Shown here: piece after piece, positions 1 through 60,346 of the stretch
Layout of the letters: each line of letters opens with the position of its first letter
Numbering within the stretch: position 1 is the first letter of the stretch
Source: a virus
Strand: one strand, 5' to 3'
IMG/VR virus record: IMGVR_UViG_3300031825_000012
Span: 1 to 60,346 of that record
Length of the DNA stretch: 60,346 nucleotides
Position numbers and translations under genes: made by a program
Notes under the pieces: model-generated
Told to the model about the DNA's origin: nothing
Seen by the model: only the letters and a program-made list of their open reading frames with translations
Databases searched by the model: none

Positions 1-127
1 GAGGTGGTGTTGCATGAGCGACCTTACCGCCTCCATCAAACTCGACAACGGGACTGTCATCACTGTCACCCGCTCGAATAACGCGGCCGGCGAGACCGTT
101 CTTTCCATCGACCACGGCAAGGAATCA
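1..127. repeat. Left copy of a 127-bp exact terminal direct repeat (identical to 60220-60346). It marks a circular or circularly assembled molecule of 60,219 bp.
   Basis: The first 127 bases recur verbatim as the last 127 bases. ORF 59910..60236 and ORF 14..202 become contiguous (GCATGA stop/start overlap) across the junction. Confidence 0.95.
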
Positions 128-202
128 TCGGTAGCGCGGCTGAAACTCAATGAACGCGCTGCACTGGTGAGCCTGCTGTCGGCCTCGGGAGCGCTGGGAT
201 GA
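14..202 (+). CDS. Hypothetical small protein (62 aa)
   Basis: The ATG overlaps the TGA of the NrdR-like gene across the junction. Third codon positions are G/C-rich. No motif recognised. Confidence 0.55.
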   Translation: MSDLTASIKLDNGTVITVTRSNNAAGETVLSIDHGKESSVARLKLNERAALVSLLSASGALG

Positions 203-204
203 CC

Positions 205-294
205 ATGTATGGCCGATTCCTCTGGTTCGTTGTCGGCATGTGCATGGGCGCACTGAGCCTTGCCGGCGTTGTCCTGTACGGAATCACGCAATGA
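205..294 (+). CDS. Possible 29-aa hydrophobic peptide (MYGRFLWFVVGMCMGALSLAGVVLYGITQ)
   Basis: Own translation. One TM-like helix; starts 3 nt after the stop of 14..202. Below the ORF-track size cut-off. Confidence 0.3.
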   Translation: MYGRFLWFVVGMCMGALSLAGVVLYGITQ

Positions 295-470
295 TTCCGG
301 CGCGCACGTTCCTCCCCTGTAACGACGCGCGCTGTGGCGCGGCCGGTGATCCTCCAGTCATCGGCCGCGCCTGCCTTATCGAGCCGGATCGGGTTCGCCT
401 CCCTGTGCCCGAGACGGTGAAACTGTGCGGCTGGGGAGATCATCCGATCTTCCTGGCCGCGCTTTCTTCG

Positions 471-662
471 TCATGCCGATCCCCGTATCTTCCGCCCCAG
501 CACGGCCATGGGAATCGCGTAGAGCATTTCCGTCGCCGCCTGATCGGTGACGCGCAGCAACTCCTGTCCGCCGTCGCGCATCAGCACGTTCAGCACGACC
601 CGGCCGGCATCATCCTGGCCCGCCCCCGTCACCGAAAGCACGTCGTCAAGCGTGCGGCTCAT
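471..662 (-). CDS. Hypothetical protein (63 aa) oriented against the surrounding early operon
   Basis: Lies within ORF 471..677. The internal ATG at 662 has GAGGGA 7 nt upstream and very strong G/C3 bias. The overlapping plus-strand ORF 240..695 looks like an Arg/His-rich antisense shadow. Confidence 0.6.
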   Translation of the reverse strand: MSRTLDDVLSVTGAGQDDAGRVVLNVLMRDGGQELLRVTDQAATEMLYAIPMAVLGRKIRGSA

Positions 663-823
663 TCTCGTTTCCCTCATCTCGGGAGCGCCGCATGACCGCG
701 AGCGCTCTTGCCATTCTGCCGGTCCCGCGACTGCAATCGCGCCCCGGCCTATTGCGAAAACTCCCGACCGCTAAGTCAGTCCGTCCCCGCGTCGTTGGCA
801 ACAATGACGCAGAGGGAACGGCA

Positions 824-1183
824 ATGAATAGCCTGTCAGACAGGAATACTTTCGGCTCGGTGAGGCACCGCGAACGGCTCGGGAGCGCATTGCGCAGGCG
901 GATAGCCATGGGGATGCCGCCCAAGGTCATCGCCGGCGCACTCGGCGTAACGGTCGATACCGTCCGCAATTGGGCGAACGAAGAGAACGACCCGTCTAGC
1001 TACATGATGGGCGAGCTTATGGCGTTCTTTGCGGATCGCGGGGATTTCGGATTCTGGGCCGAAGTCTATGGCCCCATCGGAGAGACCATGCGCAAGCGCT
1101 TCGCCGAACGCCAAGCCGAACAGGCGAAGCAGGCCGAACAGGAGCGCCGGCATATCGCGCTCCTAACGGGGATAGAAGAATGA
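824..1183 (+). CDS. Helix-turn-helix DNA-binding protein (120 aa)
   Basis: Lies within ORF 692..1183. ATG 824 has a GAGGGA RBS. The segment PPKVIAGALGVTVDTVRNWANEEN is HTH-like, and the tail is a QAEQAKQAEQ coil. Confidence 0.65.
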   Translation: MNSLSDRNTFGSVRHRERLGSALRRRIAMGMPPKVIAGALGVTVDTVRNWANEENDPSSYMMGELMAFFADRGDFGFWAEVYGPIGETMRKRFAERQAEQAKQAEQERRHIALLTGIEE

Positions 1184-1488
1184 CGGAACACATGCCACCG
1201 CTTTGCCAACATTGTGGCCGCAACACGGTCGTAAAGGACACCCGCCGGAGCGCCTGGGGAACTCGACGCCGTCGATATTGCATGAAATGTAAAACGCGCA
1301 GGACGACCATAGAGGTCGATTATGCCGAATATAAGCAGATGCTGAGGCACGCGGGTTCGACGAAGGGCGGCGATAACATCGCTGAAGTCTTGCGGAAGCT
1401 CGCGGCCGAACTGGATGGCGGCACCAACGAAGAACCACGGCCGATTAGACTTGGCGTGAGGGCCGATATGCGCGGCGGTGTCGCATGA
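1180..1488 (+). CDS. NrdR-like zinc-ribbon protein lacking the ATP-cone (102 aa); paralog of 59910..60236
   Basis: CQHCG...VKDTRR...RRRRYCMKCKTRRTTIE matches the NrdR N-terminal C4 ribbon pattern (CxxC..V.DSR..RRRR.CxxC..R.TT.E). ATGA overlaps on both sides. Confidence 0.75.
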   Translation: MTEHMPPLCQHCGRNTVVKDTRRSAWGTRRRRYCMKCKTRRTTIEVDYAEYKQMLRHAGSTKGGDNIAEVLRKLAAELDGGTNEEPRPIRLGVRADMRGGVA

Positions 1489-1943
1489 AATGGACCCCCG
1501 ACAAGAGCGAGGAACTGCAACGCCTCTGGCTCTCCGCTCTGACCCTCAAGGGGCTGGCATTCCGCTTCGGCGTCAGCACCGACGCCATCCGCAAGCGCGC
1601 CCGTATCATGGGACTCCGTCCGCGCTCGCTCAACCCGAGATCCCGGCGGGACGGTCTGGCGACGAAGGCCCGGGCTGTAGAGCTGGTGGCGGCCGGCAAG
1701 AGCCGATCGGAAATCGCGGCCGAGCTCCACACCACGGCCGTCACACTCAACCGTTGGCTCGGCACCGAACAGGAGCGGGTTGTCGATATCCAATTCGCGC
1801 CCGAGCGCATGAAGTACGACGAATATCAAGCGGCATGGATCGCCGCAGCCGGCCCGATCAACACGCCATTGTTTCGGAACATCCGATGCAGCGACTTCGG
1901 CAAGCCACCATCGATCGAAACGCACGTCCCGAGATGCGCATGA
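1485..1943 (+). CDS. GcrA-like regulator N-terminal domain plus a second HTH (152 aa)
   Basis: MKWTPDKSEELQRLWLSALTLKGLAFRFGVSTDAIRKRARIMGLRPR resembles the GcrA N-terminus (MSWTDE..L..LW..GLSA.QIA..LG.V.RNAVIGK.HRLGL.GR). A second HTH is KSRSEIAAELHTTAVTLNRWL. Confidence 0.65.
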   Translation: MKWTPDKSEELQRLWLSALTLKGLAFRFGVSTDAIRKRARIMGLRPRSLNPRSRRDGLATKARAVELVAAGKSRSEIAAELHTTAVTLNRWLGTEQERVVDIQFAPERMKYDEYQAAWIAAAGPINTPLFRNIRCSDFGKPPSIETHVPRCA

Positions 1944-2086
1944 CCTCCTACACCGCCGCCCATCTCCTCCGCAAGCTCGGGGTACGAGTCCACAAATACG
2001 ATACCCACCACTACCGCGTGGCCGGACATCGGATCTGGCGCGGGCACATGGTGGCGTTTCTTGAGAATCTGATAGGTGTCGGATGA
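1940..2086 (+). CDS. Hypothetical small protein (48 aa)
   Basis: Internal ATG of ORF 1478..2086 overlapping the upstream TGA (ATGA). No motif. Confidence 0.45.
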   Translation: MTSYTAAHLLRKLGVRVHKYDTHHYRVAGHRIWRGHMVAFLENLIGVG

Positions 2087-2322
2087 TCGATCCGCTCGCA
2101 CAAGCGCTCAAAGACGAGATCTGGCGGACGCACGTCGCGATGTTCGGCGCCGAGCCATCGTGGGAGGCGGCATTCTGGTATGCCGCCGACGCGGCCGCTC
2201 GCGCCAAGCGCACGATGTCACAGGGATTCGTGAGGGCTGACCCACCGACAGAAGCGCCACCTCCGAAGGTCCGCGTCGAGCCGCTGTTGAGCGCGGCAGA
2301 AATGAAGGTGGCTGCGGAATGA
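2083..2322 (+). CDS. Hypothetical protein (79 aa)
   Basis: ATGA overlaps at both ends; G/C3 bias. Confidence 0.55.
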   Translation: MIDPLAQALKDEIWRTHVAMFGAEPSWEAAFWYAADAAARAKRTMSQGFVRADPPTEAPPPKVRVEPLLSAAEMKVAAE

Positions 2323-2696
2323 CCGTCATCCTCTCCCAAGACGAGGCCGCGAAGCTCGGGCTCGCCCCGAAGCCAAAGCGGAATAAGTACAACGCGAAGC
2401 GCGTGCGCCGAGATGGCTATGGCTTCGATTCCCTCGTCGAGGAAAAGCGCTACTGCGAGCTAAAGCTGCGGGAGCGGGGCGGGGAGATCGATGGCCTTGT
2501 CGTTCATCCGCGTTTCGACCTCGCCGTCAACGGCAAGCGCATCGCCGTTTATGAGGCTGATTTCACCTATTGGGACCGCATCGCAAAGACAGGCCGCGTA
2601 GAAGATGTAAAAGGAAAAATGACCGCACTCAGCCGGCAAAAAATCGCGCATTACGAGGCGCAGTACGGCTTCAAGGTGGAGATCATCCGCAAATGA
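2319..2696 (+). CDS. DUF1064-type phage nuclease-like protein (125 aa)
   Basis: NKYNAKRV..DGYGFDS..E..RY.EL...YEADFTY....VEDVKG..T matches the DUF1064 signature as I remember it. Confidence 0.65.
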   Translation: MTVILSQDEAAKLGLAPKPKRNKYNAKRVRRDGYGFDSLVEEKRYCELKLRERGGEIDGLVVHPRFDLAVNGKRIAVYEADFTYWDRIAKTGRVEDVKGKMTALSRQKIAHYEAQYGFKVEIIRK

Positions 2697-2863
2697 ACCC
2701 CGCGCCCCTGATCGACCTAGCCGACGAACGCGCCATCGAAGCCGCACAACGGCAATACCGTCTGGCCCACCACGGCAACCGCGCCAAGGCAGCGAAGCAC
2801 AAGCTAAACGTCGTTCGCGATCTGCTGCGGCGCGAGTTGGCGGTGAAGAGGAAAGCAGCGTGA
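2693..2863 (+). CDS. Hypothetical small protein (56 aa)
   Basis: Internal ATG of ORF 2570..2863 overlapping the upstream TGA. Confidence 0.45.
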   Translation: MNPAPLIDLADERAIEAAQRQYRLAHHGNRAKAAKHKLNVVRDLLRRELAVKRKAA

Positions 2864-3081
2864 TCCGCTTCATTCGTCGCTTGCGCCTCTTACTACGATC
2901 CGAGGCCGTCAGGTCTTTCGGCTATGACGACCCGATCTCCAATTTGAGGAAGGCGGCACTGCTGTGAAATTCAATGCGGTCCAGAGACCTCCAGGACGGC
3001 CGCTGGAGTGCTGCTACACCGCAGATCGCGCGGGTGGGAACCTTCGCGATCAAGGGCACCGCCGGCTCTGGCGGCGATGCT

Positions 3082-3124
3082 CGATATTTCGGGTCGCGAC
3101 AGGTCCAACTGTCGCCGATATTTC
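3082..3124 (+). promoter_or_regulatory. Perfect 7-bp hairpin (GCGACAG-gtccaa-CTGTCGC) bracketed by the direct repeat CGATATTTC, just upstream of the RBS of 3140..3979
   Basis: Read directly: CGATATTTC at 3082-3090 and 3116-3124; stem at 3096-3102 and 3109-3115; AGGAGGA at 3130-3136. Confidence 0.35.
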
Positions 3125-3139
3125 TAGCCAGGAGGATAC

Positions 3140-3979
3140 ATGTCCAGCATTCGAATGACCTGCGATGAATGGATCAAGGTGCCCGACAATCCCCGGCAAC
3201 GCGACACCGAACGACATGCGGCCAAGGCAAAACACCTTCTGGTGCTCTCGCCGACGCACGTGCATGTATCGGCGGCCCAACTCCCGGACAAGAGTCTTAT
3301 CAAGTTGGACGGCCACACGCGCGCATTGGTATGGGGGCGCCGGATAGCAAAGCGCCCGCCTTACGTCGAGGTCGCGATCATCCCGGTATCCTCGCTTGAG
3401 GAAGCCAAGGCGCTCTACGGCCACTATGACAGCAAGGACGCGCTTGAAACGGCCACCGACAAGATTTCTGGCGGGTTCAATGAAATTGGATTCCAGCCGA
3501 AATCCGGACTCCTCAAGTCTGGCCGCATTGGCTCTGCACTGCGAATCGCATGGGTGGCCTTGAAGGGGTGGAGCAAGGAATCTGCGCCCAAAGATACTTA
3601 TCAGATGGTCAATGAATTTGCCGAGGAAATCCTTGCGCTTGACGACATGGAATTGAGCAAGTCGGCGGCAACCTCCGGGATCATCGCGGCGTTTCTGTTG
3701 TCATACCGCAAGCACGGCGACGAGTGTGTTGCGTTTTGGCGCGCAGTCTTCGCAGATGCCGGGACCAAGGCGAATGGTCAAATGGATGCCGTGCAGGCGC
3801 TGAATGAACTGATCTTGCAGCGGAAGGACCGACACGGCGGGAGCGCGATGACCGATCTCTGCGCCCGGGCGCTTCATGCATATGAGAAATATCGCAACGA
3901 GGAACTTCTTGGGATCGTCCCGAGGCCGCTCAACCTATCGGGGTATCTCACAAAGAAGCCCGGCAAGAAGGCCGCGTGA
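3140..3979 (+). CDS. ParB/Srx-like (DGQHR-like) domain protein (279 aa)
   Basis: PDNPRQRD...KLDGHTRALVW resembles the ParB/DndB-type DGxHR motif. Strong AGGAGGA RBS. Confidence 0.5.
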   Translation: MSSIRMTCDEWIKVPDNPRQRDTERHAAKAKHLLVLSPTHVHVSAAQLPDKSLIKLDGHTRALVWGRRIAKRPPYVEVAIIPVSSLEEAKALYGHYDSKDALETATDKISGGFNEIGFQPKSGLLKSGRIGSALRIAWVALKGWSKESAPKDTYQMVNEFAEEILALDDMELSKSAATSGIIAAFLLSYRKHGDECVAFWRAVFADAGTKANGQMDAVQALNELILQRKDRHGGSAMTDLCARALHAYEKYRNEELLGIVPRPLNLSGYLTKKPGKKAA

Positions 3980-3983
3980 CGTC

Positions 3984-4208
3984 ATGACCCACGCCGGATT
4001 TTTCAAATGGGACGATGCAGCGGATGAGCGATTGCGCGCAATGGCCGCAGCGCAAAAGAAGCGCCGCGAGATGGCTGCGGAGTTGGGCGTCAATATCGCC
4101 CAGATCGGCGGCCGGCTGTATCGGCTCGGCCTGACAAAGCCCAATGGGCGGCGCGGGCAATCGAGGAAGTGCGTCAACGGGGTGGCCGATGAACAGCCAT
4201 CGCATTGA
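3984..4208 (+). CDS. Second GcrA-like small protein (74 aa)
   Basis: Internal ATG of ORF 3876..4208. KWDDAADERLRAMAAAQKKRREMAAELGVNIAQIGGRLYRLGLTKP follows the GcrA N-terminal pattern. Confidence 0.55.
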   Translation: MTHAGFFKWDDAADERLRAMAAAQKKRREMAAELGVNIAQIGGRLYRLGLTKPNGRRGQSRKCVNGVADEQPSH

Positions 4209-4983
4209 GCGAATAGGGGCTTGCGAGCTGCATTACGGCGATTGCTTGGACATTATTCTGGGTCTTGATGGCGTTGATCACGTAATCACCGATCCGCCCT
4301 ATGAAGACGAACTGCATCAAGCCGTGGGTCGCATCCGACGTAACGACGGACAGAGGATGATTCAGGATCTTGGTTTCGTCGGCATTAACGCCAGCCGTTC
4401 CAATGTTGCCGCTGCGATTGTCACGATATCTCAGGGATGGGCCATTGTGTTCTGTCTCGCCGAGGGAGTGCGGGCTTGGCGCGATGATATGCAAGCGGTG
4501 GGGGCGAAGTACGACACATGTCTCGCATGGGTGAAGCCAGACGCCTCGCCAAGATTCAACGGGCAGGGCGCAGCGCGCGGGTTTGAATGTGCCATCACAG
4601 CATGGTGTGGTAAGGGCTACCGCCGGTGGAATGGGGGCGGTCGTCGCGGGGTATTCACGCACCCGGTCAATACCGATAGGCAGGGCGAGCATCCGACAGA
4701 GAAGCCGCTGCCGCTGATGCGTGAGATTGTGAGTCTTTATAGCAATCCCGGAGAAATGATCCTGGACCCGTTCTGCGGCAGCGGCACAACAGGAGTTGCG
4801 TGCGCGCGATTAGGCAGGCGCTTTATCGGCATTGAATCCGACCTGCGTTGGTTCGATTTGTCCTGCCGGCGGATTGAGGAAGCCTATCGACAGGGCGATA
4901 TGTTCCGCGAGCCAGCGCCAAAGCCCGAACAGATGAAACTGGACGTCACCGCCAGCATCACCCCACCAGCCGCAGCAGAGTAG
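4189..4983 (+). CDS. DNA methyltransferase, beta-class, probably N6-adenine (264 aa)
   Basis: Motif IV VITDPPYEDE lies N-terminal to motif I ILDPFCGSGTTGVACARLGRRFIGIE. This order is as in CcrM-type enzymes. Confidence 0.85.
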   Translation: MNSHRIERIGACELHYGDCLDIILGLDGVDHVITDPPYEDELHQAVGRIRRNDGQRMIQDLGFVGINASRSNVAAAIVTISQGWAIVFCLAEGVRAWRDDMQAVGAKYDTCLAWVKPDASPRFNGQGAARGFECAITAWCGKGYRRWNGGGRRGVFTHPVNTDRQGEHPTEKPLPLMREIVSLYSNPGEMILDPFCGSGTTGVACARLGRRFIGIESDLRWFDLSCRRIEEAYRQGDMFREPAPKPEQMKLDVTASITPPAAAE

Positions 4984-5052
4984 AGACATGGATCTCATCC
5001 GCGATATCACCGCGATCCACCAAAATTCCGGAAGTTAGACCGCAAATGGGGC

Positions 5053-5742
5053 GTGAAAGCGACTCGCGCGATCCTTAAAAGTGATCGGATGAAAACGACA
5101 AACCGCATACCATCCCCCGCCCAGTCCACCGATGCGCCACGCCATATCAGCGAGGTAGCGCGGGGCCCCATTGCGCGCGTCCTGTCGCTCGCGCCGATCC
5201 CCACGCTGTGGAATGGGACCGTCTTTAGGAGCCGCACTGAGGCCCGTTGGGCGGCCCTCTTTGAGATCGCCCACATCCCCGCTGAATATGAGGTCGAGGG
5301 CTACGATCTCGGCGGAATTCGTTACCTCCCCGATTTCTTTGTTTCGGACTGGAATCTCTTCATAGAGGTCAAGCCAACCGATCCGACTGCTGAAGAGCTG
5401 CGAAAAGCGGGCTTGCTCCAAGCGCTCTCTGGCTGCCGTTGCCTGATCGTTGTCGGGCAGCCTTGGGAATTCCGGGGTTGGCTGGTAGAGCCCGGTCTTT
5501 GCGAGGTCGGCGAGCCGCCGAAGTGTCAGGCGATGCTCTCGCGGTGCCGAAAATGCGACCGGATGGGCATCAGCTACCGGACGCCCGGCGCCTCCGGAGA
5601 GATCAACCTCGAGCGCTGCAAATATGCCGACGACCATTGCACCGACAAATGGACGTTCTTTGGCAACGGGCTCGAGGACGCGGCGAGGGCGATCAAGGAA
5701 ATCACGTTCGGAATTTACGATGACGGCCGGCACACAGCCTGA
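5053..5742 (+). CDS. PD-(D/E)xK nuclease-like protein with a Cys-rich C-terminus (229 aa; start uncertain, GTG)
   Basis: FRSRTEARWAALFE...YLPDFFV....FIEVKP is the D..(D/E)xK arrangement seen in phage/archaeal Hjc-like nucleases. Confidence 0.55.
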   Translation: MKATRAILKSDRMKTTNRIPSPAQSTDAPRHISEVARGPIARVLSLAPIPTLWNGTVFRSRTEARWAALFEIAHIPAEYEVEGYDLGGIRYLPDFFVSDWNLFIEVKPTDPTAEELRKAGLLQALSGCRCLIVVGQPWEFRGWLVEPGLCEVGEPPKCQAMLSRCRKCDRMGISYRTPGASGEINLERCKYADDHCTDKWTFFGNGLEDAARAIKEITFGIYDDGRHTA

Positions 5743-5763
5743 CCGCCAGATTTAGGGGCTTCA

Positions 5764-6522
5764 ATGGCGCGCATCAGAACAATCAAACCGGAATTCTTCG
5801 TCAATGAAGCTCTATCTGGGCTTCCGATCGAATGCCATATGCTGGCGGCCGGTTTGCTCTGTTATGCGGATGATGAGGGGTATTTCAATGCCCATCCTGG
5901 CCTGATCAAGGCCGCTGTATTTCCACTTCGCGAACTTTCAGTGAGCGTTCCGGAAATCCTCCGGAGGCTTCACGATATTCGCTATATCGGCATCGGTGAA
6001 GGGGCCGATGGTCGCCAATATGGGCATATTATCAAGTTCGCTGATCACCAAAAGGTCAGCCATGCCAGGGACAGCAAAATAAAAAAGATTTCAATTACTT
6101 GGCATGAAATCGGGAAGCTTCCGGAAATATTCCGGAATTCTCCGGCGGCCCTCCGCCCTGAACTGAATAGAACTGAATTGAAGGGAATAGATATTCCGAC
6201 TACGTCGGACGCGGACGCGTCGGATGATTTGGAAATACCAACTCCGGAACCGTCTGATCCCCCAAGCCTCAAGGCTGCGATCTTCAAGCACGGCTTGCCA
6301 TGGCTCTCCGCCAAGACCGGCAAGGCCCCGGACAAACTCCGCGCGCAATTCGGCAAGTGGTGTCGGGACCACGGCGATACCGAGGTTATGGCCGCCTTGG
6401 TTGAGGCGCAGCGGCGAGATCCGGTGGACCCGATCGCTTGGCTTGAGGGTTCTCTGAGAGCCAGAGCGAAGCCCAAGGGCCAGCCGCCACCCCGAATCAC
6501 CCCCATCGGCGTAGGGGGCTGA
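5764..6522 (+). CDS. Conserved phage replication-region protein (IKPEFF family, likely winged-helix) (252 aa)
   Basis: The N-terminus MARIRTIKPEFFVNE...LLCYADDEGYF is a motif I recognise from prophage replication modules. It sits directly upstream of the primase. Confidence 0.5.
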   Translation: MARIRTIKPEFFVNEALSGLPIECHMLAAGLLCYADDEGYFNAHPGLIKAAVFPLRELSVSVPEILRRLHDIRYIGIGEGADGRQYGHIIKFADHQKVSHARDSKIKKISITWHEIGKLPEIFRNSPAALRPELNRTELKGIDIPTTSDADASDDLEIPTPEPSDPPSLKAAIFKHGLPWLSAKTGKAPDKLRAQFGKWCRDHGDTEVMAALVEAQRRDPVDPIAWLEGSLRARAKPKGQPPPRITPIGVGG

Positions 6523-6523
6523 A

Positions 6524-6826
6524 ATGAGCGCCCCTGAACTGCTTCGCAAACACGGGATCGAGCTTCGGAATGTCAGCAATGGAAACCGCAAAACTCTCTG
6601 CCCCCAATGCTCCCACAAGCGGCGGAACAAGCGCGATCCATGCCTCTCGGTCTGGATCGGGCCCGACGCCATTAAATTCCATTGCTTCAATTGTGGCTGG
6701 AAAGGGGCCGACGGCGGCGATCAAACCACTTACGCCGCGGTTGATCGAAATCCTCGAAGCAAGGGCGCTCGACGTCGAGTTGCTGGCGAAGCATGGCGTC
6801 GGCGCATCCAATCGGCTCAATGGTGA
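6524..6826 (+). CDS. Primase zinc-ribbon module (N-terminal part of a gp4-like primase-helicase, in a different frame from the rest)
   Basis: CPQCSHKRRNKRDPCLSV...FHCFNCGWKG is a C4 ribbon. After about 6707 the frame becomes Arg-rich nonsense. Confidence 0.7.
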   Translation: MSAPELLRKHGIELRNVSNGNRKTLCPQCSHKRRNKRDPCLSVWIGPDAIKFHCFNCGWKGADGGDQTTYAAVDRNPRSKGARRRVAGEAWRRRIQSAQW

Positions 6827-8216
6827 CTGCATCGCGATCCCGTATTTCGAGAACGGAATCCGGGTCAACACCAAGTACCGGCTGATCGGCGAGGCCAAGG
6901 GCTTCACACAGGATGAGGGCGCCAGGAAGGTCTTCTGGAACGTCGATTGCCTTCGGGATGAAACCCTTGCCAACAGCCCGCTCGTCATCACAGAGGGCGA
7001 ATTTGACGCCCTGGCGGCCATCATGGCGGGTTATCCGAAAACCGTCTCGGTTCCCGACGGTGCTCCGGCTCAAAAGATCGAAGGCGAAAGCCGGAAATAC
7101 ACCTACCTCGATGAGGCGGAAGCGCTGCTCCGGGATTGCCGGGATATCATCCTCGCCGTTGACGGTGACGGGCCTGGCGCGAATCTCCTCCATGACCTGT
7201 CAATCCGGCTCGGCAAGCACCGCTGCAAGTGGGTCCGTTACCCGCTGAAAGCCAAGGGCTCGACCGATCGGCTGAAGGATCTGAATGAGGTTCTGCAAGC
7301 CTACGGCATTGAGGGTGTCCAGCGGACGCTACAGCAAGCGCAGTGGTGCAAGGTTGCCGGCGTCTATCGGATGTCCGAATTGCCGCCGATCGCTCCGGTC
7401 CCGACGCTCGACATCGGGATGGTTAATCTATGGGAACACTACCGGATGAGGCCCGCGGATTTCTGTGTCATTTCGGGAATTCCAGGCCACGGAAAATCCA
7501 GTTTCATCAATGAGGTATGCGGCCGGATGGCGATAGGCCACGGCTGGTCAACGGTTTTCGCGAGCTTTGAACAACGGCCACAAACGGATCATCGCCGGGC
7601 GCTCCGGACATTTTTCAACAGCAAGCGGGTGATCCATCAAACGGAACAAGAGAGGGCGAAAGCCGACGATTGGATCGATCGGTTTTTCAGCTTCATCGTT
7701 CCTGATGAAGATGACGACGTTGATCTTGTGTGGATTCTGGAGCGCGCCGCTGCGGCCATAGTCCAGCACGGGGCGAAGATCGTTGTTATTGACCCATGGA
7801 ACGAGATCGACCATGTGCGCCCGGCCGACATGACTCTGACGGAATATACGGGCTTCGCGATCAAGCAATTCCGCAAGCTGGCGAAGAAATATCAGGTGCA
7901 TGTGATCGTGGCCGCTCACCCAGCGAAAATGAAAAAGCGCGATGACGGCAACTATGGCGTGCCGACGCTTTACGATATTTCTGACTCGGCAAATTGGGCT
8001 AACAAGGCCGATATCGGGATCATCATTCATCGGACTGGAGATAACCCGAAGGACTTCAAGACGCTGATCCGAATCGCTAAATCGAAATATCACGACGAAA
8101 TCGGGCAGCCGGGGGACCTTGACGCCATCTGGGATCCTGAGCGCAACCGCTACATCATCATTGACAACACGGAGAATTCGTTCGGCGGCGGCCAGATGAT
8201 GGAGGGCGCGGCATGA
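6570..8216 (+). CDS. Toprim primase plus P-loop (DnaB/gp4-type) helicase. The ORF opens at 6570, but meaningful sequence starts near 6702.
   Basis: Toprim motifs ITEGEFDALAA and AVDGDGPG. Walker A ISGIPGHGKSS and Walker B KIVVIDPWNE. AAHPAK and YDISDSANW are helicase-like motifs. Confidence 0.85.
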   Translation: MSAMETAKLSAPNAPTSGGTSAIHASRSGSGPTPLNSIASIVAGKGPTAAIKPLTPRLIEILEARALDVELLAKHGVGASNRLNGDCIAIPYFENGIRVNTKYRLIGEAKGFTQDEGARKVFWNVDCLRDETLANSPLVITEGEFDALAAIMAGYPKTVSVPDGAPAQKIEGESRKYTYLDEAEALLRDCRDIILAVDGDGPGANLLHDLSIRLGKHRCKWVRYPLKAKGSTDRLKDLNEVLQAYGIEGVQRTLQQAQWCKVAGVYRMSELPPIAPVPTLDIGMVNLWEHYRMRPADFCVISGIPGHGKSSFINEVCGRMAIGHGWSTVFASFEQRPQTDHRRALRTFFNSKRVIHQTEQERAKADDWIDRFFSFIVPDEDDDVDLVWILERAAAAIVQHGAKIVVIDPWNEIDHVRPADMTLTEYTGFAIKQFRKLAKKYQVHVIVAAHPAKMKKRDDGNYGVPTLYDISDSANWANKADIGIIIHRTGDNPKDFKTLIRIAKSKYHDEIGQPGDLDAIWDPERNRYIIIDNTENSFGGGQMMEGAA

Positions 8217-8398
8217 GTGTTTCTGTGAAACGCGTAAAAGCTTGCCCCTGCGGTTCCGCTCTTCCGCCCGATCGTATCGACCCCTACTGCCCTCCCTGTC
8301 GTTCTGAATACATGCGGGCCTGGCGGGCGAGGGGACGGGTACGGCGGCTGACGAGGAAGATCGAGGAGCATGTGGCGGAATTGAGGAGATCGACATGA
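8213..8398 (+). CDS. Small Cys-rich (CxC...CxxC) protein (61 aa)
   Basis: ATGA overlap with the helicase; CPCG...CPPC. Confidence 0.55.
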   Translation: MSVSVKRVKACPCGSALPPDRIDPYCPPCRSEYMRAWRARGRVRRLTRKIEEHVAELRRST

Positions 8399-8577
8399 TG
8401 ACCCCCATCGAAGCCCTAGCCGAGGCCTGGGCGAGCATTGACGGGAAGCTGGCTGGCTCGCGAATAGCATTTCTGCTCAGCGGTGTGCGCGAACATTACG
8501 AGTCCAAGGCCGCCGAGATGATCCGGAGGCTTGAGGCGAGGGGATATCGGGTGACGGCGGTAGAGGAGAAGGCGTGA
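8395..8577 (+). CDS. Hypothetical protein (60 aa)
   Basis: ATGA overlap; G/C3 bias. Confidence 0.55.
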   Translation: MMTPIEALAEAWASIDGKLAGSRIAFLLSGVREHYESKAAEMIRRLEARGYRVTAVEEKA

Positions 8578-8738
8578 TGGTCGATTTTGTGAAATTCAAG
8601 GGCTTGGCCGCCGATGATCCACTCCGGATTTACTTGCTGGACCTCCAGAGCAGATTGATCGACGCCCTGGCCGAGGTCGGCACATTGAGGGGGGCGGATA
8701 TTTCAAATGGAACGGGGCGCTGGCGCCCCCGAACCTGA
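8577..8738 (+). CDS. Possible small ORF (53 aa), perhaps the N-terminal part of a frame-shifted gene continuing in 8707..8889
   Basis: Own translation: MVDFVKFKGLAADDPLRIYLLDLQSRLIDALAEVGTLRG.... The ATG overlaps the upstream TGA. Confidence 0.3.
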   Translation: MVDFVKFKGLAADDPLRIYLLDLQSRLIDALAEVGTLRGADISNGTGRWRPRT

Positions 8739-8889
8739 TCCACCGCTCCCGGACTTCGCGACGTTCTGTGCTGGCCGCAAAGCCAGCGGGATACGGCCGG
8801 TCAGTTTCCCGGTCCCGATCGTAACTGTCGGGCAGCTTGCCAATGATATCGCCGCCTACATGGATGAGATCCGCAAGAGAGCAGGTTGA
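8707..8889 (+). CDS. Hypothetical protein (60 aa)
   Basis: ORF track. This frame opens right after the G6 run at 8689-8694. Confidence 0.4.
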   Translation: MERGAGAPEPDPPLPDFATFCAGRKASGIRPVSFPVPIVTVGQLANDIAAYMDEIRKRAG

Positions 8890-8890
8890 A

Positions 8891-9139
8891 ATGACGGACG
8901 AACCCACGTTAATCCGTATGGCGTACGCGTTGCGCGAGTGGAGTGCTGCAGAGGCCACAGGAACCCTCTGTGAGGTTGGTTGGCGCCCCGAACGCGACAT
9001 CTGGATGCAAGCAGCGAAGATCGCGCGGCTCCACGTCCCATCCTCTCCATCGGCCGCCAGCGAGGCCGATATGCGCCGATGCCGAGACGATATCGCTCAT
9101 GCGTTGGAACAGATGGGAAGAGCGGCGGGGGAATCATGA
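8891..9139 (+). CDS. Hypothetical protein (82 aa)
   Basis: Internal ATG of ORF 8837..9139, 1 nt after the upstream stop. Confidence 0.5.
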   Translation: MTDEPTLIRMAYALREWSAAEATGTLCEVGWRPERDIWMQAAKIARLHVPSSPSAASEADMRRCRDDIAHALEQMGRAAGES

Positions 9140-9543
9140 CAGCGATCTCGACAGCTCGGCGCCTGTTCCTCAAGCGCGCGGCCGTTGGTGCGGCCTTGGC
9201 ACCCGTCATTGGGGCGGATGTAGCGCGAGCGGCCACCATGCACGCAAGTGGCGGCGGTCATATCGTCCCAGGCATGGGGGCGTTTGGTGGACCGATACAA
9301 CAAGCGGGGTCCGCATCCGGCGGCATCGCCGGCACGGCCCTGCGAGCTATACAGCATGGTTTCTATGACCGACAGAAAGAGACGGCGGAGCGGGCGTTCT
9401 ATCGCATCGGCTGGTTTGATCCAGACATTGCGGCGCTTAGCTCGACCTCCCATGCTTTCAAACTCGCCAAGCAGCGCGAGAGAGACCGGGAATCTCAGGG
9501 GATGCTTGAGAAGATGCGCCGCATGGCGTGGCCGGAAGATTGA
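9136..9543 (+). CDS. Tat-signal (twin-arginine) exported protein (135 aa)
   Basis: The N-terminus MTAISTARRLFLKRAAVGAALAPVIGADVARAA matches (S/T)RRxFLK, then a hydrophobic core, then AxA. ATGA overlap. Confidence 0.65.
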   Translation: MTAISTARRLFLKRAAVGAALAPVIGADVARAATMHASGGGHIVPGMGAFGGPIQQAGSASGGIAGTALRAIQHGFYDRQKETAERAFYRIGWFDPDIAALSSTSHAFKLAKQRERDRESQGMLEKMRRMAWPED

Positions 9544-9575
9544 TTATGATTCTCCATCAAATCGAGGAACACCAG

Positions 9576-10118
9576 ATGGCCCGAAAGCGCGCGAGACTCA
9601 ACAAGGGCGGGAGACCGCGCATCGAGCGCACCGGCCCCGACCGGGGAACGCCCGAGCAGCAGTTGCGCCGCGCGCTCCTCGCCGGCCCCGGAACCGCCAA
9701 TCAACCACCGGACCCCGTCATGACATCAACTCCCCTGGATATCCTGAAAACCCGCGGCCTGATCTCCCTCGATCAACATTCGGCGGGGCTCGACTATGCC
9801 ACCCTCTACGCGAAGTTCACGGGGCGGTATCGGGACGCCGGGCTAGAGCCAGAGGGGCAGGGAGAGCCCTCAGAGGATGCCGAGGCCGAGGTCGAGCGGA
9901 AATACCGGGCCTGCGCGATAGCGCTCCTGAGCCTCGGGAGGCGCGTCAAAGACGCAACCGACAACCTGGTCATCTATCGCCGTATGCCAGCATGGCTTCA
10001 GGGGGCCTCGCAGAATCCCTCTCGGCGAGCGGGAGCGGAGAGGGAGCGGCAGGCGGCCATCCAGGGGCTCACGGCCTTGGCGATGTCGCTGTTTGGGAAA
10101 ACCCGCAAGGCCGCGTGA
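9576..10118 (+). CDS. Hypothetical protein (180 aa)
   Basis: Internal ATG of ORF 9528..10118 with GAGGA 7 nt upstream. The alternative-frame ORF 9248..10138 is Arg/Pro-rich and is rejected. Confidence 0.55.
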   Translation: MARKRARLNKGGRPRIERTGPDRGTPEQQLRRALLAGPGTANQPPDPVMTSTPLDILKTRGLISLDQHSAGLDYATLYAKFTGRYRDAGLEPEGQGEPSEDAEAEVERKYRACAIALLSLGRRVKDATDNLVIYRRMPAWLQGASQNPSRRAGAERERQAAIQGLTALAMSLFGKTRKAA

Positions 10119-10153
10119 TATCACTCAGGGGGCGTTAACATTTGGGCCATCTA

Positions 10154-10567
10154 ATGCCAAATGAGATTCTACCATTCCCGCGAGCGAGGGGCGCCAAGAC
10201 GATGGACGCTCCGGTGCGGCTGTGCTTGAAAACCGGCTCCATTACGCGCGCTGGTCTCGATCCGATCACCCCGCACACCATCCGGTTCCGAGTATTCACG
10301 GCACTCCTGGCGCACCTAGACCGCCCGATACCCCACGACCAATTTATCGGCGAGGTTTACGGAAACTGCCGGACGCCTCTGAGCGTGACCGCGGTTATCC
10401 AGTGGGCGATATCGGATCTCAGGAAATGGCTGGCCGGCTCCGAATGGTCGATCCACACATGGCACGGCTGGGCCTACGAGATGAAGCGCAGCACGTTCGA
10501 GTTTCGCGGCATCGAACATCGGCCACAAGATCGGCCAAATGATCGGCCAGAACAACGAATCGCATAG
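10154..10567 (+). CDS. OmpR/PhoB-type winged-helix DNA-binding protein (137 aa), last gene of the early operon
   Basis: TIRFRVFTALLAHLDRPIPHDQFIGEVYG....SVTAVIQWAISDLRKWL......IHTWHGWAYEM parallels the trans_reg_C pattern. Confidence 0.6.
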   Translation: MPNEILPFPRARGAKTMDAPVRLCLKTGSITRAGLDPITPHTIRFRVFTALLAHLDRPIPHDQFIGEVYGNCRTPLSVTAVIQWAISDLRKWLAGSEWSIHTWHGWAYEMKRSTFEFRGIEHRPQDRPNDRPEQRIA

Positions 10568-10769
10568 AGTTTCGGCCCCAGAATTGGGGTCGCGCCGGTA
10601 TCCAGTCCGGCTCAGGGGCTCCGGATACGTCCGACCCCGCTAATTACCGCCGAGGTGGGAACGGCCTCCCCACGCGCCAGCAATGGCACAGTAGCCGAAA
10701 GGCGAAGAGATCCCGGAGATGGGCGACCGGGCGGCGGATGGTTGATACCCACGGCCTGAATGTGGCCAA

Positions 10770-10838
10770 AGGAAATCACCAGAAACCTCGTTCAGCGCAA
10801 TGACTTAGGCCGTAAAAACGGCTCAGAGGAAATCACCA
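10770..10838 (+). repeat. 12-nt direct repeat AGGAAATCACCA (10770-10781 and 10827-10838)
   Basis: Read directly. Confidence 0.8.
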
Positions 10839-11239
10839 CTTGCGGCCCTGCTTGCGTCGAAGCCCCGAGTTCCACTCGGGTTACTGATGTAGGCGCTGTG
10901 GGGTCGCATATTGTCCCCGCTCTCCCGTTGGTAGGCGATCGCAACGCCAGCGGTGATCGGGCTCTAAGACCTGACAACAGGCCGGCTGGGTTGATCGCCA
11001 GCCGTTACTATACAGCGCCGTCGCGTTCTCGTGGCGGCCCCAATCTATGAGCTGCGGTTATTGTGCCGAGAAATCGGTCCCCCGCAGACAATTTGTGAGC
11101 CACGAGACTTAGATCACTGCTTCGGCAAATCCCTCGCGGACATAGGTCGTGCGTGCACCCGGGAACCGGCTCTGCGACAGCATCCGGCCCGGGTCAGTCT
11201 TTGCGGCGGCGGCGTTGAAGGAAACGCAGCCTAGCGAGG

Positions 11240-11259
11240 TCCGGAGCAATCCGGAGCAA
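11240..11259 (+). repeat. Tandem direct repeat TCCGGAGCAA x2
   Basis: Read directly. Confidence 0.85.
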
Positions 11260-11434
11260 GGGACAGTGAGGGCAAGCCTGTTGGCGCGGGTGACCGGATT
11301 ACCGGACAAGGCTTAGAGGTCCAACCCGACGATCTGCCGAAGACAGGCGCCATGATACGGCAGTGATGAAATCCGAATAATTGTCGGCAAAGCCCCACAA
11401 GCCGGAATCAAGCCCGGCCCGCCGCAATCATGGC

Positions 11435-11662
11435 CTACTCGATAACCCGCCCGCCTCCGGGTTTGAGCGCCGAGCGGATGCCCGAAATCCGAGCTTTGGC
11501 GAGGCCGCGGATTTTGGCCGCCACGTCATTGGTGACTGGCCACTCTCCGGCTTCCAGGCGATGCAGGTGGCGCCTGGACATGCCGATGGCATTGGCCAGC
11601 GCGGTGCGCCAGCGGGTGCCGAACAGGGCTTCGCCGATGCGGATGAGATCGGTCGGAGTCAT
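11435..11662 (-). CDS. Small HTH (XRE/Cro-like) DNA-binding protein (75 aa)
   Basis: Internal ATG of ORF 11435..11974 with a GAGAGGA RBS. ALANAIGMSRRHLHRLEAGEWPV is HTH-like. Strong G/C3 bias. Confidence 0.7.
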   Translation of the reverse strand: MTPTDLIRIGEALFGTRWRTALANAIGMSRRHLHRLEAGEWPVTNDVAAKIRGLAKARISGIRSALKPGGGRVIE

Positions 11663-11718
11663 GTATCCTCTCTGTCGGCCCTCGCCGCTGGCCCTACCTG
11701 GGTCAGGAGTCGGGGTTG

Positions 11719-11958
11719 TCAGTCGGTCGAGAACTCGGGCACCCAGCCATCGACTGGGCCTGCCTTGCCGCGATCGGGGCAGGCCTTGAGCGCTCTTGTG
11801 GCGATCGCGCCGGTGCCTGCGTAATAGCGTGTGTAGTGTGCCATCGCTTCGCCGGCGGTGCGCGCTCGGCCGATGATATCCGCCATGAGCCCGGCATCGG
11901 CAAAAACGGGGGCTTCCGTTGGATAGGAAAGATTGCTGCGATTGGGGTGGTTGGTCAT
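11719..11958 (-). CDS. Hypothetical protein (79 aa)
   Basis: ORF track; good G/C3 bias; no motif recognised. Confidence 0.6.
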   Translation of the reverse strand: MTNHPNRSNLSYPTEAPVFADAGLMADIIGRARTAGEAMAHYTRYYAGTGAIATRALKACPDRGKAGPVDGWVPEFSTD

Positions 11959-11961
11959 GGC

Positions 11962-12207
11962 TCAACGCTCCCAAGACAGCTTGCGCGGACCGAAGATACG
12001 AAAGCTATGGCTCATGCCGCCGATACCCCTCCACGAAGCCGCCCAAATAGACAAACTGAGGCGACGCTCCGATCGGTAAAATAGAAGGGCAAAACCCCAC
12101 CTCTCATAAGGCGTGCCGGGCACAAACTCATGATAGCGGCTGCTGGCGATGCCAAAGGTCCAGCTATCGTTACAGACGCCGTGTTCGGGATAACGGATGA
12201 TTTTCAT
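11962..12207 (-). CDS. Hypothetical protein (81 aa), Trp/aromatic-rich
   Basis: ORF track. G/C3 bias is weaker than in neighbouring genes (many T-ending codons). First gene of the reverse cassette. Confidence 0.5.
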   Translation of the reverse strand: MKIIRYPEHGVCNDSWTFGIASSRYHEFVPGTPYERWGFALLFYRSERRLSLSIWAASWRGIGGMSHSFRIFGPRKLSWER

Positions 12208-12337
12208 TTTCGTCTCTCCAGCCCCTGATCCCCGAGGCGCGGGCGGCCGGTCGATCCAGCCCTGCTGTCTATGTCATTAATATGGGACATGACGTGGCGG
12301 GATGCAAGAGGAAATTCGCGTAATTTTGTTACTTTCT

Positions 12338-12411
12338 GCGGGGCTCGCCTAGAGGCCTGGCACCAGCCTTCCAAGCTGGCTACGCGGGTTCGATTCCCGC
12401 GCTCCGCTCCA
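12338..12411 (+). tRNA. tRNA-Gly (anticodon UCC), CCA encoded
   Basis: Hand fold: acceptor GCGGGGC/GCTCCGC (one G-T pair); anticodon arm CCAGC-CTTCCAA-GCTGG; T arm GCGGG-TTCGATT-CCCGC; discriminator T then CCA. Closely parallels E. coli glyT in the anticodon and T arms. Confidence 0.85.
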
Positions 12412-12426
12412 ACCAAAGGGAAAACT

Positions 12427-12693
12427 ATGACCGTCTGTCATGCTTCCGACTGTGCCATTCATAACGCGCCTGCATATCCGGCTGGAGCTTGTGATTGCGG
12501 CGTCGAGCCGCAGGGCGGGAAATGGCCGGACCCCACGCCAGAGATGCTGGGAAACTCACGCTTTAACGCAATCTGGAACGCCATCAAGACCTGGGACATC
12601 AATGTTCCCCACGCTTATGGCGGCTATTGCGGCGCCACCGGCAATCATGCGCGCGCAATCTTCGATGCATTGAATGCGAGGGACATCCCATGA
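12427..12693 (+). CDS. Hypothetical Cys-rich protein (88 aa)
   Basis: Internal ATG of ORF 12271..12693, downstream of the tRNA. The upstream part of that ORF overlaps the tRNA and is rejected. Confidence 0.55.
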   Translation: MTVCHASDCAIHNAPAYPAGACDCGVEPQGGKWPDPTPEMLGNSRFNAIWNAIKTWDINVPHAYGGYCGATGNHARAIFDALNARDIP

Positions 12694-12738
12694 AGAAAAC
12701 CACGAAGCGCAAGGGCTCCGGCCGGAAGGGCTGCTGAC

Positions 12739-12930
12739 ATGCCGAGCAAATCCAAACGCCAGCATGATTTCATGGAAGTCGTAGCCAACGATCCGAAGTT
12801 CGCCCGCGAGGTCGGCGTTCCCCTTTCCGTGGGCAAGGAATTCGTGGCGGCCGACAAGCACAAGCGCTCCACGCGCATCGAGAGGGCGGTCAACACCGCC
12901 AAGGCTCGGATGCGCGGGGCGATCGGTTAG
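12739..12930 (+). CDS. DUF3008-like small phage protein (63 aa)
   Basis: MPSKSKRQHDFM...KEFVAADKHK resembles the KSKAQxRFM family. Confidence 0.5.
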   Translation: MPSKSKRQHDFMEVVANDPKFAREVGVPLSVGKEFVAADKHKRSTRIERAVNTAKARMRGAIG

Positions 12931-12948
12931 AAATCAAAGAAATCAAAC

Positions 12949-13239
12949 ATGGCGCGCGGCGGCAAGAGACCAGGATCAGGCCGGCCGAAGGGTGCCATTA
13001 ACCGCGTCAGCTTGGCTGCTCGCGAGGCCGCCGCAGCCGATGGCGAGACCCCGCTTTCCTATATGCTGAATGTCATGCGCGACGCCTCTGCCGAGCCCGA
13101 CCGTCGCGATGATATGGCGAAGGCCGCCGCCCCCTACATGCACCCCAAGCTCGCAGCCGTCGAGCACACCGGCCCGGATGGTGGCCCCGTCCAAGTGACC
13201 GGCATCGAGGTCGTCTTTGTCGGCGCGTCAAAGGGCTGA
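12949..13239 (+). CDS. terS: Terminase small subunit (96 aa)
   Basis: GGKRPGSGRPKG N-terminus and AAAPYMHPKLAAVE motif, immediately upstream of and overlapping the large terminase gene. Confidence 0.6.
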   Translation: MARGGKRPGSGRPKGAINRVSLAAREAAAADGETPLSYMLNVMRDASAEPDRRDDMAKAAAPYMHPKLAAVEHTGPDGGPVQVTGIEVVFVGASKG

Positions 13240-14473
13240 ATTTCCAGATAAGCTGCAATTCCTCTTTGAGCCGTCTCGGTACAAGGTCGCCTATGGTGGC
13301 CGAGGCGGGGCTAAGAGCTGGAGTTTTGCCAGGGCGCTTGTGATTATCGGCGCCGGTCAGGCCAAGCGCATCGTCTGCGCCCGTGAGTTCCAAAAGTCTA
13401 TCGCGGACTCCGTGCATCATCTGCTTCGCAATCAGATCGACGCGCTGGGCCTCAATGACTACTACTCGGTCAAAGAAACCTATATCGAGGGCAAGAACGG
13501 AACGCTGTTCTCGTTCCATGGTCTCAAGCATAACGTCCAGAACATCAAGTCCCTGGAGGGTGCGGACATCTGCTGGGTTGAAGAGGCCGAGGCAGTTTCC
13601 AAGGCTTCGTGGGAGACGCTGATCCCGACCATCCGCAAGGACGGCTCGGAAATCTGGATCTCGTTCAACCCGGATATGGACACCGACGAAACCTATAAGC
13701 GGTTCGTCATGAAGCCACCGACTGGCGCCAAGGTCGTCAGGGTCGGCTGGCGCGACAATCCATGGTTTCCCGAAGTCCTGAAACAGGAGCGGGAAGACCT
13801 CAGGGAGCGCGACGCCGACGAATACGAGGTGGTCTGGGAAGGCAACACCCGCCAGACTATTAAGGGCGCGATTTACGCCAATGAGTTGAAGGCCGCGCTT
13901 GAGGGGAAGCGGATCACCAGCGTCCCCTACGATGCGTCGAAGCCCGTTCATACATTCTGGGACCTCGGCCGAGCGGATATGACGGCTATCTGGTTCGCTC
14001 AGGTAGTCGGGTTCGAATTCCGGATCATCGATTACTACGAAAACCAGGGCTTTGTGCTCGCGCACTACCTCAAGAAGCTCGGCGAGCGGCCCTATCACTA
14101 CGGCGACGACTGGCTGCCTCACGATGCCGATAACGAACTGCTGGCGTCCGAACTGACGATTACCCAACAGATGCGGGCGGCCGGTCGAAAGCCCAAGATC
14201 GTGCCGAAGATTCACGTCGCGGATGGGATCAACGCCGCGCGAACGGTGTTCGGCAAGTGTTGGTTCGACGCCGATAAATGCGCGGATGGCCTGAACGCCC
14301 TTCGCCATTACAGCTACGACGTCGATCCGGAAACGAACGAATACAGCAAGAACCCGCTTCACAATTGGGCCTCCCATGGCGCCGATGCGTTCCGCTACCT
14401 CGCGGTGGCGCTGAACCCGACGTCCGGGAAGCCCAAGGATTTGCCGAAGCGCGACAAAGGATGGGTTGTCTAG
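13217..14473 (+). CDS. terL: Terminase large subunit (about 418 aa; TTG start in the track, true start uncertain)
   Basis: Walker A-like YGGRGGAKSW, ICWVEEAE Walker B, and a nuclease half with WLPHDA...ASHGADAFRY. Confidence 0.9.
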   Translation: MSARQRAEFPDKLQFLFEPSRYKVAYGGRGGAKSWSFARALVIIGAGQAKRIVCAREFQKSIADSVHHLLRNQIDALGLNDYYSVKETYIEGKNGTLFSFHGLKHNVQNIKSLEGADICWVEEAEAVSKASWETLIPTIRKDGSEIWISFNPDMDTDETYKRFVMKPPTGAKVVRVGWRDNPWFPEVLKQEREDLRERDADEYEVVWEGNTRQTIKGAIYANELKAALEGKRITSVPYDASKPVHTFWDLGRADMTAIWFAQVVGFEFRIIDYYENQGFVLAHYLKKLGERPYHYGDDWLPHDADNELLASELTITQQMRAAGRKPKIVPKIHVADGINAARTVFGKCWFDADKCADGLNALRHYSYDVDPETNEYSKNPLHNWASHGADAFRYLAVALNPTSGKPKDLPKRDKGWVV

Positions 14474-14935
14474 ATGCTACAGAAAGTCACGATCGCCTTT
14501 TTCCGAACCATCAACGGCAACATCTTCCCACAGAGCGAGGATGTGTTGGTTGACGCTCCGGACGGCGATTCGGCTGCCGTGCTTGCGAGGCAGGCTCACG
14601 GCCGGCGCCTGTTGGAATCCGGCGCGATCTGCGAGACTGACGAGCACGGCCAGCAGAGAATCCGGGCAGCCGTGATGGGCATCGAGCCCGCGTCGGCTGC
14701 CGACATCGAGCGGCTGACGCCGAAGCCCGAGCCGGTCTCCGAGGCGACGAAGGCTGGCGAGGATATGCCTGACGGCGGCCCGGTGATTGGCGTCTTTGAG
14801 GGCGCTGTGGTTCTACAAGAGCGGGCTATCAGAGCCGGCACTCGTACCGATGAGCCGAACGATATGAAACCCAAGAACAAGGGCGGCCGGCCGAAGGGAA
14901 GCAAGAATCGCAAGCCTGAGTCGGTGGCGGCATGA
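14474..14935 (+). CDS. Hypothetical protein (153 aa)
   Basis: ORF track; basic KNKGGRPKGSKNRK tail. Confidence 0.55.
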   Translation: MLQKVTIAFFRTINGNIFPQSEDVLVDAPDGDSAAVLARQAHGRRLLESGAICETDEHGQQRIRAAVMGIEPASAADIERLTPKPEPVSEATKAGEDMPDGGPVIGVFEGAVVLQERAIRAGTRTDEPNDMKPKNKGGRPKGSKNRKPESVAA

Positions 14936-15441
14936 ACGAGCAACTCCGCCTCTCCTATATTCGACGATTGATGCGGCGCGCGGAACGTCACGCGGCGCTG
15001 GCTGATAATCTCGAACAGTTGGCTGGCGCGATGGTCAGCGACGTTGATATCCCGGTCGGCTTGGTGCCTGATCGTTTTCTGGATACGCGACCGTTCGCCG
15101 AGGCTGAAGAGATAAGAGTCGTTTTGCGCGCCATCCGCTCTGGGGAAGAGGGGCGGCGGAGCAAGCGCGTTGTGGCGGCACTTCGGGAGCGATCAGCGGA
15201 ATATCCCCGGCTGGCGTTGGCGTTGAGCGCGGCGGCACTCCACTTGGAGCGCCATCCATGGCTTTACGCGGAGGCCGATGGCCTTTTGCGCTGGATTCAC
15301 GGAATTGATCATTCCGCCGCGCTCAACGCGCTCATCGACTTCGTGTCTGCGGAGAATCAGCAAGAGATAGAGGCTCGGGTTGTCCGCGAGGCCAATGAAT
15401 GGCACTCCCGGCATCACTCTGAGAGTGAACCAACCGCCTGA
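14932..15441 (+). CDS. Hypothetical protein (169 aa)
   Basis: ORF track; ATGA overlap upstream and TGATG overlap downstream. Confidence 0.55.
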   Translation: MNEQLRLSYIRRLMRRAERHAALADNLEQLAGAMVSDVDIPVGLVPDRFLDTRPFAEAEEIRVVLRAIRSGEEGRRSKRVVAALRERSAEYPRLALALSAAALHLERHPWLYAEADGLLRWIHGIDHSAALNALIDFVSAENQQEIEARVVREANEWHSRHHSESEPTA

Positions 15442-17795
15442 TGCTCTCCCCCCAGGCTGTCAAATCCATCATCCAGACGCGGTTGACGGATGCGCTGGGG
15501 CGTGAGTCGTCGGCCCTCAGTGGCTATCGAATTGACGCGCTGAAGCGCTATCGGGGCGAGCCCGACGGCAAGGAGCGTGAAGGCCATTCGGCTGTCGTCT
15601 GGCGGGATGTCTCGGAGTCCATCGATACGACGCTCCCACAGTTGATGAAGATATTTGCCGGCGGCGATCAGATCGGGGCCTTTCAGCCGCACGGTCCCGA
15701 GGACGAACAGGGCGCCGATCAGGCGACGGACTACGTCAACTGGATCTGGTCTACGCAGAACAACGGGCCGATCATCATTCATAGCTGGCTGAAGGATGGC
15801 CTTCTCCAGCGCCTGGGCGTCGTCAAGGTCTGGTGGGATACGCAGAAGCGCCGTCGTCGCGAGACCTATCGTGGTCTGACGAAGGCCGAATTCGACGCCC
15901 TGGACATCGGCGACGATGACCGGGTTGTGTCCGTCGATTGGCGCGACCCCGACGAGGCCGAGGGGCCGGATGAACCGCCGGAGCCTGCGGAGCCCGTAGC
16001 GGTTCCCACAGATCAACCACCGCCCTTGAGCCCGCTCGCCGCCGCTCAGCCGTCTGCGCCGCGCCCTGACGTTAGTATGCCTGCCGCCGCAATGCCGCCG
16101 GAGCCCCCTGCGCCGGGCATGATCCGCCGCCTCTTGGGTGCCGTGCTCCCGACGCCTGTTCCGGCCGCGCCCGAGAGAGTCGCCGATGTCGTTATCGAGC
16201 GCGTCGAATCCGAGGGCTGCGTCAAGATACAGGTCATTCCGCCCGAGGATTTCGGCTGTGACCCGCGCGCGACCTCCGACGAGGATATGGAATTCGCGTT
16301 CCATCGCTGCCGGAAGACCGTATCGGACTTGATCGAGATGGGCGTACCCAAGGCCAAGGCGCGGTCCCTCCAGACCGGTGACGATGACCTAGATACCGAG
16401 AAGCAGGAGCGCGACGAACCGGAATTCGGGCAGGCTGTCACGCACAGCGACCAGACGAACATCGATCCATCTATGCGGTCGGTCTGGGTCGCGGAGTGTT
16501 ACATCCGCGTTGACGAGGACGAGGACGGCATCGCCGAGTGGCGGAAGATCACGGTCGCCGGCCCGACGACAGGCGTTGAAATTCTCTTCGATGAGGAAGT
16601 GGACGGCCATCCCTTCTGTTCCTGGACGCCCTTCCCGACGCCGCACAAGCTGATTGGCGAGTCCCTGGACGATAAGGTCGGGGATATCCAGCAGATCAAG
16701 ACCGCGCTGATCCGTCAGGTGCTCGACAACCTGTACCTGACCAACAACCCGGGCCTGGGCGTGACCGAGCGCGTGAACCTCGGGGATGCGCTCGACCGTG
16801 AGATCGGCGGGGTGGTGCGGGTTGAGGACCAGGCGGGGCCGGTCGGCAATCACATCATGCCGATCACCGTTCCCTTCACGGCCGGTGCCTCGCTGGGCGT
16901 CATGGAATACATTGACCAGGCCAAGGAGATGCGGACGGGTGTCAGCCGCCTGACCCAAGGCTTGGACCCCAACGCGATCAACAAGACCGCGACGGGTGTC
17001 AACGCGATCACCAATTTCTCGCAGGATCGTCAGGCGCTGATTGCCCGCATCTTCGCAGAAACCGGATTGAAGCGCGCGTTCAAGAAGACCCTGGAGCTCG
17101 TCTGCAAGTACCAGGAAAAGGCCAAGGTCATCCGGCTGCGGAACAAGTGGGTTCCGATGGACCCGACGAGTTGGTCGGACCAGATGGATTTCACCGTCAC
17201 CGTGGGCATCGGGACGGGCAACAAAGACCAGATGCTCATGCATCTGCAACAGATTCTCGCCATCCAGGTCCAGGCCATCCAGTTCCAGGGCGGCGTCAAC
17301 GGCCCGCTCGTCACGCTGCCGAATCTCTTCAACACCGTCTCGAAGATGGTCGAGAACGCGGGATTGAAAGCGCCCGAGTTGTACTTCACCGACCCCGCAC
17401 AGGCCCAGCAGGCGCCCCAGCAGCCCAAGCCCGACCCGGCGATGATGCAGGCCCAGGCCGCGTTGCAGATCAAGGCGCAGACCGCGCAGGCTGACATGCA
17501 GCTTTCGCAGCAGCGGGCTCAGCAACAGGCTCAGTTGGACCAGCAGAAATTGGCCGCGCAGATTCAGGCCGAGCAGATGAAGGCCCAAGCTCAGATCGAG
17601 GTTGCCCGGCAGAAAGCCGCTGCCGAAATCGAGATCGCGCGCATGAAGGCCCAGGCACAGGCGGAAATCGACCGCATGAAGGCCGCGACCGATGCGGAGC
17701 GTAAGGACCGCGAGCTTCAAGCCGAGGGCGCGCTTGAGGCCGCGAAAGTCGCCTTGGGCCAGACCGGCCCCGCGAACATCCCGGCGCCGCAGTGA
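15441..17795 (+). CDS. Portal protein with a long Gln/Ala-rich coiled C-terminal extension (784 aa)
   Basis: Size and position after terminase. The C-terminal QAQAALQIKAQTAQADMQ... helix resembles the barrel of P22-type portals. Confidence 0.8.
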   Translation: MLSPQAVKSIIQTRLTDALGRESSALSGYRIDALKRYRGEPDGKEREGHSAVVWRDVSESIDTTLPQLMKIFAGGDQIGAFQPHGPEDEQGADQATDYVNWIWSTQNNGPIIIHSWLKDGLLQRLGVVKVWWDTQKRRRRETYRGLTKAEFDALDIGDDDRVVSVDWRDPDEAEGPDEPPEPAEPVAVPTDQPPPLSPLAAAQPSAPRPDVSMPAAAMPPEPPAPGMIRRLLGAVLPTPVPAAPERVADVVIERVESEGCVKIQVIPPEDFGCDPRATSDEDMEFAFHRCRKTVSDLIEMGVPKAKARSLQTGDDDLDTEKQERDEPEFGQAVTHSDQTNIDPSMRSVWVAECYIRVDEDEDGIAEWRKITVAGPTTGVEILFDEEVDGHPFCSWTPFPTPHKLIGESLDDKVGDIQQIKTALIRQVLDNLYLTNNPGLGVTERVNLGDALDREIGGVVRVEDQAGPVGNHIMPITVPFTAGASLGVMEYIDQAKEMRTGVSRLTQGLDPNAINKTATGVNAITNFSQDRQALIARIFAETGLKRAFKKTLELVCKYQEKAKVIRLRNKWVPMDPTSWSDQMDFTVTVGIGTGNKDQMLMHLQQILAIQVQAIQFQGGVNGPLVTLPNLFNTVSKMVENAGLKAPELYFTDPAQAQQAPQQPKPDPAMMQAQAALQIKAQTAQADMQLSQQRAQQQAQLDQQKLAAQIQAEQMKAQAQIEVARQKAAAEIEIARMKAQAQAEIDRMKAATDAERKDRELQAEGALEAAKVALGQTGPANIPAPQ

Positions 17796-18106
17796 TTGAG
17801 CGCGTTTCTGGGCCTGATGGCGATTACATCGTCTTCAGCACGACCGACTTCAATGAGGTCATCTCAGTGATGTGGAAACACTGGAGGCGCATCATTAAGC
17901 GCCATTACCCAGAGATTACATCCTGGGACATTCATAGAGCGAAAGACATCACGGCGCGCAACATGACGCGCGGGTCTGAGGCTGAATATCTGGAGAGCAA
18001 GAAAGGTCTCTGGGCTCCCGACGATTGGACATTTTACCGGCTCAAGCGGGCCGTACAGTGCGCTCATCTGGTTGCTTATCGCCGCTCGCGGATGATACCG
18101 GCATGA
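17792..18106 (+). CDS. Hypothetical protein (104 aa)
   Basis: ORF track; overlaps the portal stop. Confidence 0.55.
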   Translation: MIERVSGPDGDYIVFSTTDFNEVISVMWKHWRRIIKRHYPEITSWDIHRAKDITARNMTRGSEAEYLESKKGLWAPDDWTFYRLKRAVQCAHLVAYRRSRMIPA

Positions 18107-18330
18107 ACCTCGACCGCGCCCACGCCGCCCAACGTCTGCTGGCCGATACCGCCGTCAAGGAAGCTCTCGATCAGATCGAGGCGGACATCATGAAGGCCTG
18201 GCTGGCGGAAAAGACACCCGAGGCCCGCGATCAATTCTGGCATGACATCTCAGCCGTTCATCGGTTGCGCGCGAAGCTCAAGGGCTTTGCCGACGAACTG
18301 GTGATGGCCAAGCACAAGGAATCCAAATGA
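18103..18330 (+). CDS. Hypothetical protein (75 aa)
   Basis: Internal ATG of ORF 18025..18330 overlapping the upstream TGA. Confidence 0.5.
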   Translation: MNLDRAHAAQRLLADTAVKEALDQIEADIMKAWLAEKTPEARDQFWHDISAVHRLRAKLKGFADELVMAKHKESK

Positions 18331-19412
18331 CTGAAGCCGCTGCTCAGACTGCTCCGACCGCCCCGACGCCCTACGTTCCGCCCGAGGGCGCGGGCACCCG
18401 ACAGATCGCAGACGGCATCATGGCGCGGCTCGAAGCCGAGCGCGCGCAGGCACGAGATTCCGGCACCGACACGGTAGCCGGTGAAGACCAGACCGACCCG
18501 ACCCCCGACGCCACGGCGGAAGCCAGCGAAGGGGAGGGCGACGGCGAGGTCGAGACTGCGGAGGCAGATGCTTCCGACGATACAGCGTCCAAAGACAAGG
18601 GCGCCGCAGATCAGCCCGAAGAGAACCAGAAACTCTATGCCGTCAAGGTCGATGGCCAGGAGATCAAGGTCACACTCGATGAGTTGATCAAGGGCCACTC
18701 CCGAGAATTGGACTATCGACACAAAACCGCCCGCTTGGCAGAGAAGGAACGCACGCTCGATCAAGAGCGGCAGTCCGTTGCCAATCAGGTTCAAGAGATT
18801 CGCACCAAGGCCGAGGCACAGATCGCCGAAGCCATCGCCCAGGCTTCCGAAGACGCCTTGATCGTCAATCGCGGCGACAAGACCGACTGGAAGGCCCTTT
18901 CGGACTCCGATCCTGTCAAGGCTCAGACCGATTGGTTTGCCTATCAGGCGGCAAAGACCCGCGTTGACAGCTTCAAGGCCGAACAGGAAGCCGCAAGGAA
19001 GACCGAGAGCGAACAATCGAAGGCTCAGAGAGAAGCCAAGATCGCCGAGGAAGCCCGCAAGGCCGCCGAGAAAATCCCTGAATTCGCTGACCCCGCGAAA
19101 GCGGCGAAGTTCATCAGCGACATGCAGGGCTATCTCGCCGAGCACGGACTCACCCCCGACGAGATCGGCCGAATCTCCGACCATCGAATGCTGACGGTCG
19201 CCCGCGACGCCATGATGTATCGCCAGTTGCTGGCGAATCAGAAGGCAGCGGCGGCGAAAAAGGTAGAGGCCGCACCGAAAGTCATGGACGCCAAGCGTTC
19301 AAGCGGTGTGCCCGAGACCGACGCGAAGATCAAGAATCTGAAACAGCAGGCACTCAAAACAGGAAAGGTCAAGGACGCGCACGCCGCAGTCATGGCCGCA
19401 CTCAGGAGTTAG
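18327..19412 (+). CDS. Scaffolding protein (361 aa)
   Basis: Acidic, Ala/Glu/Lys-rich, coil-like, located between the portal and capsid genes. Confidence 0.7.
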   Translation: MTEAAAQTAPTAPTPYVPPEGAGTRQIADGIMARLEAERAQARDSGTDTVAGEDQTDPTPDATAEASEGEGDGEVETAEADASDDTASKDKGAADQPEENQKLYAVKVDGQEIKVTLDELIKGHSRELDYRHKTARLAEKERTLDQERQSVANQVQEIRTKAEAQIAEAIAQASEDALIVNRGDKTDWKALSDSDPVKAQTDWFAYQAAKTRVDSFKAEQEAARKTESEQSKAQREAKIAEEARKAAEKIPEFADPAKAAKFISDMQGYLAEHGLTPDEIGRISDHRMLTVARDAMMYRQLLANQKAAAAKKVEAAPKVMDAKRSSGVPETDAKIKNLKQQALKTGKVKDAHAAVMAALRS

Positions 19413-19418
19413 CCTCAA

Positions 19419-20366
19419 ATGACCGAGACCATCGTCGCCAATACTTTCCTCACGTTCTCCGCGATCGGCAACCGTGAGGACCTCAGCAACATTATCTACA
19501 ACATCGACTCCGTCGAGACGCCGTTTCAGAAGGCTATCGACAAGGTGAAGGCCACGGCCACTCTCCATGAGTGGCAGTCGCAGGCCCTCGCCTCGGCCGC
19601 CAACAACGCGCAGGTCCAGTCGGCAGACGTGACGTTCGCGGCCGTGACCCCGACTGTCCGCCTGACCAACCGAACCCAGATTTCCCGCAAGGAAGTCGTG
19701 ATCGGCGGCACCCAGGAGGCCGTTGACAAGGCCGGTCGTGAGTCCGAAATGACGTACCAGCTCCTGCTGAAGTCCAAGGAACTGCGTCGCGATATCGAGG
19801 TCGTGCTGACCGGAAACCGCGCCCCCGTGACCGGTGACTCGACCACGGCTCCGCAGCTTCGTCCGTTGTGCTCGTGGTATGCCACGAACGACAACCGCGA
19901 TGCGACTTCGGGCGCCGATGGTTCGACCACGACTGCGGCTACCGACTCCTCGGGTACCCGTGCATTGACCGAAGATCTGCTGAAGAACGTCCTTCAGCTC
20001 TGCTGGACGGCCGGCGGCAGCCCGGACATGATCATGGTCGGGCCGTTCAACAAGGGCCGCATCTCCAGCTTCGCCGGCAACGCCACCCGCACGATCGATG
20101 CCACCAAGGGCAAGCTGATCGCCGGGATCGATGTCTACGAGGGCGACTTCGGGACCCAGAAGGTCGTGGCCTCGCGCTTCTCGCGTGACCGTGACTGCCA
20201 TGTGCTCGATACCTCGCTCTGGGCACTGGCGACCTTGCGTCCGATGAAGACGGAAGACCTCGCCAAGACCGGCGATGCCGAGAAGGCAATGGTCCTGACC
20301 GAGTACACTTTAGAGAGCAGGCAGGAGAAGGGTTCGGGGATCGTCGCGGATTTGACGACTGCGTAA
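19419..20366 (+). CDS. Major capsid protein (315 aa)
   Basis: N-terminal GNREDLSNIIYNIDSVETPF...LHEWQ motif of an HK97-fold capsid family; position; followed by a strong terminator. Confidence 0.85.
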   Translation: MTETIVANTFLTFSAIGNREDLSNIIYNIDSVETPFQKAIDKVKATATLHEWQSQALASAANNAQVQSADVTFAAVTPTVRLTNRTQISRKEVVIGGTQEAVDKAGRESEMTYQLLLKSKELRRDIEVVLTGNRAPVTGDSTTAPQLRPLCSWYATNDNRDATSGADGSTTTAATDSSGTRALTEDLLKNVLQLCWTAGGSPDMIMVGPFNKGRISSFAGNATRTIDATKGKLIAGIDVYEGDFGTQKVVASRFSRDRDCHVLDTSLWALATLRPMKTEDLAKTGDAEKAMVLTEYTLESRQEKGSGIVADLTTA

Positions 20367-20390
20367 CCAGCAAGGTCTGACTGAAAGAGG

Positions 20391-20419
20391 GGGCGGTCTC
20401 GAAAGGGGCCGCCCTTTTT
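20391..20419 (+). terminator. Rho-independent terminator after the capsid gene
   Basis: GGGCGGTCTC-GAAA-GGGGCCGCCC (10-bp stem with G-T pairs, GNRA loop) followed by TTTTT. Confidence 0.8.
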
Positions 20420-20420
20420 C

Positions 20421-20744
20421 ATGGCACGAAAACTCTATCTCCAAACCGAAGGCGGTCTGGTCGAGCATCTGGTTGCGGATTCATCGGAGCGTGGCTCCTA
20501 CGCGATCCAATACCAGTCCGACGTGACGGCGAACATCGAAGAGAACAAGGCGCAATATAACGACCCCGGCCGCTCGATTGACGGCATGGGTCGCAAGGTC
20601 GCCTCGATACCGAACGCAATAGCCATCGAGTGGTTCGTTCGCTACGGCGTTGACGTGTTCAAGAAGGATCATCTTCCCGCCGTTCGTCGGCTCCTCAATG
20701 ACCCGGAGTGGCGATATTTGCGCTGCGCGCCCGGCAAACTCTGA
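20421..20744 (+). CDS. Hypothetical virion-module protein (107 aa)
   Basis: ORF track; starts right after the terminator T-tract. Confidence 0.55.
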   Translation: MARKLYLQTEGGLVEHLVADSSERGSYAIQYQSDVTANIEENKAQYNDPGRSIDGMGRKVASIPNAIAIEWFVRYGVDVFKKDHLPAVRRLLNDPEWRYLRCAPGKL

Positions 20745-20756
20745 AAGGACTTCCCA

Positions 20757-21182
20757 ATGTCTTCTGTCAACATCATGCAGAACACCAACGGCTCGGCTAC
20801 TCTCGGCAGCAGCCCCGACCAGGGTCTCCACACCGAAGCCGTCGAGTGGATCGCGACCTCGGTTGACAAGTATTTCTACATCGCTACCCGACCGGAGCGC
20901 GTGACGGCCATCACGGGCCGCACAAGCGTGGCCGGGACCGGCGGTGCCGCGACCGCGACAATCAGGAAGGTCCCTTCAGGGACGGCCCTGACCTCCGGGA
21001 CGGCCCTGCATTCGGGCTCCATCAATCTCGTCGGCACGATCGACACCAACCAGTCGTTGACGCTCTCTACGACCCCGGGCGTTCTGGATCTGGCGGCCGG
21101 TGACGCGCTGGCCATTGACTTCACGGGCACTCTTACGTCGGCCGTCGGCTGCGCCAGCGTCTCGCTCTCGCCCAAGGCGTAA
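20757..21182 (+). CDS. Hypothetical structural protein (141 aa), Thr/Ser/Gly-rich
   Basis: ORF track; position in the head module. Confidence 0.55.
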   Translation: MSSVNIMQNTNGSATLGSSPDQGLHTEAVEWIATSVDKYFYIATRPERVTAITGRTSVAGTGGAATATIRKVPSGTALTSGTALHSGSINLVGTIDTNQSLTLSTTPGVLDLAAGDALAIDFTGTLTSAVGCASVSLSPKA

Positions 21183-21193
21183 GGAGCCAGTCC

Positions 21194-21490
21194 ATGGCCG
21201 GAAGTCCGAACATCAAAACCACCTACCGGCCGGGGACCCATCAGAAGGTCGCCTTCACCGCTACGGCAGGCACGATCACCAATGGCGTGTCCACATACAT
21301 CACGACCATTCGCGTGGTCGTGACCGCTGCGGCCTATGTGAAGATCGGGAGCGCCCCTACGGCCACGACCTCAGACATGTACATGCCGGCGAACCTCCCG
21401 GAATACTTCACGGTCTCGCCGGGCCAGAAAGTCTCGGCGGTCCAGGCTTCGGCCGGCGGGGATCTGCATGTCACCGAAATGAGCCAATAG
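21194..21490 (+). CDS. Small structural-module protein, paralog A (98 aa)
   Basis: Shares ...IRVVV..(A/P)AY(V/I).IG..(P/A).ATTSDMYM....P..F...PG..VSA......G....VTE(M/L)(S/T)Q with the next gene. Confidence 0.6.
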   Translation: MAGSPNIKTTYRPGTHQKVAFTATAGTITNGVSTYITTIRVVVTAAAYVKIGSAPTATTSDMYMPANLPEYFTVSPGQKVSAVQASAGGDLHVTEMSQ

Positions 21491-21494
21491 TGAG

Positions 21495-21791
21495 ATGGCT
21501 CGGCCGGCTCCCCGACACTGGCGGCAGGGCACTACACAGAGCGTGACTTTCTCGCAGGCCACCGCTGCGGCCATCGCCAGCGGCGTCGGCGATCATATCC
21601 GGGCCGTTCGCGTGGTCGTCAAAAGCCCAGCCTATATCGCCATCGGCCCCTCGGCGGTCGCGACAACCTCTGACATGTATATGGCAAGCGATTCTCCGGC
21701 GGTATTCAGCATCGCCCCCGGCGAAGTCGTCTCGGCGATCAAGATCAACGCCGGGACCTCTATCCTCTATGTCACGGAGTTAACGCAGTAA
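21495..21791 (+). CDS. Small structural-module protein, paralog B (98 aa)
   Basis: Tandem paralog of 21194..21490, of identical length. Confidence 0.6.
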   Translation: MARPAPRHWRQGTTQSVTFSQATAAAIASGVGDHIRAVRVVVKSPAYIAIGPSAVATTSDMYMASDSPAVFSIAPGEVVSAIKINAGTSILYVTELTQ

Positions 21792-21792
21792 C

Positions 21793-22425
21793 ATGGGCCT
21801 CTCGTCATATTCGGACCTCAAGGCATCTGTAGCCCGCCGTCTTGGACGTTCGGGGGATACTGATCTGGAGGCCGAGGCTGACGACTATATCGATCTTGCG
21901 GAGGCGCGGTTTCAGCGAGAGCTCCGGCTGCGTTCGATGGAGCAGCGCTCGACCGCAACTCTGTCGAGTGCGTACCTGGACCTCCCGACGGACTTCCTGG
22001 AACTCCGGAACATCCAGCTCAATTCGGACCCCGTGCGAGCGCTCGAATGCGTGAGCCCCGAGCTGATCGACCGCAACTACCCGCAGACGACAACCGCCGA
22101 GCCCGAGGTCTACGCGATCATCGGCAGTACCGTTCAATTCGCGCCGTCTCCCGATCAAGACTATACGGTCGAGATCGACTACTGGCAGAAGATCACCGCG
22201 CTCTCGGATGCCAACACCACGAATTTCCTGCTGACCAACGCACCGGATGTCTATCTCTGGGCGACCATGGCCGAGGCCGCACAGGCGACCGGCGACAGTT
22301 CGCTCTGGCAGGAATATGAAAGCCGGCTCGGGGCGGCCCTGGACAAGCTCCGAGTCTTCGACCGCCGGGCGTCCTACAGCGGGGCGACCCTTCGCGTCCG
22401 GCCGCGACCGCAGAATGTCGTGTAG
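21793..22425 (+). CDS. Putative head-tail adaptor/connector (210 aa)
   Basis: Position and the N-terminal pattern DLKASVARRLGRSGDTDLEAEADDYIDLAEARFQRELR, typical of adaptor proteins. Assignment is weak. Confidence 0.45.
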   Translation: MGLSSYSDLKASVARRLGRSGDTDLEAEADDYIDLAEARFQRELRLRSMEQRSTATLSSAYLDLPTDFLELRNIQLNSDPVRALECVSPELIDRNYPQTTTAEPEVYAIIGSTVQFAPSPDQDYTVEIDYWQKITALSDANTTNFLLTNAPDVYLWATMAEAAQATGDSSLWQEYESRLGAALDKLRVFDRRASYSGATLRVRPRPQNVV

Positions 22426-22931
22426 TGGATCAGGCACCGTCGTCCACCCCGATGCCGGCGGGCCAGGAATCCAAACCGCCTCGCGAATGGGCGGAGTTCA
22501 TCACTCATCTGCTTAAAACCGATCCGAAGGGCTTCAGCAAACGACTGGCTGGCGATCCTGCGACGATCACCCTGACCCCGAAATCATGGAAGAAGATCGA
22601 GACCGTCGTTTCAGGCTTGCCCCTCAAGACCTACGAACATCAATCAGGCCAGCCTTGGCGCGATGATACGACCGCGACGGCCGGCGACTGCAACACATTC
22701 ACCTTCGCCAGGCGCCGCGCTCTGGCAGAGGCTGGCTTCCCTCTGGGAGCCCTCAGACCGGTTGTAGCCAATAATGATCACGGCGAGCCGCATATGGCCC
22801 TGAGCCTAGAGACCGACAAAGGCACATTCATCATCGACGGCACAACTCCGATGCTCCAGCCGTGGCAGCGCTTGCCCTATCAGTGGCGCTATAGGCTGAA
22901 CGGGCATCAGTGGGAGAAATTCACTCAATGA
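22425..22931 (+). CDS. Transglutaminase-like cysteine peptidase (BTLCP/C93-like) (168 aa; GTG start)
   Basis: GDCNTFTFARRRALAEAGFPLGALRPVV....GEPHMALSLETDKGTFIIDG parallels the Cys...His...Asp core of BTLCP. Confidence 0.55.
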   Translation: MDQAPSSTPMPAGQESKPPREWAEFITHLLKTDPKGFSKRLAGDPATITLTPKSWKKIETVVSGLPLKTYEHQSGQPWRDDTTATAGDCNTFTFARRRALAEAGFPLGALRPVVANNDHGEPHMALSLETDKGTFIIDGTTPMLQPWQRLPYQWRYRLNGHQWEKFTQ

Positions 22932-24460
22932 CCGATGGCGTTGCCGTAACTCCCAGCACAGCATCGACGCGCCAGACGATTGACACCGATGAGGTGACGC
23001 GCGGAGGGCAGACCGTCCAGCAGCAGGTGGTCAAGCTCTCGCTGGGCGCCGATGGTGCGTCGGATACGCTTGTCGATTCTGGACAGCAGACTTCCGCCAA
23101 TTCTCTCCCTGTCGTCCTGCCGTCCGACCAGACCGTGGCCGTTTCGGCGGCGAGCCTCCCCCTCCCTTCGGGCGCTTCAACGGCGGCCAAGCAGCCGGCT
23201 CTTGGAACCGCCGGCACCGCTTCATCGGATGTCCTAACTGTCCAGGGCATCGCCTCTATGACGGCCTTGGTGGTTGACGGCTCTGGCGTAACCCAACCGG
23301 TTTCCGATGGCGGCAGCACGCTGTCTGTGGACGATGGTGGCGGAACGCTTACTGTTGACGGCACGGTTGCGGTATCCGGAACGGTCACGGTTGACACGGA
23401 ACTACCGACAGCCGCTGCGCTCGCCGACGCTACGGCCAACCCGACCACTCCACTTGTCGCCGCAGCCATCGAGATTTTCAACGGCACAACTTGGGATCGG
23501 GTCAGGGGCGATACAACAAACGGAATCGACGTTGATGTGACTCGGTTGCCAGCCCTCGCCGCTGGCTCCAATGTCATCGGTGCCCTGACGGCTAATCAAT
23601 CTGTCAACGTTGCGCAAATGAATGGCGTCACGGTGACGATGGGTGCTGGCGCCTCTGGGACTGGTGTCCAGCGTGTGGCGATCGCCACTGACGGTCAGGG
23701 CCAAGCCGCAGATAATGCGGCCTTCACTGACGGCACGACGCGCCTGGATATGGGGGGGTTCATTTTCGATGAGGTTGCCGGAACGGCCCTCACTGAGAAT
23801 GATGCCGCGGCGGCGCGCGTGGATTCCAAACGCGCCCAGGTGTTGGTTATCGAGGATGCGACGACGCGCGGGCAGCGCGCAACGGTTAGCGCCGCTGGGG
23901 CCATCAAGGTTGATGGTTCTGCGGTAACGCAACCAGTCTCGGTCGCGGCTACCGTCAGCGTCAATAATTCCCAAATCGGCGGTAACGCAATCTCGGCCGG
24001 CAATGGCGCATCCGGCACGGGAGTCCAGCGCGTCACCATCGCCTCAGATAGCACTGGTGTTGTGGGGCTCAATGCCGGCTCCAATCTCGCGGGCCGCGTC
24101 AATCTCGATCCACAGACGGCCAACGGCCTTTCGATTTCTCGCACGATCTCGGCAGCCACCACGAACGCCACGAGCGTCAAGGCGAGCGCGGGGCAGGTCT
24201 ATCACCTCTTGGTGAGCAATACGAACACATCGGCCCGCTATCTTAAGCTCTACAACAAGGCTTCCGCGCCAACAGTCGGAACCGATACACCGGTTATGAC
24301 GATCCTCATCCCAGGCAGTGGCGGCGTCGCGCTCGATGTTGCGGCGATGGGCGCCGCGTTCGGGACCGGCATCGCGCTTGCCATGACGACGGGCGTTGCC
24401 GACAGCGACACGGCGGCGGTTGCCGCAAATGAAATCGTGGCGCATGTGCTTTACAAATAG
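22928..24460 (+). CDS. Tail fibre / receptor-binding-like protein with internal repeats (510 aa)
   Basis: Repeated GASGTGVQRV(A/T)IA and DGS(G/A)VTQPVS segments; beta-rich C-terminal domain; ATGA overlap upstream. Confidence 0.6.
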   Translation: MTDGVAVTPSTASTRQTIDTDEVTRGGQTVQQQVVKLSLGADGASDTLVDSGQQTSANSLPVVLPSDQTVAVSAASLPLPSGASTAAKQPALGTAGTASSDVLTVQGIASMTALVVDGSGVTQPVSDGGSTLSVDDGGGTLTVDGTVAVSGTVTVDTELPTAAALADATANPTTPLVAAAIEIFNGTTWDRVRGDTTNGIDVDVTRLPALAAGSNVIGALTANQSVNVAQMNGVTVTMGAGASGTGVQRVAIATDGQGQAADNAAFTDGTTRLDMGGFIFDEVAGTALTENDAAAARVDSKRAQVLVIEDATTRGQRATVSAAGAIKVDGSAVTQPVSVAATVSVNNSQIGGNAISAGNGASGTGVQRVTIASDSTGVVGLNAGSNLAGRVNLDPQTANGLSISRTISAATTNATSVKASAGQVYHLLVSNTNTSARYLKLYNKASAPTVGTDTPVMTILIPGSGGVALDVAAMGAAFGTGIALAMTTGVADSDTAAVAANEIVAHVLYK

Positions 24461-24469
24461 AGAGCATCA

Positions 24470-25438
24470 ATGAGCGGATTTTTCGGCGGCGGTGGCGGAA
24501 CTGCATTTTCTTTGCTCGATACGCAGATCTTTACCGCCAATGGAACTTGGACGAAGCCAGCCGGTGCCGTGTCAGTGTTTGTTGATGTCGTGGGTGCGGG
24601 CGGGGGCGGCGGTGGCGGGACGGGCGGGGCCGCGGCCTCGGCGAGACCGGGCGGGTCCGGTGGCGGCGGTGGCGCTCGAAATCAGTTGTGGTTCAACGCC
24701 GGAGATTTGAGCGCAACGGAGGCTGTTACTGTCGGTACGGCGGGTTCGGCGGGGTCGGCCGGCAGCTCATCTGGTGGCGGTAGCGGAGGGAACGGCGGCT
24801 CATCTAATTTCGGAACTAAGCTTTATGCTTTCGGCGGGGGCGGCGGCGGTTGCAATACCGGCTCTAATATTTCTGGTGGCGCAGGCGGCGGCACGATGGG
24901 TGCCGGCTCTAATAGCCAAGCAGGAAGCATCGGAGGCGGCGCTCCATCATTAGGAACTTCTTCTCCCAGCCCCGGCGGTGGCGGTGGTGGTGGTGGTTCG
25001 GCCTCGGGTTCGGGTGTCGGCGGCACCCTGGCTGAATGGGGCGGCGGCGGTGGAAGCGGCGTGAACTCTTCTGCTAGCGCGGGGAATAACGGTGGCAATT
25101 CCGCCTACGGTGGCGCTGGGGGTGGTTCGGGTGGCGGCGTGTCCACCGGCAACGTTGCCTCTAATGGCGGCGCTGGTGGCGGGGTGCTGATTACTTCCAA
25201 CACTGGTGGCACAGCGGGCACGGGCGCCGGCGCTGGTGGCGCTGGCGCAACTGGTAACAATATCAATTCTGGATCTGGCGGTGGCGGCGGTGCCGGAAAC
25301 ACCGCTGGTACGGGTGGAAATGGCGGAGGCGGCGGCGTCCCAGGCGGCGCAGGCGGTGGTGGTGGTGGCGGGACGACTATTGGCGGTGCTGGCGGTGCTG
25401 GAGGTCGCGGAGAGGTGAGAGTCTATACCTACGGTTGA
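24470..25438 (+). CDS. Glycine-rich tail-fibre-like protein (322 aa)
   Basis: The N-terminus FTANGTWTKPAGAVSVFVDVVGAGGGGG is typical of phage glycine-rich domain proteins. More than 50% Gly. Confidence 0.65.
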   Translation: MSGFFGGGGGTAFSLLDTQIFTANGTWTKPAGAVSVFVDVVGAGGGGGGGTGGAAASARPGGSGGGGGARNQLWFNAGDLSATEAVTVGTAGSAGSAGSSSGGGSGGNGGSSNFGTKLYAFGGGGGGCNTGSNISGGAGGGTMGAGSNSQAGSIGGGAPSLGTSSPSPGGGGGGGGSASGSGVGGTLAEWGGGGGSGVNSSASAGNNGGNSAYGGAGGGSGGGVSTGNVASNGGAGGGVLITSNTGGTAGTGAGAGGAGATGNNINSGSGGGGGAGNTAGTGGNGGGGGVPGGAGGGGGGGTTIGGAGGAGGRGEVRVYTYG

Positions 25439-25617
25439 TCCGGGTCCGTCGGGCATTTTCGCCATTCAATCGTTCCATCGGCTCGAACGCATTTAACCTC
25501 CAGCCTGTCCGGAGATTCCACCCAACGAAGCTCGGTCGTAAAGATCACTTCGCCGCCGGGCGAGGGATTCAAATTCCGGGCCTCTTCCTTCGCTGCCTCA
25601 AGGGCTGGGTCAATCAT
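25429..25617 (-). CDS. Small protein (62 aa) on the opposite strand inside the tail module
   Basis: Internal ATG of ORF 25429..25767 with an AGGAG RBS 7 nt upstream. Confidence 0.45.
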   Translation of the reverse strand: MIDPALEAAKEEARNLNPSPGGEVIFTTELRWVESPDRLEVKCVRADGTIEWRKCPTDPDQP

Positions 25618-25826
25618 GGCGCTCTCCTGTGCGTCAAGGATTGCATTTCTGGCTTTGCCAAACAACCGCCACATGCAGGGCTCTGAAAATGCTAATTTTC
25701 TTCTGGTCCGATAGCGAACTGTGGCGCCCGATCCTCCCCAGCGGCGGCACATGGACGAACACCCCATCCACCTCGACCGTCTGGACTCCCGTCAGCGGAA
25801 CCTCAGCGACATGGACGCCGCAGTAG

Positions 25827-26066
25827 TCAGGGCGTCTCGGGATGCCCGGATGTCTGGGCCGTGCCTCTCGCTGGCTCTTCGGGCGCCGCTGTGGGTAGTC
25901 CCGCCACGGTTGGCTCTGACGGGGCCGGATCATCAACTGCGGCCCCGATGATGCTAGGCGCAATCTGCGTTCCGGCGTTGATTGCCCATTGGGCACCCTC
26001 GCTGAGCCCACAGGCGCTGAGCGGGGCGGCAAGGACTGCAATGGTTAACGCAACTCGGGCGCGCAT
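25827..26066 (-). CDS. Lipoprotein (79 aa) on the opposite strand inside the tail module
   Basis: MRARVALTIAVLAAPLSAC is a signal peptide with an LSAC lipobox. Confidence 0.6.
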   Translation of the reverse strand: MRARVALTIAVLAAPLSACGLSEGAQWAINAGTQIAPSIIGAAVDDPAPSEPTVAGLPTAAPEEPARGTAQTSGHPETP

Positions 26067-26110
26067 GACGGATAGCCTAGCCCCGACCTCGGTTGAGAGA
26101 AAGCGGTAAA

Positions 26111-27580
26111 ATGATCGGAGTCGGCGAATTCACCCCCGATCAGTCGGCCTTCGGGAGTCCCGGCGCGACAGAAGCCAAGAACGTCATCCCGGCCGCTCAA
26201 TCCTATCGGCCGCTCAAGACCCTGACCGCCTCGGGCTCAGCAGCCTCAACCGTCCGCATTCAAGGCGGGGTTACGCTCCGCTCGACGGATCTGACGGTCA
26301 AGTCGTTCGCCGGGGACGCGACCAAGCTCTATGGCTACGACGGCTCGGCCTGGTCGGACTATTCGCGGACGGTCGGCGGCGCGTATGCGACGCCCACTCA
26401 GGGCATGTGGCGCTTTGCTCAGTTCGGCGATGTCTGCTTGGCTGTGAATGGCTCTGATGCCGTCCAATCGATCACCATGGCGGCGGGGACGAATTTCGCC
26501 GCGCAGTCCGGATCGCCTCCCTCGGGTGCGCGTTACATCGCTGTGGCGCGCGACGTCGTGGCGCTGGCGCGCGATGGGTCCAACTCGAATCGTGTCAGTT
26601 GGTGTGATATCGAGAGCCTGGATTGGACAACGGGCGCGTCTGATATCCAAGATCAGGCAGACGGCGGCCAAATCATGGGCCTGCACTCGGCCGGCGACGA
26701 CTTGGTGGTGTTCCAAGAGCGCTGCATCCGCTTGGGCATCCGCACGGACTATCCGCTGACCTTCACCTTCGACAAGATCGCCCAGGACAAGGGCTGCCTC
26801 GCCGAGTGGGGAACGGCGCAGCATGAAAACCTAATCTTCTTCCTGGCCCATGACGGGTTCTACCTGCTGGCCGGCGGGCAGCAGCTCCAGCCCATCGGGG
26901 CCGAGAAGGTCGACCGGTTCTTCTTCGAGCATCCCGAACACGGGGTGGACCTCAACAATCTGCACCGCGTGACCGGGGCGGTCGATCCGGTCAACAAGCT
27001 CTATCTCGTGAGCTATCCCTCCGTGGGCGGCGGCACCGGCAATCCGGATAAGGCGCTGATCTATCACTGGCAGCTCGGGCGCTGGTCCCGGGCCGAGTTC
27101 GACTGCGACATGCTGCTCTCGGCGATGGTCCAGTCCTCCTGGAACCTCGACAACATCGATACGCTCATCGGGAACTTGGACGCGACGACGCTCTCGCTGG
27201 ACGACCCGGCCTTCACGGGCTCCGGTCGGTTGTTCCTCGCGGCGTTCACAGACGATCACAAGTTGGGCTTCTTCAACGGCTCGAATATGGCGGCGACCGT
27301 GGACACCGGAGAGGCGCAGTTAACCCAGGGGCGCCGCTCCTTGGTTACGGGCGTCCGGCCGCTGGTGGACGGTGCCAGTGCCTCTGTCGCGCTGGGCACC
27401 CGCAATCTGTTGAGCGATAGCGTGTCGTTCGGGACGGCCACGGCGATGAACAGCAACGGCTTGTGCCCCGCTCGAAAGGACGGGCGGTTCCACCGCGCGC
27501 GGATCACCGTCGCGGCCGGTGAGAACTACTCACACATTCTAGGGATCGACCCCGAATTCAAGGCGAGCGGGACGCGATGA
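26111..27580 (+). CDS. Tail structural protein (489 aa), possibly tubular/nozzle-type
   Basis: Internal ATG of ORF 26093..27580; beta-rich; position between the fibres and the internal proteins. Confidence 0.55.
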   Translation: MIGVGEFTPDQSAFGSPGATEAKNVIPAAQSYRPLKTLTASGSAASTVRIQGGVTLRSTDLTVKSFAGDATKLYGYDGSAWSDYSRTVGGAYATPTQGMWRFAQFGDVCLAVNGSDAVQSITMAAGTNFAAQSGSPPSGARYIAVARDVVALARDGSNSNRVSWCDIESLDWTTGASDIQDQADGGQIMGLHSAGDDLVVFQERCIRLGIRTDYPLTFTFDKIAQDKGCLAEWGTAQHENLIFFLAHDGFYLLAGGQQLQPIGAEKVDRFFFEHPEHGVDLNNLHRVTGAVDPVNKLYLVSYPSVGGGTGNPDKALIYHWQLGRWSRAEFDCDMLLSAMVQSSWNLDNIDTLIGNLDATTLSLDDPAFTGSGRLFLAAFTDDHKLGFFNGSNMAATVDTGEAQLTQGRRSLVTGVRPLVDGASASVALGTRNLLSDSVSFGTATAMNSNGLCPARKDGRFHRARITVAAGENYSHILGIDPEFKASGTR

Positions 27581-27798
27581 GCGATAACGTCGAGAAATTC
27601 CCCGGCGCGTTCTTCGGCACCATCCCATCTGAAACGATCCTGAGCGCCGCGATTGAAGCCGATCTGCCGGGCGTAATCGTGATCGGATACGACAAGGACG
27701 GCAATCTCTATTGGGCGCATTCGATGCCCGAGCCAGAAAAGGTTATCTGGCTCTTGCGGGCTACCGAACGCCAGATATTTGAGGCCTGCGATCTATGA
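27577..27798 (+). CDS. Hypothetical protein (73 aa)
   Basis: ORF track; ATGA overlaps. Confidence 0.5.
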   Translation: MSDNVEKFPGAFFGTIPSETILSAAIEADLPGVIVIGYDKDGNLYWAHSMPEPEKVIWLLRATERQIFEACDL

Positions 27799-28163
27799 CC
27801 GTCTTCAAGCCGCTCCCGCCTCCATTACCGCCTACGATGCTTGGCAGCCTGCAAGATGCCGTCACATACCTCCGCTACATCTTCGAGTATCTCCGCCGCA
27901 TCTATGATGTGATCCGAGGCGTCCAGATCGGCAAGCTCCAGTGCACGACGACCGTCACGCTCACGGCCTCGGCGACGACCACCACGCTAACGGATGCGCG
28001 GATTGGCGCCGAAAGCGTGATCCTCTTCATGCCGACGACCGCCAACGCAGCCGGGGCGATGACCAACCTCTATGTCTCGGCCCGCGCTCAGGGCTCGGCG
28101 ACACTCACGCATAGCAGCACAGCGACGACGGATCGTGTCTTTGGCGTAATTGTGATCGGATAA
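27795..28163 (+). CDS. Hypothetical structural protein (122 aa)
   Basis: ORF track. Confidence 0.5.
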   Translation: MTVFKPLPPPLPPTMLGSLQDAVTYLRYIFEYLRRIYDVIRGVQIGKLQCTTTVTLTASATTTTLTDARIGAESVILFMPTTANAAGAMTNLYVSARAQGSATLTHSSTATTDRVFGVIVIG

Positions 28164-28166
28164 TCC

Positions 28167-28604
28167 ATGCCACCTCGCGGCCTTCTCGAAGCATTGTCAG
28201 CGAAACAAACTCCACAGGCAGCGCCATCAAATGGCGGTTTATTGGCCGCACTCGGTGCCATGCCGCGCCCGCAGCCGATGGGATCGATGAACCTAACGCC
28301 GCAGGAAACATTCCTCTATCAGCATCACCTGCAAAACCTCATCGGCCCCGGCAAGGTCATGAATGCCGATGGCTCAATCTCCACAATCTTCCAGTTCCCC
28401 GCCGAGCACGGCGGTAAATTCTACAACATCCCCACAGTGTGGGACGGAAAGATACTCTCGGCAGACGAAGCCAAGAAACGTGCCGCGAAGATCGGTTGGG
28501 ACAAATGGCCGTCCTACTCGACTCCAGAGGAAGCCGATGCCCGCTATATGCGGATGCACGACGCCATGGACTCCGATGTTGGCTCCTATCTGGAGAACCA
28601 ATAA
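28167..28604 (+). CDS. Hypothetical virion protein (145 aa)
   Basis: ORF track. Confidence 0.55.
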   Translation: MPPRGLLEALSAKQTPQAAPSNGGLLAALGAMPRPQPMGSMNLTPQETFLYQHHLQNLIGPGKVMNADGSISTIFQFPAEHGGKFYNIPTVWDGKILSADEAKKRAAKIGWDKWPSYSTPEEADARYMRMHDAMDSDVGSYLENQ

Positions 28605-29641
28605 TGCCCCGTCACGATCTCTCCGACCTCAGCGACATGGACCTCGCGCGCCTGTTGGGCGCGAAGGGGCGCAATGGCGATTCACTGGTCGCGCATATCA
28701 ACCCGCAGGAGGCGTCTCTCCTGAAGGCGCTCGGCGGCTCGGGCACGCGGAATCCCCGGACGGGGCTACTCGAATTCTCGCCCATGGGCGGGCAGGCGGG
28801 CGGCAAGGACGGAACGGGTATCGGCGGCTCCGAGAAGGGCGGACGCTCGAACTCCGGAGCGGGCCCGGCTGCGGCTGGCGCGGGACAGGGACATCTCGGT
28901 ATGGGCTATGGCGGCGGTGTCGGCATGGACAAGCGCTCGACCGCCGATGCGCCTCAGAAGGGCGGCTACGGCAAGACCGCGAAAGGTGCGGCCGGCGGCA
29001 TGGTCGGGGTCGCTCCGGACTCAACTCAGTCCGGCGGCACGGCAGAGCAATCGGGAGCCCCATTTTCGGGTGGCTCGGTTGCCGACAAGGACTTTTTCGA
29101 CCGGTTCGCGGGCGGCCTGTTCGGCGGCTTGGGCTCTACGGTTGGCGGGACGCTCGGAACTCTTGCCGGCGGGCCATTTGGCGGAATCCTCGGCACGATT
29201 GGTGGTGCCGCGGCAGAGGCCGCTTTCGGCGGGCCGTCTGAGAAAGACAACACGAAACAAGATGGTACGTCTGGCGGCCCGGCTGGCTCAGGGGGCTCGG
29301 GCGGGCCCGGTCCCGGCGCTGGTCCAGGCAGCGAATCCGGCGCTGGTATGGGCTATGGCGGCGGTGTCGGCATTGGCGGTTCAGGTCCTGGAAATATCCC
29401 CGGCTCTCTCGCGGCTGCCGCGCGACAGGCAGAGATCGACCGCGCGACGGCAACGCAGCCACAGAACACGGGCTTGATCGCGGCCCTGAGCCCACCGGTT
29501 CCCGGGGCAATGCCAGCGCTGCCGGCGGGCCTGCTCCAGTACCTCGCACAGAACCCGGGCCTCATTCAGGGCCTGACCAACACCTCGCGCTTCGGCACCG
29601 GCTCGGTCGCGCCCTTGAACTACATGCGGACCTACGCTTGA
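28604..29641 (+). CDS. Glycine-rich internal-virion-like protein (345 aa)
   Basis: Internal ATG of ORF 28439..29641 overlapping the upstream TAA. Contains a 29-nt exact internal repeat encoding GMGYGGGVG. Confidence 0.6.
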   Translation: MPRHDLSDLSDMDLARLLGAKGRNGDSLVAHINPQEASLLKALGGSGTRNPRTGLLEFSPMGGQAGGKDGTGIGGSEKGGRSNSGAGPAAAGAGQGHLGMGYGGGVGMDKRSTADAPQKGGYGKTAKGAAGGMVGVAPDSTQSGGTAEQSGAPFSGGSVADKDFFDRFAGGLFGGLGSTVGGTLGTLAGGPFGGILGTIGGAAAEAAFGGPSEKDNTKQDGTSGGPAGSGGSGGPGPGAGPGSESGAGMGYGGGVGIGGSGPGNIPGSLAAAARQAEIDRATATQPQNTGLIAALSPPVPGAMPALPAGLLQYLAQNPGLIQGLTNTSRFGTGSVAPLNYMRTYA

Positions 29642-30063
29642 CCGATCTGGTTGGGATTCCGAGCGCGAACGTCGATCAGGTCTGGCCGCTGATTGAGGAT
29701 CGGATCGAGGAAGCCTGCCTGACATCGAGGGGCAAAGAGAAGGCCTTCGATATCCGACGCTCGGCCCGGTACGGCGAAAAGCAGATCTGGGTTGTCTGGG
29801 ATGCCGACGCCAAGGATGTTCTGGCGATGGTCGTGACCGAGCTTGTGGTCTATCCGCGCAAGAAGGTCTGCCACATTCAGATCTGCGTCGGCGATCAGCG
29901 CGAGCGCTGGCAGCATCATATTTCGATCATCGAGAATTGGGCGAGGGAAAACGGCTGCCGGGGCATGTCCCTGGTGGCGCGGCCCGGCTGGTCGCGCATC
30001 CTCAAACAATACGGCTACGACACGACCCACCATCTGGTGGAGAAGGATTTGCAAGATGCCTGA
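29638..30063 (+). CDS. Possible GNAT-like acetyltransferase-fold protein (141 aa; TTG start)
   Basis: The C-terminal ...IENWARENGCRGMSLVARPGWSRILKQYGYD resembles the GNAT motif A/B region. Weak. Confidence 0.4.
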   Translation: MTDLVGIPSANVDQVWPLIEDRIEEACLTSRGKEKAFDIRRSARYGEKQIWVVWDADAKDVLAMVVTELVVYPRKKVCHIQICVGDQRERWQHHISIIENWARENGCRGMSLVARPGWSRILKQYGYDTTHHLVEKDLQDA

Positions 30064-30823
30064 TTTTGGCGGCGGCGGCGGAAATACACAGTCGGTGCAG
30101 ACCTCCGAGCCCTGGGGTCCGGTCCAGCAGCCGCTCAAGGACGTGATCGCGAAGGCCGGGCAGCTCTATGGCTCCGGTGCGTTCACACCGCAGAGCCCGG
30201 GCTTTCAGACGACCGCCGATTTCTCGCCCGAGCAGTTGCAGGCCCAAGCGATGGGAGTCGCCCGAGCCACCAACGGCTCGCCGCTCAACGCCGCTGCCTC
30301 GGGCTATCTACAGCAGGTCCTGGGCGGGAACTTCCTCAACAGCAATCCCTACAACGCGACGTTGGCCAGCCGCACGGGCTCGATGATCACCGATCAACTC
30401 AGCCGGGCCGGACGATTTGGCGCGAACAACGCGACGACGCGCGGGCTCGCCGAGGGCCTGGCGCCCGTCCTGAATCAGAACTATCAGACCGAGCGCGGCT
30501 ATCAGCAGGCGGCGGCGAACATGGCCCCGCAGCAGGCTAGCACGGATTACACGGACATCGCGGCCTTGGGCACTATCGGAGACCAGCGCCAGGCCCAGGC
30601 ACAGGCGGCCCTCAATGAGGCCACCCAGCGCTTCCAGACCGCCCAGACGGGCCCACAGAACGCGCTGGCGACCTATCTGGGATTCTTGAACGGACAGGGC
30701 GGACAGACGCAGACCATGACGGCCCCCAACACCGCGCCCTCGGGCGCCCAGCAGGGCATCGGCGCGGGGCTTAGCCTGCTCGGCACACTCGCTCAACTTT
30801 ATGGCTCGGGAGCCTTCTCATGA
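30056..30823 (+). CDS. Internal-virion-like protein (255 aa)
   Basis: Internal ATG of ORF 29843..30823; Gln/Ala/Gly-rich. Confidence 0.55.
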   Translation: MPDFGGGGGNTQSVQTSEPWGPVQQPLKDVIAKAGQLYGSGAFTPQSPGFQTTADFSPEQLQAQAMGVARATNGSPLNAAASGYLQQVLGGNFLNSNPYNATLASRTGSMITDQLSRAGRFGANNATTRGLAEGLAPVLNQNYQTERGYQQAAANMAPQQASTDYTDIAALGTIGDQRQAQAQAALNEATQRFQTAQTGPQNALATYLGFLNGQGGQTQTMTAPNTAPSGAQQGIGAGLSLLGTLAQLYGSGAFS

Positions 30824-32334
30824 CATGGCCCTTCGATTCATTCGCGCCGGCCGGGACGGGAAACAGCGACTACCGTCAGGTCCTGGGATATGACCCCAAG
30901 GCCGCGCTGTGGTCGCAGATCGCGGCGGCTCTTCAACAGGCGGGCGCTGGCGTCGCCACGGCTCCCCGTGGTCAGGCTGTCGGGCAGGGATTGCTTGGCG
31001 TTCTCCAGGGTACCCAACAGGGCCAGCAGAACTATGAAAGCGGGCTGCTGAATCAGTTCAAGTGGAAGCAGCTCGCCGACGAACAAAAACAGCAAGCCGC
31101 CGCGCGGGCGTACTTGCAGCCGCTTGTTGGCGGCCAGACCGTTGGGGCCAATCCGGTGCCGTTCAATACGGCCTTCGATACCGCTGGCGTAACGAATGGA
31201 CCGGCTGGCGATAGCGGAGCCGATTCAACTGCCAGTGATCCCTTTGCCGACATTCCCGAAAACGTGAAGGCTGTTGCGCGCAGCTATATCGAGTCCGGTG
31301 ACTATGATAGCGCCCGCAAGACCATCAATGATTTCCGCTTGAAGGGTGGGCCGCAGTTGCCCGGCAAGGTCGGGGAGCTCAAGGCCGCGATCGACAATGG
31401 CTTCGTTCCGCCCGAGACCACGCTTGATGAATACGCGAGAATCGGCCAGGACCCCGCTGCCCCAATCATCAAGGACTTCATCCAGGGCAACCAGACGATT
31501 CAGAAGCAGTGGAATCCGCAGACCAGGGCATGGGATGTGGTCGGGCAGGGTAGCCGCTTCGCGCCCACGCAGCCGCAGGGATATGAACCCATCAATATCA
31601 AGATGCCGAATGGGACGTTCGTCACCGCGAACAAGAACAATCCGATTGAGGTTGCCGCACTTGTGAAACAAGGCGGCGTGCAACAGAACCCGCCGACGAC
31701 GACCAACGTCGTCAACATTGGGCCTAACGGGGTGGATTATGGCGACCCAGGCAAGGGCCTCGTCTGGTCGCGCAATCCCGATGGCACGGTCAAGCTGGAT
31801 GAGCGCGGTGCGCCCGTGGCGATCCCGTTCCAGGGCGGCGAGGCCTATCAGAAGCAACAGGAAGAGGCCGGCAAAACCGAGACGCAGAACAAGCAGCAGA
31901 CGACCGCCGCCACAATCGTCACTCAAGACATTGATCGCGCGACCAACCTGATCAATTCCGCGCCAGCGTGGACGACCGGGTATCTTGGTGATTGGCTCAG
32001 CACTATTGGCGGCACGACCGCCAATGACGTTCGGGCGCTGTTGACGACCATCAAGGCTAACGCTGGGTTCGATCGGTTGCAGCAGATGCGGAATTCGTCG
32101 CCGACCGGCGGCGCATTGGGGAATGTCTCGGAAATGGAACTGTCGACTCTCCAGTCAGCCATCGGAAATCTTGAGCAGAGCCAGAGCAAGAAGCAGATCC
32201 TCGAAAACCTTGCCCGCGTGAAGCAGATTTACAGCCAGATCATCGATGGGCCGGACTCCTCGGCTGGCTCTCCGGGCGCTGGCTCCAGTGGCAATATCCC
32301 GCCGCCTCCGGCTGGATTCACGGTGGTTCAGTAA
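30820..32334 (+). CDS. Internal-virion-like protein (504 aa)
   Basis: ORF track; ATGA overlap. Confidence 0.6.
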   Translation: MTWPFDSFAPAGTGNSDYRQVLGYDPKAALWSQIAAALQQAGAGVATAPRGQAVGQGLLGVLQGTQQGQQNYESGLLNQFKWKQLADEQKQQAAARAYLQPLVGGQTVGANPVPFNTAFDTAGVTNGPAGDSGADSTASDPFADIPENVKAVARSYIESGDYDSARKTINDFRLKGGPQLPGKVGELKAAIDNGFVPPETTLDEYARIGQDPAAPIIKDFIQGNQTIQKQWNPQTRAWDVVGQGSRFAPTQPQGYEPINIKMPNGTFVTANKNNPIEVAALVKQGGVQQNPPTTTNVVNIGPNGVDYGDPGKGLVWSRNPDGTVKLDERGAPVAIPFQGGEAYQKQQEEAGKTETQNKQQTTAATIVTQDIDRATNLINSAPAWTTGYLGDWLSTIGGTTANDVRALLTTIKANAGFDRLQQMRNSSPTGGALGNVSEMELSTLQSAIGNLEQSQSKKQILENLARVKQIYSQIIDGPDSSAGSPGAGSSGNIPPPPAGFTVVQ

Positions 32335-35000
32335 TGGCATACGCGACAAACGATAAAGGCGACGTGCTGGAGCTCTCTGACGGCCAGTGGAAGCCCGTCG
32401 ACAAGTCGCGCATCGCTGTCAATCCGCAGACTAAGCAGACAGCTGTTTTTGACGGCAAGGCATGGCAGACGCTCGGGGCGGCGAAAGACACGGGAGCGGC
32501 TCCAGAAGTCGGCTCGCGCATCAATGAAATGGCCGCGCCCGGATTCGAGAGATTCTCTCAGAACTATCTCGATAAGCCACTGGCCTATGCGGCGTCCGGT
32601 ATCGCCGGGCTTCCTGGCGAGGCCTACCTTGCGGCCGAAAAGCTGTTGGCGCTGCCCTATATGAAGCCGTCCGAGGTGGACAAACTCCCGCACGTCATCC
32701 CGACTTCAGGCGACATCTACAAGACATTCTTTCAGCCGCCCCCTGAATTCGAGGCGCCGCAGCCGGAGAGTGCTGGCGGGCGTATCGCGCAGGCCGCATT
32801 GACCGGCGCTGCGGCCGTTCCCATGGGCGGCGGCGGTGCATCCATCCCGATGCTGATTGGTGGTGCTTCGAGTGGTGCCCTGGCTCAGGGCGCAGGCGAG
32901 GTTACGAACAACGACCCCCTGACCATGCTCCTTGCCGGGACGCTTCCACTGTTCTTCGGCTATGGTACGGCAGCGGGCGTCGGTGCCGCGAGCAAGCTGC
33001 GCGCGCCCTTCCGCGCCCCGTCTCAGGAGGTCATCGCCGGCAGGATTCTGCGCCAGTCCGCCGTCAATCCTAACGTCGAGAGTCCTCCAGTCCCGCTGCG
33101 TCAAGAGGGGTTCAAGCCGACTGTCGGGCAGGCGACCGGCGATCCTGGATTGCTTCAGGCTGAACGTGTGCTGCAGACTGGCGCTGGGACCGAAGGAACG
33201 CCGCTCAATCCGAGCAATGTTGCCGGCGGGTATATCGACCGCAAGGTTCAGAATGCCGAGGCGATCAAGCGCGCCATTGCAGGACAGACAGACGGCGGGG
33301 CTGCGGCGGACGTGGCGCCGGTTGTGCGGACAGCCGTAGCAACCCAAAATCAGGCGGCTACCGATCTCCTGGCCCGCGCTCAAGCGGAAGTCCGCCGGGG
33401 ATTCACCGATGCCGCCGGCACTCCTGCGCCTAATCAGACAATCCCGCAGACGGCTGGCACGATCATCCGAGACCAGCTCGCGGCCCAGCGAGATAACCTC
33501 GCGACCGTGCGCGCCCGCGAGGCTGGGAATACTTATTCCGCCGTTGACGCCAGCACGGCCGCCGTCAATCTTGATCCTGTCCACAGCATCATTGCCGACG
33601 GATTGGCGAAATTCGAGAACACCGGGATTGGCAGCGCAATCGAGACCGCACAGAAAGCACTCCTTCTAAAGAGCGGGACGCCGAAGACCCAACTAAGCCA
33701 ACTTCAGGCAGCCCTTGGCGATATTCGAGATCAAGCAGGCGCCCTCTCGCGGGCCGGCAACAACAAGGCGGCTTTCCAGGTTGGCCGGATTGCCGATGCC
33801 CTTGAGGCGCAGATCAATGACGCCGATCTTGCGTTGCAGAACGCCAACGATTCCTACGCCGCGGCTTCGCGTCCTCTCGATCCCTACAACAAGCCCGATG
33901 TCGGTAATGCCGCGTCTGTGCTGAAGCAGACCCGCTATGGCGAGGGTTACGCGACGGGCCCAGAGACCGTCCCGGGGGTCTATTTCAACAGCAAGCCCAC
34001 CGCCGCGTCCGATATGCAGGAATTTCAGCGACTGCTGGGCAGGAATCCCCAGGCCGTCCAGGCAATGCGCCGATATGCCGCCAGCTCTGCCCTCGATGCC
34101 GCGACGAATCCGGACGGCACGTTGTCGGTCTCGAAATTCCAGAAATGGCTGACGGATCACGCCGACGCCATCGCGCAATCGCCCGAGATCCAGGCCGACG
34201 TGAATGCCCTCTCTCAGCGTTTCGGGATGATCGATCGCGCCGAGGGACAAGCGAAATTGATGCAGGCGCCACGTGAGGTCCAGGCCTGGGTTGACAGCGA
34301 CCCCGCTCACGCCGTGCGCGCCGTCACGGGAGCCGCCAACCAAGCCCAGGCCGCAGCCAATGTCTGGCGCGCCGTTGGAATGGACCGGGCCGCCCAGAAC
34401 GGCCTGCGAGCCTCCTATGTGGACGCCTTCAATGCGGCCACGGTCGGGGCCACTGGATACAAGTCCGAGGTCGCCCGGCAGTTTCTCCTGCGCACCGCAG
34501 ACATGCGGAAAATCTGGTTCACACCCGAACAGCACGCGATATGGAATGAAATCCAGAGCGCGATGAAGATGAACGACGCGACGGCGAATTCAGTTCTCCG
34601 CGGCGGCTCCGATACGATGCAGAAGCTCGTGGGAAAGAGTTTCCTGAATGTCATCGTCGGGAATTGGGTCAAGCCAGTAGGGCAGACACTCGGTGGCATC
34701 GGTGGCTATGTCGCCGGCAAGGCTCTCCCTGGTGTTGGCGAGGCTGCCGGCGAGGTGGCCGGCCCCCTGATCGGACTCAAGACCGGTGGAGATCTTATCA
34801 GCAAGATCTACGCGATGCCAAAAGGTCAGATCATCGATCTGCTGAACCGCGCGATGCAGGACCCCGCCCTCGCAAGGGCTCTCATGATGAAGGCCGGCAC
34901 ACCGCCGAAGATGGTTCCGAAAATCCTCAGCGATTATCTTGAGGGCGCCGTTCGCTCAGTTCCCGCCTTAGCCTATCGCTATCGGGACGCTGCCGAATAA
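32334..35000 (+). CDS. Large internal-virion/ejection-like protein (888 aa)
   Basis: Largest ORF in the window; last of a series of overlapping late genes. Confidence 0.7.
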   Translation: MAYATNDKGDVLELSDGQWKPVDKSRIAVNPQTKQTAVFDGKAWQTLGAAKDTGAAPEVGSRINEMAAPGFERFSQNYLDKPLAYAASGIAGLPGEAYLAAEKLLALPYMKPSEVDKLPHVIPTSGDIYKTFFQPPPEFEAPQPESAGGRIAQAALTGAAAVPMGGGGASIPMLIGGASSGALAQGAGEVTNNDPLTMLLAGTLPLFFGYGTAAGVGAASKLRAPFRAPSQEVIAGRILRQSAVNPNVESPPVPLRQEGFKPTVGQATGDPGLLQAERVLQTGAGTEGTPLNPSNVAGGYIDRKVQNAEAIKRAIAGQTDGGAAADVAPVVRTAVATQNQAATDLLARAQAEVRRGFTDAAGTPAPNQTIPQTAGTIIRDQLAAQRDNLATVRAREAGNTYSAVDASTAAVNLDPVHSIIADGLAKFENTGIGSAIETAQKALLLKSGTPKTQLSQLQAALGDIRDQAGALSRAGNNKAAFQVGRIADALEAQINDADLALQNANDSYAAASRPLDPYNKPDVGNAASVLKQTRYGEGYATGPETVPGVYFNSKPTAASDMQEFQRLLGRNPQAVQAMRRYAASSALDAATNPDGTLSVSKFQKWLTDHADAIAQSPEIQADVNALSQRFGMIDRAEGQAKLMQAPREVQAWVDSDPAHAVRAVTGAANQAQAAANVWRAVGMDRAAQNGLRASYVDAFNAATVGATGYKSEVARQFLLRTADMRKIWFTPEQHAIWNEIQSAMKMNDATANSVLRGGSDTMQKLVGKSFLNVIVGNWVKPVGQTLGGIGGYVAGKALPGVGEAAGEVAGPLIGLKTGGDLISKIYAMPKGQIIDLLNRAMQDPALARALMMKAGTPPKMVPKILSDYLEGAVRSVPALAYRYRDAAE

Positions 35001-35232
35001 GATTTCCGCGGCCTCCGGTTGTCGAATAGTGCCCGGCATCTAACAGAGCGCAGATGAAGGCGATCACGACGAACGCCTTCGCGATGGCCCACAGAGTGGC
35101 CGGCATTATCGCGAACTTGACGGGCCAGAGACCAACTGCCCATCCGCCGACAATGAGAACGACAAACGCGGCGGCCGATTTCCAGGCCATCGCGACGAAC
35201 CAGCGCGCTAAGTGAGCGTCACGCCAGCGCAT
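34927..35232 (-). CDS. Possible membrane protein (up to 101 aa), opposite strand
   Basis: Three hydrophobic stretches (AAFVVLIVGGWAVGLW, IMPATLWAIAKAFVVIAFICALL). The 3' end overlaps 32334..35000 by 74 nt, which lowers confidence. Confidence 0.3.
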   Translation of the reverse strand: MRWRDAHLARWFVAMAWKSAAAFVVLIVGGWAVGLWPVKFAIMPATLWAIAKAFVVIAFICALLDAGHYSTTGGRGNLIRQRPDSDRLRRELSERRPQDNR

Positions 35233-35320
35233 TGAAACCTACCGATTGGGGCATGTCCCCACCATACCGAAACCCATGCCCTCCCGCAACGAGGGCCTTT
35301 TTCATTGGGAATTCAAGCCG

Positions 35321-36622
35321 ATGGCGATCTCCGATTACAGCACCACCCCCGGCTCGAATACGGCCATCAGCTCTATCAACATCGCCGAGAATTGCCCGGC
35401 TGGGGGTATCAATAACGCCATCCGTCAGCATCTCGCCGACGACCGCGATCAATGGAACCACGCGGAATGGTTCGAATATGGCGATGGCGACGGCACGGCG
35501 ACCGTCACCTATGTCTCGTCCACGTCGTTCAAGATCGAAGGCGCGGATGTCTCGACCGTCTGGCACGCGGGCCGGCGCGTAAAGGTCGTCGCGGCCACTC
35601 CCGGGACGATTTACGGCACCATTGCATCTGTTGCGTTCTCGACCGACACGACCGTCACCGTCACATGGGATTCGGGCTCGCTCTCCAATGAGAGCCTGAC
35701 CGCCTATCTGGGCATTCTCTCGGCAACGAATCAATCCATCCCCGTAGGCTCGGCCACAGCCAAGGGCACGGTCGAACTCGCGACCACAACCGAGACCCTG
35801 ACCGGTACGGATGCCACGCGAGCGGTGACGCCAGATGGACTCGCTGCTCTATGGGAGAAGGGGTCGGACATCGCGTCCGCGGGCACGATCTCGATCGGCG
35901 AGGGCGGGTTCTTTCACATCACCGGCACGACCACGATCACCGATATCGATTTCGCGACCGATAAATCCGGTCGTGCCGCATGGCTGATATTCGACGGCGC
36001 GCTCACGCTCACGCATAACGCGACGACGCTGATCCTGCCGACGGGCGCGAACATCACGACCGCTGCTGGCGACGCCTGCCTTGTGGTCTCCGAGGATGGC
36101 TCGGACAATGTGCGGGTGCCCATTTACTCGCGCAAGACCGGCGGCCCCGTCAATGCGGTCGTCAACAGCTACGCCAAATACAGCTATACGGTTGCCTCCG
36201 GTACGGACGGCGGCGGTGCTGTCGTCGCGTCAACGTGGACGACACTCGCGATTAACACCGAAAATAATGACGCAGACGGGATCGGCTCTCTTTCGAGCAA
36301 TCAGATCACGCTTGGGGCAGGAACCTACCGTGTCAGCGCCCGCTGTGTGTTCGGCCCTCAGACGGTTGGCGGCGTGGGTTTCGCCGTCAGGCTACTGAAT
36401 GTAACCGATGCTTCCACCGTCATTGTAGGCGATCACAGTGTCGGCGGATCAACCGGCAATATCGTAATGACGTGCTCTCTTGAGGGAGAATTCACCCTCT
36501 CCGGATCAAAAGCCCTGGCATTCCAGTACTGGTGCAATTCAACGTCTGCCAGCTTGGGCGCCGCGCTCTCGACGGGCATCAGTGAAGTCTATCGCGTCAT
36601 CGAATTTACCAAGGTCGCTTAA
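35321..36622 (+). CDS. Tail fibre protein (433 aa)
   Basis: Internal ATG of ORF 35246..36622. The N-terminus MAISDYSTTPGSNTAISSINIAENCPAGGINNAIRQHLAD is a conserved fibre anchor motif I recognise from alphaproteobacterial phages. Confidence 0.75.
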   Translation: MAISDYSTTPGSNTAISSINIAENCPAGGINNAIRQHLADDRDQWNHAEWFEYGDGDGTATVTYVSSTSFKIEGADVSTVWHAGRRVKVVAATPGTIYGTIASVAFSTDTTVTVTWDSGSLSNESLTAYLGILSATNQSIPVGSATAKGTVELATTTETLTGTDATRAVTPDGLAALWEKGSDIASAGTISIGEGGFFHITGTTTITDIDFATDKSGRAAWLIFDGALTLTHNATTLILPTGANITTAAGDACLVVSEDGSDNVRVPIYSRKTGGPVNAVVNSYAKYSYTVASGTDGGGAVVASTWTTLAINTENNDADGIGSLSSNQITLGAGTYRVSARCVFGPQTVGGVGFAVRLLNVTDASTVIVGDHSVGGSTGNIVMTCSLEGEFTLSGSKALAFQYWCNSTSASLGAALSTGISEVYRVIEFTKVA

Positions 36623-37356
36623 AGCCCCCTGTAACCATGAACGATGAAGCTCTTGCCCGCCCATGAGGCATGGCCGTAATCCTCGGATTCGATCTGGAAA
36701 CGGTCAGTCAGATCCATCCACGCGCGCCGCTCGCCAAAGGCATTGTCAGCCCGATTGCAGTGCCAGTCATCGAATACGATAAGGGCGCCCCGAGTGATCT
36801 GACCTCGGGCAAAAAGCGGCGTCAGGCAATCGATTGTCGATTGGTAGAGATCACCATCGACATGGAGGAAGCCGAATCGCGCGTCTGGCTGAATCTGCGG
36901 CACGGTCTGCGCGTACCATCCCTCACCGATGACGAGACGGTCGGCCCCGATGATCTTCGCGATCTTCCGGCGCAACTGGTTCGCGGTAAGACCGCGGCAT
37001 GTGCCAGCGCCCCAGACGCCCGACAGGACGTGTGGGCTTTCTGTATCGGCGGCGGCGACAGAAACCGGCAAGCCCTCAAAGCTGTCGTAGAGCCATAGCT
37101 TGCGATCATAGCCGCGTCGGGTCTCGGCGATTGCCTTGGCCGTGACCGAGGCGGTGAACCCAGTTGCGGTGCCGAATTCGATGAAGTCGCCCTCAACCGC
37201 ACCGTGCAGTACGTATTGAACGCCGCGCTGGAGGAACAGGCCGATATCAATCCGGTCTTTGAATCGTTGTTTGGGCAGGTGTCCAAGAATACGGCGCGTC
37301 CGGCGCCACCGCTTCGCCTCGTGGACGAAGTGACGCCATTTCATAAGCAGGCCCAT
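36619..37356 (-). CDS. TylF/MycF-like class I SAM-dependent O-methyltransferase (245 aa)
   Basis: GDFIEFGTATG...LYDSFEGLP...FLHVDGDLYQSTIDCL...GALIVFDDW follows the macrocin-O-methyltransferase pattern. Its stop codon overlaps the fibre stop in a TTAA palindrome. Confidence 0.7.
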   Translation of the reverse strand: MGLLMKWRHFVHEAKRWRRTRRILGHLPKQRFKDRIDIGLFLQRGVQYVLHGAVEGDFIEFGTATGFTASVTAKAIAETRRGYDRKLWLYDSFEGLPVSVAAADTESPHVLSGVWGAGTCRGLTANQLRRKIAKIIGADRLVIGEGWYAQTVPQIQPDARFGFLHVDGDLYQSTIDCLTPLFARGQITRGALIVFDDWHCNRADNAFGERRAWMDLTDRFQIESEDYGHASWAGKSFIVHGYRGL

Positions 37357-37485
37357 GGATGTTTCCCCGGTGGTGTCGTGGCAACGCTACCACAGCGGGA
37401 AAATCCGACAAACAGGAATTGCTCCCCATGGTCTGGGGCCCGTCTCGATCACCGTGACTGAATATTCCGCATAAGGAGCCCTAAC

Positions 37486-37827
37486 ATGCGTGCGTTTCTG
37501 GCGGCCGTCGGTGCCGCCTTTTTCATGCTCGTTTCAATCCCCTCATTCGCGGACGACCAATGCTTTACCGAGCAGATGGTCGCGGACGCCGTTCGGGGCT
37601 CCGCCCAACTGGCCGCCCGGGTGAACGGCGATGAAGTCCAGGCATTCATGGCGGAGTTTTTCAGCGAGGCCCCGCCTGCGCATGTCGCCGGCCTGTCGGC
37701 GATCCAGATATGGGCTGCCGATGGAGCAGCGCAGATCGTGACGTTCGACCGACACGGCTGCCTCGCCGGTGAAGGCTACGGGGATCTGGAGAAGTTCCTG
37801 AATTGGCTGCAGGGAAATCCAGCATGA
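37486..37827 (+). CDS. Secreted protein with a Sec signal peptide (113 aa)
   Basis: MRAFLAAVGAAFFMLVSIPSFA then DDQ; AGGAG RBS. Confidence 0.6.
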   Translation: MRAFLAAVGAAFFMLVSIPSFADDQCFTEQMVADAVRGSAQLAARVNGDEVQAFMAEFFSEAPPAHVAGLSAIQIWAADGAAQIVTFDRHGCLAGEGYGDLEKFLNWLQGNPA

Positions 37828-38024
37828 GCGAGACTCTGCCGCTCACAGACGAGCAAATCGACGCCATCGCCGAGAAGGCGGCCCAACGGGCTCTCGACAA
37901 GGTTTATGCGGATGTAGGGAGGGGCGTGTTGAAAAAGCTCGCATGGCTCGTCGGTATCGCCGTCGTCGGCCTTCTCATCTGGCTGGCGAAAGATGGACAT
38001 CTCCCAACTCTCGGCGGTGAATAG
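37824..38024 (+). CDS. Small C-terminally anchored membrane protein (66 aa)
   Basis: Internal ATG of ORF 37803..38024 (ATGA overlap); TM helix LAWLVGIAVVGLLIWLA. Confidence 0.5.
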   Translation: MSETLPLTDEQIDAIAEKAAQRALDKVYADVGRGVLKKLAWLVGIAVVGLLIWLAKDGHLPTLGGE

Positions 38025-39221
38025 ATGGCATTCAAGCTCGACGAAGGGCTCCGGCCCTACGCGACTGATGCGCAGTGGGCAAAACTGAAAGCCGTTGAGG
38101 AACACGGGTCGGAACGGAAAGCCGCAGAAATTCTCGGCATCCACAAGAAAGCGTTCAGCGTCACAAAAGCCACTGTTCTAAAGAAGGCAGCAATTCACGG
38201 CTACGCGCCGGACTTCGATATGGTGCATCCGGTGCCGGATGGATATAGAGTCCGCGGTGTCTCGACTCTCTACGATATGCAGACGGGCGCCGCGAAAGTC
38301 CAATGGGTCAAGACCCGCGAGGATTCGGAGCGGCAAGAGGCCATCATCCGCGAAATGGCCGAGGCGATGGCGGAGACACTGCCTCGGGTGAAGCCCACGG
38401 CGGGTCCGAAACAAGCCAGTGCGGACCTGATGGCCTGTTATCCGGTTGGCGACCATCATTTCGGGCAGCTCTCTTGGGATAAAGAAACCGGGGCCGATTA
38501 CGACCTCGATATTGCCGAGCGGCTGCTGACGGTATGCAGCCAACACCTGATCGAGACCGCTCCTTCATGCAAGCAGGCGACCATCGCGCTCTTGGGGGAT
38601 CTGGTCCATTACGACGGCTTCGAGAGCGTCACTCCGACTAACCGCAACCAACTGGATTCCGATACGCGGTTCCCGAAGATGGTTCGCGTCGCTATCCGAT
38701 CGGTCAGGCGGATGATCGAATCCGCACTTCGGAGACACCAGACGGTCAGGGTCATCATCGAGATCGGCAACCACGATCTGGCGACCTCCATTTGCCTGAT
38801 GGAGTGCTTAGCCAACGTCTATGAGAATGAGCCTCGGGTTACGGTCGATACATCGCCCATGCACTTCCATTATTTCGACTTCGGCAAGTGTCTCGTGGGA
38901 ATGCACCACGGCCATGGTGTCAAGATGCAGGCTCTGCCATTGATCATGGCGACCGACCGTCCGGCGGAGTGGGGGCGAACCAAATATCGCTACTGGTGGA
39001 CCGGACACATTCACCATAGCAAAACCCAGGCCGCGACAAGCGCCCAGGATTTCAGCGGATGCACGGTCGAGAGCTTCCGCGTTCTCTGCCCGCCCGATGC
39101 GTGGGCCGCACAGAAGGGCTACCGGCCGATCCGGGATCAGAAGGCGATCATCCTTCACCGCGAGTTTGGAGAGGTCGCCAGACATACAGTTTCACCGGCA
39201 ATGTTTGGGGCCGCAGCATGA
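38025..39221 (+). CDS. Calcineurin-like metallophosphoesterase with an N-terminal HTH (398 aa)
   Basis: Motifs GDHHFG, GDLVHYDG, GNHD, HHGH and GHIHH in canonical order. N-terminal ERKAAEILGIHKKAFSVTKATVLKKAA. Confidence 0.8.
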   Translation: MAFKLDEGLRPYATDAQWAKLKAVEEHGSERKAAEILGIHKKAFSVTKATVLKKAAIHGYAPDFDMVHPVPDGYRVRGVSTLYDMQTGAAKVQWVKTREDSERQEAIIREMAEAMAETLPRVKPTAGPKQASADLMACYPVGDHHFGQLSWDKETGADYDLDIAERLLTVCSQHLIETAPSCKQATIALLGDLVHYDGFESVTPTNRNQLDSDTRFPKMVRVAIRSVRRMIESALRRHQTVRVIIEIGNHDLATSICLMECLANVYENEPRVTVDTSPMHFHYFDFGKCLVGMHHGHGVKMQALPLIMATDRPAEWGRTKYRYWWTGHIHHSKTQAATSAQDFSGCTVESFRVLCPPDAWAAQKGYRPIRDQKAIILHREFGEVARHTVSPAMFGAAA

Positions 39222-39655
39222 CAACCATCGCCTATCGCTCGTGCACGCTGGCGGCTGACAGTCTCGGAGTGGACGACTCCAGTTCTCTCAAGAGCACTGT
39301 GAGCAAACTGTTCAAGCTCTCCAATTGCATCGTTGGCTTTGCCGGCGATACGGGCTCAGGTCACAAGTTCGTCAAATGGGTTGACGCCGGGATGCCGGAC
39401 AAACGCCCGACCTTCCCGAAGAAATGCGACTTCGATGCTGTTGTGGTCTATCGCGACCGCGCCGAAGTCTGGGATGAGGATATGATGGCGGTCCCCATTG
39501 AAGACGAATTTTACGCCATCGGAACCGGCGCTGGCGTTGCCATGGGTGCAATGGACATGGGCGCGGATGCAGCGCGAGCTGTTGAAGCGGCCACGCGATG
39601 GGACGCCAATACAGGCGGCAAGATTATCAGCTATTCGGCGGCCGATCTTGACTGA
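39218..39655 (+). CDS. Ntn-hydrolase, proteasome/HslV-like peptidase (145 aa)
   Basis: N-terminal MTTIAY (Thr directly after Met), KLFKL, GFAGDTG, AIGTGAGVAMGA...A.RWDANTGGKI parallel HslV landmarks. ATGA overlap. Confidence 0.6.
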   Translation: MTTIAYRSCTLAADSLGVDDSSSLKSTVSKLFKLSNCIVGFAGDTGSGHKFVKWVDAGMPDKRPTFPKKCDFDAVVVYRDRAEVWDEDMMAVPIEDEFYAIGTGAGVAMGAMDMGADAARAVEAATRWDANTGGKIISYSAADLD

Positions 39656-39665
39656 GCCAGCCCTG

Positions 39666-39995
39666 ATGCGACACGCGCGATACGACAACGAAGCCCGTTA
39701 TACCAGCACCCCCGGATCACAGGATAACGCGACCGGAAACGAATCCTCGGATGTTACCGGTAACGCCGAGCAAGAGCGGCTGGCGAAAGTCGCAGCCGCC
39801 GAGATGGGCTTCCTCACCGACGCACTACAGGCGAAGCGCTGGGGCCTAGCCCCGAGAGATCCGGGATTGCCTCACCAGATCGAGGTCATCGTGTTCAACG
39901 ACCACGATGGGCAATACACGGTGATCAAGATTCCGCGCGACCGCGCGTTTCATCTGGCGGGGGAGTTTCTGCGGATGGCGGAGAGGCGTCTATGA
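39666..39995 (+). CDS. Hypothetical protein (109 aa)
   Basis: Internal ATG of ORF 39498..39995. Confidence 0.5.
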   Translation: MRHARYDNEARYTSTPGSQDNATGNESSDVTGNAEQERLAKVAAAEMGFLTDALQAKRWGLAPRDPGLPHQIEVIVFNDHDGQYTVIKIPRDRAFHLAGEFLRMAERRL

Positions 39996-40432
39996 ACCGA
40001 GACCGGCTCGTCTCCCAACTCACCGCCGACGAGGGCAAGAAACTAAAGCCCTACCGCTGCACGCAAGGCAAGCTCAGCATCGGGGTGGGACGAAATCTTG
40101 ATGATGTCGGCATCTCCGACGCTGAGGCACGATACCTCTTGGACAACGATATCGACCGCGCGATCCGTGGGCTGGATCTGAATTTCCCATGGTGGCGGAA
40201 CCTCGACGACGTGCGTCAAGAGATCCTGGTGAACATGATGTTCAACATGGGCTGGGATAATCCGAAGACGCCTCAGCGCGAGGGCCTAAGTGGCTTCGTA
40301 AATACGCTGGCCGCGATCCGAGACGGCAAATACGCCACTGCCGCGACAGGAATGCGCCAGTCAAAATGGTTCCGCCAAGTCGGCGACCGCGCAAAGCGTC
40401 TGGCCGACGCAATGGAAACCGGCCGCTTCTGA
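39992..40432 (+). CDS. Endolysin, T4-type lysozyme (GH24) (146 aa)
   Basis: LTADEGKKLKPYRCTQGKLSIGVGRNL...FNMG pattern with the catalytic Glu. Confidence 0.85.
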   Translation: MNRDRLVSQLTADEGKKLKPYRCTQGKLSIGVGRNLDDVGISDAEARYLLDNDIDRAIRGLDLNFPWWRNLDDVRQEILVNMMFNMGWDNPKTPQREGLSGFVNTLAAIRDGKYATAATGMRQSKWFRQVGDRAKRLADAMETGRF

Positions 40433-40531
40433 CCCCGATCAGTATGCAGGGATTCCTTGCACACTGCCGATCCCGCAATTTCCACCGTTTCCACCCCACC
40501 GGCCCCGGCCGGCAACACTAGGAGTCTGACC

Positions 40532-40732
40532 ATGTTTACCTCTCTCGATAAGGCCCTCGTCGCTCTGGTGATGGCCGTTCTGGCGATCCTCAACCAGGCC
40601 TTCGGCATCGTCACGCCGTCGTTCCTGAGCGAGACCAACGTCACGATGATCATCGCCGCGCTCACGCCGCTGCTGGTCTATGTGATCCCGAATAAAGCGG
40701 CAGTCGCGCCCACCACCCCGCCGAGCGCGTAA
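40532..40732 (+). CDS. Holin-like protein with two TM helices (66 aa)
   Basis: Internal ATG of ORF 40457..40732 with an AGGAG RBS; follows the endolysin. Confidence 0.55.
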   Translation: MFTSLDKALVALVMAVLAILNQAFGIVTPSFLSETNVTMIIAALTPLLVYVIPNKAAVAPTTPPSA

Positions 40733-40734
40733 TC

Positions 40735-40836
40735 ATGGGCCGCCAAGAGTGGATCATTCTCGGCATCATGCTGGCTATGGCTGGCGGAGGGGCGTTCTGC
40801 TTCTTCGTCCTGCCATGGCTGGTCCTGGTGGAATAG
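40735..40836 (+). CDS. Tiny TM peptide (33 aa)
   Basis: Own translation: MGRQEWIILGIMLAMAGGGAFCFFVLPWLVLVE. Confidence 0.35.
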   Translation: MGRQEWIILGIMLAMAGGGAFCFFVLPWLVLVE

Positions 40837-40846
40837 GAGCCCGACC

Positions 40847-41017
40847 ATGAAAGATGGATGGAAGTGTCCTAAGTGTGATCGCATTCTCGCCCCTCATGTG
40901 GAGCAGTGCGCGCATAAGGATGTGAAAACAGCAGAGCGGCCGACAGAAGTAGTCTATGTGGCGAGCGATTCAGCTCCGCATCCGATCGATCCATGGACTA
41001 ACTGGTGCAACCGCTAA
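40847..41017 (+). CDS. Small Cys-containing protein (56 aa)
   Basis: Own translation: MKDGWKCPKCDRILAPHVEQCAHKD...; AGGAG RBS. Confidence 0.4.
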   Translation: MKDGWKCPKCDRILAPHVEQCAHKDVKTAERPTEVVYVASDSAPHPIDPWTNWCNR

Positions 41018-41109
41018 TGTCCTGGTGGGCCGTGCCGCTCATCGGATTCGCCGTATTAGTTGCGGCGGACCTGCTGGCGCACGGCCTCATTGCGATGATC
41101 GGAGGATGA
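41017..41109 (+). CDS. Tiny TM peptide (30 aa)
   Basis: Own translation: MSWWAVPLIGFAVLVAADLLAHGLIAMIGG. The ATG overlaps the upstream TAA. Confidence 0.3.
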   Translation: MSWWAVPLIGFAVLVAADLLAHGLIAMIGG

Positions 41110-41111
41110 GA

Positions 41112-41489
41112 ATGACCGGCGCTATCGAGTGTTTCCTTGTCGAAGCAGACGGAAAGGGCGGGTTCCTGTGGGACGGCAAGCAAGTCCGGCTTGAGGATCT
41201 TCCTCCTGGCGCAATGTGGTACGCGGACTGGTATTGGCGAAAGGGTCCGGATGGGCATCGGTTGTTCGTCAAGACACCGGGCGGCACATGGAGCCCGGAC
41301 GGCCGCGCGAGCAACTGCACGCGGCCCGATGATACGGAACATTTCTGCTGGGTCCGCCATGGAACGCCACCCAATATCACCGTGGACAAGGACGGCAACA
41401 CCTGTGGCTGCGGCTGCTCGATCGGCCAAGGCGAGGGATACCGCGATTATCACGGATTCCTGCGCAACGGGCAACTGGTGCCGGCATGA
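41112..41489 (+). CDS. Conserved Cys/Trp-rich phage protein (DUF6527-like) (125 aa)
   Basis: Internal ATG of ORF 40956..41489. MWYADWYW...RASNCT.PDD..HFCWVRHG.PP.ITVDK.G.TC....YHGFLRNGQL. Confidence 0.5.
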   Translation: MTGAIECFLVEADGKGGFLWDGKQVRLEDLPPGAMWYADWYWRKGPDGHRLFVKTPGGTWSPDGRASNCTRPDDTEHFCWVRHGTPPNITVDKDGNTCGCGCSIGQGEGYRDYHGFLRNGQLVPA

Positions 41490-41501
41490 TCGGAGGATGA
41501 C

Positions 41502-41612
41502 GTGACAATCGGAGAGATTCTCTGGGTCGCCTTCACCGTCATCACGGTTATCGGTGTGGCATTTGGCGTCGCCTACGGCATCACGTGGTACTTCGAGAAA
41601 ATCAGGGGATAA
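41502..41612 (+). CDS. Tiny TM peptide (36 aa; GTG start)
   Basis: Own translation: VTIGEILWVAFTVITVIGVAFGVAYGITWYFEKIRG; GGAGGA RBS. Confidence 0.3.
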   Translation: MTIGEILWVAFTVITVIGVAFGVAYGITWYFEKIRG

Positions 41613-41615
41613 CCA

Positions 41616-41861
41616 GTGTGGACATCAATCCTCGCCATCCTCTCGGCCCTGGGGAGCATTGCCCTCAAGGTCATCCAGATGTGGGCCGATCGGAACCAAC
41701 AGCAGATCGGGAAACAGCAGGCGGCAATCGACGCCATGAAAGAGGGTCAGACCAATGTCCAAGCCCGAGCGCAGAGTGAGGCGGAAGTTGGCAAGCTGTC
41801 TGGCGATCAGCTTGATATCCGCCTCAATAAGTGGATGCGAGACAAGCCCCCTGGTGATTAA
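41616..41861 (+). CDS. i-spanin (Rz-like) (81 aa; GTG start)
   Basis: N-terminal TM helix, then a charged Gln-rich periplasmic coil. Overlapped by the lipoprotein gene. Confidence 0.65.
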   Translation: MWTSILAILSALGSIALKVIQMWADRNQQQIGKQQAAIDAMKEGQTNVQARAQSEAEVGKLSGDQLDIRLNKWMRDKPPGD

Positions 41862-41982
41862 CACCGCCTGTACGTCGTTCAAGCCGATCTTTCCATCGGT
41901 TCATGACGTGCTGACGAACGGGACCAAGGCGCAGATCATCAACCACAATGAAGAGTGGGAGAGGGAGTGCGTCCATGGCTGA
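41755..41982 (+). CDS. o-spanin (Rz1-like lipoprotein) in overlapped architecture (75 aa)
   Basis: Lipobox SISGC. Starts inside the i-spanin gene in another frame. Confidence 0.7.
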   Translation: MSKPERRVRRKLASCLAISLISASISGCETSPLVINTACTSFKPIFPSVHDVLTNGTKAQIINHNEEWERECVHG

Positions 41983-42241
41983 CGGCAGCCCGACGCGCTT
42001 CACCCATCAACTGCGCGACCAAGGGCTGCATATCCTCATGGGCTGCCTGGGCACGCTGCCCACGGCCTTCTATGGCCCCTGGTGGGCCTGTCTCGTGATA
42101 GCCGGCCTATGGGCGACCCTGCGAGAGGGCGAGCAGTGGGGTAAGCTCAATACCCCCAGCGTGTGGGATAGCTCCATGGACTGGTCTTTCGTCCTGGCTG
42201 GCAGCCAACTCGGCTGGTGGACCGTCCACTGGCTGCGGTGA
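41975..42241 (+). CDS. Membrane protein (88 aa)
   Basis: Internal ATG of ORF 41948..42241; Trp-rich TM helices. Confidence 0.45.
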   Translation: MADGSPTRFTHQLRDQGLHILMGCLGTLPTAFYGPWWACLVIAGLWATLREGEQWGKLNTPSVWDSSMDWSFVLAGSQLGWWTVHWLR

Positions 42242-42451
42242 TGCCGACTTACGAATAGCCGGACCCCAAACTTTCAATCAGCCGTATACCTATCCGTTGA
42301 CATATAGCGCCCGCCGTCAACGTATGGGGATACGCTAATGCTCCTTCCGCCAAATAATCCCACGGCCATTCCAAAGCCCCCGCTCCTGAGGCCCCGTAGC
42401 CCCGCCTGGACCCCATCTGGTGGCGGTCGGGGTGGTGGCGGCTTTTTGACG

Positions 42452-42988
42452 TTATGCTGCCTTTTTCTCGGCTTGCGGCATCAGGTGCTTCCAGCTCTTG
42501 CCGCGGCGAATGACGCTGATTGTGGCATGGTGGACCTTGAAGCGCTGGCCAATGGCCGTATTGGTCCAGCCCTTGCCGATTAGCCGCCATACCTCGAGAA
42601 CATCGGCCTCGGTGAGGAGCGCTCGAGGATTCTTGGTCCCGGCATGATCGCCACCTTTCCACCGGCCTTTCGCCATCTTATCGTCGGCATTGTCCTGATC
42701 GGTTCCGAGAAATAGATGCTTCGGATTGCAGCAGGATCGGTTGTCGCAAGAGTGGCAGACGAGCAGATCGCCGGGATCTTCATTGTTGACCAAGGCATAT
42801 GACAGCCGGTGGGCCCGGACATCCCGATAACTACATGCTTTGAAACGGCCGTAGCCCTCGGGCGAAATTGAGGCCTTCCAGGGCCAACACTCATCCGGCC
42901 CCCTCTGGTCTATCTTCGGCCAGAAGCGCTCCTCGATGGCTTGGCGTTGCTGGGGATTGGTCAGAATGCTAGTTAATGCGATAGCCAT
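42452..42988 (-). CDS. HNH endonuclease with a C-terminal HTH (178 aa)
   Basis: ECWPWKASISPEGYGRF...AHRLSY...LVCHSCDNRSCCNPKHL is an HNH_3 pattern. Internal ATG with a GGAG RBS. Confidence 0.8.
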   Translation of the reverse strand: MAIALTSILTNPQQRQAIEERFWPKIDQRGPDECWPWKASISPEGYGRFKACSYRDVRAHRLSYALVNNEDPGDLLVCHSCDNRSCCNPKHLFLGTDQDNADDKMAKGRWKGGDHAGTKNPRALLTEADVLEVWRLIGKGWTNTAIGQRFKVHHATISVIRRGKSWKHLMPQAEKKAA

Positions 42989-43187
42989 GTTCAGCTCCGT
43001 GCAAAGAGGCAACGTGGTTAGGGCTGGAGAGAGTGTTGGAAGCACTCTCCCAGCCCGGCTTTTGACCAAGATCGACTGTGCCGACTCTTGTGCCGACATT
43101 CTAAGGTCCCAGATTCCTCCAGTTCCTCGAGTTCCGCTGCTAAAAATGCCAAGGTTTTCAGCAGTTTGTATTCAAATCAATGGGGTC

Positions 43188-43230
43188 GCCCGCTTGGCGG
43201 AACGGTAGACGCAGGGGACTTAAAAGTCCT
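43188..43230 (+). other. tRNA-Leu(UAA)-like 5' fragment (acceptor 5' strand, D arm, anticodon arm only); candidate attP core
   Basis: GCCCGCT-TG-GCGGAACGGTAGACGC-A-GGGGA-CTTAAAA-GTCCT. No T arm or 3' acceptor strand follows. Bracketed by TTCAAATC at 43171 and 43241. Adjacent to int. Confidence 0.45.
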
Positions 43231-43276
43231 TTCGGTCACCTTCAAATCTAGCACAAACGCTAATCTAACCAAAGGC

Positions 43277-44293
43277 TTATTTAGAAAAATCCCTTGGCGG
43301 TGTGCCGGTTTTTGTGCCGGCTCCCCTGAGGTCGTCGGTCTGTAGATGGGCGTACCTCTGTGTCATCTGCGAGCCCTTGTGACCTAGGATTTTCTGGACG
43401 CGGTAGAGGTCCAGCCCGCGCTTTTGAATCGCCCAGGTGGCGAAAGTGTGCCTGAGATCATGGAACCTAAAGTCCTTGATCCCCGCCTTTTTCACGAGGG
43501 CGGCGAACTTGCTCGAGATCGCATCCACCCTGAGTGCCTTCCCCTCCCCATGCCAGAAAACCAGCGGCGAAATCATGTGCCGCGGCTGTGCCGACATTTG
43601 TGCCGACGCGGCCTTAGACATCGGAACCGTCCGCTGTCCGGTTTTCCCCTCCCTGACATGCAATTCTGCCCGCTCGAGATCGACATCCTGCCGGCGCAGA
43701 TTCAGGATCTCCCCCAGCCTCAATCCTGTTTCCACGGCCACGATGATGATCGGCCGGAGATCCCCCGCGCTCTCGAGCAGCTTTTTGTATTCGACGTCGG
43801 TGAGAAACCGCGTTCGGTGGGGCGATTCCTTCAGCGACCGCTTGCCGAAGCTCTTGACGGGATTGGCCTCGAGCCAGTCCCACTCAACGGCACAGGTCAG
43901 CATGGAACCCAGACAGGCGATGTCCCGGCGGATCGTGGTGTCTGAGACCTTGCCCTTCCGGCTCGAGACGTACTCGGCAAGCATCCCCTTGCCGATCGCG
44001 CCCAGCTCTGCCCCGCCGAAATGCTTCTCAAGGGCCCGGATTGAGCCCATATAGCGGTAGGCGCTCGAGGGTTTCAGCCCCGGCATATATTCGTTGATGA
44101 ATCTGGCCATGGCCTCATCGAAACTGCGCTTGGGCCGCCCGCCTCGAGCTAGGCGCCCGTGCTCTTCCTGCAAATCGCCAAGAAATCTCGAGGCTTTAGC
44201 TTTAGAAGTGGTGTGAGCGGACTGTCTGATTTCCGCGCCGTTGATCTGGAAACGGACCCACCAGATCCGGCCACGCTTGTAAACGTTCGCCAT
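43277..44293 (-). CDS. int: Tyrosine integrase (338 aa)
   Basis: N-terminal YKRGRIWWVRF; C-terminal R...HDLRHTFAT...LGH.....RY catalytic signature. Confidence 0.9.
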   Translation of the reverse strand: MANVYKRGRIWWVRFQINGAEIRQSAHTTSKAKASRFLGDLQEEHGRLARGGRPKRSFDEAMARFINEYMPGLKPSSAYRYMGSIRALEKHFGGAELGAIGKGMLAEYVSSRKGKVSDTTIRRDIACLGSMLTCAVEWDWLEANPVKSFGKRSLKESPHRTRFLTDVEYKKLLESAGDLRPIIIVAVETGLRLGEILNLRRQDVDLERAELHVREGKTGQRTVPMSKAASAQMSAQPRHMISPLVFWHGEGKALRVDAISSKFAALVKKAGIKDFRFHDLRHTFATWAIQKRGLDLYRVQKILGHKGSQMTQRYAHLQTDDLRGAGTKTGTPPRDFSK

Positions 44294-44475
44294 TGCTTCG
44301 GCCGCCGGTTCTTGAGCCAACCGAGATAGTCGGCTCTTGCGACCCGCCAGACCCTACCGATCTTGTAGGCTGGAAGATCCCCACGGGCGGCCAAGTTTGA
44401 CACGAATCGCCGGGTGACGCGCAAGTCCGCCGCAATGTCGGCCAGCGTCAGGCAATCCGTGCCAAGTTCCCTCAT
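44149..44475 (-). CDS. xis: Excisionase-type (MerR/HTH_17-like) DNA-binding protein; the ORF runs about 145 nt into int in another frame
   Basis: LTLADIAADLRVTRRFVSNLAARGDLPAYKIGRVWRVARADYLGWL; AGGAAGG RBS. Confidence 0.7.
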   Translation of the reverse strand: MRELGTDCLTLADIAADLRVTRRFVSNLAARGDLPAYKIGRVWRVARADYLGWLKNRRPKQWRTFTSVAGSGGSVSRSTARKSDSPLTPLLKLKPRDFLAICRKSTGA

Positions 44476-44515
44476 CCCACCTTCCTCGCCAAGAAATCCT
44501 CCACCGTTCCGACCA

Positions 44516-44707
44516 TTATTTCTCCTCCGTTACGCGAACGCGGACAATACGGTATGGCCGGCGGTGGCGATGGGCCGCTGCTGGCGCGTCGTTCAACAGA
44601 TCGGCCCATATCTTTGCAACCGCCCTGCGGTGAATGCTAAAGATCGAACCGCGCTTCCCAACCACCGCCCACATCCTGACTGGCTTCATGCGTTTCCTCT
44701 CCATCAC
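44516..44707 (-). CDS. Hypothetical protein (63 aa)
   Basis: ORF track. Confidence 0.45.
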   Translation of the reverse strand: MMERKRMKPVRMWAVVGKRGSIFSIHRRAVAKIWADLLNDAPAAAHRHRRPYRIVRVRVTEEK

Positions 44708-44898
44708 TTCCTCCCCCAGACTAGCCGGCCCGAGACATGCTCAACGCGCGTCGTTCCGGGGTTGTATTCAGCGTTCGCCACGGCGTCTGCATCGTCTCGC
44801 AGCTCAAGCGGGTAGAACATGTCGCCACGGAAGAAGACGTATATCCGGCACCGCTCTAGTAACTCAGTCGCCATTTCTGAGGCTTCGATCCCTTCCAT
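44704..44898 (-). CDS. Hypothetical protein (64 aa)
   Basis: Internal ATG of ORF 44704..44970 with a GAGGAG RBS. Confidence 0.5.
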   Translation of the reverse strand: MEGIEASEMATELLERCRIYVFFRGDMFYPLELRDDADAVANAEYNPGTTRVEHVSGRLVWGRK

Positions 44899-45032
44899 CA
44901 CTTTCTCCTCACCGCCGGCCCATATTGAATCCTCACGCCCGAACCACCACAGGGCCAACATATCCACCATTCAAACTTTCCGTGCGAATAGGTGACATGG
45001 TTGCCGGAGCCTCGGCAGAGGGGGCAGATCAT
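44898..45032 (-). CDS. Small DnaJ-type zinc-finger-like protein (44 aa)
   Basis: CPLCRGSG...CWPCGGSG (two CxxCxGxG knuckles); GGAGGTGA RBS. Confidence 0.45.
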   Translation of the reverse strand: MICPLCRGSGNHVTYSHGKFEWWICWPCGGSGVRIQYGPAVRRK

Positions 45033-45087
45033 GCAGCCTTCACCTCCGCGTCGATGTTCCTGGCGGCCACGGTGAAGGTCAGGGCGG

Positions 45088-45711
45088 TCATCTGGCGCCT
45101 CCCCGAGGGCCAACCGGCGTCGAGATCGCCTTCTCGACCGTCCAGCTATAGCGGCGGATTCGATTCTTCACGATGTCGGCGGGCAAGCCATGCCGCTCGG
45201 CCAGATCAGAGATCAGGATCGATTTGCCCTGATAGACGATGGGTTTGTTGTCGCGGCGATTCCGGTTCTGCTCGGTATAGGTGGCCCAACGGCAGTTACC
45301 GGGCTCGTAATTGCCATCATTGTCGCGCCGATCGATCGTGAGGGCGCCCGCGTATCCGTTCGCAAGCGCCCAGTCCCGAAAGGCCTTAAAGCTGCCGCGC
45401 CATTCCGGGCACACGGCGATGCCCCGGCCGCCATATCTGGGATAGGCGGCGTCAGCAGGATTCTCGCAGCGCCCCTTCATCCTGCTCCAGATGGTGTAGA
45501 GCCGCGTGCGCTTCTGGCCGTGGGTCCGACGCGTGCCCGTCGCCGTGTGACATTTGATGCAGCCCTTTGATCGGCCTGCCCGCAAGGAGCGGCCATCAAC
45601 ATCGCGATCAGCACCGCAGGCGCATCGGCATCGCCATTTCTGAGCGCCAGCATAATCGATCACCGTCCAGCGACCGAAGGTCTGCCCAGCAAGATTCGCG
45701 AGTGCCGTCAT
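45088..45711 (-). CDS. Conserved phage DNA-binding/nuclease-associated protein (207 aa), family not assigned
   Basis: GQTFGRWTV...CRCACG...YTIWSRMKGRCENP....YGGRGIAVCPEW..F..F..WA...G.....IDRRDNDGNYEPGNCRWAT is a widespread phage motif set. Confidence 0.6.
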   Translation of the reverse strand: MTALANLAGQTFGRWTVIDYAGAQKWRCRCACGADRDVDGRSLRAGRSKGCIKCHTATGTRRTHGQKRTRLYTIWSRMKGRCENPADAAYPRYGGRGIAVCPEWRGSFKAFRDWALANGYAGALTIDRRDNDGNYEPGNCRWATYTEQNRNRRDNKPIVYQGKSILISDLAERHGLPADIVKNRIRRYSWTVEKAISTPVGPRGGAR

Positions 45712-46346
45712 GCTGCGCACTCCATGGAATCGATATTCATAGCGGAGGTCTTAAAGGAGATTGCGACAACTTCCGGATTGGCCGCCCAGGCGTCGTCGCC
45801 ATGCAATTGACGCCAGATGTCCTCGAAGCCGAGGCGCGGCGCGAGATAGTTGCTGTAGCCAGGATCAACGCGAAGCTCGTCTTCCGTGATCCAGCCATGG
45901 CCCGCGACGTACAGGCCGCAACCTTCCGCCTTCGCATCCGCTTCGCTGATGTCATGCAGCCGCTCGATCTTCGTCGCTGTCACGGTCAGCGTGAGGCGCG
46001 AAGCCCAGCGGGGCATGTGGATCGAGGGCTTCGGCTTCGTCCAATCGCCATCCTCGGGGTTGCCGTCAGCCCAATACCAAGGCGGCAAAATGCCGTCCTT
46101 ATCGACGTCGAGCCGGTCATAGGAGAAGTTCTCGCGCACCCAGAGCCGGTCGCCGGGCTTCACCCTCTGCCAGGGCGTTTCCAGTAACGTGTAACCGTCG
46201 CAGCAATGAACGCCGTCTCTCCAATTTTTCGGCGATGTCGGCGATGTCACGACTTGCCGCCAGGCCAGCCGGCGGGTCATGGATTTCCTGCCGTCTAGGA
46301 GGGCTCTAATCATCGGCGCGGAGAAGATGATGGGGATGTCTGTCAT
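45708..46346 (-). CDS. ASCH/PUA-like domain protein (212 aa)
   Basis: The N-terminal IIFSAPMIRALLDGRKSMTRRL is typical of phage ASCH-like proteins. Confidence 0.55.
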   Translation of the reverse strand: MTDIPIIFSAPMIRALLDGRKSMTRRLAWRQVVTSPTSPKNWRDGVHCCDGYTLLETPWQRVKPGDRLWVRENFSYDRLDVDKDGILPPWYWADGNPEDGDWTKPKPSIHMPRWASRLTLTVTATKIERLHDISEADAKAEGCGLYVAGHGWITEDELRVDPGYSNYLAPRLGFEDIWRQLHGDDAWAANPEVVAISFKTSAMNIDSMECAA

Positions 46347-46376
46347 GTCGTCACCGCCGGCCCGTGCTGAGGGAGG

Positions 46377-46559
46377 TCATGGGGCCGTCCTCCGAATCTT
46401 CCTGATAATTGCGTTCAACATCTTTATGTCATTCGGCGACCAGCCATATTCTATTGCCTGTTCGCGCAATAATTTAGTGATACGAGCGCGTTCCTCGCGA
46501 CGACCTCGGATCATCCCGGCCCCCGCCATTTCCGCTTCACGCCCGAGGTAAAATTCCAT
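46377..46559 (-). CDS. Hypothetical protein (60 aa)
   Basis: ORF track. Confidence 0.45.
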   Translation of the reverse strand: MEFYLGREAEMAGAGMIRGRREERARITKLLREQAIEYGWSPNDIKMLNAIIRKIRRTAP

Positions 46560-46598
46560 CTCACTTTCCCTTCGGTGTCACGATGACGGGGATGCAGG

Positions 46599-46859
46599 TC
46601 ATGGGGTTTCCTGTTCTTTGATCTCAGCAACGCGCCGCATAACCTCTTTGAGCGTCTCGGCCTCGGGGTTGTAGTTCCATCTCCATCTGATTCCGAAGCC
46701 CAAGAGCATCGCCTTTATCTCGAAACCGCCCATGTTGCGTTCATTCTCGATCTCCAAATGGATGACTGTGAACGTCGTCCAGTTGTAACGGCTCGGCATC
46801 AGGACCGCCGGCCATTCGCAATAAAACTCGATCAGCCAGTTGCCGCGCTCGATCATCAT
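46599..46859 (-). CDS. Hypothetical protein (86 aa)
   Basis: ORF track. Confidence 0.5.
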   Translation of the reverse strand: MMIERGNWLIEFYCEWPAVLMPSRYNWTTFTVIHLEIENERNMGGFEIKAMLLGFGIRWRWNYNPEAETLKEVMRRVAEIKEQETP

Positions 46860-47467
46860 TTGTCGCCCTCTATCAGCCTTCCCTGCGGCGTTGGCGCCGT
46901 GAATGTGCCTATCTCCCCCGTGCCCGAGGGTGAGGGGAAGGTGGACCCATATATCTTCTCCTCCGTGACGGGGCCGGCGAGGGCGGCGCGGGATATCTTG
47001 AGCGCCGCACGCCTGTTTCTTTCACACGCCAAACAATGACGCTTAGCGCTGGCCGCCTTCTCTACCCAGGTATTGTCGGGGTTAAAGGCGTGCCCATGCT
47101 TACAGTGAGTTTTGGTGGCATTCCTTGCTGACGCGCTAGTGCCCCGCAGCGTATTTTCCTTCGAGGTCACTATTTCCAAGTGGTGAGGATTAATGCAGCA
47201 CCGCACGCGGCATCGGTGATCCAACTGCATCCCCGCTGGAATCGGCCCATTGACCAACTCATAGCTGGCACGGTGGGCTCTCTGTAATTTGCCATCCCAC
47301 CAAACCTGTCCGTAACCATCAACCGTCCCGCTGTTCATCCACAGGATGCAGCCAGTATTTGGCTCTGGCGTCGAATAGCGCTCTAGCCGTTCGGCCAGCG
47401 TATCTGTGGGGTAGCGCCGGCTCATGCCCTTGGCGGCCCCTCTAGCCTCTTTCACGTCCTCACTCAT
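46856..47467 (-). CDS. HNH endonuclease (203 aa)
   Basis: GCILWMNSGTVDGYGQVWW...AHRASYEL...LDHRCRVRCCINPHHLE. Internal ATG overlaps the upstream stop. Confidence 0.75.
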   Translation of the reverse strand: MSEDVKEARGAAKGMSRRYPTDTLAERLERYSTPEPNTGCILWMNSGTVDGYGQVWWDGKLQRAHRASYELVNGPIPAGMQLDHRCRVRCCINPHHLEIVTSKENTLRGTSASARNATKTHCKHGHAFNPDNTWVEKAASAKRHCLACERNRRAALKISRAALAGPVTEEKIYGSTFPSPSGTGEIGTFTAPTPQGRLIEGDK

Positions 47468-47682
47468 TTCGCTACCCTCAGAATCTTGATCTTGTCGCAG
47501 GTGTAGCCGGCCCGCCGCCAATACGACCATTTGTCGCCGACCATTGCGCCGTTAAGGTGGGTCCAGGCCCTGATAGACCGATTGCGGCTTGTGCGAACGG
47601 TATCGGTCCACATCATCCCGCGTTCATCGAAGACCGCCCAATGGTACGGGCTTTTCTTGCCGAGGAATGTCTTCTCACTCAT
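47464..47682 (-). CDS. Hypothetical protein (72 aa)
   Basis: Internal ATG of ORF 47464..47766 overlapping the upstream stop. Confidence 0.5.
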   Translation of the reverse strand: MSEKTFLGKKSPYHWAVFDERGMMWTDTVRTSRNRSIRAWTHLNGAMVGDKWSYWRRAGYTCDKIKILRVAK

Positions 47683-47879
47683 TTCGTATCGCTCCCGCGT
47701 GGTGGGGTGGGAAGGGGCATCCAGTGGGTGGGCTTGACGTAATAGTCGCCGGTCGCGTGGGTCCATTCGCCAACCATGTCATCCCACCATATTTGGGCGG
47801 CCTGCCATTTACCGTCCAACCACGCGCCGATGATGTATCCGGTCTTCGGCGCCGTCTCGATCAATGGCCACTCACTCAC
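47679..47879 (-). CDS. DUF551-like protein (66 aa)
   Basis: W..IETAPK......W..........PTHWMPLPTPP. Confidence 0.55.
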   Translation of the reverse strand: MSEWPLIETAPKTGYIIGAWLDGKWQAAQIWWDDMVGEWTHATGDYYVKPTHWMPLPTPPRGSDTK

Positions 47880-48310
47880 TTCGTCTCTCCTGTGCGCGGG
47901 GTTGAGGCAGAGCGTTGGCGGAGGGCGGCAGAAACGCGCGCCATCTGTTCGTCGATTGCGTTACGGCAACTCTTGTGCTTCCGGACGCTTCCCTCCGTGT
48001 CGTTGAGATCGACGCTCATTGGCCAATCGTCGGTCATCAAGCGCGTGACGTTATGGTTCAAAATCAGTGTCCAGCCATAGTTGGTGCCGTAACGCTGATT
48101 GAGCCGGTCGCTACAGTTATCGAGCCAGTTAAGCCGCTTCGTATCATCTAGATCGCCGACTTCGTCCGAGGGGCGATCTGGCTGCCGGTAAACACCGATA
48201 TCTGCCTTTTTGAAGGCATATTCGAGATGCCAAGGATTCGGTCGTCCCTCGGCGTTGTTGATGGCGTCCTCGACAGCATCCGCAACTTCTTCCCAAATTG
48301 ATCCGGTCAT
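47876..48310 (-). CDS. Hypothetical protein (144 aa)
   Basis: ORF track. Confidence 0.55.
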   Translation of the reverse strand: MTGSIWEEVADAVEDAINNAEGRPNPWHLEYAFKKADIGVYRQPDRPSDEVGDLDDTKRLNWLDNCSDRLNQRYGTNYGWTLILNHNVTRLMTDDWPMSVDLNDTEGSVRKHKSCRNAIDEQMARVSAALRQRSASTPRTGETK

Positions 48311-48346
48311 CTCATTTCTCCATATCAGAGCATTGACGGAGGGCGG

Positions 48347-48478
48347 TCATAAATTTACCCAAAGCACATACAGCCACCCAGCTAACCCAATCAGTAAGAC
48401 CGCCTTAAATGGCCACATTGGCCACTCCTTGTGCCGTCTTCGGCGAATAGTCTCCCGGTAAAACGGATAACCCTTCAT
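48347..48478 (-). CDS. Small TM protein (43 aa)
   Basis: C-terminal part of ORF 48347..48724 from the ATG that overlaps the upstream stop; FKAVLLIGLAGWLYVLWV. Confidence 0.35.
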   Translation of the reverse strand: MKGYPFYRETIRRRRHKEWPMWPFKAVLLIGLAGWLYVLWVNL

Positions 48479-48858
48479 CTGCACTTTCTCATGGCTGGGC
48501 GTGGTTTTACTTCGGCGGCCGCTATAAGCGTTCGCCACGCCTCGGAATGAGATAGATTGCCCTTCTCGCATTCGTCCATTACAGCCCTTACCTTCGGAAG
48601 CAAAATGCGGAGAACCACGGCTTGTTCTGGGCCGATAACGACTGCAGTTTCCTCCATCGCCTCGTCCCTGTGGACGTAGCCGGCGGCGAGCAGGGCGTCG
48701 GCTTGCTTCAAGAAGCGCATCCACTGAGGATGTTCGCGGGCCTCGCCTAAAAAATTGGTCGTGATAATCAGGTTGTTGGCGACATAGCCGAACGCTTCAC
48801 AGATCGACCTCGCCAGCCGCTCACGCTCGGGGGATGGGGCAGTCATGGTGTCAGCCAT
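48475..48858 (-). CDS. Hypothetical protein (127 aa)
   Basis: ORF track. Confidence 0.55.
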   Translation of the reverse strand: MADTMTAPSPERERLARSICEAFGYVANNLIITTNFLGEAREHPQWMRFLKQADALLAAGYVHRDEAMEETAVVIGPEQAVVLRILLPKVRAVMDECEKGNLSHSEAWRTLIAAAEVKPRPAMRKCR

Positions 48859-49111
48859 TGCGTTTCTCCGCCTCTCGGGCGGCCTTGCGCTTCGTCAGCA
48901 ACGACTGAGGCACTCCTTGCCCGCTATCCCATAAGTCAACGATCTCCTCGGTGAGAAGGTCTGATGGACGCTGGTTGCTGGTGCGCCACTTCTCGCCGCG
49001 ACCGCCTTCCCACCGCGCCTTATGAGTGCGCATTTCCTCTGCCTCGTCCTCTGTTCCCTCAAAGGCGAACGTGCCGTATCCAGCAACCCAAATGGTCCAT
49101 TTGTCTTTCAT
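48851..49111 (-). CDS. Hypothetical protein (86 aa)
   Basis: Internal ATG of ORF 48851..49168 with a GGAGGA RBS. Confidence 0.5.
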   Translation of the reverse strand: MKDKWTIWVAGYGTFAFEGTEDEAEEMRTHKARWEGGRGEKWRTSNQRPSDLLTEEIVDLWDSGQGVPQSLLTKRKAAREAEKRNG

Positions 49112-49112
49112 C

Positions 49113-49382
49113 TCACTCCTCCATCTCAGCGCAGGCGGTGCGGAAGGAGGCGAGGGCGGTCTCGACATTCCGGGCGGTTACAGTCGCGGGCTCTCGCAAC
49201 TGCTTACCGGACCAATCACAAAGGGGCTCACACGCCTCCACCACCTTCAACGACTCCCGGAGCAGCCGACTGACCGCGAGCGTATCTTGTGCCTGTGTAG
49301 CGCTATATGGAGCGTACGGCTTTGCATGTGTCGCCGCCTTCGCCCTTCCCTCGATCTCGTCCAGGAGAGATAGGAGAGTCAC
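49113..49382 (-). CDS. Hypothetical protein (89 aa)
   Basis: ORF track. Confidence 0.5.
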   Translation of the reverse strand: MTLLSLLDEIEGRAKAATHAKPYAPYSATQAQDTLAVSRLLRESLKVVEACEPLCDWSGKQLREPATVTARNVETALASFRTACAEMEE

Positions 49383-49618
49383 GGCCGCCTCTCAACCCAG
49401 GCTGGGCACTTGAAGTCGGGATCGACCTCATTGTGCTGCGTCTGGCTTCCGCAGGTGTCGCAGATACCATTGATCCAATGGCCGCAGTTTCTGGCGACCG
49501 GATGGTGAGTGTTGCCCGCTTCGAACTTGCCGCGCTCGACCCCGCGCTTGAACGCCTTGTCCAACTTGGCGTTCAACTCGGCCTGCGTGAGAATGTAGAT
49601 ATCCGGTGAAATGTTCAT
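49379..49618 (-). CDS. Hypothetical Cys/His-containing protein (79 aa)
   Basis: ORF track. Confidence 0.5.
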   Translation of the reverse strand: MNISPDIYILTQAELNAKLDKAFKRGVERGKFEAGNTHHPVARNCGHWINGICDTCGSQTQHNEVDPDFKCPAWVERRP

Positions 49619-49980
49619 GATGCTTTCCTCTGTTTAGCCTCGATATTGAATCGCGCTGGTGACTTCGCCCAAAGGGCTTGCCATAGCGCCTCTAGATCGA
49701 GGCCGTACTTCTCGGCGAATGCACGCTCACCTATGCGATGTTGCTCGGCATGATGTCCCTCTAGGCCGCCACAGAGCGGTATGGTGCGGCTGTCATCTGG
49801 CTTGATCCCGACGCCAGAATTGCTCCCCAGTCGAACGTGGGCGGCTTCGATGGGCATCTGGACACAACCGCGCACCGCGCAGGCAAAGCCGCGAATCCAC
49901 TTGAGATGCGCCGCGCTCCTGATCCGATTATCCCGTCTCGGCTTCTTGGACTTGATGCGCGGCGGCAATTGGATCGTCAT
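49615..49980 (-). CDS. DUF968-like Cys/His (HNH-related) protein (121 aa)
   Basis: HLKWIRGFACAV.GC......AHVR.....G.G.KPDD..TIPLC...HH.EQH..GE..F. Confidence 0.5.
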   Translation of the reverse strand: MTIQLPPRIKSKKPRRDNRIRSAAHLKWIRGFACAVRGCVQMPIEAAHVRLGSNSGVGIKPDDSRTIPLCGGLEGHHAEQHRIGERAFAEKYGLDLEALWQALWAKSPARFNIEAKQRKAS

Positions 49981-50873
49981 TTCCCGACCTTCGAGTGAAG
50001 CTCCGGCACCTCGGATTTCATGCGGTCGAGCGCGGCGGCATTGCGTTCGAAGATCAGCGCGATCTCCTCGGCATCCGCGTCGGCCAGTTCTTCGTTGATG
50101 GATTCCAGGAATGCCGGCCAGTCGGTTGCTGGAGCCGTGTCGTTTGCGGGTTCCGCAGCCGGCCCTGGCTTGTGCTCAATAACGGCCTGCGGCTCTGGCG
50201 CGTCATCGAGGAACGCCGTCTCGACCTTCTCGGGGGGCGCCGGCAAGTCCTGCATCTCTTCGGCGATGGCGAGACCCGCCAGACAGTCGGCGAAGCCGTC
50301 CCGAAGGGCGTAGGCGCGAGCGCGGGCCATGAGCATCCGCTGCGGATACATTGACCAGATGGGCTTCTTGACGTTCGCCCACAAATGCGCGCGCTTGGCA
50401 TCCTTGACCGAAAAGGTTCCGACATAGGGTTCGGACTGACCCTTGCGCCAGATGCGATAGGTAGCTGTCCAATCATCCTGGCCATCTGTCCCGGTAAATG
50501 TCTGCTCGACCTTCTCGACGTGCCCCTTGGCTTGCACCAGAGCCACCGCCCCATCCCCCCAGATGCTCGGCCGGTTGTTGACGATCATAATGGTGGAAAG
50601 GGCGGTGATGGGCGGGAGGCCCACTTCGAGGCCTTTAAGGATGCCAATCATCAACGCCGCCCGAGTGGCGTTGCCGTCCTTACCCTCGTATGAATTCGGC
50701 ACCATTCCGGCCTTGATAATGGCGTCCGTCAGGCGCCACGCCTCGTCAAGGTCTTGGGGGATGATTGCGTCAAGCGGCCCACCGGATTTGATCGGAGGTT
50801 TTTCAGCGCGCTTGACTGGCAATTGCGGCACGGTTTCGATTTCGGCAATCTGGATCTCAGCAGCATCGCCCAT
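49977..50873 (-). CDS. recT: RecT-family single-strand annealing protein (298 aa)
   Basis: ALMIGILKGLEVGLPPITALSTIMIVNNRPSIWGDGAVALV...MYPQRMLMARARAYALRDGFADCL. Confidence 0.85.
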   Translation of the reverse strand: MGDAAEIQIAEIETVPQLPVKRAEKPPIKSGGPLDAIIPQDLDEAWRLTDAIIKAGMVPNSYEGKDGNATRAALMIGILKGLEVGLPPITALSTIMIVNNRPSIWGDGAVALVQAKGHVEKVEQTFTGTDGQDDWTATYRIWRKGQSEPYVGTFSVKDAKRAHLWANVKKPIWSMYPQRMLMARARAYALRDGFADCLAGLAIAEEMQDLPAPPEKVETAFLDDAPEPQAVIEHKPGPAAEPANDTAPATDWPAFLESINEELADADAEEIALIFERNAAALDRMKSEVPELHSKVGK

Positions 50874-51422
50874 TTAGCTCTCCTGCGCGTTGGTCGGGAA
50901 ATTGAGTCGAGCGAAACTTCCCCATAGTTCTGTAGCGGCGGAGTCATAGGCTCGTGCGGCTTCGATCTCAGTGGGGTATCGCTTCACGATACGCTTGCCT
51001 GTCGGCCCCTTGACCTGCATAAGCCATTTCTGGCGCTCGCGGTCAAAGCCAATGCCGCGGTACTTACTGGTCGCACTTTTGCTTCGTGCATTGGCCAGAT
51101 TTTCTCCGCGCGTTGCGATCCGAAGATTTGAGATTCGATTATCATCTCGAACGCCGTTTATATGATCGATGTCCATATGGCGCGGCGGAAGATCGCCGTG
51201 GACAAACAACCATGCCAGCCGATGGGCGCGGCATATCCGTCCGGCGACTACAATGACGCGGTAGCCGTTCGGCTTAACGGTTCCGGCAATTTCTCCGGCT
51301 ACCGGTCGATATCTGTCCTGCGTCCAAGTAAAATGCCCGGTCTTTTCGTCATAGGTTAGCAGTCGGAATACCTCCGAGAGCCATCCCGCCGTCGTTGTCG
51401 GGTTCAGTTTTGGGGGCGACAT
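50874..51422 (-). CDS. HNH endonuclease with an AP2 DNA-binding domain (182 aa), inserted between recT and the exonuclease gene
   Basis: AHRLAWLFVHGDLP...IDHINGVRDDNRISNLR (HNH_3) followed by YRGIGFDRERQKWLMQV......FPTEIEAARAYD (AP2). Confidence 0.8.
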   Translation of the reverse strand: MSPPKLNPTTTAGWLSEVFRLLTYDEKTGHFTWTQDRYRPVAGEIAGTVKPNGYRVIVVAGRICRAHRLAWLFVHGDLPPRHMDIDHINGVRDDNRISNLRIATRGENLANARSKSATSKYRGIGFDRERQKWLMQVKGPTGKRIVKRYPTEIEAARAYDSAATELWGSFARLNFPTNAQES

Positions 51423-51431
51423 ATCTCTCTC

Positions 51432-52466
51432 CTAGTCTGCTATCCATACTGGAAAATCGACCGAATCGTAGGCTTCGATTTCTGTGGGAACGAGCCACGG
51501 GTCGCGGCCAAACGTTTCCCAGCAATGCTTGAACGTCGCCATGGCCTGATCTATTTCGGACTTGGCCAGATCCAGCGTGAGGCCGCTTGGCAACGTGAAG
51601 CCCTGAGCGAGAGGGGCAATGCCCTTGCGCTGGACAACCCATAGCCATTGATGGTCGTCGCAGGCGCAGACGCCTTGAAGGAACGGCTTATCAACCTCGC
51701 CGAATACACGACTCTCGCGGATGAACCCCTGCGCGATCTTCACGGCATCGAGATAGAGCCGCGCCTGAATGTGATATTTGTAAGTGGCGATCGAGCGGGC
51801 GAACGCCTTCTTTAGCGGAATACCGAGCGAGTCCTCGACGGTCTTCAGATCGACCACGGCCTTGCGCTTCAGATAGTCCAGACGCGCCTTGCACGGCACC
51901 CCGGACTCTTCGTCGCGCCAGATGATGCTGACCTGCGGGTAGCCTCCGGTGAATGCCTTGGATAGTTGGGGATGCATTTCAATGAAGGCCGCGGCATATT
52001 CGATCTTCTTGATGAGGTCTGCCGGCAGGAATTCCTTGCCGTCATGCGCGGCCTCGTAATCGGCCTTGACCAACTCCCACAGTCTGGCCCTGATGGTCGG
52101 GTCATCCTCCAGGAGCCGCGCGATCAGCTCGGCCTTATTGCCGCCGATCTTCAGTTCCCGCCGCGCCAGCTCGGCCTTCAGGTCGTCATTCGTGACCAGC
52201 ATTCCATCGCCAGGCGTGATCGAGGGCGCATAGAGGGCGTCGAACACTGCCTTGCCCTCGATGATGCGCTTGTCGTAGGCGCGCCCCACCTTCAACGCCT
52301 CTGTATCGCTATCCTCATACTCGGGGTTGAGTTTGCTCCGCGCCCAGAAATCCAATGGGCTAATACGCAAGTTCTTGATCCCAGACGACGACAGGGCGAA
52401 CAGGCCATGATAATCGGCGTCACTGAGCCCGAAATGAATCCCCGGCGGAATTTCGATATCCTCCAT
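51432..52466 (-). CDS. PD-(D/E)xK exonuclease (RecE/exonuclease VIII C-terminal-like) (344 aa)
   Basis: GLSDADYH...SSSGIKNL...KARLDYL...VVDLKTV pattern. Partner position next to recT. Internal ATG with a GAGGA RBS. Confidence 0.7.
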   Translation of the reverse strand: MEDIEIPPGIHFGLSDADYHGLFALSSSGIKNLRISPLDFWARSKLNPEYEDSDTEALKVGRAYDKRIIEGKAVFDALYAPSITPGDGMLVTNDDLKAELARRELKIGGNKAELIARLLEDDPTIRARLWELVKADYEAAHDGKEFLPADLIKKIEYAAAFIEMHPQLSKAFTGGYPQVSIIWRDEESGVPCKARLDYLKRKAVVDLKTVEDSLGIPLKKAFARSIATYKYHIQARLYLDAVKIAQGFIRESRVFGEVDKPFLQGVCACDDHQWLWVVQRKGIAPLAQGFTLPSGLTLDLAKSEIDQAMATFKHCWETFGRDPWLVPTEIEAYDSVDFPVWIAD

Positions 52467-52509
52467 CACGCCGTCCTCGCTGACTGTCCGATATCTCGAG
52501 CGCAGACGG

Positions 52510-52752
52510 TCATGGCTTGGCTCGCTGGCGAAGGGCAGCGGCAATCTCGCCAATTGCATATCCCACCGAACAGTCCGAATAGGTTTCTGCCATGCCCTCT
52601 ATTTCGCCCGCCGCCTCCTCCCACACAGCCGATGCAGGGCGCCAGCCGGCGGTGACTACATAATCGGCGATGCACCGCAACTGGATTGCAGATATATTTG
52701 GGAATCGACAATTGTTGAGAATTGCGACCAATCTCTCCCGCTCCTCACTCAT
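52510..52752 (-). CDS. Hypothetical protein (80 aa)
   Basis: ORF track. Confidence 0.5.
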   Translation of the reverse strand: MSEERERLVAILNNCRFPNISAIQLRCIADYVVTAGWRPASAVWEEAAGEIEGMAETYSDCSVGYAIGEIAAALRQRAKP

Positions 52753-52949
52753 CTCCGCACCTGTGTATGCTGCGCCGCATTGGCTGCGAGACGGTCCAGT
52801 CTCGCGAGTGATGCCCGTAGGCCGATGCCGTGGAGCTTCGGGCGTGTGGCTTCGTAATCGGCACGGGCTCTCGCAACACGTTCTTCGAGATCACGGAAGG
52901 CCGGCCATTGGCGGCAATGGGCGAGTTGATGCGGGCCGAGATGGGTCAT
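52749..52949 (-). CDS. Hypothetical protein (66 aa)
   Basis: ORF track. Confidence 0.45.
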   Translation of the reverse strand: MTHLGPHQLAHCRQWPAFRDLEERVARARADYEATRPKLHGIGLRASLARLDRLAANAAQHTQVRR

Positions 52950-53236
52950 GATAAAATCTCCAGTTCCGCATCAATGACCGCCTTCAGTTGGTCCACTTTT
53001 TTACCAACCATTTGAAGAGCCATTCTCTGCGCCTCTTCTGCATTCGATGGCTGAGGTGCTAGCGGTTCTGCGTTGAACCACGGATCACAAGTCACGACCC
53101 AAACTCCAGGGTAGTAAAGATGGCTGCTGAGAACAGTGATCCGAGCGCAGTCCCGAATAGTCATTGACCAGCATGTCGGCGTCCGCATCCGATCATCGCG
53201 CGAATATGACGTGGTATCCTTCCAAGCGCCCATCAC
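52946..53236 (-). CDS. Hypothetical protein (96 aa)
   Basis: ORF track. Confidence 0.5.
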   Translation of the reverse strand: MMGAWKDTTSYSRDDRMRTPTCWSMTIRDCARITVLSSHLYYPGVWVVTCDPWFNAEPLAPQPSNAEEAQRMALQMVGKKVDQLKAVIDAELEILS

Positions 53237-53300
53237 CGCTCTCCCGTCTCTGATGCTGCGTCGTACATGGCTATGGGGATCAGGAAGGCGAGGGCGTTGG

Positions 53301-53663
53301 TCATGGCGCGATAAGCTCCGCTAGTTCCGCATAGTGATATGCGACCTCGGTATATCCGCAGGAATGTCCAAGTTCCCATGCGATCTCATAGAGTTTTCCG
53401 GCCTTGGGGTGGCCGCATGTGCCGTACTCGGCCTCTAGGTCAGCACGGAAAAGATCGTTAAGCCGCCCCTGCTCTGTTTCATATTTGTCGAGCTGATCTC
53501 GGGCGCGCTGTTTCTCCCGCTCTTTGTGTTCCCGCGCTTGACGAACGGTCATTACGTCCTCGTCAATGGGAATTGAAGAGACACTATGAGGTATTCGGTT
53601 TTCGTATCGCCCAGCCTTAATTGCGTCCAACACGCTCCCGAATTCCATGCTGTCGCCCATCAC
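53301..53663 (-). CDS. Hypothetical protein (120 aa)
   Basis: ORF track. Confidence 0.55.
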   Translation of the reverse strand: MMGDSMEFGSVLDAIKAGRYENRIPHSVSSIPIDEDVMTVRQAREHKEREKQRARDQLDKYETEQGRLNDLFRADLEAEYGTCGHPKAGKLYEIAWELGHSCGYTEVAYHYAELAELIAP

Positions 53664-53980
53664 TTCCCTCCCTCTCCATCGTCACTCCGGTAGGAGTCGT
53701 ACATGGCGCGCCAGATTTCGGCGGCTTGCGGCAGCCCAATTGTCACAGGGTCGCGTTTCTGCTGTTCCCACATTTTGGTCGCGCCCTCCCGCTGCATATT
53801 CTTCCAACCGCTTTCGTCGCCGGTCGGCTCTCTCGGCATCATCTTGAAGCCCTTGGCGCGCATGGCGTCGAGATAGGCGACGATTAGGTCGCGGTTATAT
53901 TCCTGTGCGGTATCCGCAAAGTAGGTGCGCCCGCTAACTGCGCTCTGCGCCTTCTCCAGCGCATCGCGATCAATTGCCAT
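53660..53980 (-). CDS. Hypothetical protein (106 aa)
   Basis: Internal ATG of ORF 53660..54127 with an AAGGAG RBS. Confidence 0.5.
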   Translation of the reverse strand: MAIDRDALEKAQSAVSGRTYFADTAQEYNRDLIVAYLDAMRAKGFKMMPREPTGDESGWKNMQREGATKMWEQQKRDPVTIGLPQAAEIWRAMYDSYRSDDGEGGK

Positions 53981-54158
53981 CTTTGGACTCCTTGGCGACG
54001 GTGAGGCGGTCGAATTCGCGAATAATCGCGGCACGGCGCTCATCCTCGATGCAGGGCAAGAACTCACGCTTGCCTGCCAGCAATTCACGAAGCTGCCTAC
54101 GCGCCATGATGCGAATCTTCGTATCAATCTGCCGCAGCCGTTGCGCGCCAGTAATCAC
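53970..54158 (-). CDS. Hypothetical small protein (62 aa; GTG start in a GTGA overlap)
   Basis: Within ORF 53970..54191; GGGAGGGG upstream. Confidence 0.35.
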   Translation of the reverse strand: MITGAQRLRQIDTKIRIMARRQLRELLAGKREFLPCIEDERRAAIIREFDRLTVAKESKDGN

Positions 54159-54397
54159 CTCACCCCTCCCTCGATCACCACAGGCACCCATCCCCGCCTC
54201 GGCATTGGGATGAGCGTCCCAATTACCGGCGGACTCGTTTCGAGATTGCAGACATGCGTCTCAACGTTTCCGCCGTACACGGGGCAATAGAGACGGGCCA
54301 TACGCCCGCCGGAGCCGGACTGGTAATACAACTCCGATATCTCGTATTGACGGCCACGGAAGTAGGCGATCTGGCCTTCTCTGTATGTGTCGGTCAT
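54155..54397 (-). CDS. Hypothetical protein (80 aa)
   Basis: ORF track. Confidence 0.5.
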   Translation of the reverse strand: MTDTYREGQIAYFRGRQYEISELYYQSGSGGRMARLYCPVYGGNVETHVCNLETSPPVIGTLIPMPRRGWVPVVIEGGVR

Positions 54398-54606
54398 GGG
54401 TTGGACTCCGCAGAGGCGATGGCGTCTCTGACCATATTTAGGCCTCCGGTAATCGTTCTGATCGCCGTCGCTTTCGAGGCGCCAGTCTCAAGATCAATCT
54501 TGGCATTCAGCAGATAGCCTTGTGCGGCATTCAGCGCTTTCAGCAGCATGTCGATCTTCGCCTGCTCCAGCGTCCGGAGCGGGGCGTTCAATGCGGGGCT
54601 TGTCAT
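54394..54606 (-). CDS. Hypothetical protein (70 aa)
   Basis: ORF track. Confidence 0.5.
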   Translation of the reverse strand: MTSPALNAPLRTLEQAKIDMLLKALNAAQGYLLNAKIDLETGASKATAIRTITGGLNMVRDAIASAESNP

Positions 54607-54842
54607 GACGCCCTCCGCTGATAGCTGATATCGCGAACGTCGATGATCTCTGCGGTCCCGTCCGACTTACGCCAGATCGTCTCGTGATAGGCGTAGCCGG
54701 TCATGCCGTTCTGTGCGTCCTCGATGGCATCGTCGAGCGTGTCGAACCGCTCAGGACACAGAGACTTGTTGCCGGGATAGCGATACCAAATATTGACGAA
54801 ATACTCCGCACGTGTCGTCTCTACCGGTCCGATGTCTGGCAT
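54603..54842 (-). CDS. Hypothetical protein (79 aa), N-terminus MPDIG
   Basis: ORF track. Shares an 18-nt start-junction repeat with the next gene. Confidence 0.5.
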   Translation of the reverse strand: MPDIGPVETTRAEYFVNIWYRYPGNKSLCPERFDTLDDAIEDAQNGMTGYAYHETIWRKSDGTAEIIDVRDISYQRRAS

Positions 54843-54843
54843 G

Positions 54844-55044
54844 TCAGAAACTCCCCGCTGCGGCAGTCAAATGACGGCCGAGTTCTGATGCCTGCTCTGG
54901 CTGGAGGTGCAGCACAATGCTATTGCCGCCCAACGTGACGGTGAGCGTGACGATCTGGCCGTAACCTTCCGAGGATTCGATGACGAATGTTTCTGGACCG
55001 ATGTCTCCGAACACTTCGCCGTGATATTTCACGATGTCTGGCAT
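54844..55044 (-). CDS. Hypothetical protein (66 aa), N-terminus MPDIV
   Basis: Internal ATG of ORF 54844..55104 with an AGGAG RBS. Confidence 0.5.
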   Translation of the reverse strand: MPDIVKYHGEVFGDIGPETFVIESSEGYGQIVTLTVTLGGNSIVLHLQPEQASELGRHLTAAAGSF

Positions 55045-55045
55045 G

Positions 55046-55360
55046 TCAGGAGACTCCTGTGAGCTTGTTCGCGATCCGCCGGCAGATGGCGCGCTGGGCA
55101 TCATCTTCGATCCCCAAGGATACTGGTTGCTCTCCGGTTACGATCTCGGCGGCATAGGCGAGGACCGCGCCCGCCTTACGCTTGTATGCCTCTCGCACAT
55201 ATTCGTCTTCGTCGTCCCATGTTCTGCGGTCACGGCGAAAATTGACTGTCCCATCTGGCGCCGCGTACCACGCGCGAAACGCCGCCTCTTCCAGCACGCT
55301 ATTGGCCATGGGGTCCTCCGGTGCGATGCGAACGAATCGTCTTATCGGCCATTCGCTCAT
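55046..55360 (-). CDS. Hypothetical protein (104 aa)
   Basis: Internal ATG of ORF 55046..55537 with an AGGAGGGG RBS. Confidence 0.5.
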   Translation of the reverse strand: MSEWPIRRFVRIAPEDPMANSVLEEAAFRAWYAAPDGTVNFRRDRRTWDDEDEYVREAYKRKAGAVLAYAAEIVTGEQPVSLGIEDDAQRAICRRIANKLTGVS

Positions 55361-55361
55361 A

Positions 55362-55598
55362 TCACTTCCCCTCCTGTATGGCGCGGGCGATGGCGGCACG
55401 AAATCTGCCGAGCGCCAAGCCAGCCCAATTTTCGAGTGACCCGTGCAGATGCCCATCCTGATAGTCGGATAGATCGCGCTCCGCATCCACCAGCGCCCGC
55501 AGCAGCTCGTCGGCGATCTCGGCGGAGACGGCTTCATAACCCCCGCGCGCTCCGATCCACTGGCGCCCGTTCGTCACCTTGATCTGTTCGTCGCTCAT
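55362..55598 (-). CDS. Hypothetical protein (78 aa)
   Basis: Internal ATG of ORF 55362..55796 with a GAGAGGA RBS. Confidence 0.5.
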   Translation of the reverse strand: MSDEQIKVTNGRQWIGARGGYEAVSAEIADELLRALVDAERDLSDYQDGHLHGSLENWAGLALGRFRAAIARAIQEGK

Positions 55599-55618
55599 TG
55601 TGTCCTCTCTATGGGGCG

Positions 55619-55774
55619 TTAGACGGTGCGGAGTTTCGCGCGGTTGCTTCGATCTTTCTTCGTTCGAACATCGCGTAATTCGGCATATCCCGGCGACTTC
55701 GCATCCGGCGCGCCGCGCAGAAAAGCATCGAGTTGTCGGCGGCGTTTGCGTTCCGGAAAATTCTTCGGCTTCAT
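55619..55774 (-). CDS. Possible small basic protein (51 aa)
   Basis: Own translation: MKPKNFPERKRRRQLDAFLRGAPDAKSPGYAELRDVRTKKDRSNRAKLRTV; AGGAGAGAG RBS. Confidence 0.35.
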   Translation of the reverse strand: MKPKNFPERKRRRQLDAFLRGAPDAKSPGYAELRDVRTKKDRSNRAKLRTV

Positions 55775-55870
55775 CTCTCTCTCCTATATCTGGCACTCAC
55801 GGCAGCTCCATCGCTCCGACAGTCATGGCCGCTATAAGGAGCCAGCCGAGCGCGGCGGATAGGCGGGCGT

Positions 55871-57055
55871 TCACAAGGGCCTCCCGGTGATGCGCTCGCC
55901 GAAGGTGACGAGTTGGTTCAACAGGTGCTCCTGCATCCCCCGGCTGCAGTCATCGAGGTTGTGCCGCAGATGGATGTATTCCTCGATCAGTGTGGCCGCG
56001 AGTTGTTTGGTCCCGAGGATGAAGTTCTGGCGGGCGATGTAGATTTTCCCCGTGCGAGCCATGCCAAGGACGCCGGCGCCCAGGCCGTCAACGGTGACTA
56101 CGGGATAGTCGGCAATGGAGAAGCCGAATTGCGCGCAAAAGGCCATCGCGCGGTCGAGCATGATCTGCTCGAAGGCGTCGAGATCGAACGGCTCGGGCTC
56201 CGCGCGGCTCTTGGAGTGTTTCTCCCAGACCTTACGGGCGGACGTGTTCAGCAGAGCGAAGTTCTTGCGGATGAGCTCGCCGACGACAGACAGGAAAACC
56301 GGGCTGGGTTTAACTCCCGACCAGTCGTAATCGGCGCAGCCCTCATGTGCCGCATCCGGGGCAGTGACGGCGGCCCGCACAATTTCGGCATCATCACAGC
56401 CGGTAATGATCCGCGCGATCATATAATCGACCATGTAGCTGTTCTTGGCCGTCCGATCCTCGGTCAGTTCCAGTGAGTCGGTGATGTTGTAGCTGTAGAG
56501 CATGGGCTTGCCACTGCCGACGCAGCCAACCAGCACGCCCCGGTAATAGATACCGTGCGACGGGCCGCTATGGATGTCCCCGGTCGGACCCTCGTAGAGC
56601 GGGTTGCCGGTGAGAAAATACTTGTGATGTTCGCGGCGCACGATCGCGAACTCGTCGCCCTCAACAATAACGCGGGTCAGGCCGGCGATCGGTTTTGGAG
56701 TCTCGCCCTCATAGACCTTGCCGTGCTCGTCCTGGCAGTTGCAGAACAACTCACGATAGGCCATCCACAGCTTCCACGTTTTCCCGACCTCGGCGGTGAA
56801 GCCCATGGGCTGGCCGTCCATGGCGACGAAATCGAAGCTCTTGCCGCGAATGACCGCAGGCTGAAGCGAGAATTCGTGGACCTCCAAGCCGCTCTGGATT
56901 GTGACCTTGTGGCCAGTGCGCAGCAGGATCGCCAGCGCATACTTGAGGCCGGTTCCAAAGAACCCGATGGCGTCGTTGCCATCCTTGACGTTCACGCCGA
57001 ATGTCGAGATCAGGCGGCGATCGATCTCGCCTTCATTTTCGAAGATGACAGCCAT
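55871..57055 (-). CDS. Unknown 394-aa early protein (largest gene of the leftward operon)
   Basis: ORF track. Local resemblances only: AIGFFGTGLKYALAIL (GHKL G2-loop-like), RELFCNCQDE, and C-terminal IEEYIHLRH. Confidence 0.7.
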   Translation of the reverse strand: MAVIFENEGEIDRRLISTFGVNVKDGNDAIGFFGTGLKYALAILLRTGHKVTIQSGLEVHEFSLQPAVIRGKSFDFVAMDGQPMGFTAEVGKTWKLWMAYRELFCNCQDEHGKVYEGETPKPIAGLTRVIVEGDEFAIVRREHHKYFLTGNPLYEGPTGDIHSGPSHGIYYRGVLVGCVGSGKPMLYSYNITDSLELTEDRTAKNSYMVDYMIARIITGCDDAEIVRAAVTAPDAAHEGCADYDWSGVKPSPVFLSVVGELIRKNFALLNTSARKVWEKHSKSRAEPEPFDLDAFEQIMLDRAMAFCAQFGFSIADYPVVTVDGLGAGVLGMARTGKIYIARQNFILGTKQLAATLIEEYIHLRHNLDDCSRGMQEHLLNQLVTFGERITGRPL

Positions 57056-57348
57056 TATCGTTCCTCCTGGCCGAGCGCCTTGGCGAGGGCGCGCTCGATC
57101 TGATCGACATTGGCCTGTGCCTTTTTTGCGAACATCGGATCAATGTGGTCGCGCGCCCATTCAACCAGCGGCTTTACATTGCTGAGCGCCTTCACCAGAT
57201 CGGGCGCGGCGGCGATCAGGCGGGCATTAGTGCTCCAATTACGCCTGTTCTCATCAACCTCAGGAATGCGCGCAATTACGCCATCCTTGTGGAAGACTGA
57301 ATCGCTGTCGGCGAACCAAGGCCCCGGCGTATATTCCCGTGCCATCAC
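57055..57348 (-). CDS. Hypothetical protein (97 aa)
   Basis: ORF track. The GPW....NARLIAAAPDL motif is common in prophage early genes. Confidence 0.55.
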   Translation of the reverse strand: MMAREYTPGPWFADSDSVFHKDGVIARIPEVDENRRNWSTNARLIAAAPDLVKALSNVKPLVEWARDHIDPMFAKKAQANVDQIERALAKALGQEER

Positions 57349-57527
57349 GCCACCTCGGCCTTGGCGAGGACGGTGGAGAGGATCGTGCGAAGCCGATTGA
57401 CAGAGGCGGGCGGCAGCGCGATCTCGATACCGGCGATCGGATGGCGCAAAACAATCTCTTCACCCGAGCCAGTTCTGCTGAACTGAGCAAACCAACCCTG
57501 TCCAATCTCGTGAGTTACGGAGGCCAT
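57345..57527 (-). CDS. Hypothetical protein (60 aa), first gene of the leftward operon
   Basis: ORF track. Confidence 0.5.
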   Translation of the reverse strand: MASVTHEIGQGWFAQFSRTGSGEEIVLRHPIAGIEIALPPASVNRLRTILSTVLAKAEVA

Positions 57528-57665
57528 CGATCTCTCCCTCTCCGCTCTTCTCAGGTCAGCCCCGCCGCTTGGTGTCCTGCCGCACGACGGGGCTTGGGGC
57601 CTAAAGACTTCGCGGGTGGCGCCGGCCTGGGGCTCGGCGGTAGGCCGACTATCGGGCTACGGGAG

Positions 57666-57717
57666 TACGTATATACGCAGGCGTATACGCATGCAAGCAG
57701 AAAATGCACCGACGTAT
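57666..57717. promoter_or_regulatory. Left operator/promoter cluster: overlapping palindromes around TATACGCAGGCGTATA (57672-57687) plus ATGCACCGACGTAT (57704-57717)
   Basis: Read directly. On the minus strand, TTGCAT-N17-TATACG overlaps the palindromes (candidate PL). Confidence 0.5.
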
Positions 57718-58198
57718 ATTTTTCTTGTCATGGGACGCCTCGCTATCGAATTCGGCGCCATGCCCCTACATTCCGGCTGTGCGCTGGACAGCTTTGATCG
57801 CAACGATTTGGTTAATGACTGCTCCGGCCGTGGCCCAAGACTACGCCTGGCCGGTTCTGGACGTGGTGGATGGCGACACCCTGAGGGTGCGGCTGCCAGG
57901 CCTCCCTGACGAGCTACAGCCGCTATCTGTGCGGGTGAGGGGGGTCGATGCCCCCGAGGCCGGGAGTCATGCTCGGTGCGCCCTGGAGCGCGATTGGGCC
58001 GCCAGAGCGACAGCCGGACTCGACGCCCTGGTGCTGCGGTCGGGCGCCGTGACCTTCCGGGATCCACGCTGGGACAAATATGGGGGTAGGGTAGACGCCA
58101 CGGTCCTGCTCAATGGGCAGGACATCGGGCCGCTTATGATCGAGGCGGGTTGGGCGCGAGCCTATTCAGGCGGGGCTCGTAAGCCGTGGTGCCGATAG
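57704..58198 (+). CDS. Secreted staphylococcal-nuclease-like (thermonuclease family) protein (up to 164 aa; probable GTG start at 57779 gives a signal peptide)
   Basis: VVDGDTLRV...VRVRGVDAPE...DKYGGRVDATV...GW.RAY are SNase landmarks. RWTALIATIWLMTAPAVA then QD is a signal peptide. Confidence 0.75.
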   Translation: MHRRIFFLSWDASLSNSAPCPYIPAVRWTALIATIWLMTAPAVAQDYAWPVLDVVDGDTLRVRLPGLPDELQPLSVRVRGVDAPEAGSHARCALERDWAARATAGLDALVLRSGAVTFRDPRWDKYGGRVDATVLLNGQDIGPLMIEAGWARAYSGGARKPWCR

Positions 58199-58211
58199 GG
58201 CCGAGCGCCGG

Positions 58212-58406
58212 CTAGTGGGCAGCGAGGATATATCGGGCCGCCCGGCCAATCAGCCATATAACGACGGCGGCGACCCCATAGAAGATGACCCAGTTGACGG
58301 CCCTCTCGCCGGGAGCCAGTAGCACGAGGATGATGAGGCCAACCAGCAGAACGGCAACAGCGCTAGCCATCCAATAAATGACATTGCCCAGACGCGCCGC
58401 CATCAT
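58212..58406 (-). CDS. Small two-TM membrane protein (64 aa) translationally coupled to the repressor gene
   Basis: The C-terminal part of ORF 58212..58628 from the ATG that overlaps the repressor TGA (ATGA). Confidence 0.55.
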   Translation of the reverse strand: MMAARLGNVIYWMASAVAVLLVGLIILVLLAPGERAVNWVIFYGVAAVVIWLIGRAARYILAAH

Positions 58407-59206
58407 CCCTCCCATTCCCGGTGCGGCACGATACGGTAATACCGCAGCACCCGCTTCATCGGAATCATGAATTCCTTCGCCGGATTGAATTGCCGTAGGA
58501 CAAGCTTCTCCGGTGTTCGGCGCACGAGCTGCTTTACTAGGGCGGCACCGACAGCTTCGCCCTTCTCCGGACGAAGCTCGACCAGGACATAGCAATTGGG
58601 TGTAACGGGCTTCGATGGATTTACCCAAACGGTGTCGCCGGACTCGAACAGCGGCGCCATCGAATCGCCGTCCAGATACAGCCCGAACGCATCCCTCACC
58701 CCCGTCAAAGCAGGAGGCCTGCGATCGTACGCCACTGTCTCACCGTTGAAATAGAATTCTCCTAAGCCGTCGCCGCCGGCCGCAGAGCCCCTGATCGGTA
58801 AGTCTTTGGGCCAATTATGAATATCTGGAGGAGACAGCGGCATTGCGGGCCGCCGAACCTCGTTAGGGATGGGTTCGTCTCCGTAGTCAGGTTCATTGAC
58901 ATCTGTTAACGGCGGATTAATGGCGGTTGTGACAGGCTCGGAACCTTCCCGCTTTGCGACCGTCGGATCGCCGATGAATTCTTCGACGCTCTGCTTGGCC
59001 ATGGCCGCCATGGCCTTAAGGAAGGGGAAATCAGGCATTTGGTCCTGTTTTTCCCAACGAGAGACGGTCGGCTGAGTTGTCCCGAGATGATGGGCAAACT
59101 TCGCCTGATTCATTTTCAGCGACTGCCTTAAGTCGCGAATCCGTCGCGCTAATTCTTTCATGGCGACGGGTATATGCGAGCCCGCATTCTCAGGCAAATA
59201 CGCCAA
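58403..59206 (-). CDS. CI-like repressor: XRE HTH plus S24 (LexA-like) autopeptidase domain (252-267 aa; ATG at 59161 or TTG at 59206)
   Basis: MNQAKFAHHLGTTQPTVSRWEK (HTH); LDGDSMAPLF...LVKQL (Ser/Lys dyad region). Confidence 0.85.
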   Translation of the reverse strand: MAYLPENAGSHIPVAMKELARRIRDLRQSLKMNQAKFAHHLGTTQPTVSRWEKQDQMPDFPFLKAMAAMAKQSVEEFIGDPTVAKREGSEPVTTAINPPLTDVNEPDYGDEPIPNEVRRPAMPLSPPDIHNWPKDLPIRGSAAGGDGLGEFYFNGETVAYDRRPPALTGVRDAFGLYLDGDSMAPLFESGDTVWVNPSKPVTPNCYVLVELRPEKGEAVGAALVKQLVRRTPEKLVLRQFNPAKEFMIPMKRVLRYYRIVPHREWEG

Positions 59207-59244
59207 CGCATTTTCCTCTTGTGTCTAAAAATACGCCGACGTAT
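59198..59244. promoter_or_regulatory. Right operator/promoter region: ATACGCCAACGCAT (59198-59211) and ATACGCCGACGTAT (59231-59244), 33 bp centre to centre. Candidate PR is TTGTGT-N17-TATAAG.
   Basis: Read directly between the divergent repressor and cro-like genes. The -10 ends 8 nt before the cro ATG. Confidence 0.55.
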
Positions 59245-59255
59245 AAGATTGGGTC

Positions 59256-59507
59256 ATGAACCCAATCGCCGTCATCCGAAAGCACGTTTTTGGCCTCCCG
59301 CAGGCTGAATTTGCCGCATGTATTGGCCGCAGCCAGCCCACGGTCAGTCGCTGGGAATCCGGCGAGCTGAAGCCCGATATTTCGGACTTGGCGAGCATCC
59401 GAGAACTTGCGCGAACCCAGCGCCTCGATTGGCGAGATTCGTGGTTCTTCGGCGAGAAAATGCCGCCAGCCAATGACCAACCCAAGAAACGTGCGGGTGC
59501 CGCATGA
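59256..59507 (+). CDS. Cro-like XRE-family HTH protein (83 aa)
   Basis: LPQAEFAACIGRSQPTVSRWESGE; divergent from the repressor. Confidence 0.75.
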   Translation: MNPIAVIRKHVFGLPQAEFAACIGRSQPTVSRWESGELKPDISDLASIRELARTQRLDWRDSWFFGEKMPPANDQPKKRAGAA

Positions 59508-59725
59508 GGCTCAACAATCTCAGCGCCCGGCTTTTGATGAATAAATGGCTCTTGGACCACGGGCACGCGCCAATCTCTGGCGACAAGAGCTACGTCGAAT
59601 TCGCGACTGAGCTTCGACGGCATATCGCCCCCACCTGCATTCAAGCGCCCTTTGTCGAGCGCGCCGACGCTTGCCGCTACATCCGCGAGATGGCATCGCA
59701 ACACGGCGCTCGGAGGGCCGCATGA
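59504..59725 (+). CDS. Hypothetical early protein (73 aa)
   Basis: ORF track; ATGA overlap. Confidence 0.5.
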   Translation: MRLNNLSARLLMNKWLLDHGHAPISGDKSYVEFATELRRHIAPTCIQAPFVERADACRYIREMASQHGARRAA

Positions 59726-59913
59726 TCGTCCGCAACTCGGCAAAGTGCCTTCTCTGCGGCGAGGAAATCGAGAGCCGCAGCACGCACGATTTCCGGACTT
59801 GTAAGTGCGGCAACCTCTCTGTTGACGGCGGCCGCGAATATCTGCGTCGGGTGTTCGGCTCCGGCGACACTCGCTACGAGGACACCAGCATCGTTGAACC
59901 GGAGGCGGCATGA
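59722..59913 (+). CDS. Small zinc-ribbon-like protein (63 aa)
   Basis: Internal ATG of ORF 59671..59913 (ATGA overlap). CLLCGEEIESRSTHDFRTCKCGNLSVDGG. Confidence 0.55.
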   Translation: MIVRNSAKCLLCGEEIESRSTHDFRTCKCGNLSVDGGREYLRRVFGSGDTRYEDTSIVEPEAA

Positions 59914-60236
59914 GACGCGCGATTCCGTTCTGCCCAAATTGGGGGCGCCATATGCGCGTGACCGACAGTCGAGAAAACGACGTGGGCATTCGGCGACGCC
60001 GCCACTGCAACGGATGTCAAACGCGCGTCACCACTATCGAGATGCCAAAGGATCATTACGAGACGCTCCTGCGGCGGCTTGATCTGCTGGGGAACGGCGA
60101 GTTAGCGAAACAACTTCGTGACATGGCCTGCCTTCTCGATGGTGATGCCGTAGCGCCAGTCCCCACGAAAGTTGGACACGTCGTCATGCCCAGAAATGGC
60201 GCAGCAAGGTCGGATACGAGAGGTGGTGTTGCATGA
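59910..60236 (+). CDS. NrdR-like ribbon protein, degenerate first knuckle, no ATP-cone (108 aa); paralog of 1180..1488
   Basis: FCPNWGRHMRVTDSRENDVGIRRRRHCNGCQTRVTTIE. The C-terminus ...RGGVA is identical to that of the paralog. Confidence 0.7.
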   Translation: MRRAIPFCPNWGRHMRVTDSRENDVGIRRRRHCNGCQTRVTTIEMPKDHYETLLRRLDLLGNGELAKQLRDMACLLDGDAVAPVPTKVGHVVMPRNGAARSDTRGGVA

Positions 60237-60346
60237 GCGACCTTACCGCCTCCATCAAACTCGACAACGGGACTGTCATCACTGTCACCCGCTCGAATAA
60301 CGCGGCCGGCGAGACCGTTCTTTCCATCGACCACGGCAAGGAATCA
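60220..60346. repeat. Right copy of the 127-bp terminal direct repeat
   Basis: Identical to bases 1-127 by direct comparison. Confidence 0.95.
60233..60346 (+). CDS. Duplicate 5' part of gene 14..202, caused by the terminal overlap; not a separate gene
   Basis: Identical to 14-127. Confidence 0.6.
   Translation, partial: MSDLTASIKLDNGTVITVTRSNNAAGETVLSIDHGKES

What the first reader, a model, noticed from the sequence alone, without database searches (positions are those of the whole stretch)
10568..11434. 867-nt ORF-free, hairpin-dense block at the early/late boundary: candidate large structured RNA or novel regulatory/origin element
Elsewhere in the window, genes abut or overlap by 1-4 nt. 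In contrast, 10568-11434 lies between the last early gene (winged-helix protein, stop at 10567) and the reverse cassette/tRNA/terminase block, and it has no ORF with the strong G/C third-position bias of the real genes. The 60-96 aa track ORFs here use TTA, AGA, CTA, AGG and GTA codons. The plus strand carries a run of perfect 6-7 bp helices with short loops: 10574-10591, 10864-10880, 10936-10959, 10983-11004, 11017-11038, 11157-11194 (ACCCGGG/CCCGGGT enclosing CCGG/CCGG), 11274-11314 and 11334-11363. A nested helix at 11052-11087 has an inner stem capped by GAAA, and a UUCG-capped stem sits at 11118-11127. These tetraloops read as GNRA/UUCG only on the plus strand. The first hairpin (GGCCCCA/TGGGGTC) shares its 3' arm with an alternative 7-bp pairing, GGGGTCG 10586-10592 with CGACCCC 10632-10638, so the two are mutually exclusive. 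There is also a 12-nt direct repeat AGGAAATCACCA (10770 and 10827) and a tandem TCCGGAGCAA x2 (11240-11259). My rough estimate is that chance 6-bp stems in 60% GC DNA would account for about half of those seen. The structural argument alone is therefore modest, and the long non-coding stretch is the stronger signal. Some large phage-borne RNAs sit next to tRNA genes, and a tRNA lies 0.9 kb downstream. I could not match any known RNA family by eye.
Basis: partly seen in the sequence, partly recalled or inferred. Interest (0 to 1): 0.7.

Follow-up and report, generated by a model that had tools for sequence, protein, structure and literature searches.

The report
Phage island of three small RNAs
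The 867-base gene-free stretch is not one large RNA but a row of separate small structured RNA genes in a temperate phage: two belong to catalogued families of unknown function, and the third belongs to a widespread, uncatalogued family whose conserved core resembles the top half of a tRNA.

Summary
Window 10568-11434 has no credible gene, every listed hairpin and repeat is present, and the + strand folds better than shuffles (z -3.35; - strand -1.31).

- **Two Rfam families above gathering score, both on +.** Skipping-rope RNA lies at 10645-10739 and DUF3800-VIII RNA at 10842-10907. No DUF3800 domain was found in any protein scanned.
- **A third RNA at 11202-11426 (+), absent from Rfam 15.** It has a closing stem P1, a 2-nt linker, a 5-bp hairpin P2 with loop GANGGA, a 43-170+ nt variable domain, and a 5-bp hairpin P4 (loop UAUCAAGC) stacked on P1.
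- **Support for the third RNA.** I collected more than 120 distinct members from viral, metagenome and genome contigs. All 17 core pairs covary across two independently ascertained sets. A covariance model built without the window scores it 49.5 bits (E 5e-8).
- **Where the third RNA occurs.** It lies unannotated in phages of Caulobacter, Komagataeibacter, Acidovorax and Pseudanabaena, and often beside same-strand tRNA genes.
- **tRNA resemblance.** Its invariant bases correspond to tRNA G18, G19, Psi55, C56 and A58.

Function is inferred, not shown.

The parts
10570..10642 (+). A 73-nt element directly after the stop codon of the last early gene. It contains the hairpin GGCCCCA/UGGGGUC. The alternative pairing GGGGUCG/CGACCCC excludes that hairpin. 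Function is unknown. It could be a regulatory or terminator-like structure, or a recombination boundary of the cargo slot.
   Evidence: It is about 99% identical (69 of 70 bases) to L002 4541-4610, whereas the adjoining coding sequence is only 74% identical. Fold z is -2.49 on + and -1.47 on -. The 17-mer CCCCAGAATTGGGGTCG has no match in IMG/VR. With only two near-identical copies, no covariation test is possible.
10645..10739 (+). Skipping-rope RNA (Rfam RF02924).
   Evidence: It scores 50.5 bits against a gathering score of 36.7, E 4e-9 over the whole window, with a full-length model match 1-80.
10767..10838 (+). A 15-nt direct repeat, CA(A/G)AGGAAATCACCA, present twice. The two copies flank a small hairpin (GCCGU-AAAAA-ACGGC). 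It is unassigned.
   Evidence: There are only two copies and no homologue was found, so chance cannot be excluded.
10842..10907 (+). DUF3800-VIII RNA (Rfam RF03075).
   Evidence: It scores 62.4 bits against a gathering score of 40.2, E 2e-9 over the whole window, with a full-length model match 1-64.
10908..11156 (.). Unassigned spacer that holds the hairpins at 10936-10959, 10983-11004, 11017-11038, 11052-11087 and 11118-11127.
   Evidence: Fold z is -1.18 on + and +0.17 on -. It has no homologue in L002, in 2.2 Mb of fetched loci or in GenBank phages. It has no Rfam match at E<=10.
11157..11194 (+). A G+C-rich nested hairpin (ACCCGGG..CCCGGGU, -22.7 kcal/mol) followed by CAGUCUUUG. It is a possible weak terminator or a processing site between the upstream RNAs and the third RNA.
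   Evidence: It is conserved with L002 (11150-11232 is 93% identical). In L002 it directly follows the stop codon of the 77-aa + gene. The consensus terminator scan did not call it.
11202..11426 (+). Member of an uncatalogued structured RNA family with a tRNA-top-half-like core.

Its parts are:
- P1: 11203-11209 pairs with 11419-11425, and can extend to 11201/11427.
- Linker CG: 11210-11211.
- P2: 11212-11216 pairs with 11223-11227, with loop GAAGGA at 11217-11222.
- Variable domain: 11230-11399.
- Invariant A: 11400.
- P4: 11401-11405 pairs with 11414-11418, with loop AAUCAAGC at 11406-11413.
   Evidence: - Covariance model R1, built from 37 IMG/VR members and excluding the window, scores it 49.5 bits, E 5e-8, full length.
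- Covariation is seen in two independently ascertained sets.
- Fold z is -3.00 and the minimum-free-energy structure reproduces P1, P2 and P4.
- It has no Rfam match at E<=10.

Best explanation
**Shown.**
- The block is a gene-free island at the 3' end of the + strand early (replication) operon of a temperate SU10-like podophage.
- It carries at least three separate structured RNA modules on the + strand: a skipping-rope RNA, a DUF3800-VIII RNA, and a roughly 225-nt member of an uncatalogued RNA family.
- Two sequence islands shared with the one syntenic relative frame the interior, and that interior has been exchanged in the relative. It behaves as a cargo slot.
- The third RNA keeps a fixed core and tolerates any insert between P2 and P4, in one case (L182) a whole tRNA.

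**Core of the third RNA.**
- A closing stem of 6-7 or more base pairs.
- A 2-nt linker.
- A 5-bp hairpin whose loop carries an invariant GG.
- A 5-bp hairpin, stacked directly on the closing stem, whose loop carries invariant U, C, purine and A.
- Column for column this matches the tRNA acceptor stem, positions 8-9, the D arm with G18 and G19, and the T arm with Psi55, C56, R57 and A58.

**Inferred.**
- The RNAs are transcribed as an untranslated tail of the early operon, or from weak promoters of their own, and host RNases trim them as they trim tRNAs. Family members almost never have their own terminator and often sit inside same-strand tRNA arrays.
- The third RNA acts as a mimic of the tRNA elbow and acceptor. 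It engages a host factor that recognises that shape, such as a tRNA-processing or tRNA-modifying enzyme or a tRNA-directed defence protein. The variable domain is either cargo or a specificity module.
- The two Rfam RNAs belong to classes genetically tied to DUF3800 (RNase H-like, defence-linked) proteins. No DUF3800 domain was found in any protein scanned, so the most likely target is a host-encoded partner.
For: **Known modules.**
- Both Rfam hits lie above gathering score and on the + strand.

**Modularity.**
- L002 shares only 10570-10642 and 11150-11232 with the block.
- L002 lacks both Rfam RNAs and carries a 77-aa gene in their place.

**Size of the third family.**
- A P2 19-mer recovered about 40 members from IMG/VR, JGI metagenomes and GTDB genomes.
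Of these, 88 have the full architecture.

**Covariation.**
- P2-ascertained set: 98.3% of cells paired, and all P1 and P4 pairs show changes on both sides.
- P4-ascertained set: 99.3% paired, with changes on both sides in 6 of 7 P1 pairs and 5 of 5 P2 pairs. The covariation score is 0.61 against 0.14 for shuffles and at most 0.11 for slid partners.
- G-U pairs outnumber A-C pairs 21 to 5, which fixes the folding strand.

**Cross-validation.**
- Model R1, built from the P4 set, finds the window.
- R1 also finds all 50 true members of the P2 set and none of the chance 19-mer matches inside coding sequence.

**Genomic context.**
- Same-strand tRNA genes lie within about 1.4 kb in about 11 of 40 P2-set loci (within 1 kb in most) and within 1 kb in 11 of 88 P4-set loci. 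All but one are on the same strand, the exception being about 2.3 kb away in L107.
- In L120 the RNA is embedded in an array of eight tRNAs.
- Terminator-like sites lie downstream in 1 of 119 members.

**tRNA-like signature.**
- G18, G19, U39, C40 and A42 are invariant.
- Position 9 covaries with pair 12-23 (Fisher p 3e-7).
- L141 has a canonical T arm in place of P4, and L182 nests a full tRNA in its variable domain.

**DUF3800.**
- No DUF3800 domain was found in any window protein scanned.
- DUF3800 is described as an RNase H-like, defence-linked domain whose associated RNAs have unknown function.
Against: **No expression data.**
- Transcription, RNA ends and stability are all inferred.

**Partial circularity in selecting members.**
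- Members were accepted only if P1, and in the second set also P2, could pair. The percentage of paired cells is therefore partly built in.
- Three results do not depend on that filter: the spread of pair types, the slid-partner controls and the cross-set model search.

**Weak points in the tRNA mimicry.**
- P1 varies from 6 to about 23 bp, and there is no discriminator base or CCA. The RNA cannot be a chargeable tRNA, and long P1 helices would hinder RNase P.
- The P4 loop has 8 nt, not 7.
- In 22 of 109 members, the window included, the base that would be T54 is A.
- The 9/12-23 association is not corrected for phylogeny.

**No partner identified.**
- No protein partner recurs next to the third RNA.
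- Most members are not next to tRNA genes.
- No other member locus carries skipping-rope or DUF3800 RNAs. The three RNAs may be unrelated passengers.
- The idea that DUF3800-type RNAs act on a host protein is speculation.

**Unexplained sequence.**
- About 320 nt of the block (10740-10841 and 10908-11156) remain unexplained.
Confidence: 0.6

Rival explanations
1. The structures act in cis on the transcript and are not trans-acting RNA genes. On this reading they form a long structured 3' tail of the early operon. That tail would protect the mRNA from 3' exonucleases, punctuate it by RNase P or RNase E cleavage at the tRNA-like fold, and stop read-through into the convergent reverse cassette.
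For: - The island lies exactly between the last + strand early gene and a convergent - strand gene whose stop codon is 8 nt beyond the third RNA.
- Family members lack their own terminators and mostly lack recognisable promoters.
- In Pseudanabaena phage Pan3 the RNA sits at the same junction: + genes, RNA, reverse small genes, TerS.
- The conserved hairpin at 11157-11194 follows the stop codon of a + gene in L002.
Against: - The third RNA also occurs inside tRNA arrays, next to an integrase, and in many unrelated contexts, with no fixed relation to an upstream gene.
- A mere stabiliser would not need invariant loop bases that match the tRNA elbow.
- The authors of skipping-rope and the DUF3800 motifs judged them unlikely to be cis-regulatory.
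Confidence: 0.2
2. The whole 867 nt is one large structured RNA, comparable to GOLLD or ROOL, which lie near tRNA genes in phages.
For: - The + strand of the whole block folds better than shuffles, z -3.35.
- A tRNA gene lies 0.9 kb downstream.
- GOLLD and ROOL are reported near tRNAs and in prophages.
Against: - Rfam 15 includes GOLLD and ROOL and gives no such hit. It resolves two small independent families instead.
- L002 keeps the ends of the block and swaps the middle.
- The third RNA closes on itself with P1 and occurs alone in more than 120 other loci.
- The central 250 nt fold no better than chance.
Confidence: 0.04
3. The block is a DNA-level element. It would be a replication origin or packaging site, or a regulatory region bound by the adjacent winged-helix protein. 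The hairpins would then be incidental, or would form in single-stranded DNA.
For: - The block lies next to a putative DNA-binding protein gene and downstream of the helicase/primase module.
- It contains two short direct repeats.
- The 73-nt island at 10570-10642 is conserved more strongly than the neighbouring gene.
Against: - There are no iteron arrays, only two-copy repeats.
- G+C stays at about 0.60 across the block, with no A+T-rich dip or skew switch.
- Compensatory changes with a G-U over A-C bias of 21 to 5 point to a transcribed strand.
- Two modules match RNA covariance models.
Confidence: 0.06
4. The block is a decayed, frame-shifted remnant of one or more protein genes.
For: - Gene callers placed a 66-aa ORF at 11109-11309 on the - strand.
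- The minus frame containing that ORF has the least negative codon score over 10980-11220.
Against: - That ORF has no homologue among 5.8 billion proteins other than itself.
- It is not open in L002, although the DNA there is 93% identical.
- It overlaps the conserved P1 and P2 of a covarying RNA on the other strand.
- Blastn of the block against GenBank phages finds nothing.
Confidence: 0.03

Closest known systems
Skipping-rope RNA motif (Rfam RF02924; Weinberg et al. 2017, PMC5737381)
   Same: Window 10645-10739 matches the full model above the gathering score, on the + strand. The family is described as a complex-folded RNA of unknown function that is not a riboswitch or self-cleaving ribozyme, and as associated with particular nearby proteins.
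   Different: The family is described as having a Rho-independent terminator at its 3' end. None is recognisable here. No DUF3800-type partner gene was found in this phage.
DUF3800-VIII RNA motif (Rfam RF03075)
   Same: Window 10842-10907 matches the full model at 62.4 bits against a gathering score of 40.2.
   Different: The motif class is defined by proximity to DUF3800 genes. Here the RNA is an orphan in a 60-kb phage genome in which no DUF3800 domain was detected.
tRNA, and tRNA-like domains of other RNAs (tmRNA tRNA-like domain, bacterial Y RNA YrlA, viral 3' tRNA-like structures)
   Same: - The third RNA has a closing stem of 7 or more bp, a 2-nt linker and a first hairpin starting at position 10 with an invariant GG at positions 18-19.
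- Its last hairpin has a 5-bp stem abutting the closing stem, and its loop carries U-C-R-A where tRNA has Psi55-C56-R57-A58.
- It is co-located and co-oriented with tRNA genes.
- As in tmRNA and YrlA (my own knowledge), the anticodon arm is replaced by another domain.
   Different: - ARAGORN does not recognise it, and Rfam's tRNA and tmRNA models do not match at E<=10, apart from tmRNA_permuted at 9.1 bits against a gathering score of 47 on L062.
- The closing stem has variable length, and there is no discriminator base or CCA.
- The first hairpin has a 5-bp stem with a fixed 6-nt loop.
- The last loop has 8 nt.
- There is no anticodon arm, no tag reading frame and no Ro/Rsr gene nearby.
RAGATH-21 RNA (Rfam RF03097)
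   Same: It is the best sub-threshold Rfam match to the shortest family member, L062. The two share an outline: a closing stem, an A-rich 5' segment ending in GAAAC, and a 3' hairpin with loop UGCAA(U/G)U stacked on the closing stem.
   Different: The match scores 14.8 bits against a gathering score of 70.3, with E 2.4. The window copy does not match at all. This is a lead for distant kinship, not membership.
Stable non-tRNA RNAs encoded in phage tRNA clusters (phage T4 species 1 and 2, rnaC and rnaD; from my own knowledge, not checked here)
   Same: They are small stable RNAs of unknown function, encoded among phage tRNA genes and matured by the tRNA-processing machinery.
   Different: No sequence or structure comparison was made. 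The hosts are different and homology is unknown.

Membership tests
Skipping-rope RNA (RF02924) | Covariance-model score at or above Rfam's gathering score over the full model. | tested here: met
   It scores 50.5 bits against 36.7, covering model positions 1-80 of 80, at 10645-10739 on +.
Skipping-rope RNA (RF02924) | A Rho-independent terminator at the 3' end (as described in PMC5737381). | tested here: not met
   The consensus scan finds no terminator-like site on + in 10000-12700. The sequence after 10739 has no G+C-rich stem followed by a U run.
Skipping-rope and DUF3800-VIII RNAs | A partner protein gene (DUF3800 or a related domain) encoded nearby. | tested here: not met
   Pfam scans of the neighbouring genes and of most window ORFs of at least 170 aa (those not nested in a longer ORF), plus precomputed Pfam hits for window 3217-24473, show no DUF3800. 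Very divergent or short partners cannot be excluded.
DUF3800-VIII RNA (RF03075) | Covariance-model score at or above Rfam's gathering score over the full model. | tested here: met
   It scores 62.4 bits against 40.2, covering model positions 1-64 of 64, at 10842-10907 on +.
New family (model R1; P1-P2-variable-P4) | A significant full-length match to a covariance model built from independent members. | tested here: met
   Window 11203-11425 on + scores 49.5 bits, E 5e-8, covering model positions 1-123 of 123. The window was not in the seed alignment.
New family (model R1; P1-P2-variable-P4) | The core features: closing stem, C-R linker, 5-bp P2 with GANGGA loop, invariant A before P4, and 5-bp P4 with a W-R-U-C-R-A-R-Y loop abutting P1. 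| tested here: met
   All are present at 11203-11229 and 11400-11425. The minimum-free-energy fold reproduces the three stems.
tRNA (RF00005) | Recognition by tRNA detectors: cloverleaf with anticodon arm, 7-bp acceptor stem, discriminator base. | tested here: not met
   ARAGORN calls only tRNA-Gly at 12338-12411. There is no tRNA-model hit at E<=10 on 10400-11700 or on L062. P1 length varies from 6 to 23 bp.
tRNA-like elbow (D-loop/T-loop interaction) | Conserved GG in the first loop, U-C-R-A in the last loop, and three-dimensional contact between the two loops. | tested here: inconclusive
   The bases are invariant in 109 sequences. The last loop has one extra base. The U-C-A invariance was partly imposed by my selection filters. 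The 3D contact cannot be tested with these tools.
tmRNA | A tRNA-like domain with a G-U pair at position 3-70, a tag reading frame and pseudoknots. | tested here: not met
   ARAGORN finds no tmRNA. Rfam tmRNA_permuted scores 9.1 bits against a gathering score of 47. The third pair of P1 is G-C in the window. Variable domains as short as 43 nt leave no room for a tag frame.
Large phage-borne RNAs near tRNAs (GOLLD, ROOL) | A match to the Rfam models, and one large conserved fold. | tested here: not met
   There is no hit at the gathering score or at E<=10. The block is modular.
RAGATH-21 (RF03097) | Covariance-model score at or above the gathering score. | tested here: not met
   L062 scores 14.8 bits against 70.3. 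The window has no hit.
Iteron-type replication origin | An array of three or more direct repeats, an A+T-rich unwinding region, and binding by an initiator protein. | tested here: not met
   Only two-copy repeats occur inside the block. G+C is flat at about 0.60. Protein binding cannot be tested here.

The most novel reading that the evidence does not exclude
The RNA at 11202-11426 would represent a previously undescribed, widespread class of phage RNAs that keep only the top half of a tRNA (acceptor-like stem, D-like hairpin and T-like hairpin forming an elbow). They would use it as a scaffold for a hypervariable inserted domain. The scaffold would recruit the host tRNA-processing machinery or a tRNA-directed defence factor, and the insert would supply phage-specific cargo or specificity. 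In this phage it sits with two orphan DUF3800-class RNAs. Together these would form an RNA-only counter-defence or host-takeover island.
Probability: 0.25. Interest if true: 0.85.

Novelty: new variant of a known kind. Interest (0 to 1): 0.62.

Why it matters
- **A testable new family.** The third RNA has strong comparative support. There are more than 120 distinct sequences, all three core stems covary, and members occur in phages of Alpha- and Betaproteobacteria and Cyanobacteria. Four of these phages are culturable and have known hosts. The family is absent from Rfam 15 and unannotated in GenBank records. Its core reproduces the conserved tertiary-contact bases of tRNA, which gives a concrete hypothesis: mimicry of the tRNA elbow. 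Tractable systems exist, for example Caulobacter phage DMCA on strain CB15.
- **A handle on the DUF3800 RNAs.** The function of the DUF3800-associated RNAs and of skipping-rope has been open since 2017. A phage that carries two of them with no detectable DUF3800 gene suggests they can work against, or together with, a host-encoded partner. That can be tested by deleting them.
- **A lesson for annotation.** Long gene-free stretches at phage module junctions can be arrays of small RNA genes rather than single elements.

Tried and rejected
**Searches that found little or nothing.**
- Blastn of the whole block against 50,697 GenBank phages found no match.
- A relative search with the upstream 141-aa protein in IMG/VR found none. 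With the HTH protein it found one distant, uninformative locus.
- A protein search with the upstream gene found only one relative, P0002 on L002. Block-level synteny therefore rests on two genomes.
- The 17-mer from the 5' island had no match in IMG/VR.
- The block's other parts have no similarity to any of 267 fetched loci.
- Exact look-ups of two window proteins failed, probably because the start codons differ.

**Tests for a partner or for a known family.**
- Blastp clustering of ORFs within 2.5-3 kb of the RNA was run on 47 and then 123 loci. No recurrent family appeared. The largest clusters were a lysozyme (7 loci) and a small-terminase-like protein (6 loci).
- Rfam at gathering score was run on 46 member loci. 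It returned only tRNAs, one Burkholderiales-2 hit and one marginal abiF hit that I regard as a probable chance hairpin.
- Rfam at E<=10 on the shortest member gave only weak RAGATH-21, Tymo_tRNA-like and tmRNA_permuted hits.

**Scans with weak or negative results.**
- The promoter and terminator consensus scan of the region found nothing above shuffles.
- The codon-usage scan has weak discriminating power in this genome.

**Literature.**
- I found no description of the third RNA. A 2023 catalogue of 8,495 unnamed IMG/VR candidate RNAs (PMC10690425) may or may not contain it.
- The supplementary text of PMC5737381 on skipping-rope partners is not held.

**Readings considered and rejected.**
- A single large RNA, a replication origin and a decayed gene; see the rival explanations.
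- An attP core copied from the 3' end of a tRNA gene. This fails because the 5' strand is present and covaries.
- A retron ncRNA. This fails because no reverse transcriptase gene is nearby.
Full report
**1. Setting**

- The window is almost the whole of a 60,360-nt metagenomic contig (ENA ERZ27250632 k141_569978).
- It is a temperate tailed phage:
  - SU10-type portal, major capsid and adaptor proteins and a Terminase_3 large subunit.
  - A tyrosine integrase at 43277-44320 (-) and a CI-like HTH/S24 repressor at 58403-59206 (-).
- No isolated phage is close. The best large-terminase identity is 56%.
- The + strand early operon runs from a DnaB-like helicase/primase to a 121-141-aa protein that ends at 10567. 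That protein has a weak, sub-threshold Trans_reg_C match.
- After the block come three small reverse genes (11435-12207; the first is an HTH protein), then tRNA-Gly(UCC) at 12338-12411 (+), then the small and large terminase genes.

**2.

- The only ORF that gene callers placed in the block is 66 aa, at 11109-11309 on the - strand.
  - It has no homologue but itself among 5.8 billion proteins.
  - It is closed in the one relative, although the DNA there is 93% identical.
- The + strand of the whole block folds better than dinucleotide shuffles, z -3.35 (0 of 20 as good). The - strand does not, z -1.31.
- The excess structure is unevenly spread:

| Segment | z-score (+ strand) |
|---|---|
| 10568-10644 | -2.49 |
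| 10645-10907 | -2.21 |
| 10908-11156 | -1.18 (- strand: +0.17) |
| 11202-11426 | -3.00 |

That was fair, but it was the wrong half that drew attention.

**3. Two modules are known RNA families**

- Rfam 15 at gathering thresholds gives three hits in the whole window: the tRNA and two hits inside the block, both on +.
  - Skipping-rope (RF02924) at 10645-10739, 50.5 bits against a gathering score of 36.7.
  - DUF3800-VIII (RF03075) at 10842-10907, 62.4 bits against 40.2.
- Both come from Weinberg et al. 2017. That paper says:
  - Skipping-rope is a complex-folded RNA that is unlikely to be a riboswitch or a self-cleaving ribozyme.
  - It is associated with particular proteins encoded nearby.
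  - The eleven unrelated DUF3800 motifs all accompany DUF3800 genes and have no known function.
- Later papers describe DUF3800 as an RNase H-like fold linked to mobile elements and defence loci. They still give no role for the RNAs.
- I found no DUF3800 domain in any window protein I scanned. The scans covered the neighbouring genes, most ORFs of at least 170 aa (those not nested in a longer ORF), and precomputed hits for window 3.2-24.4 kb.
- These two RNAs are therefore orphans in this phage.
- I also found no terminator after skipping-rope, although the family description includes one.

**4. The block is modular**

- The upstream protein has a single relative in 5.8 billion proteins: P0002, 69% identical, on a 10-kb Logan contig, L002.
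- L002 has the same gene order. Rfam finds only the tRNA on it.
- Aligning the two intergenic regions shows two islands of near identity:
  - 10570-10642, about 99% identical, against 74% for the adjoining gene.
  - 11150-11232, 93% identical.
- Between the islands L002 has unrelated sequence and a 77-aa gene with a good ribosome-binding site.
- The interior has therefore been exchanged between the two phages, behaving as a cargo slot framed by the shared islands.
- That rules out a single large RNA.
I cannot say what it does.

**5. A third, uncatalogued RNA**

*Discovery*
- The second island led further. A 22-mer from it occurs in five IMG/VR contigs.
- In each contig a conserved hairpin lies 100-190 nt downstream. 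The bases just 5' of the 22-mer pair with the bases just 3' of that hairpin, with compensatory changes.

*Collecting members*
- Shorter P2 patterns (16-mer and 19-mer) were scanned over IMG/VR, GTDB genomes and JGI/ENA metagenomes. They gave about 40 distinct true members, plus many chance matches inside genes that lack the rest of the structure.
Of these, 88 show the full architecture.

*Architecture*
- P1 is a closing stem of 6-23 bp.
- The linker is C plus a purine.
- P2 is a 5-bp hairpin with loop GA(A/U)GGA.
- The variable domain is 43 to more than 170 nt.
- An invariant A follows.
- P4 is a 5-bp hairpin with an 8-nt loop (U/A)AUC(A/G)AGC.
- The 3' strand of P1 follows P4 with no spacer.

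*Covariation*
- In the P2-ascertained set (34 sequences), all seven P1 pairs and all five P4 pairs change on both sides.
- In the P4-ascertained set (75 sequences), six of seven P1 pairs and all five P2 pairs do so.
  - 99.3% of cells are paired.
  - The covariation score is 0.61, against 0.14 for shuffles and at most 0.11 when partners are slid.
- Each stem is therefore tested in a set that was not selected on its sequence.
- Caveat: I accepted members only if P1, and in the second set also P2, could pair. The percentage paired is thus partly built in. The range of pair types and the controls are not.
- G-U pairs outnumber A-C pairs 21 to 5, so the strand shown is the folding strand.

*Cross-validation*
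- Covariance model R1 was built from 37 P4-set members without the window.
- It scores the window at 49.5 bits, E 5e-8, at 11203-11425 on +.
- It finds all 50 true members among 95 loci of the P2 set and none of the chance matches.

*Not in Rfam*
- The window copy has no hit at E<=10.
- At gathering score, 46 member loci show only tRNAs and two unrelated hits.
- The shortest member's best hit is RAGATH-21, at 14.8 bits against a gathering score of 70.3.

**6. Where the third RNA lives**

It occurs in isolated phages, always in unannotated gaps:

| Phage | R1 score | Context |
|---|---|---|
| Caulobacter phage DMCA | 74 bits | between a transposase and the integrase |
| Acidovorax phage AP1 | 71 bits | unannotated gap |
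| Komagataeibacter phage phiKX1 | 68 bits | about 120 nt after tRNA-Met |
| Pseudanabaena phage Pan3 | 59 bits | early + genes, RNA, reverse small genes, TerS, the same junction as in the window |

- Three alphaproteobacterial genomes (Aminobacter, Aliidongia and an unclassified MAG) also carry it.
- No protein family recurs beside it.
- tRNA genes do recur:
  - They lie within about 1.4 kb in about 11 of 40 P2-set loci (within 1 kb in most) and within 1 kb in 11 of 88 P4-set loci.
  - All but one are on the same strand, the exception being about 2.3 kb away in L107. Some lie 3-9 nt from the RNA, and in L120 the RNA sits inside an eight-tRNA array.
- Only 1 of 119 members has a terminator-like site downstream. 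Ten have a sigma-70-like promoter upstream, against none in a downstream control.
- The ends are therefore probably made by processing, as for tRNAs.

**7. What it resembles**

Numbered from the first base of a 7-bp P1, the core matches tRNA numbering:

| Core element | Columns | tRNA counterpart |
|---|---|---|
| P1 | 1-7 | acceptor stem |
| Linker | 8-9 | positions 8-9 |
| P2 stem | 10-14 with 21-25 | D stem |
| Invariant G, G | 18, 19 | G18, G19 |
| P4 stem, 5 bp, abutting P1 | 32-36 with 45-49 | T stem |
| P4 loop U/A, (extra A), U, C, R, A | 37-42 | T54, Psi55, C56, R57, A58 |

- The invariant bases of the family are exactly those that make the tRNA D-loop/T-loop elbow.
- Position 9 covaries with pair 12-23. 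It is A with A-U in 8 of 10 cases and G with G-C in 89 of 94 (Fisher p 3e-7, not corrected for phylogeny). This recalls the tRNA 9-12-23 triple.
- One member (L141) has a canonical T arm in place of P4.
- One member (L182) nests a complete tRNA in its variable domain, and two others carry tRNA-like pieces there.
- It is still not a tRNA or a tmRNA:
  - The detectors and Rfam models reject it.
  - P1 length varies and there is no CCA.
  - There is no anticodon arm.
  - The P4 loop has an extra base.
- The resemblance is to the tRNA top half, as in the tRNA-like domains of tmRNA and bacterial Y RNAs (my own knowledge).

**8. Mechanism, with shown and inferred steps kept apart**

*Shown*
- There are three + strand RNA modules.
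- The slot is modular.
- The third family is supported by covariation and is wide in range.
- It is partly associated with tRNA genes.
- Terminators are absent.
- No DUF3800 gene is detectable in the phage.

*Inferred*
- The RNAs are co-transcribed with the early operon and trimmed by host RNases.
- The third RNA mimics the tRNA elbow and acceptor towards a host factor. Its variable domain serves as cargo or as a specificity module.
- The two DUF3800-class RNAs act on a host-encoded partner.

*Main rival*
- The structures may act in cis, as a protective or punctuating 3' tail at a convergent junction. I give this 0.2.
- A single large RNA, an origin and a decayed gene are each unlikely, for the reasons in the rival entries.

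**9. Verdict**

- The finding is real, and more interesting than a run of hairpins, but for reasons other than those proposed.
- Two parts are new members of known families of unknown function.
- One part belongs to a family that I could not find described. A 2023 catalogue of unnamed phage RNA candidates (PMC10690425) may list it; I could not check.
- About 320 nt of the block remain unexplained.

Noticed in passing
window 10518-10557: Three tandem 12-nt units (ATCGGCCAnAnnAnCG) lie inside the 3' end of the upstream gene. They encode a repeated (R)P(Q/N/E)D/QR-type C-terminal tail. L002's protein lacks this exact repeat.
   Followed up: no
window 12265-12415, matching L002 6566-6717: The divergent region between the reverse cassette and tRNA-Gly is 82% identical to L002. 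It contains an imperfect palindrome (ATGTCATTAATATGGGACATGAC). This could be an operator or a late promoter in front of the tRNA and terminase operon.
   Followed up: no
L002 4954-5187 (+): In the relative, the slot between the two conserved islands carries a 77-aa gene with a strong ribosome-binding site instead of the two Rfam RNAs. The slot can therefore hold protein-coding or RNA cargo.
   Followed up: partly
L182 2230-2384 (+): A family member whose variable domain contains a complete tRNA, called tRNA-Ser(GGA) by ARAGORN, with a 7-bp acceptor stem. L004 and L031 carry D-arm-like and T-arm-like pieces at the same place.
   Followed up: partly
L141 about 3571-3650 (+); L098 and L135: L141 has a canonical T arm (CUCCG-UUCGACU-CGGAG) in place of P4. 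L098 and L135 keep P1 5' and P2 but lack P4, and in L098 a tRNA-Gly(UCC) follows instead. These may be recombinants between the RNA and neighbouring tRNA genes.
   Followed up: no
L175 7856-7891 (-): A marginal Rfam abiF RNA hit (41.1 bits against a gathering score of 37) lies about 20 nt downstream of the family member in this IMG/VR contig. It is a simple G+C-rich hairpin and may be a chance match. If real, it would be another defence-linked RNA carried by a phage.
   Followed up: partly
window 42452-43099, 46856-47530 and 50874-51422 (all -): Three separate HNH_3 homing-endonuclease-like genes, one of them fused to an AP2 domain, lie in the recombination and early region of the phage.
   Followed up: no
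L179 (IMGVR_UViG_3300044691_000698) 2659-2677 and 4820-4838 (-): Two copies of the family lie about 2.1 kb apart in one phage contig, with the same P1 sequence (UACCGAG/CUCGGUA). One copy has a disrupted P2.
   Followed up: no
L270 (Caulobacter phage DMCA PQ480021.1 25554-25686): Here the RNA lies in the gap between a transposase gene and the 3' end of the integrase gene, where attP would be expected. I did not examine whether the RNA overlaps the attachment site.
   Followed up: no
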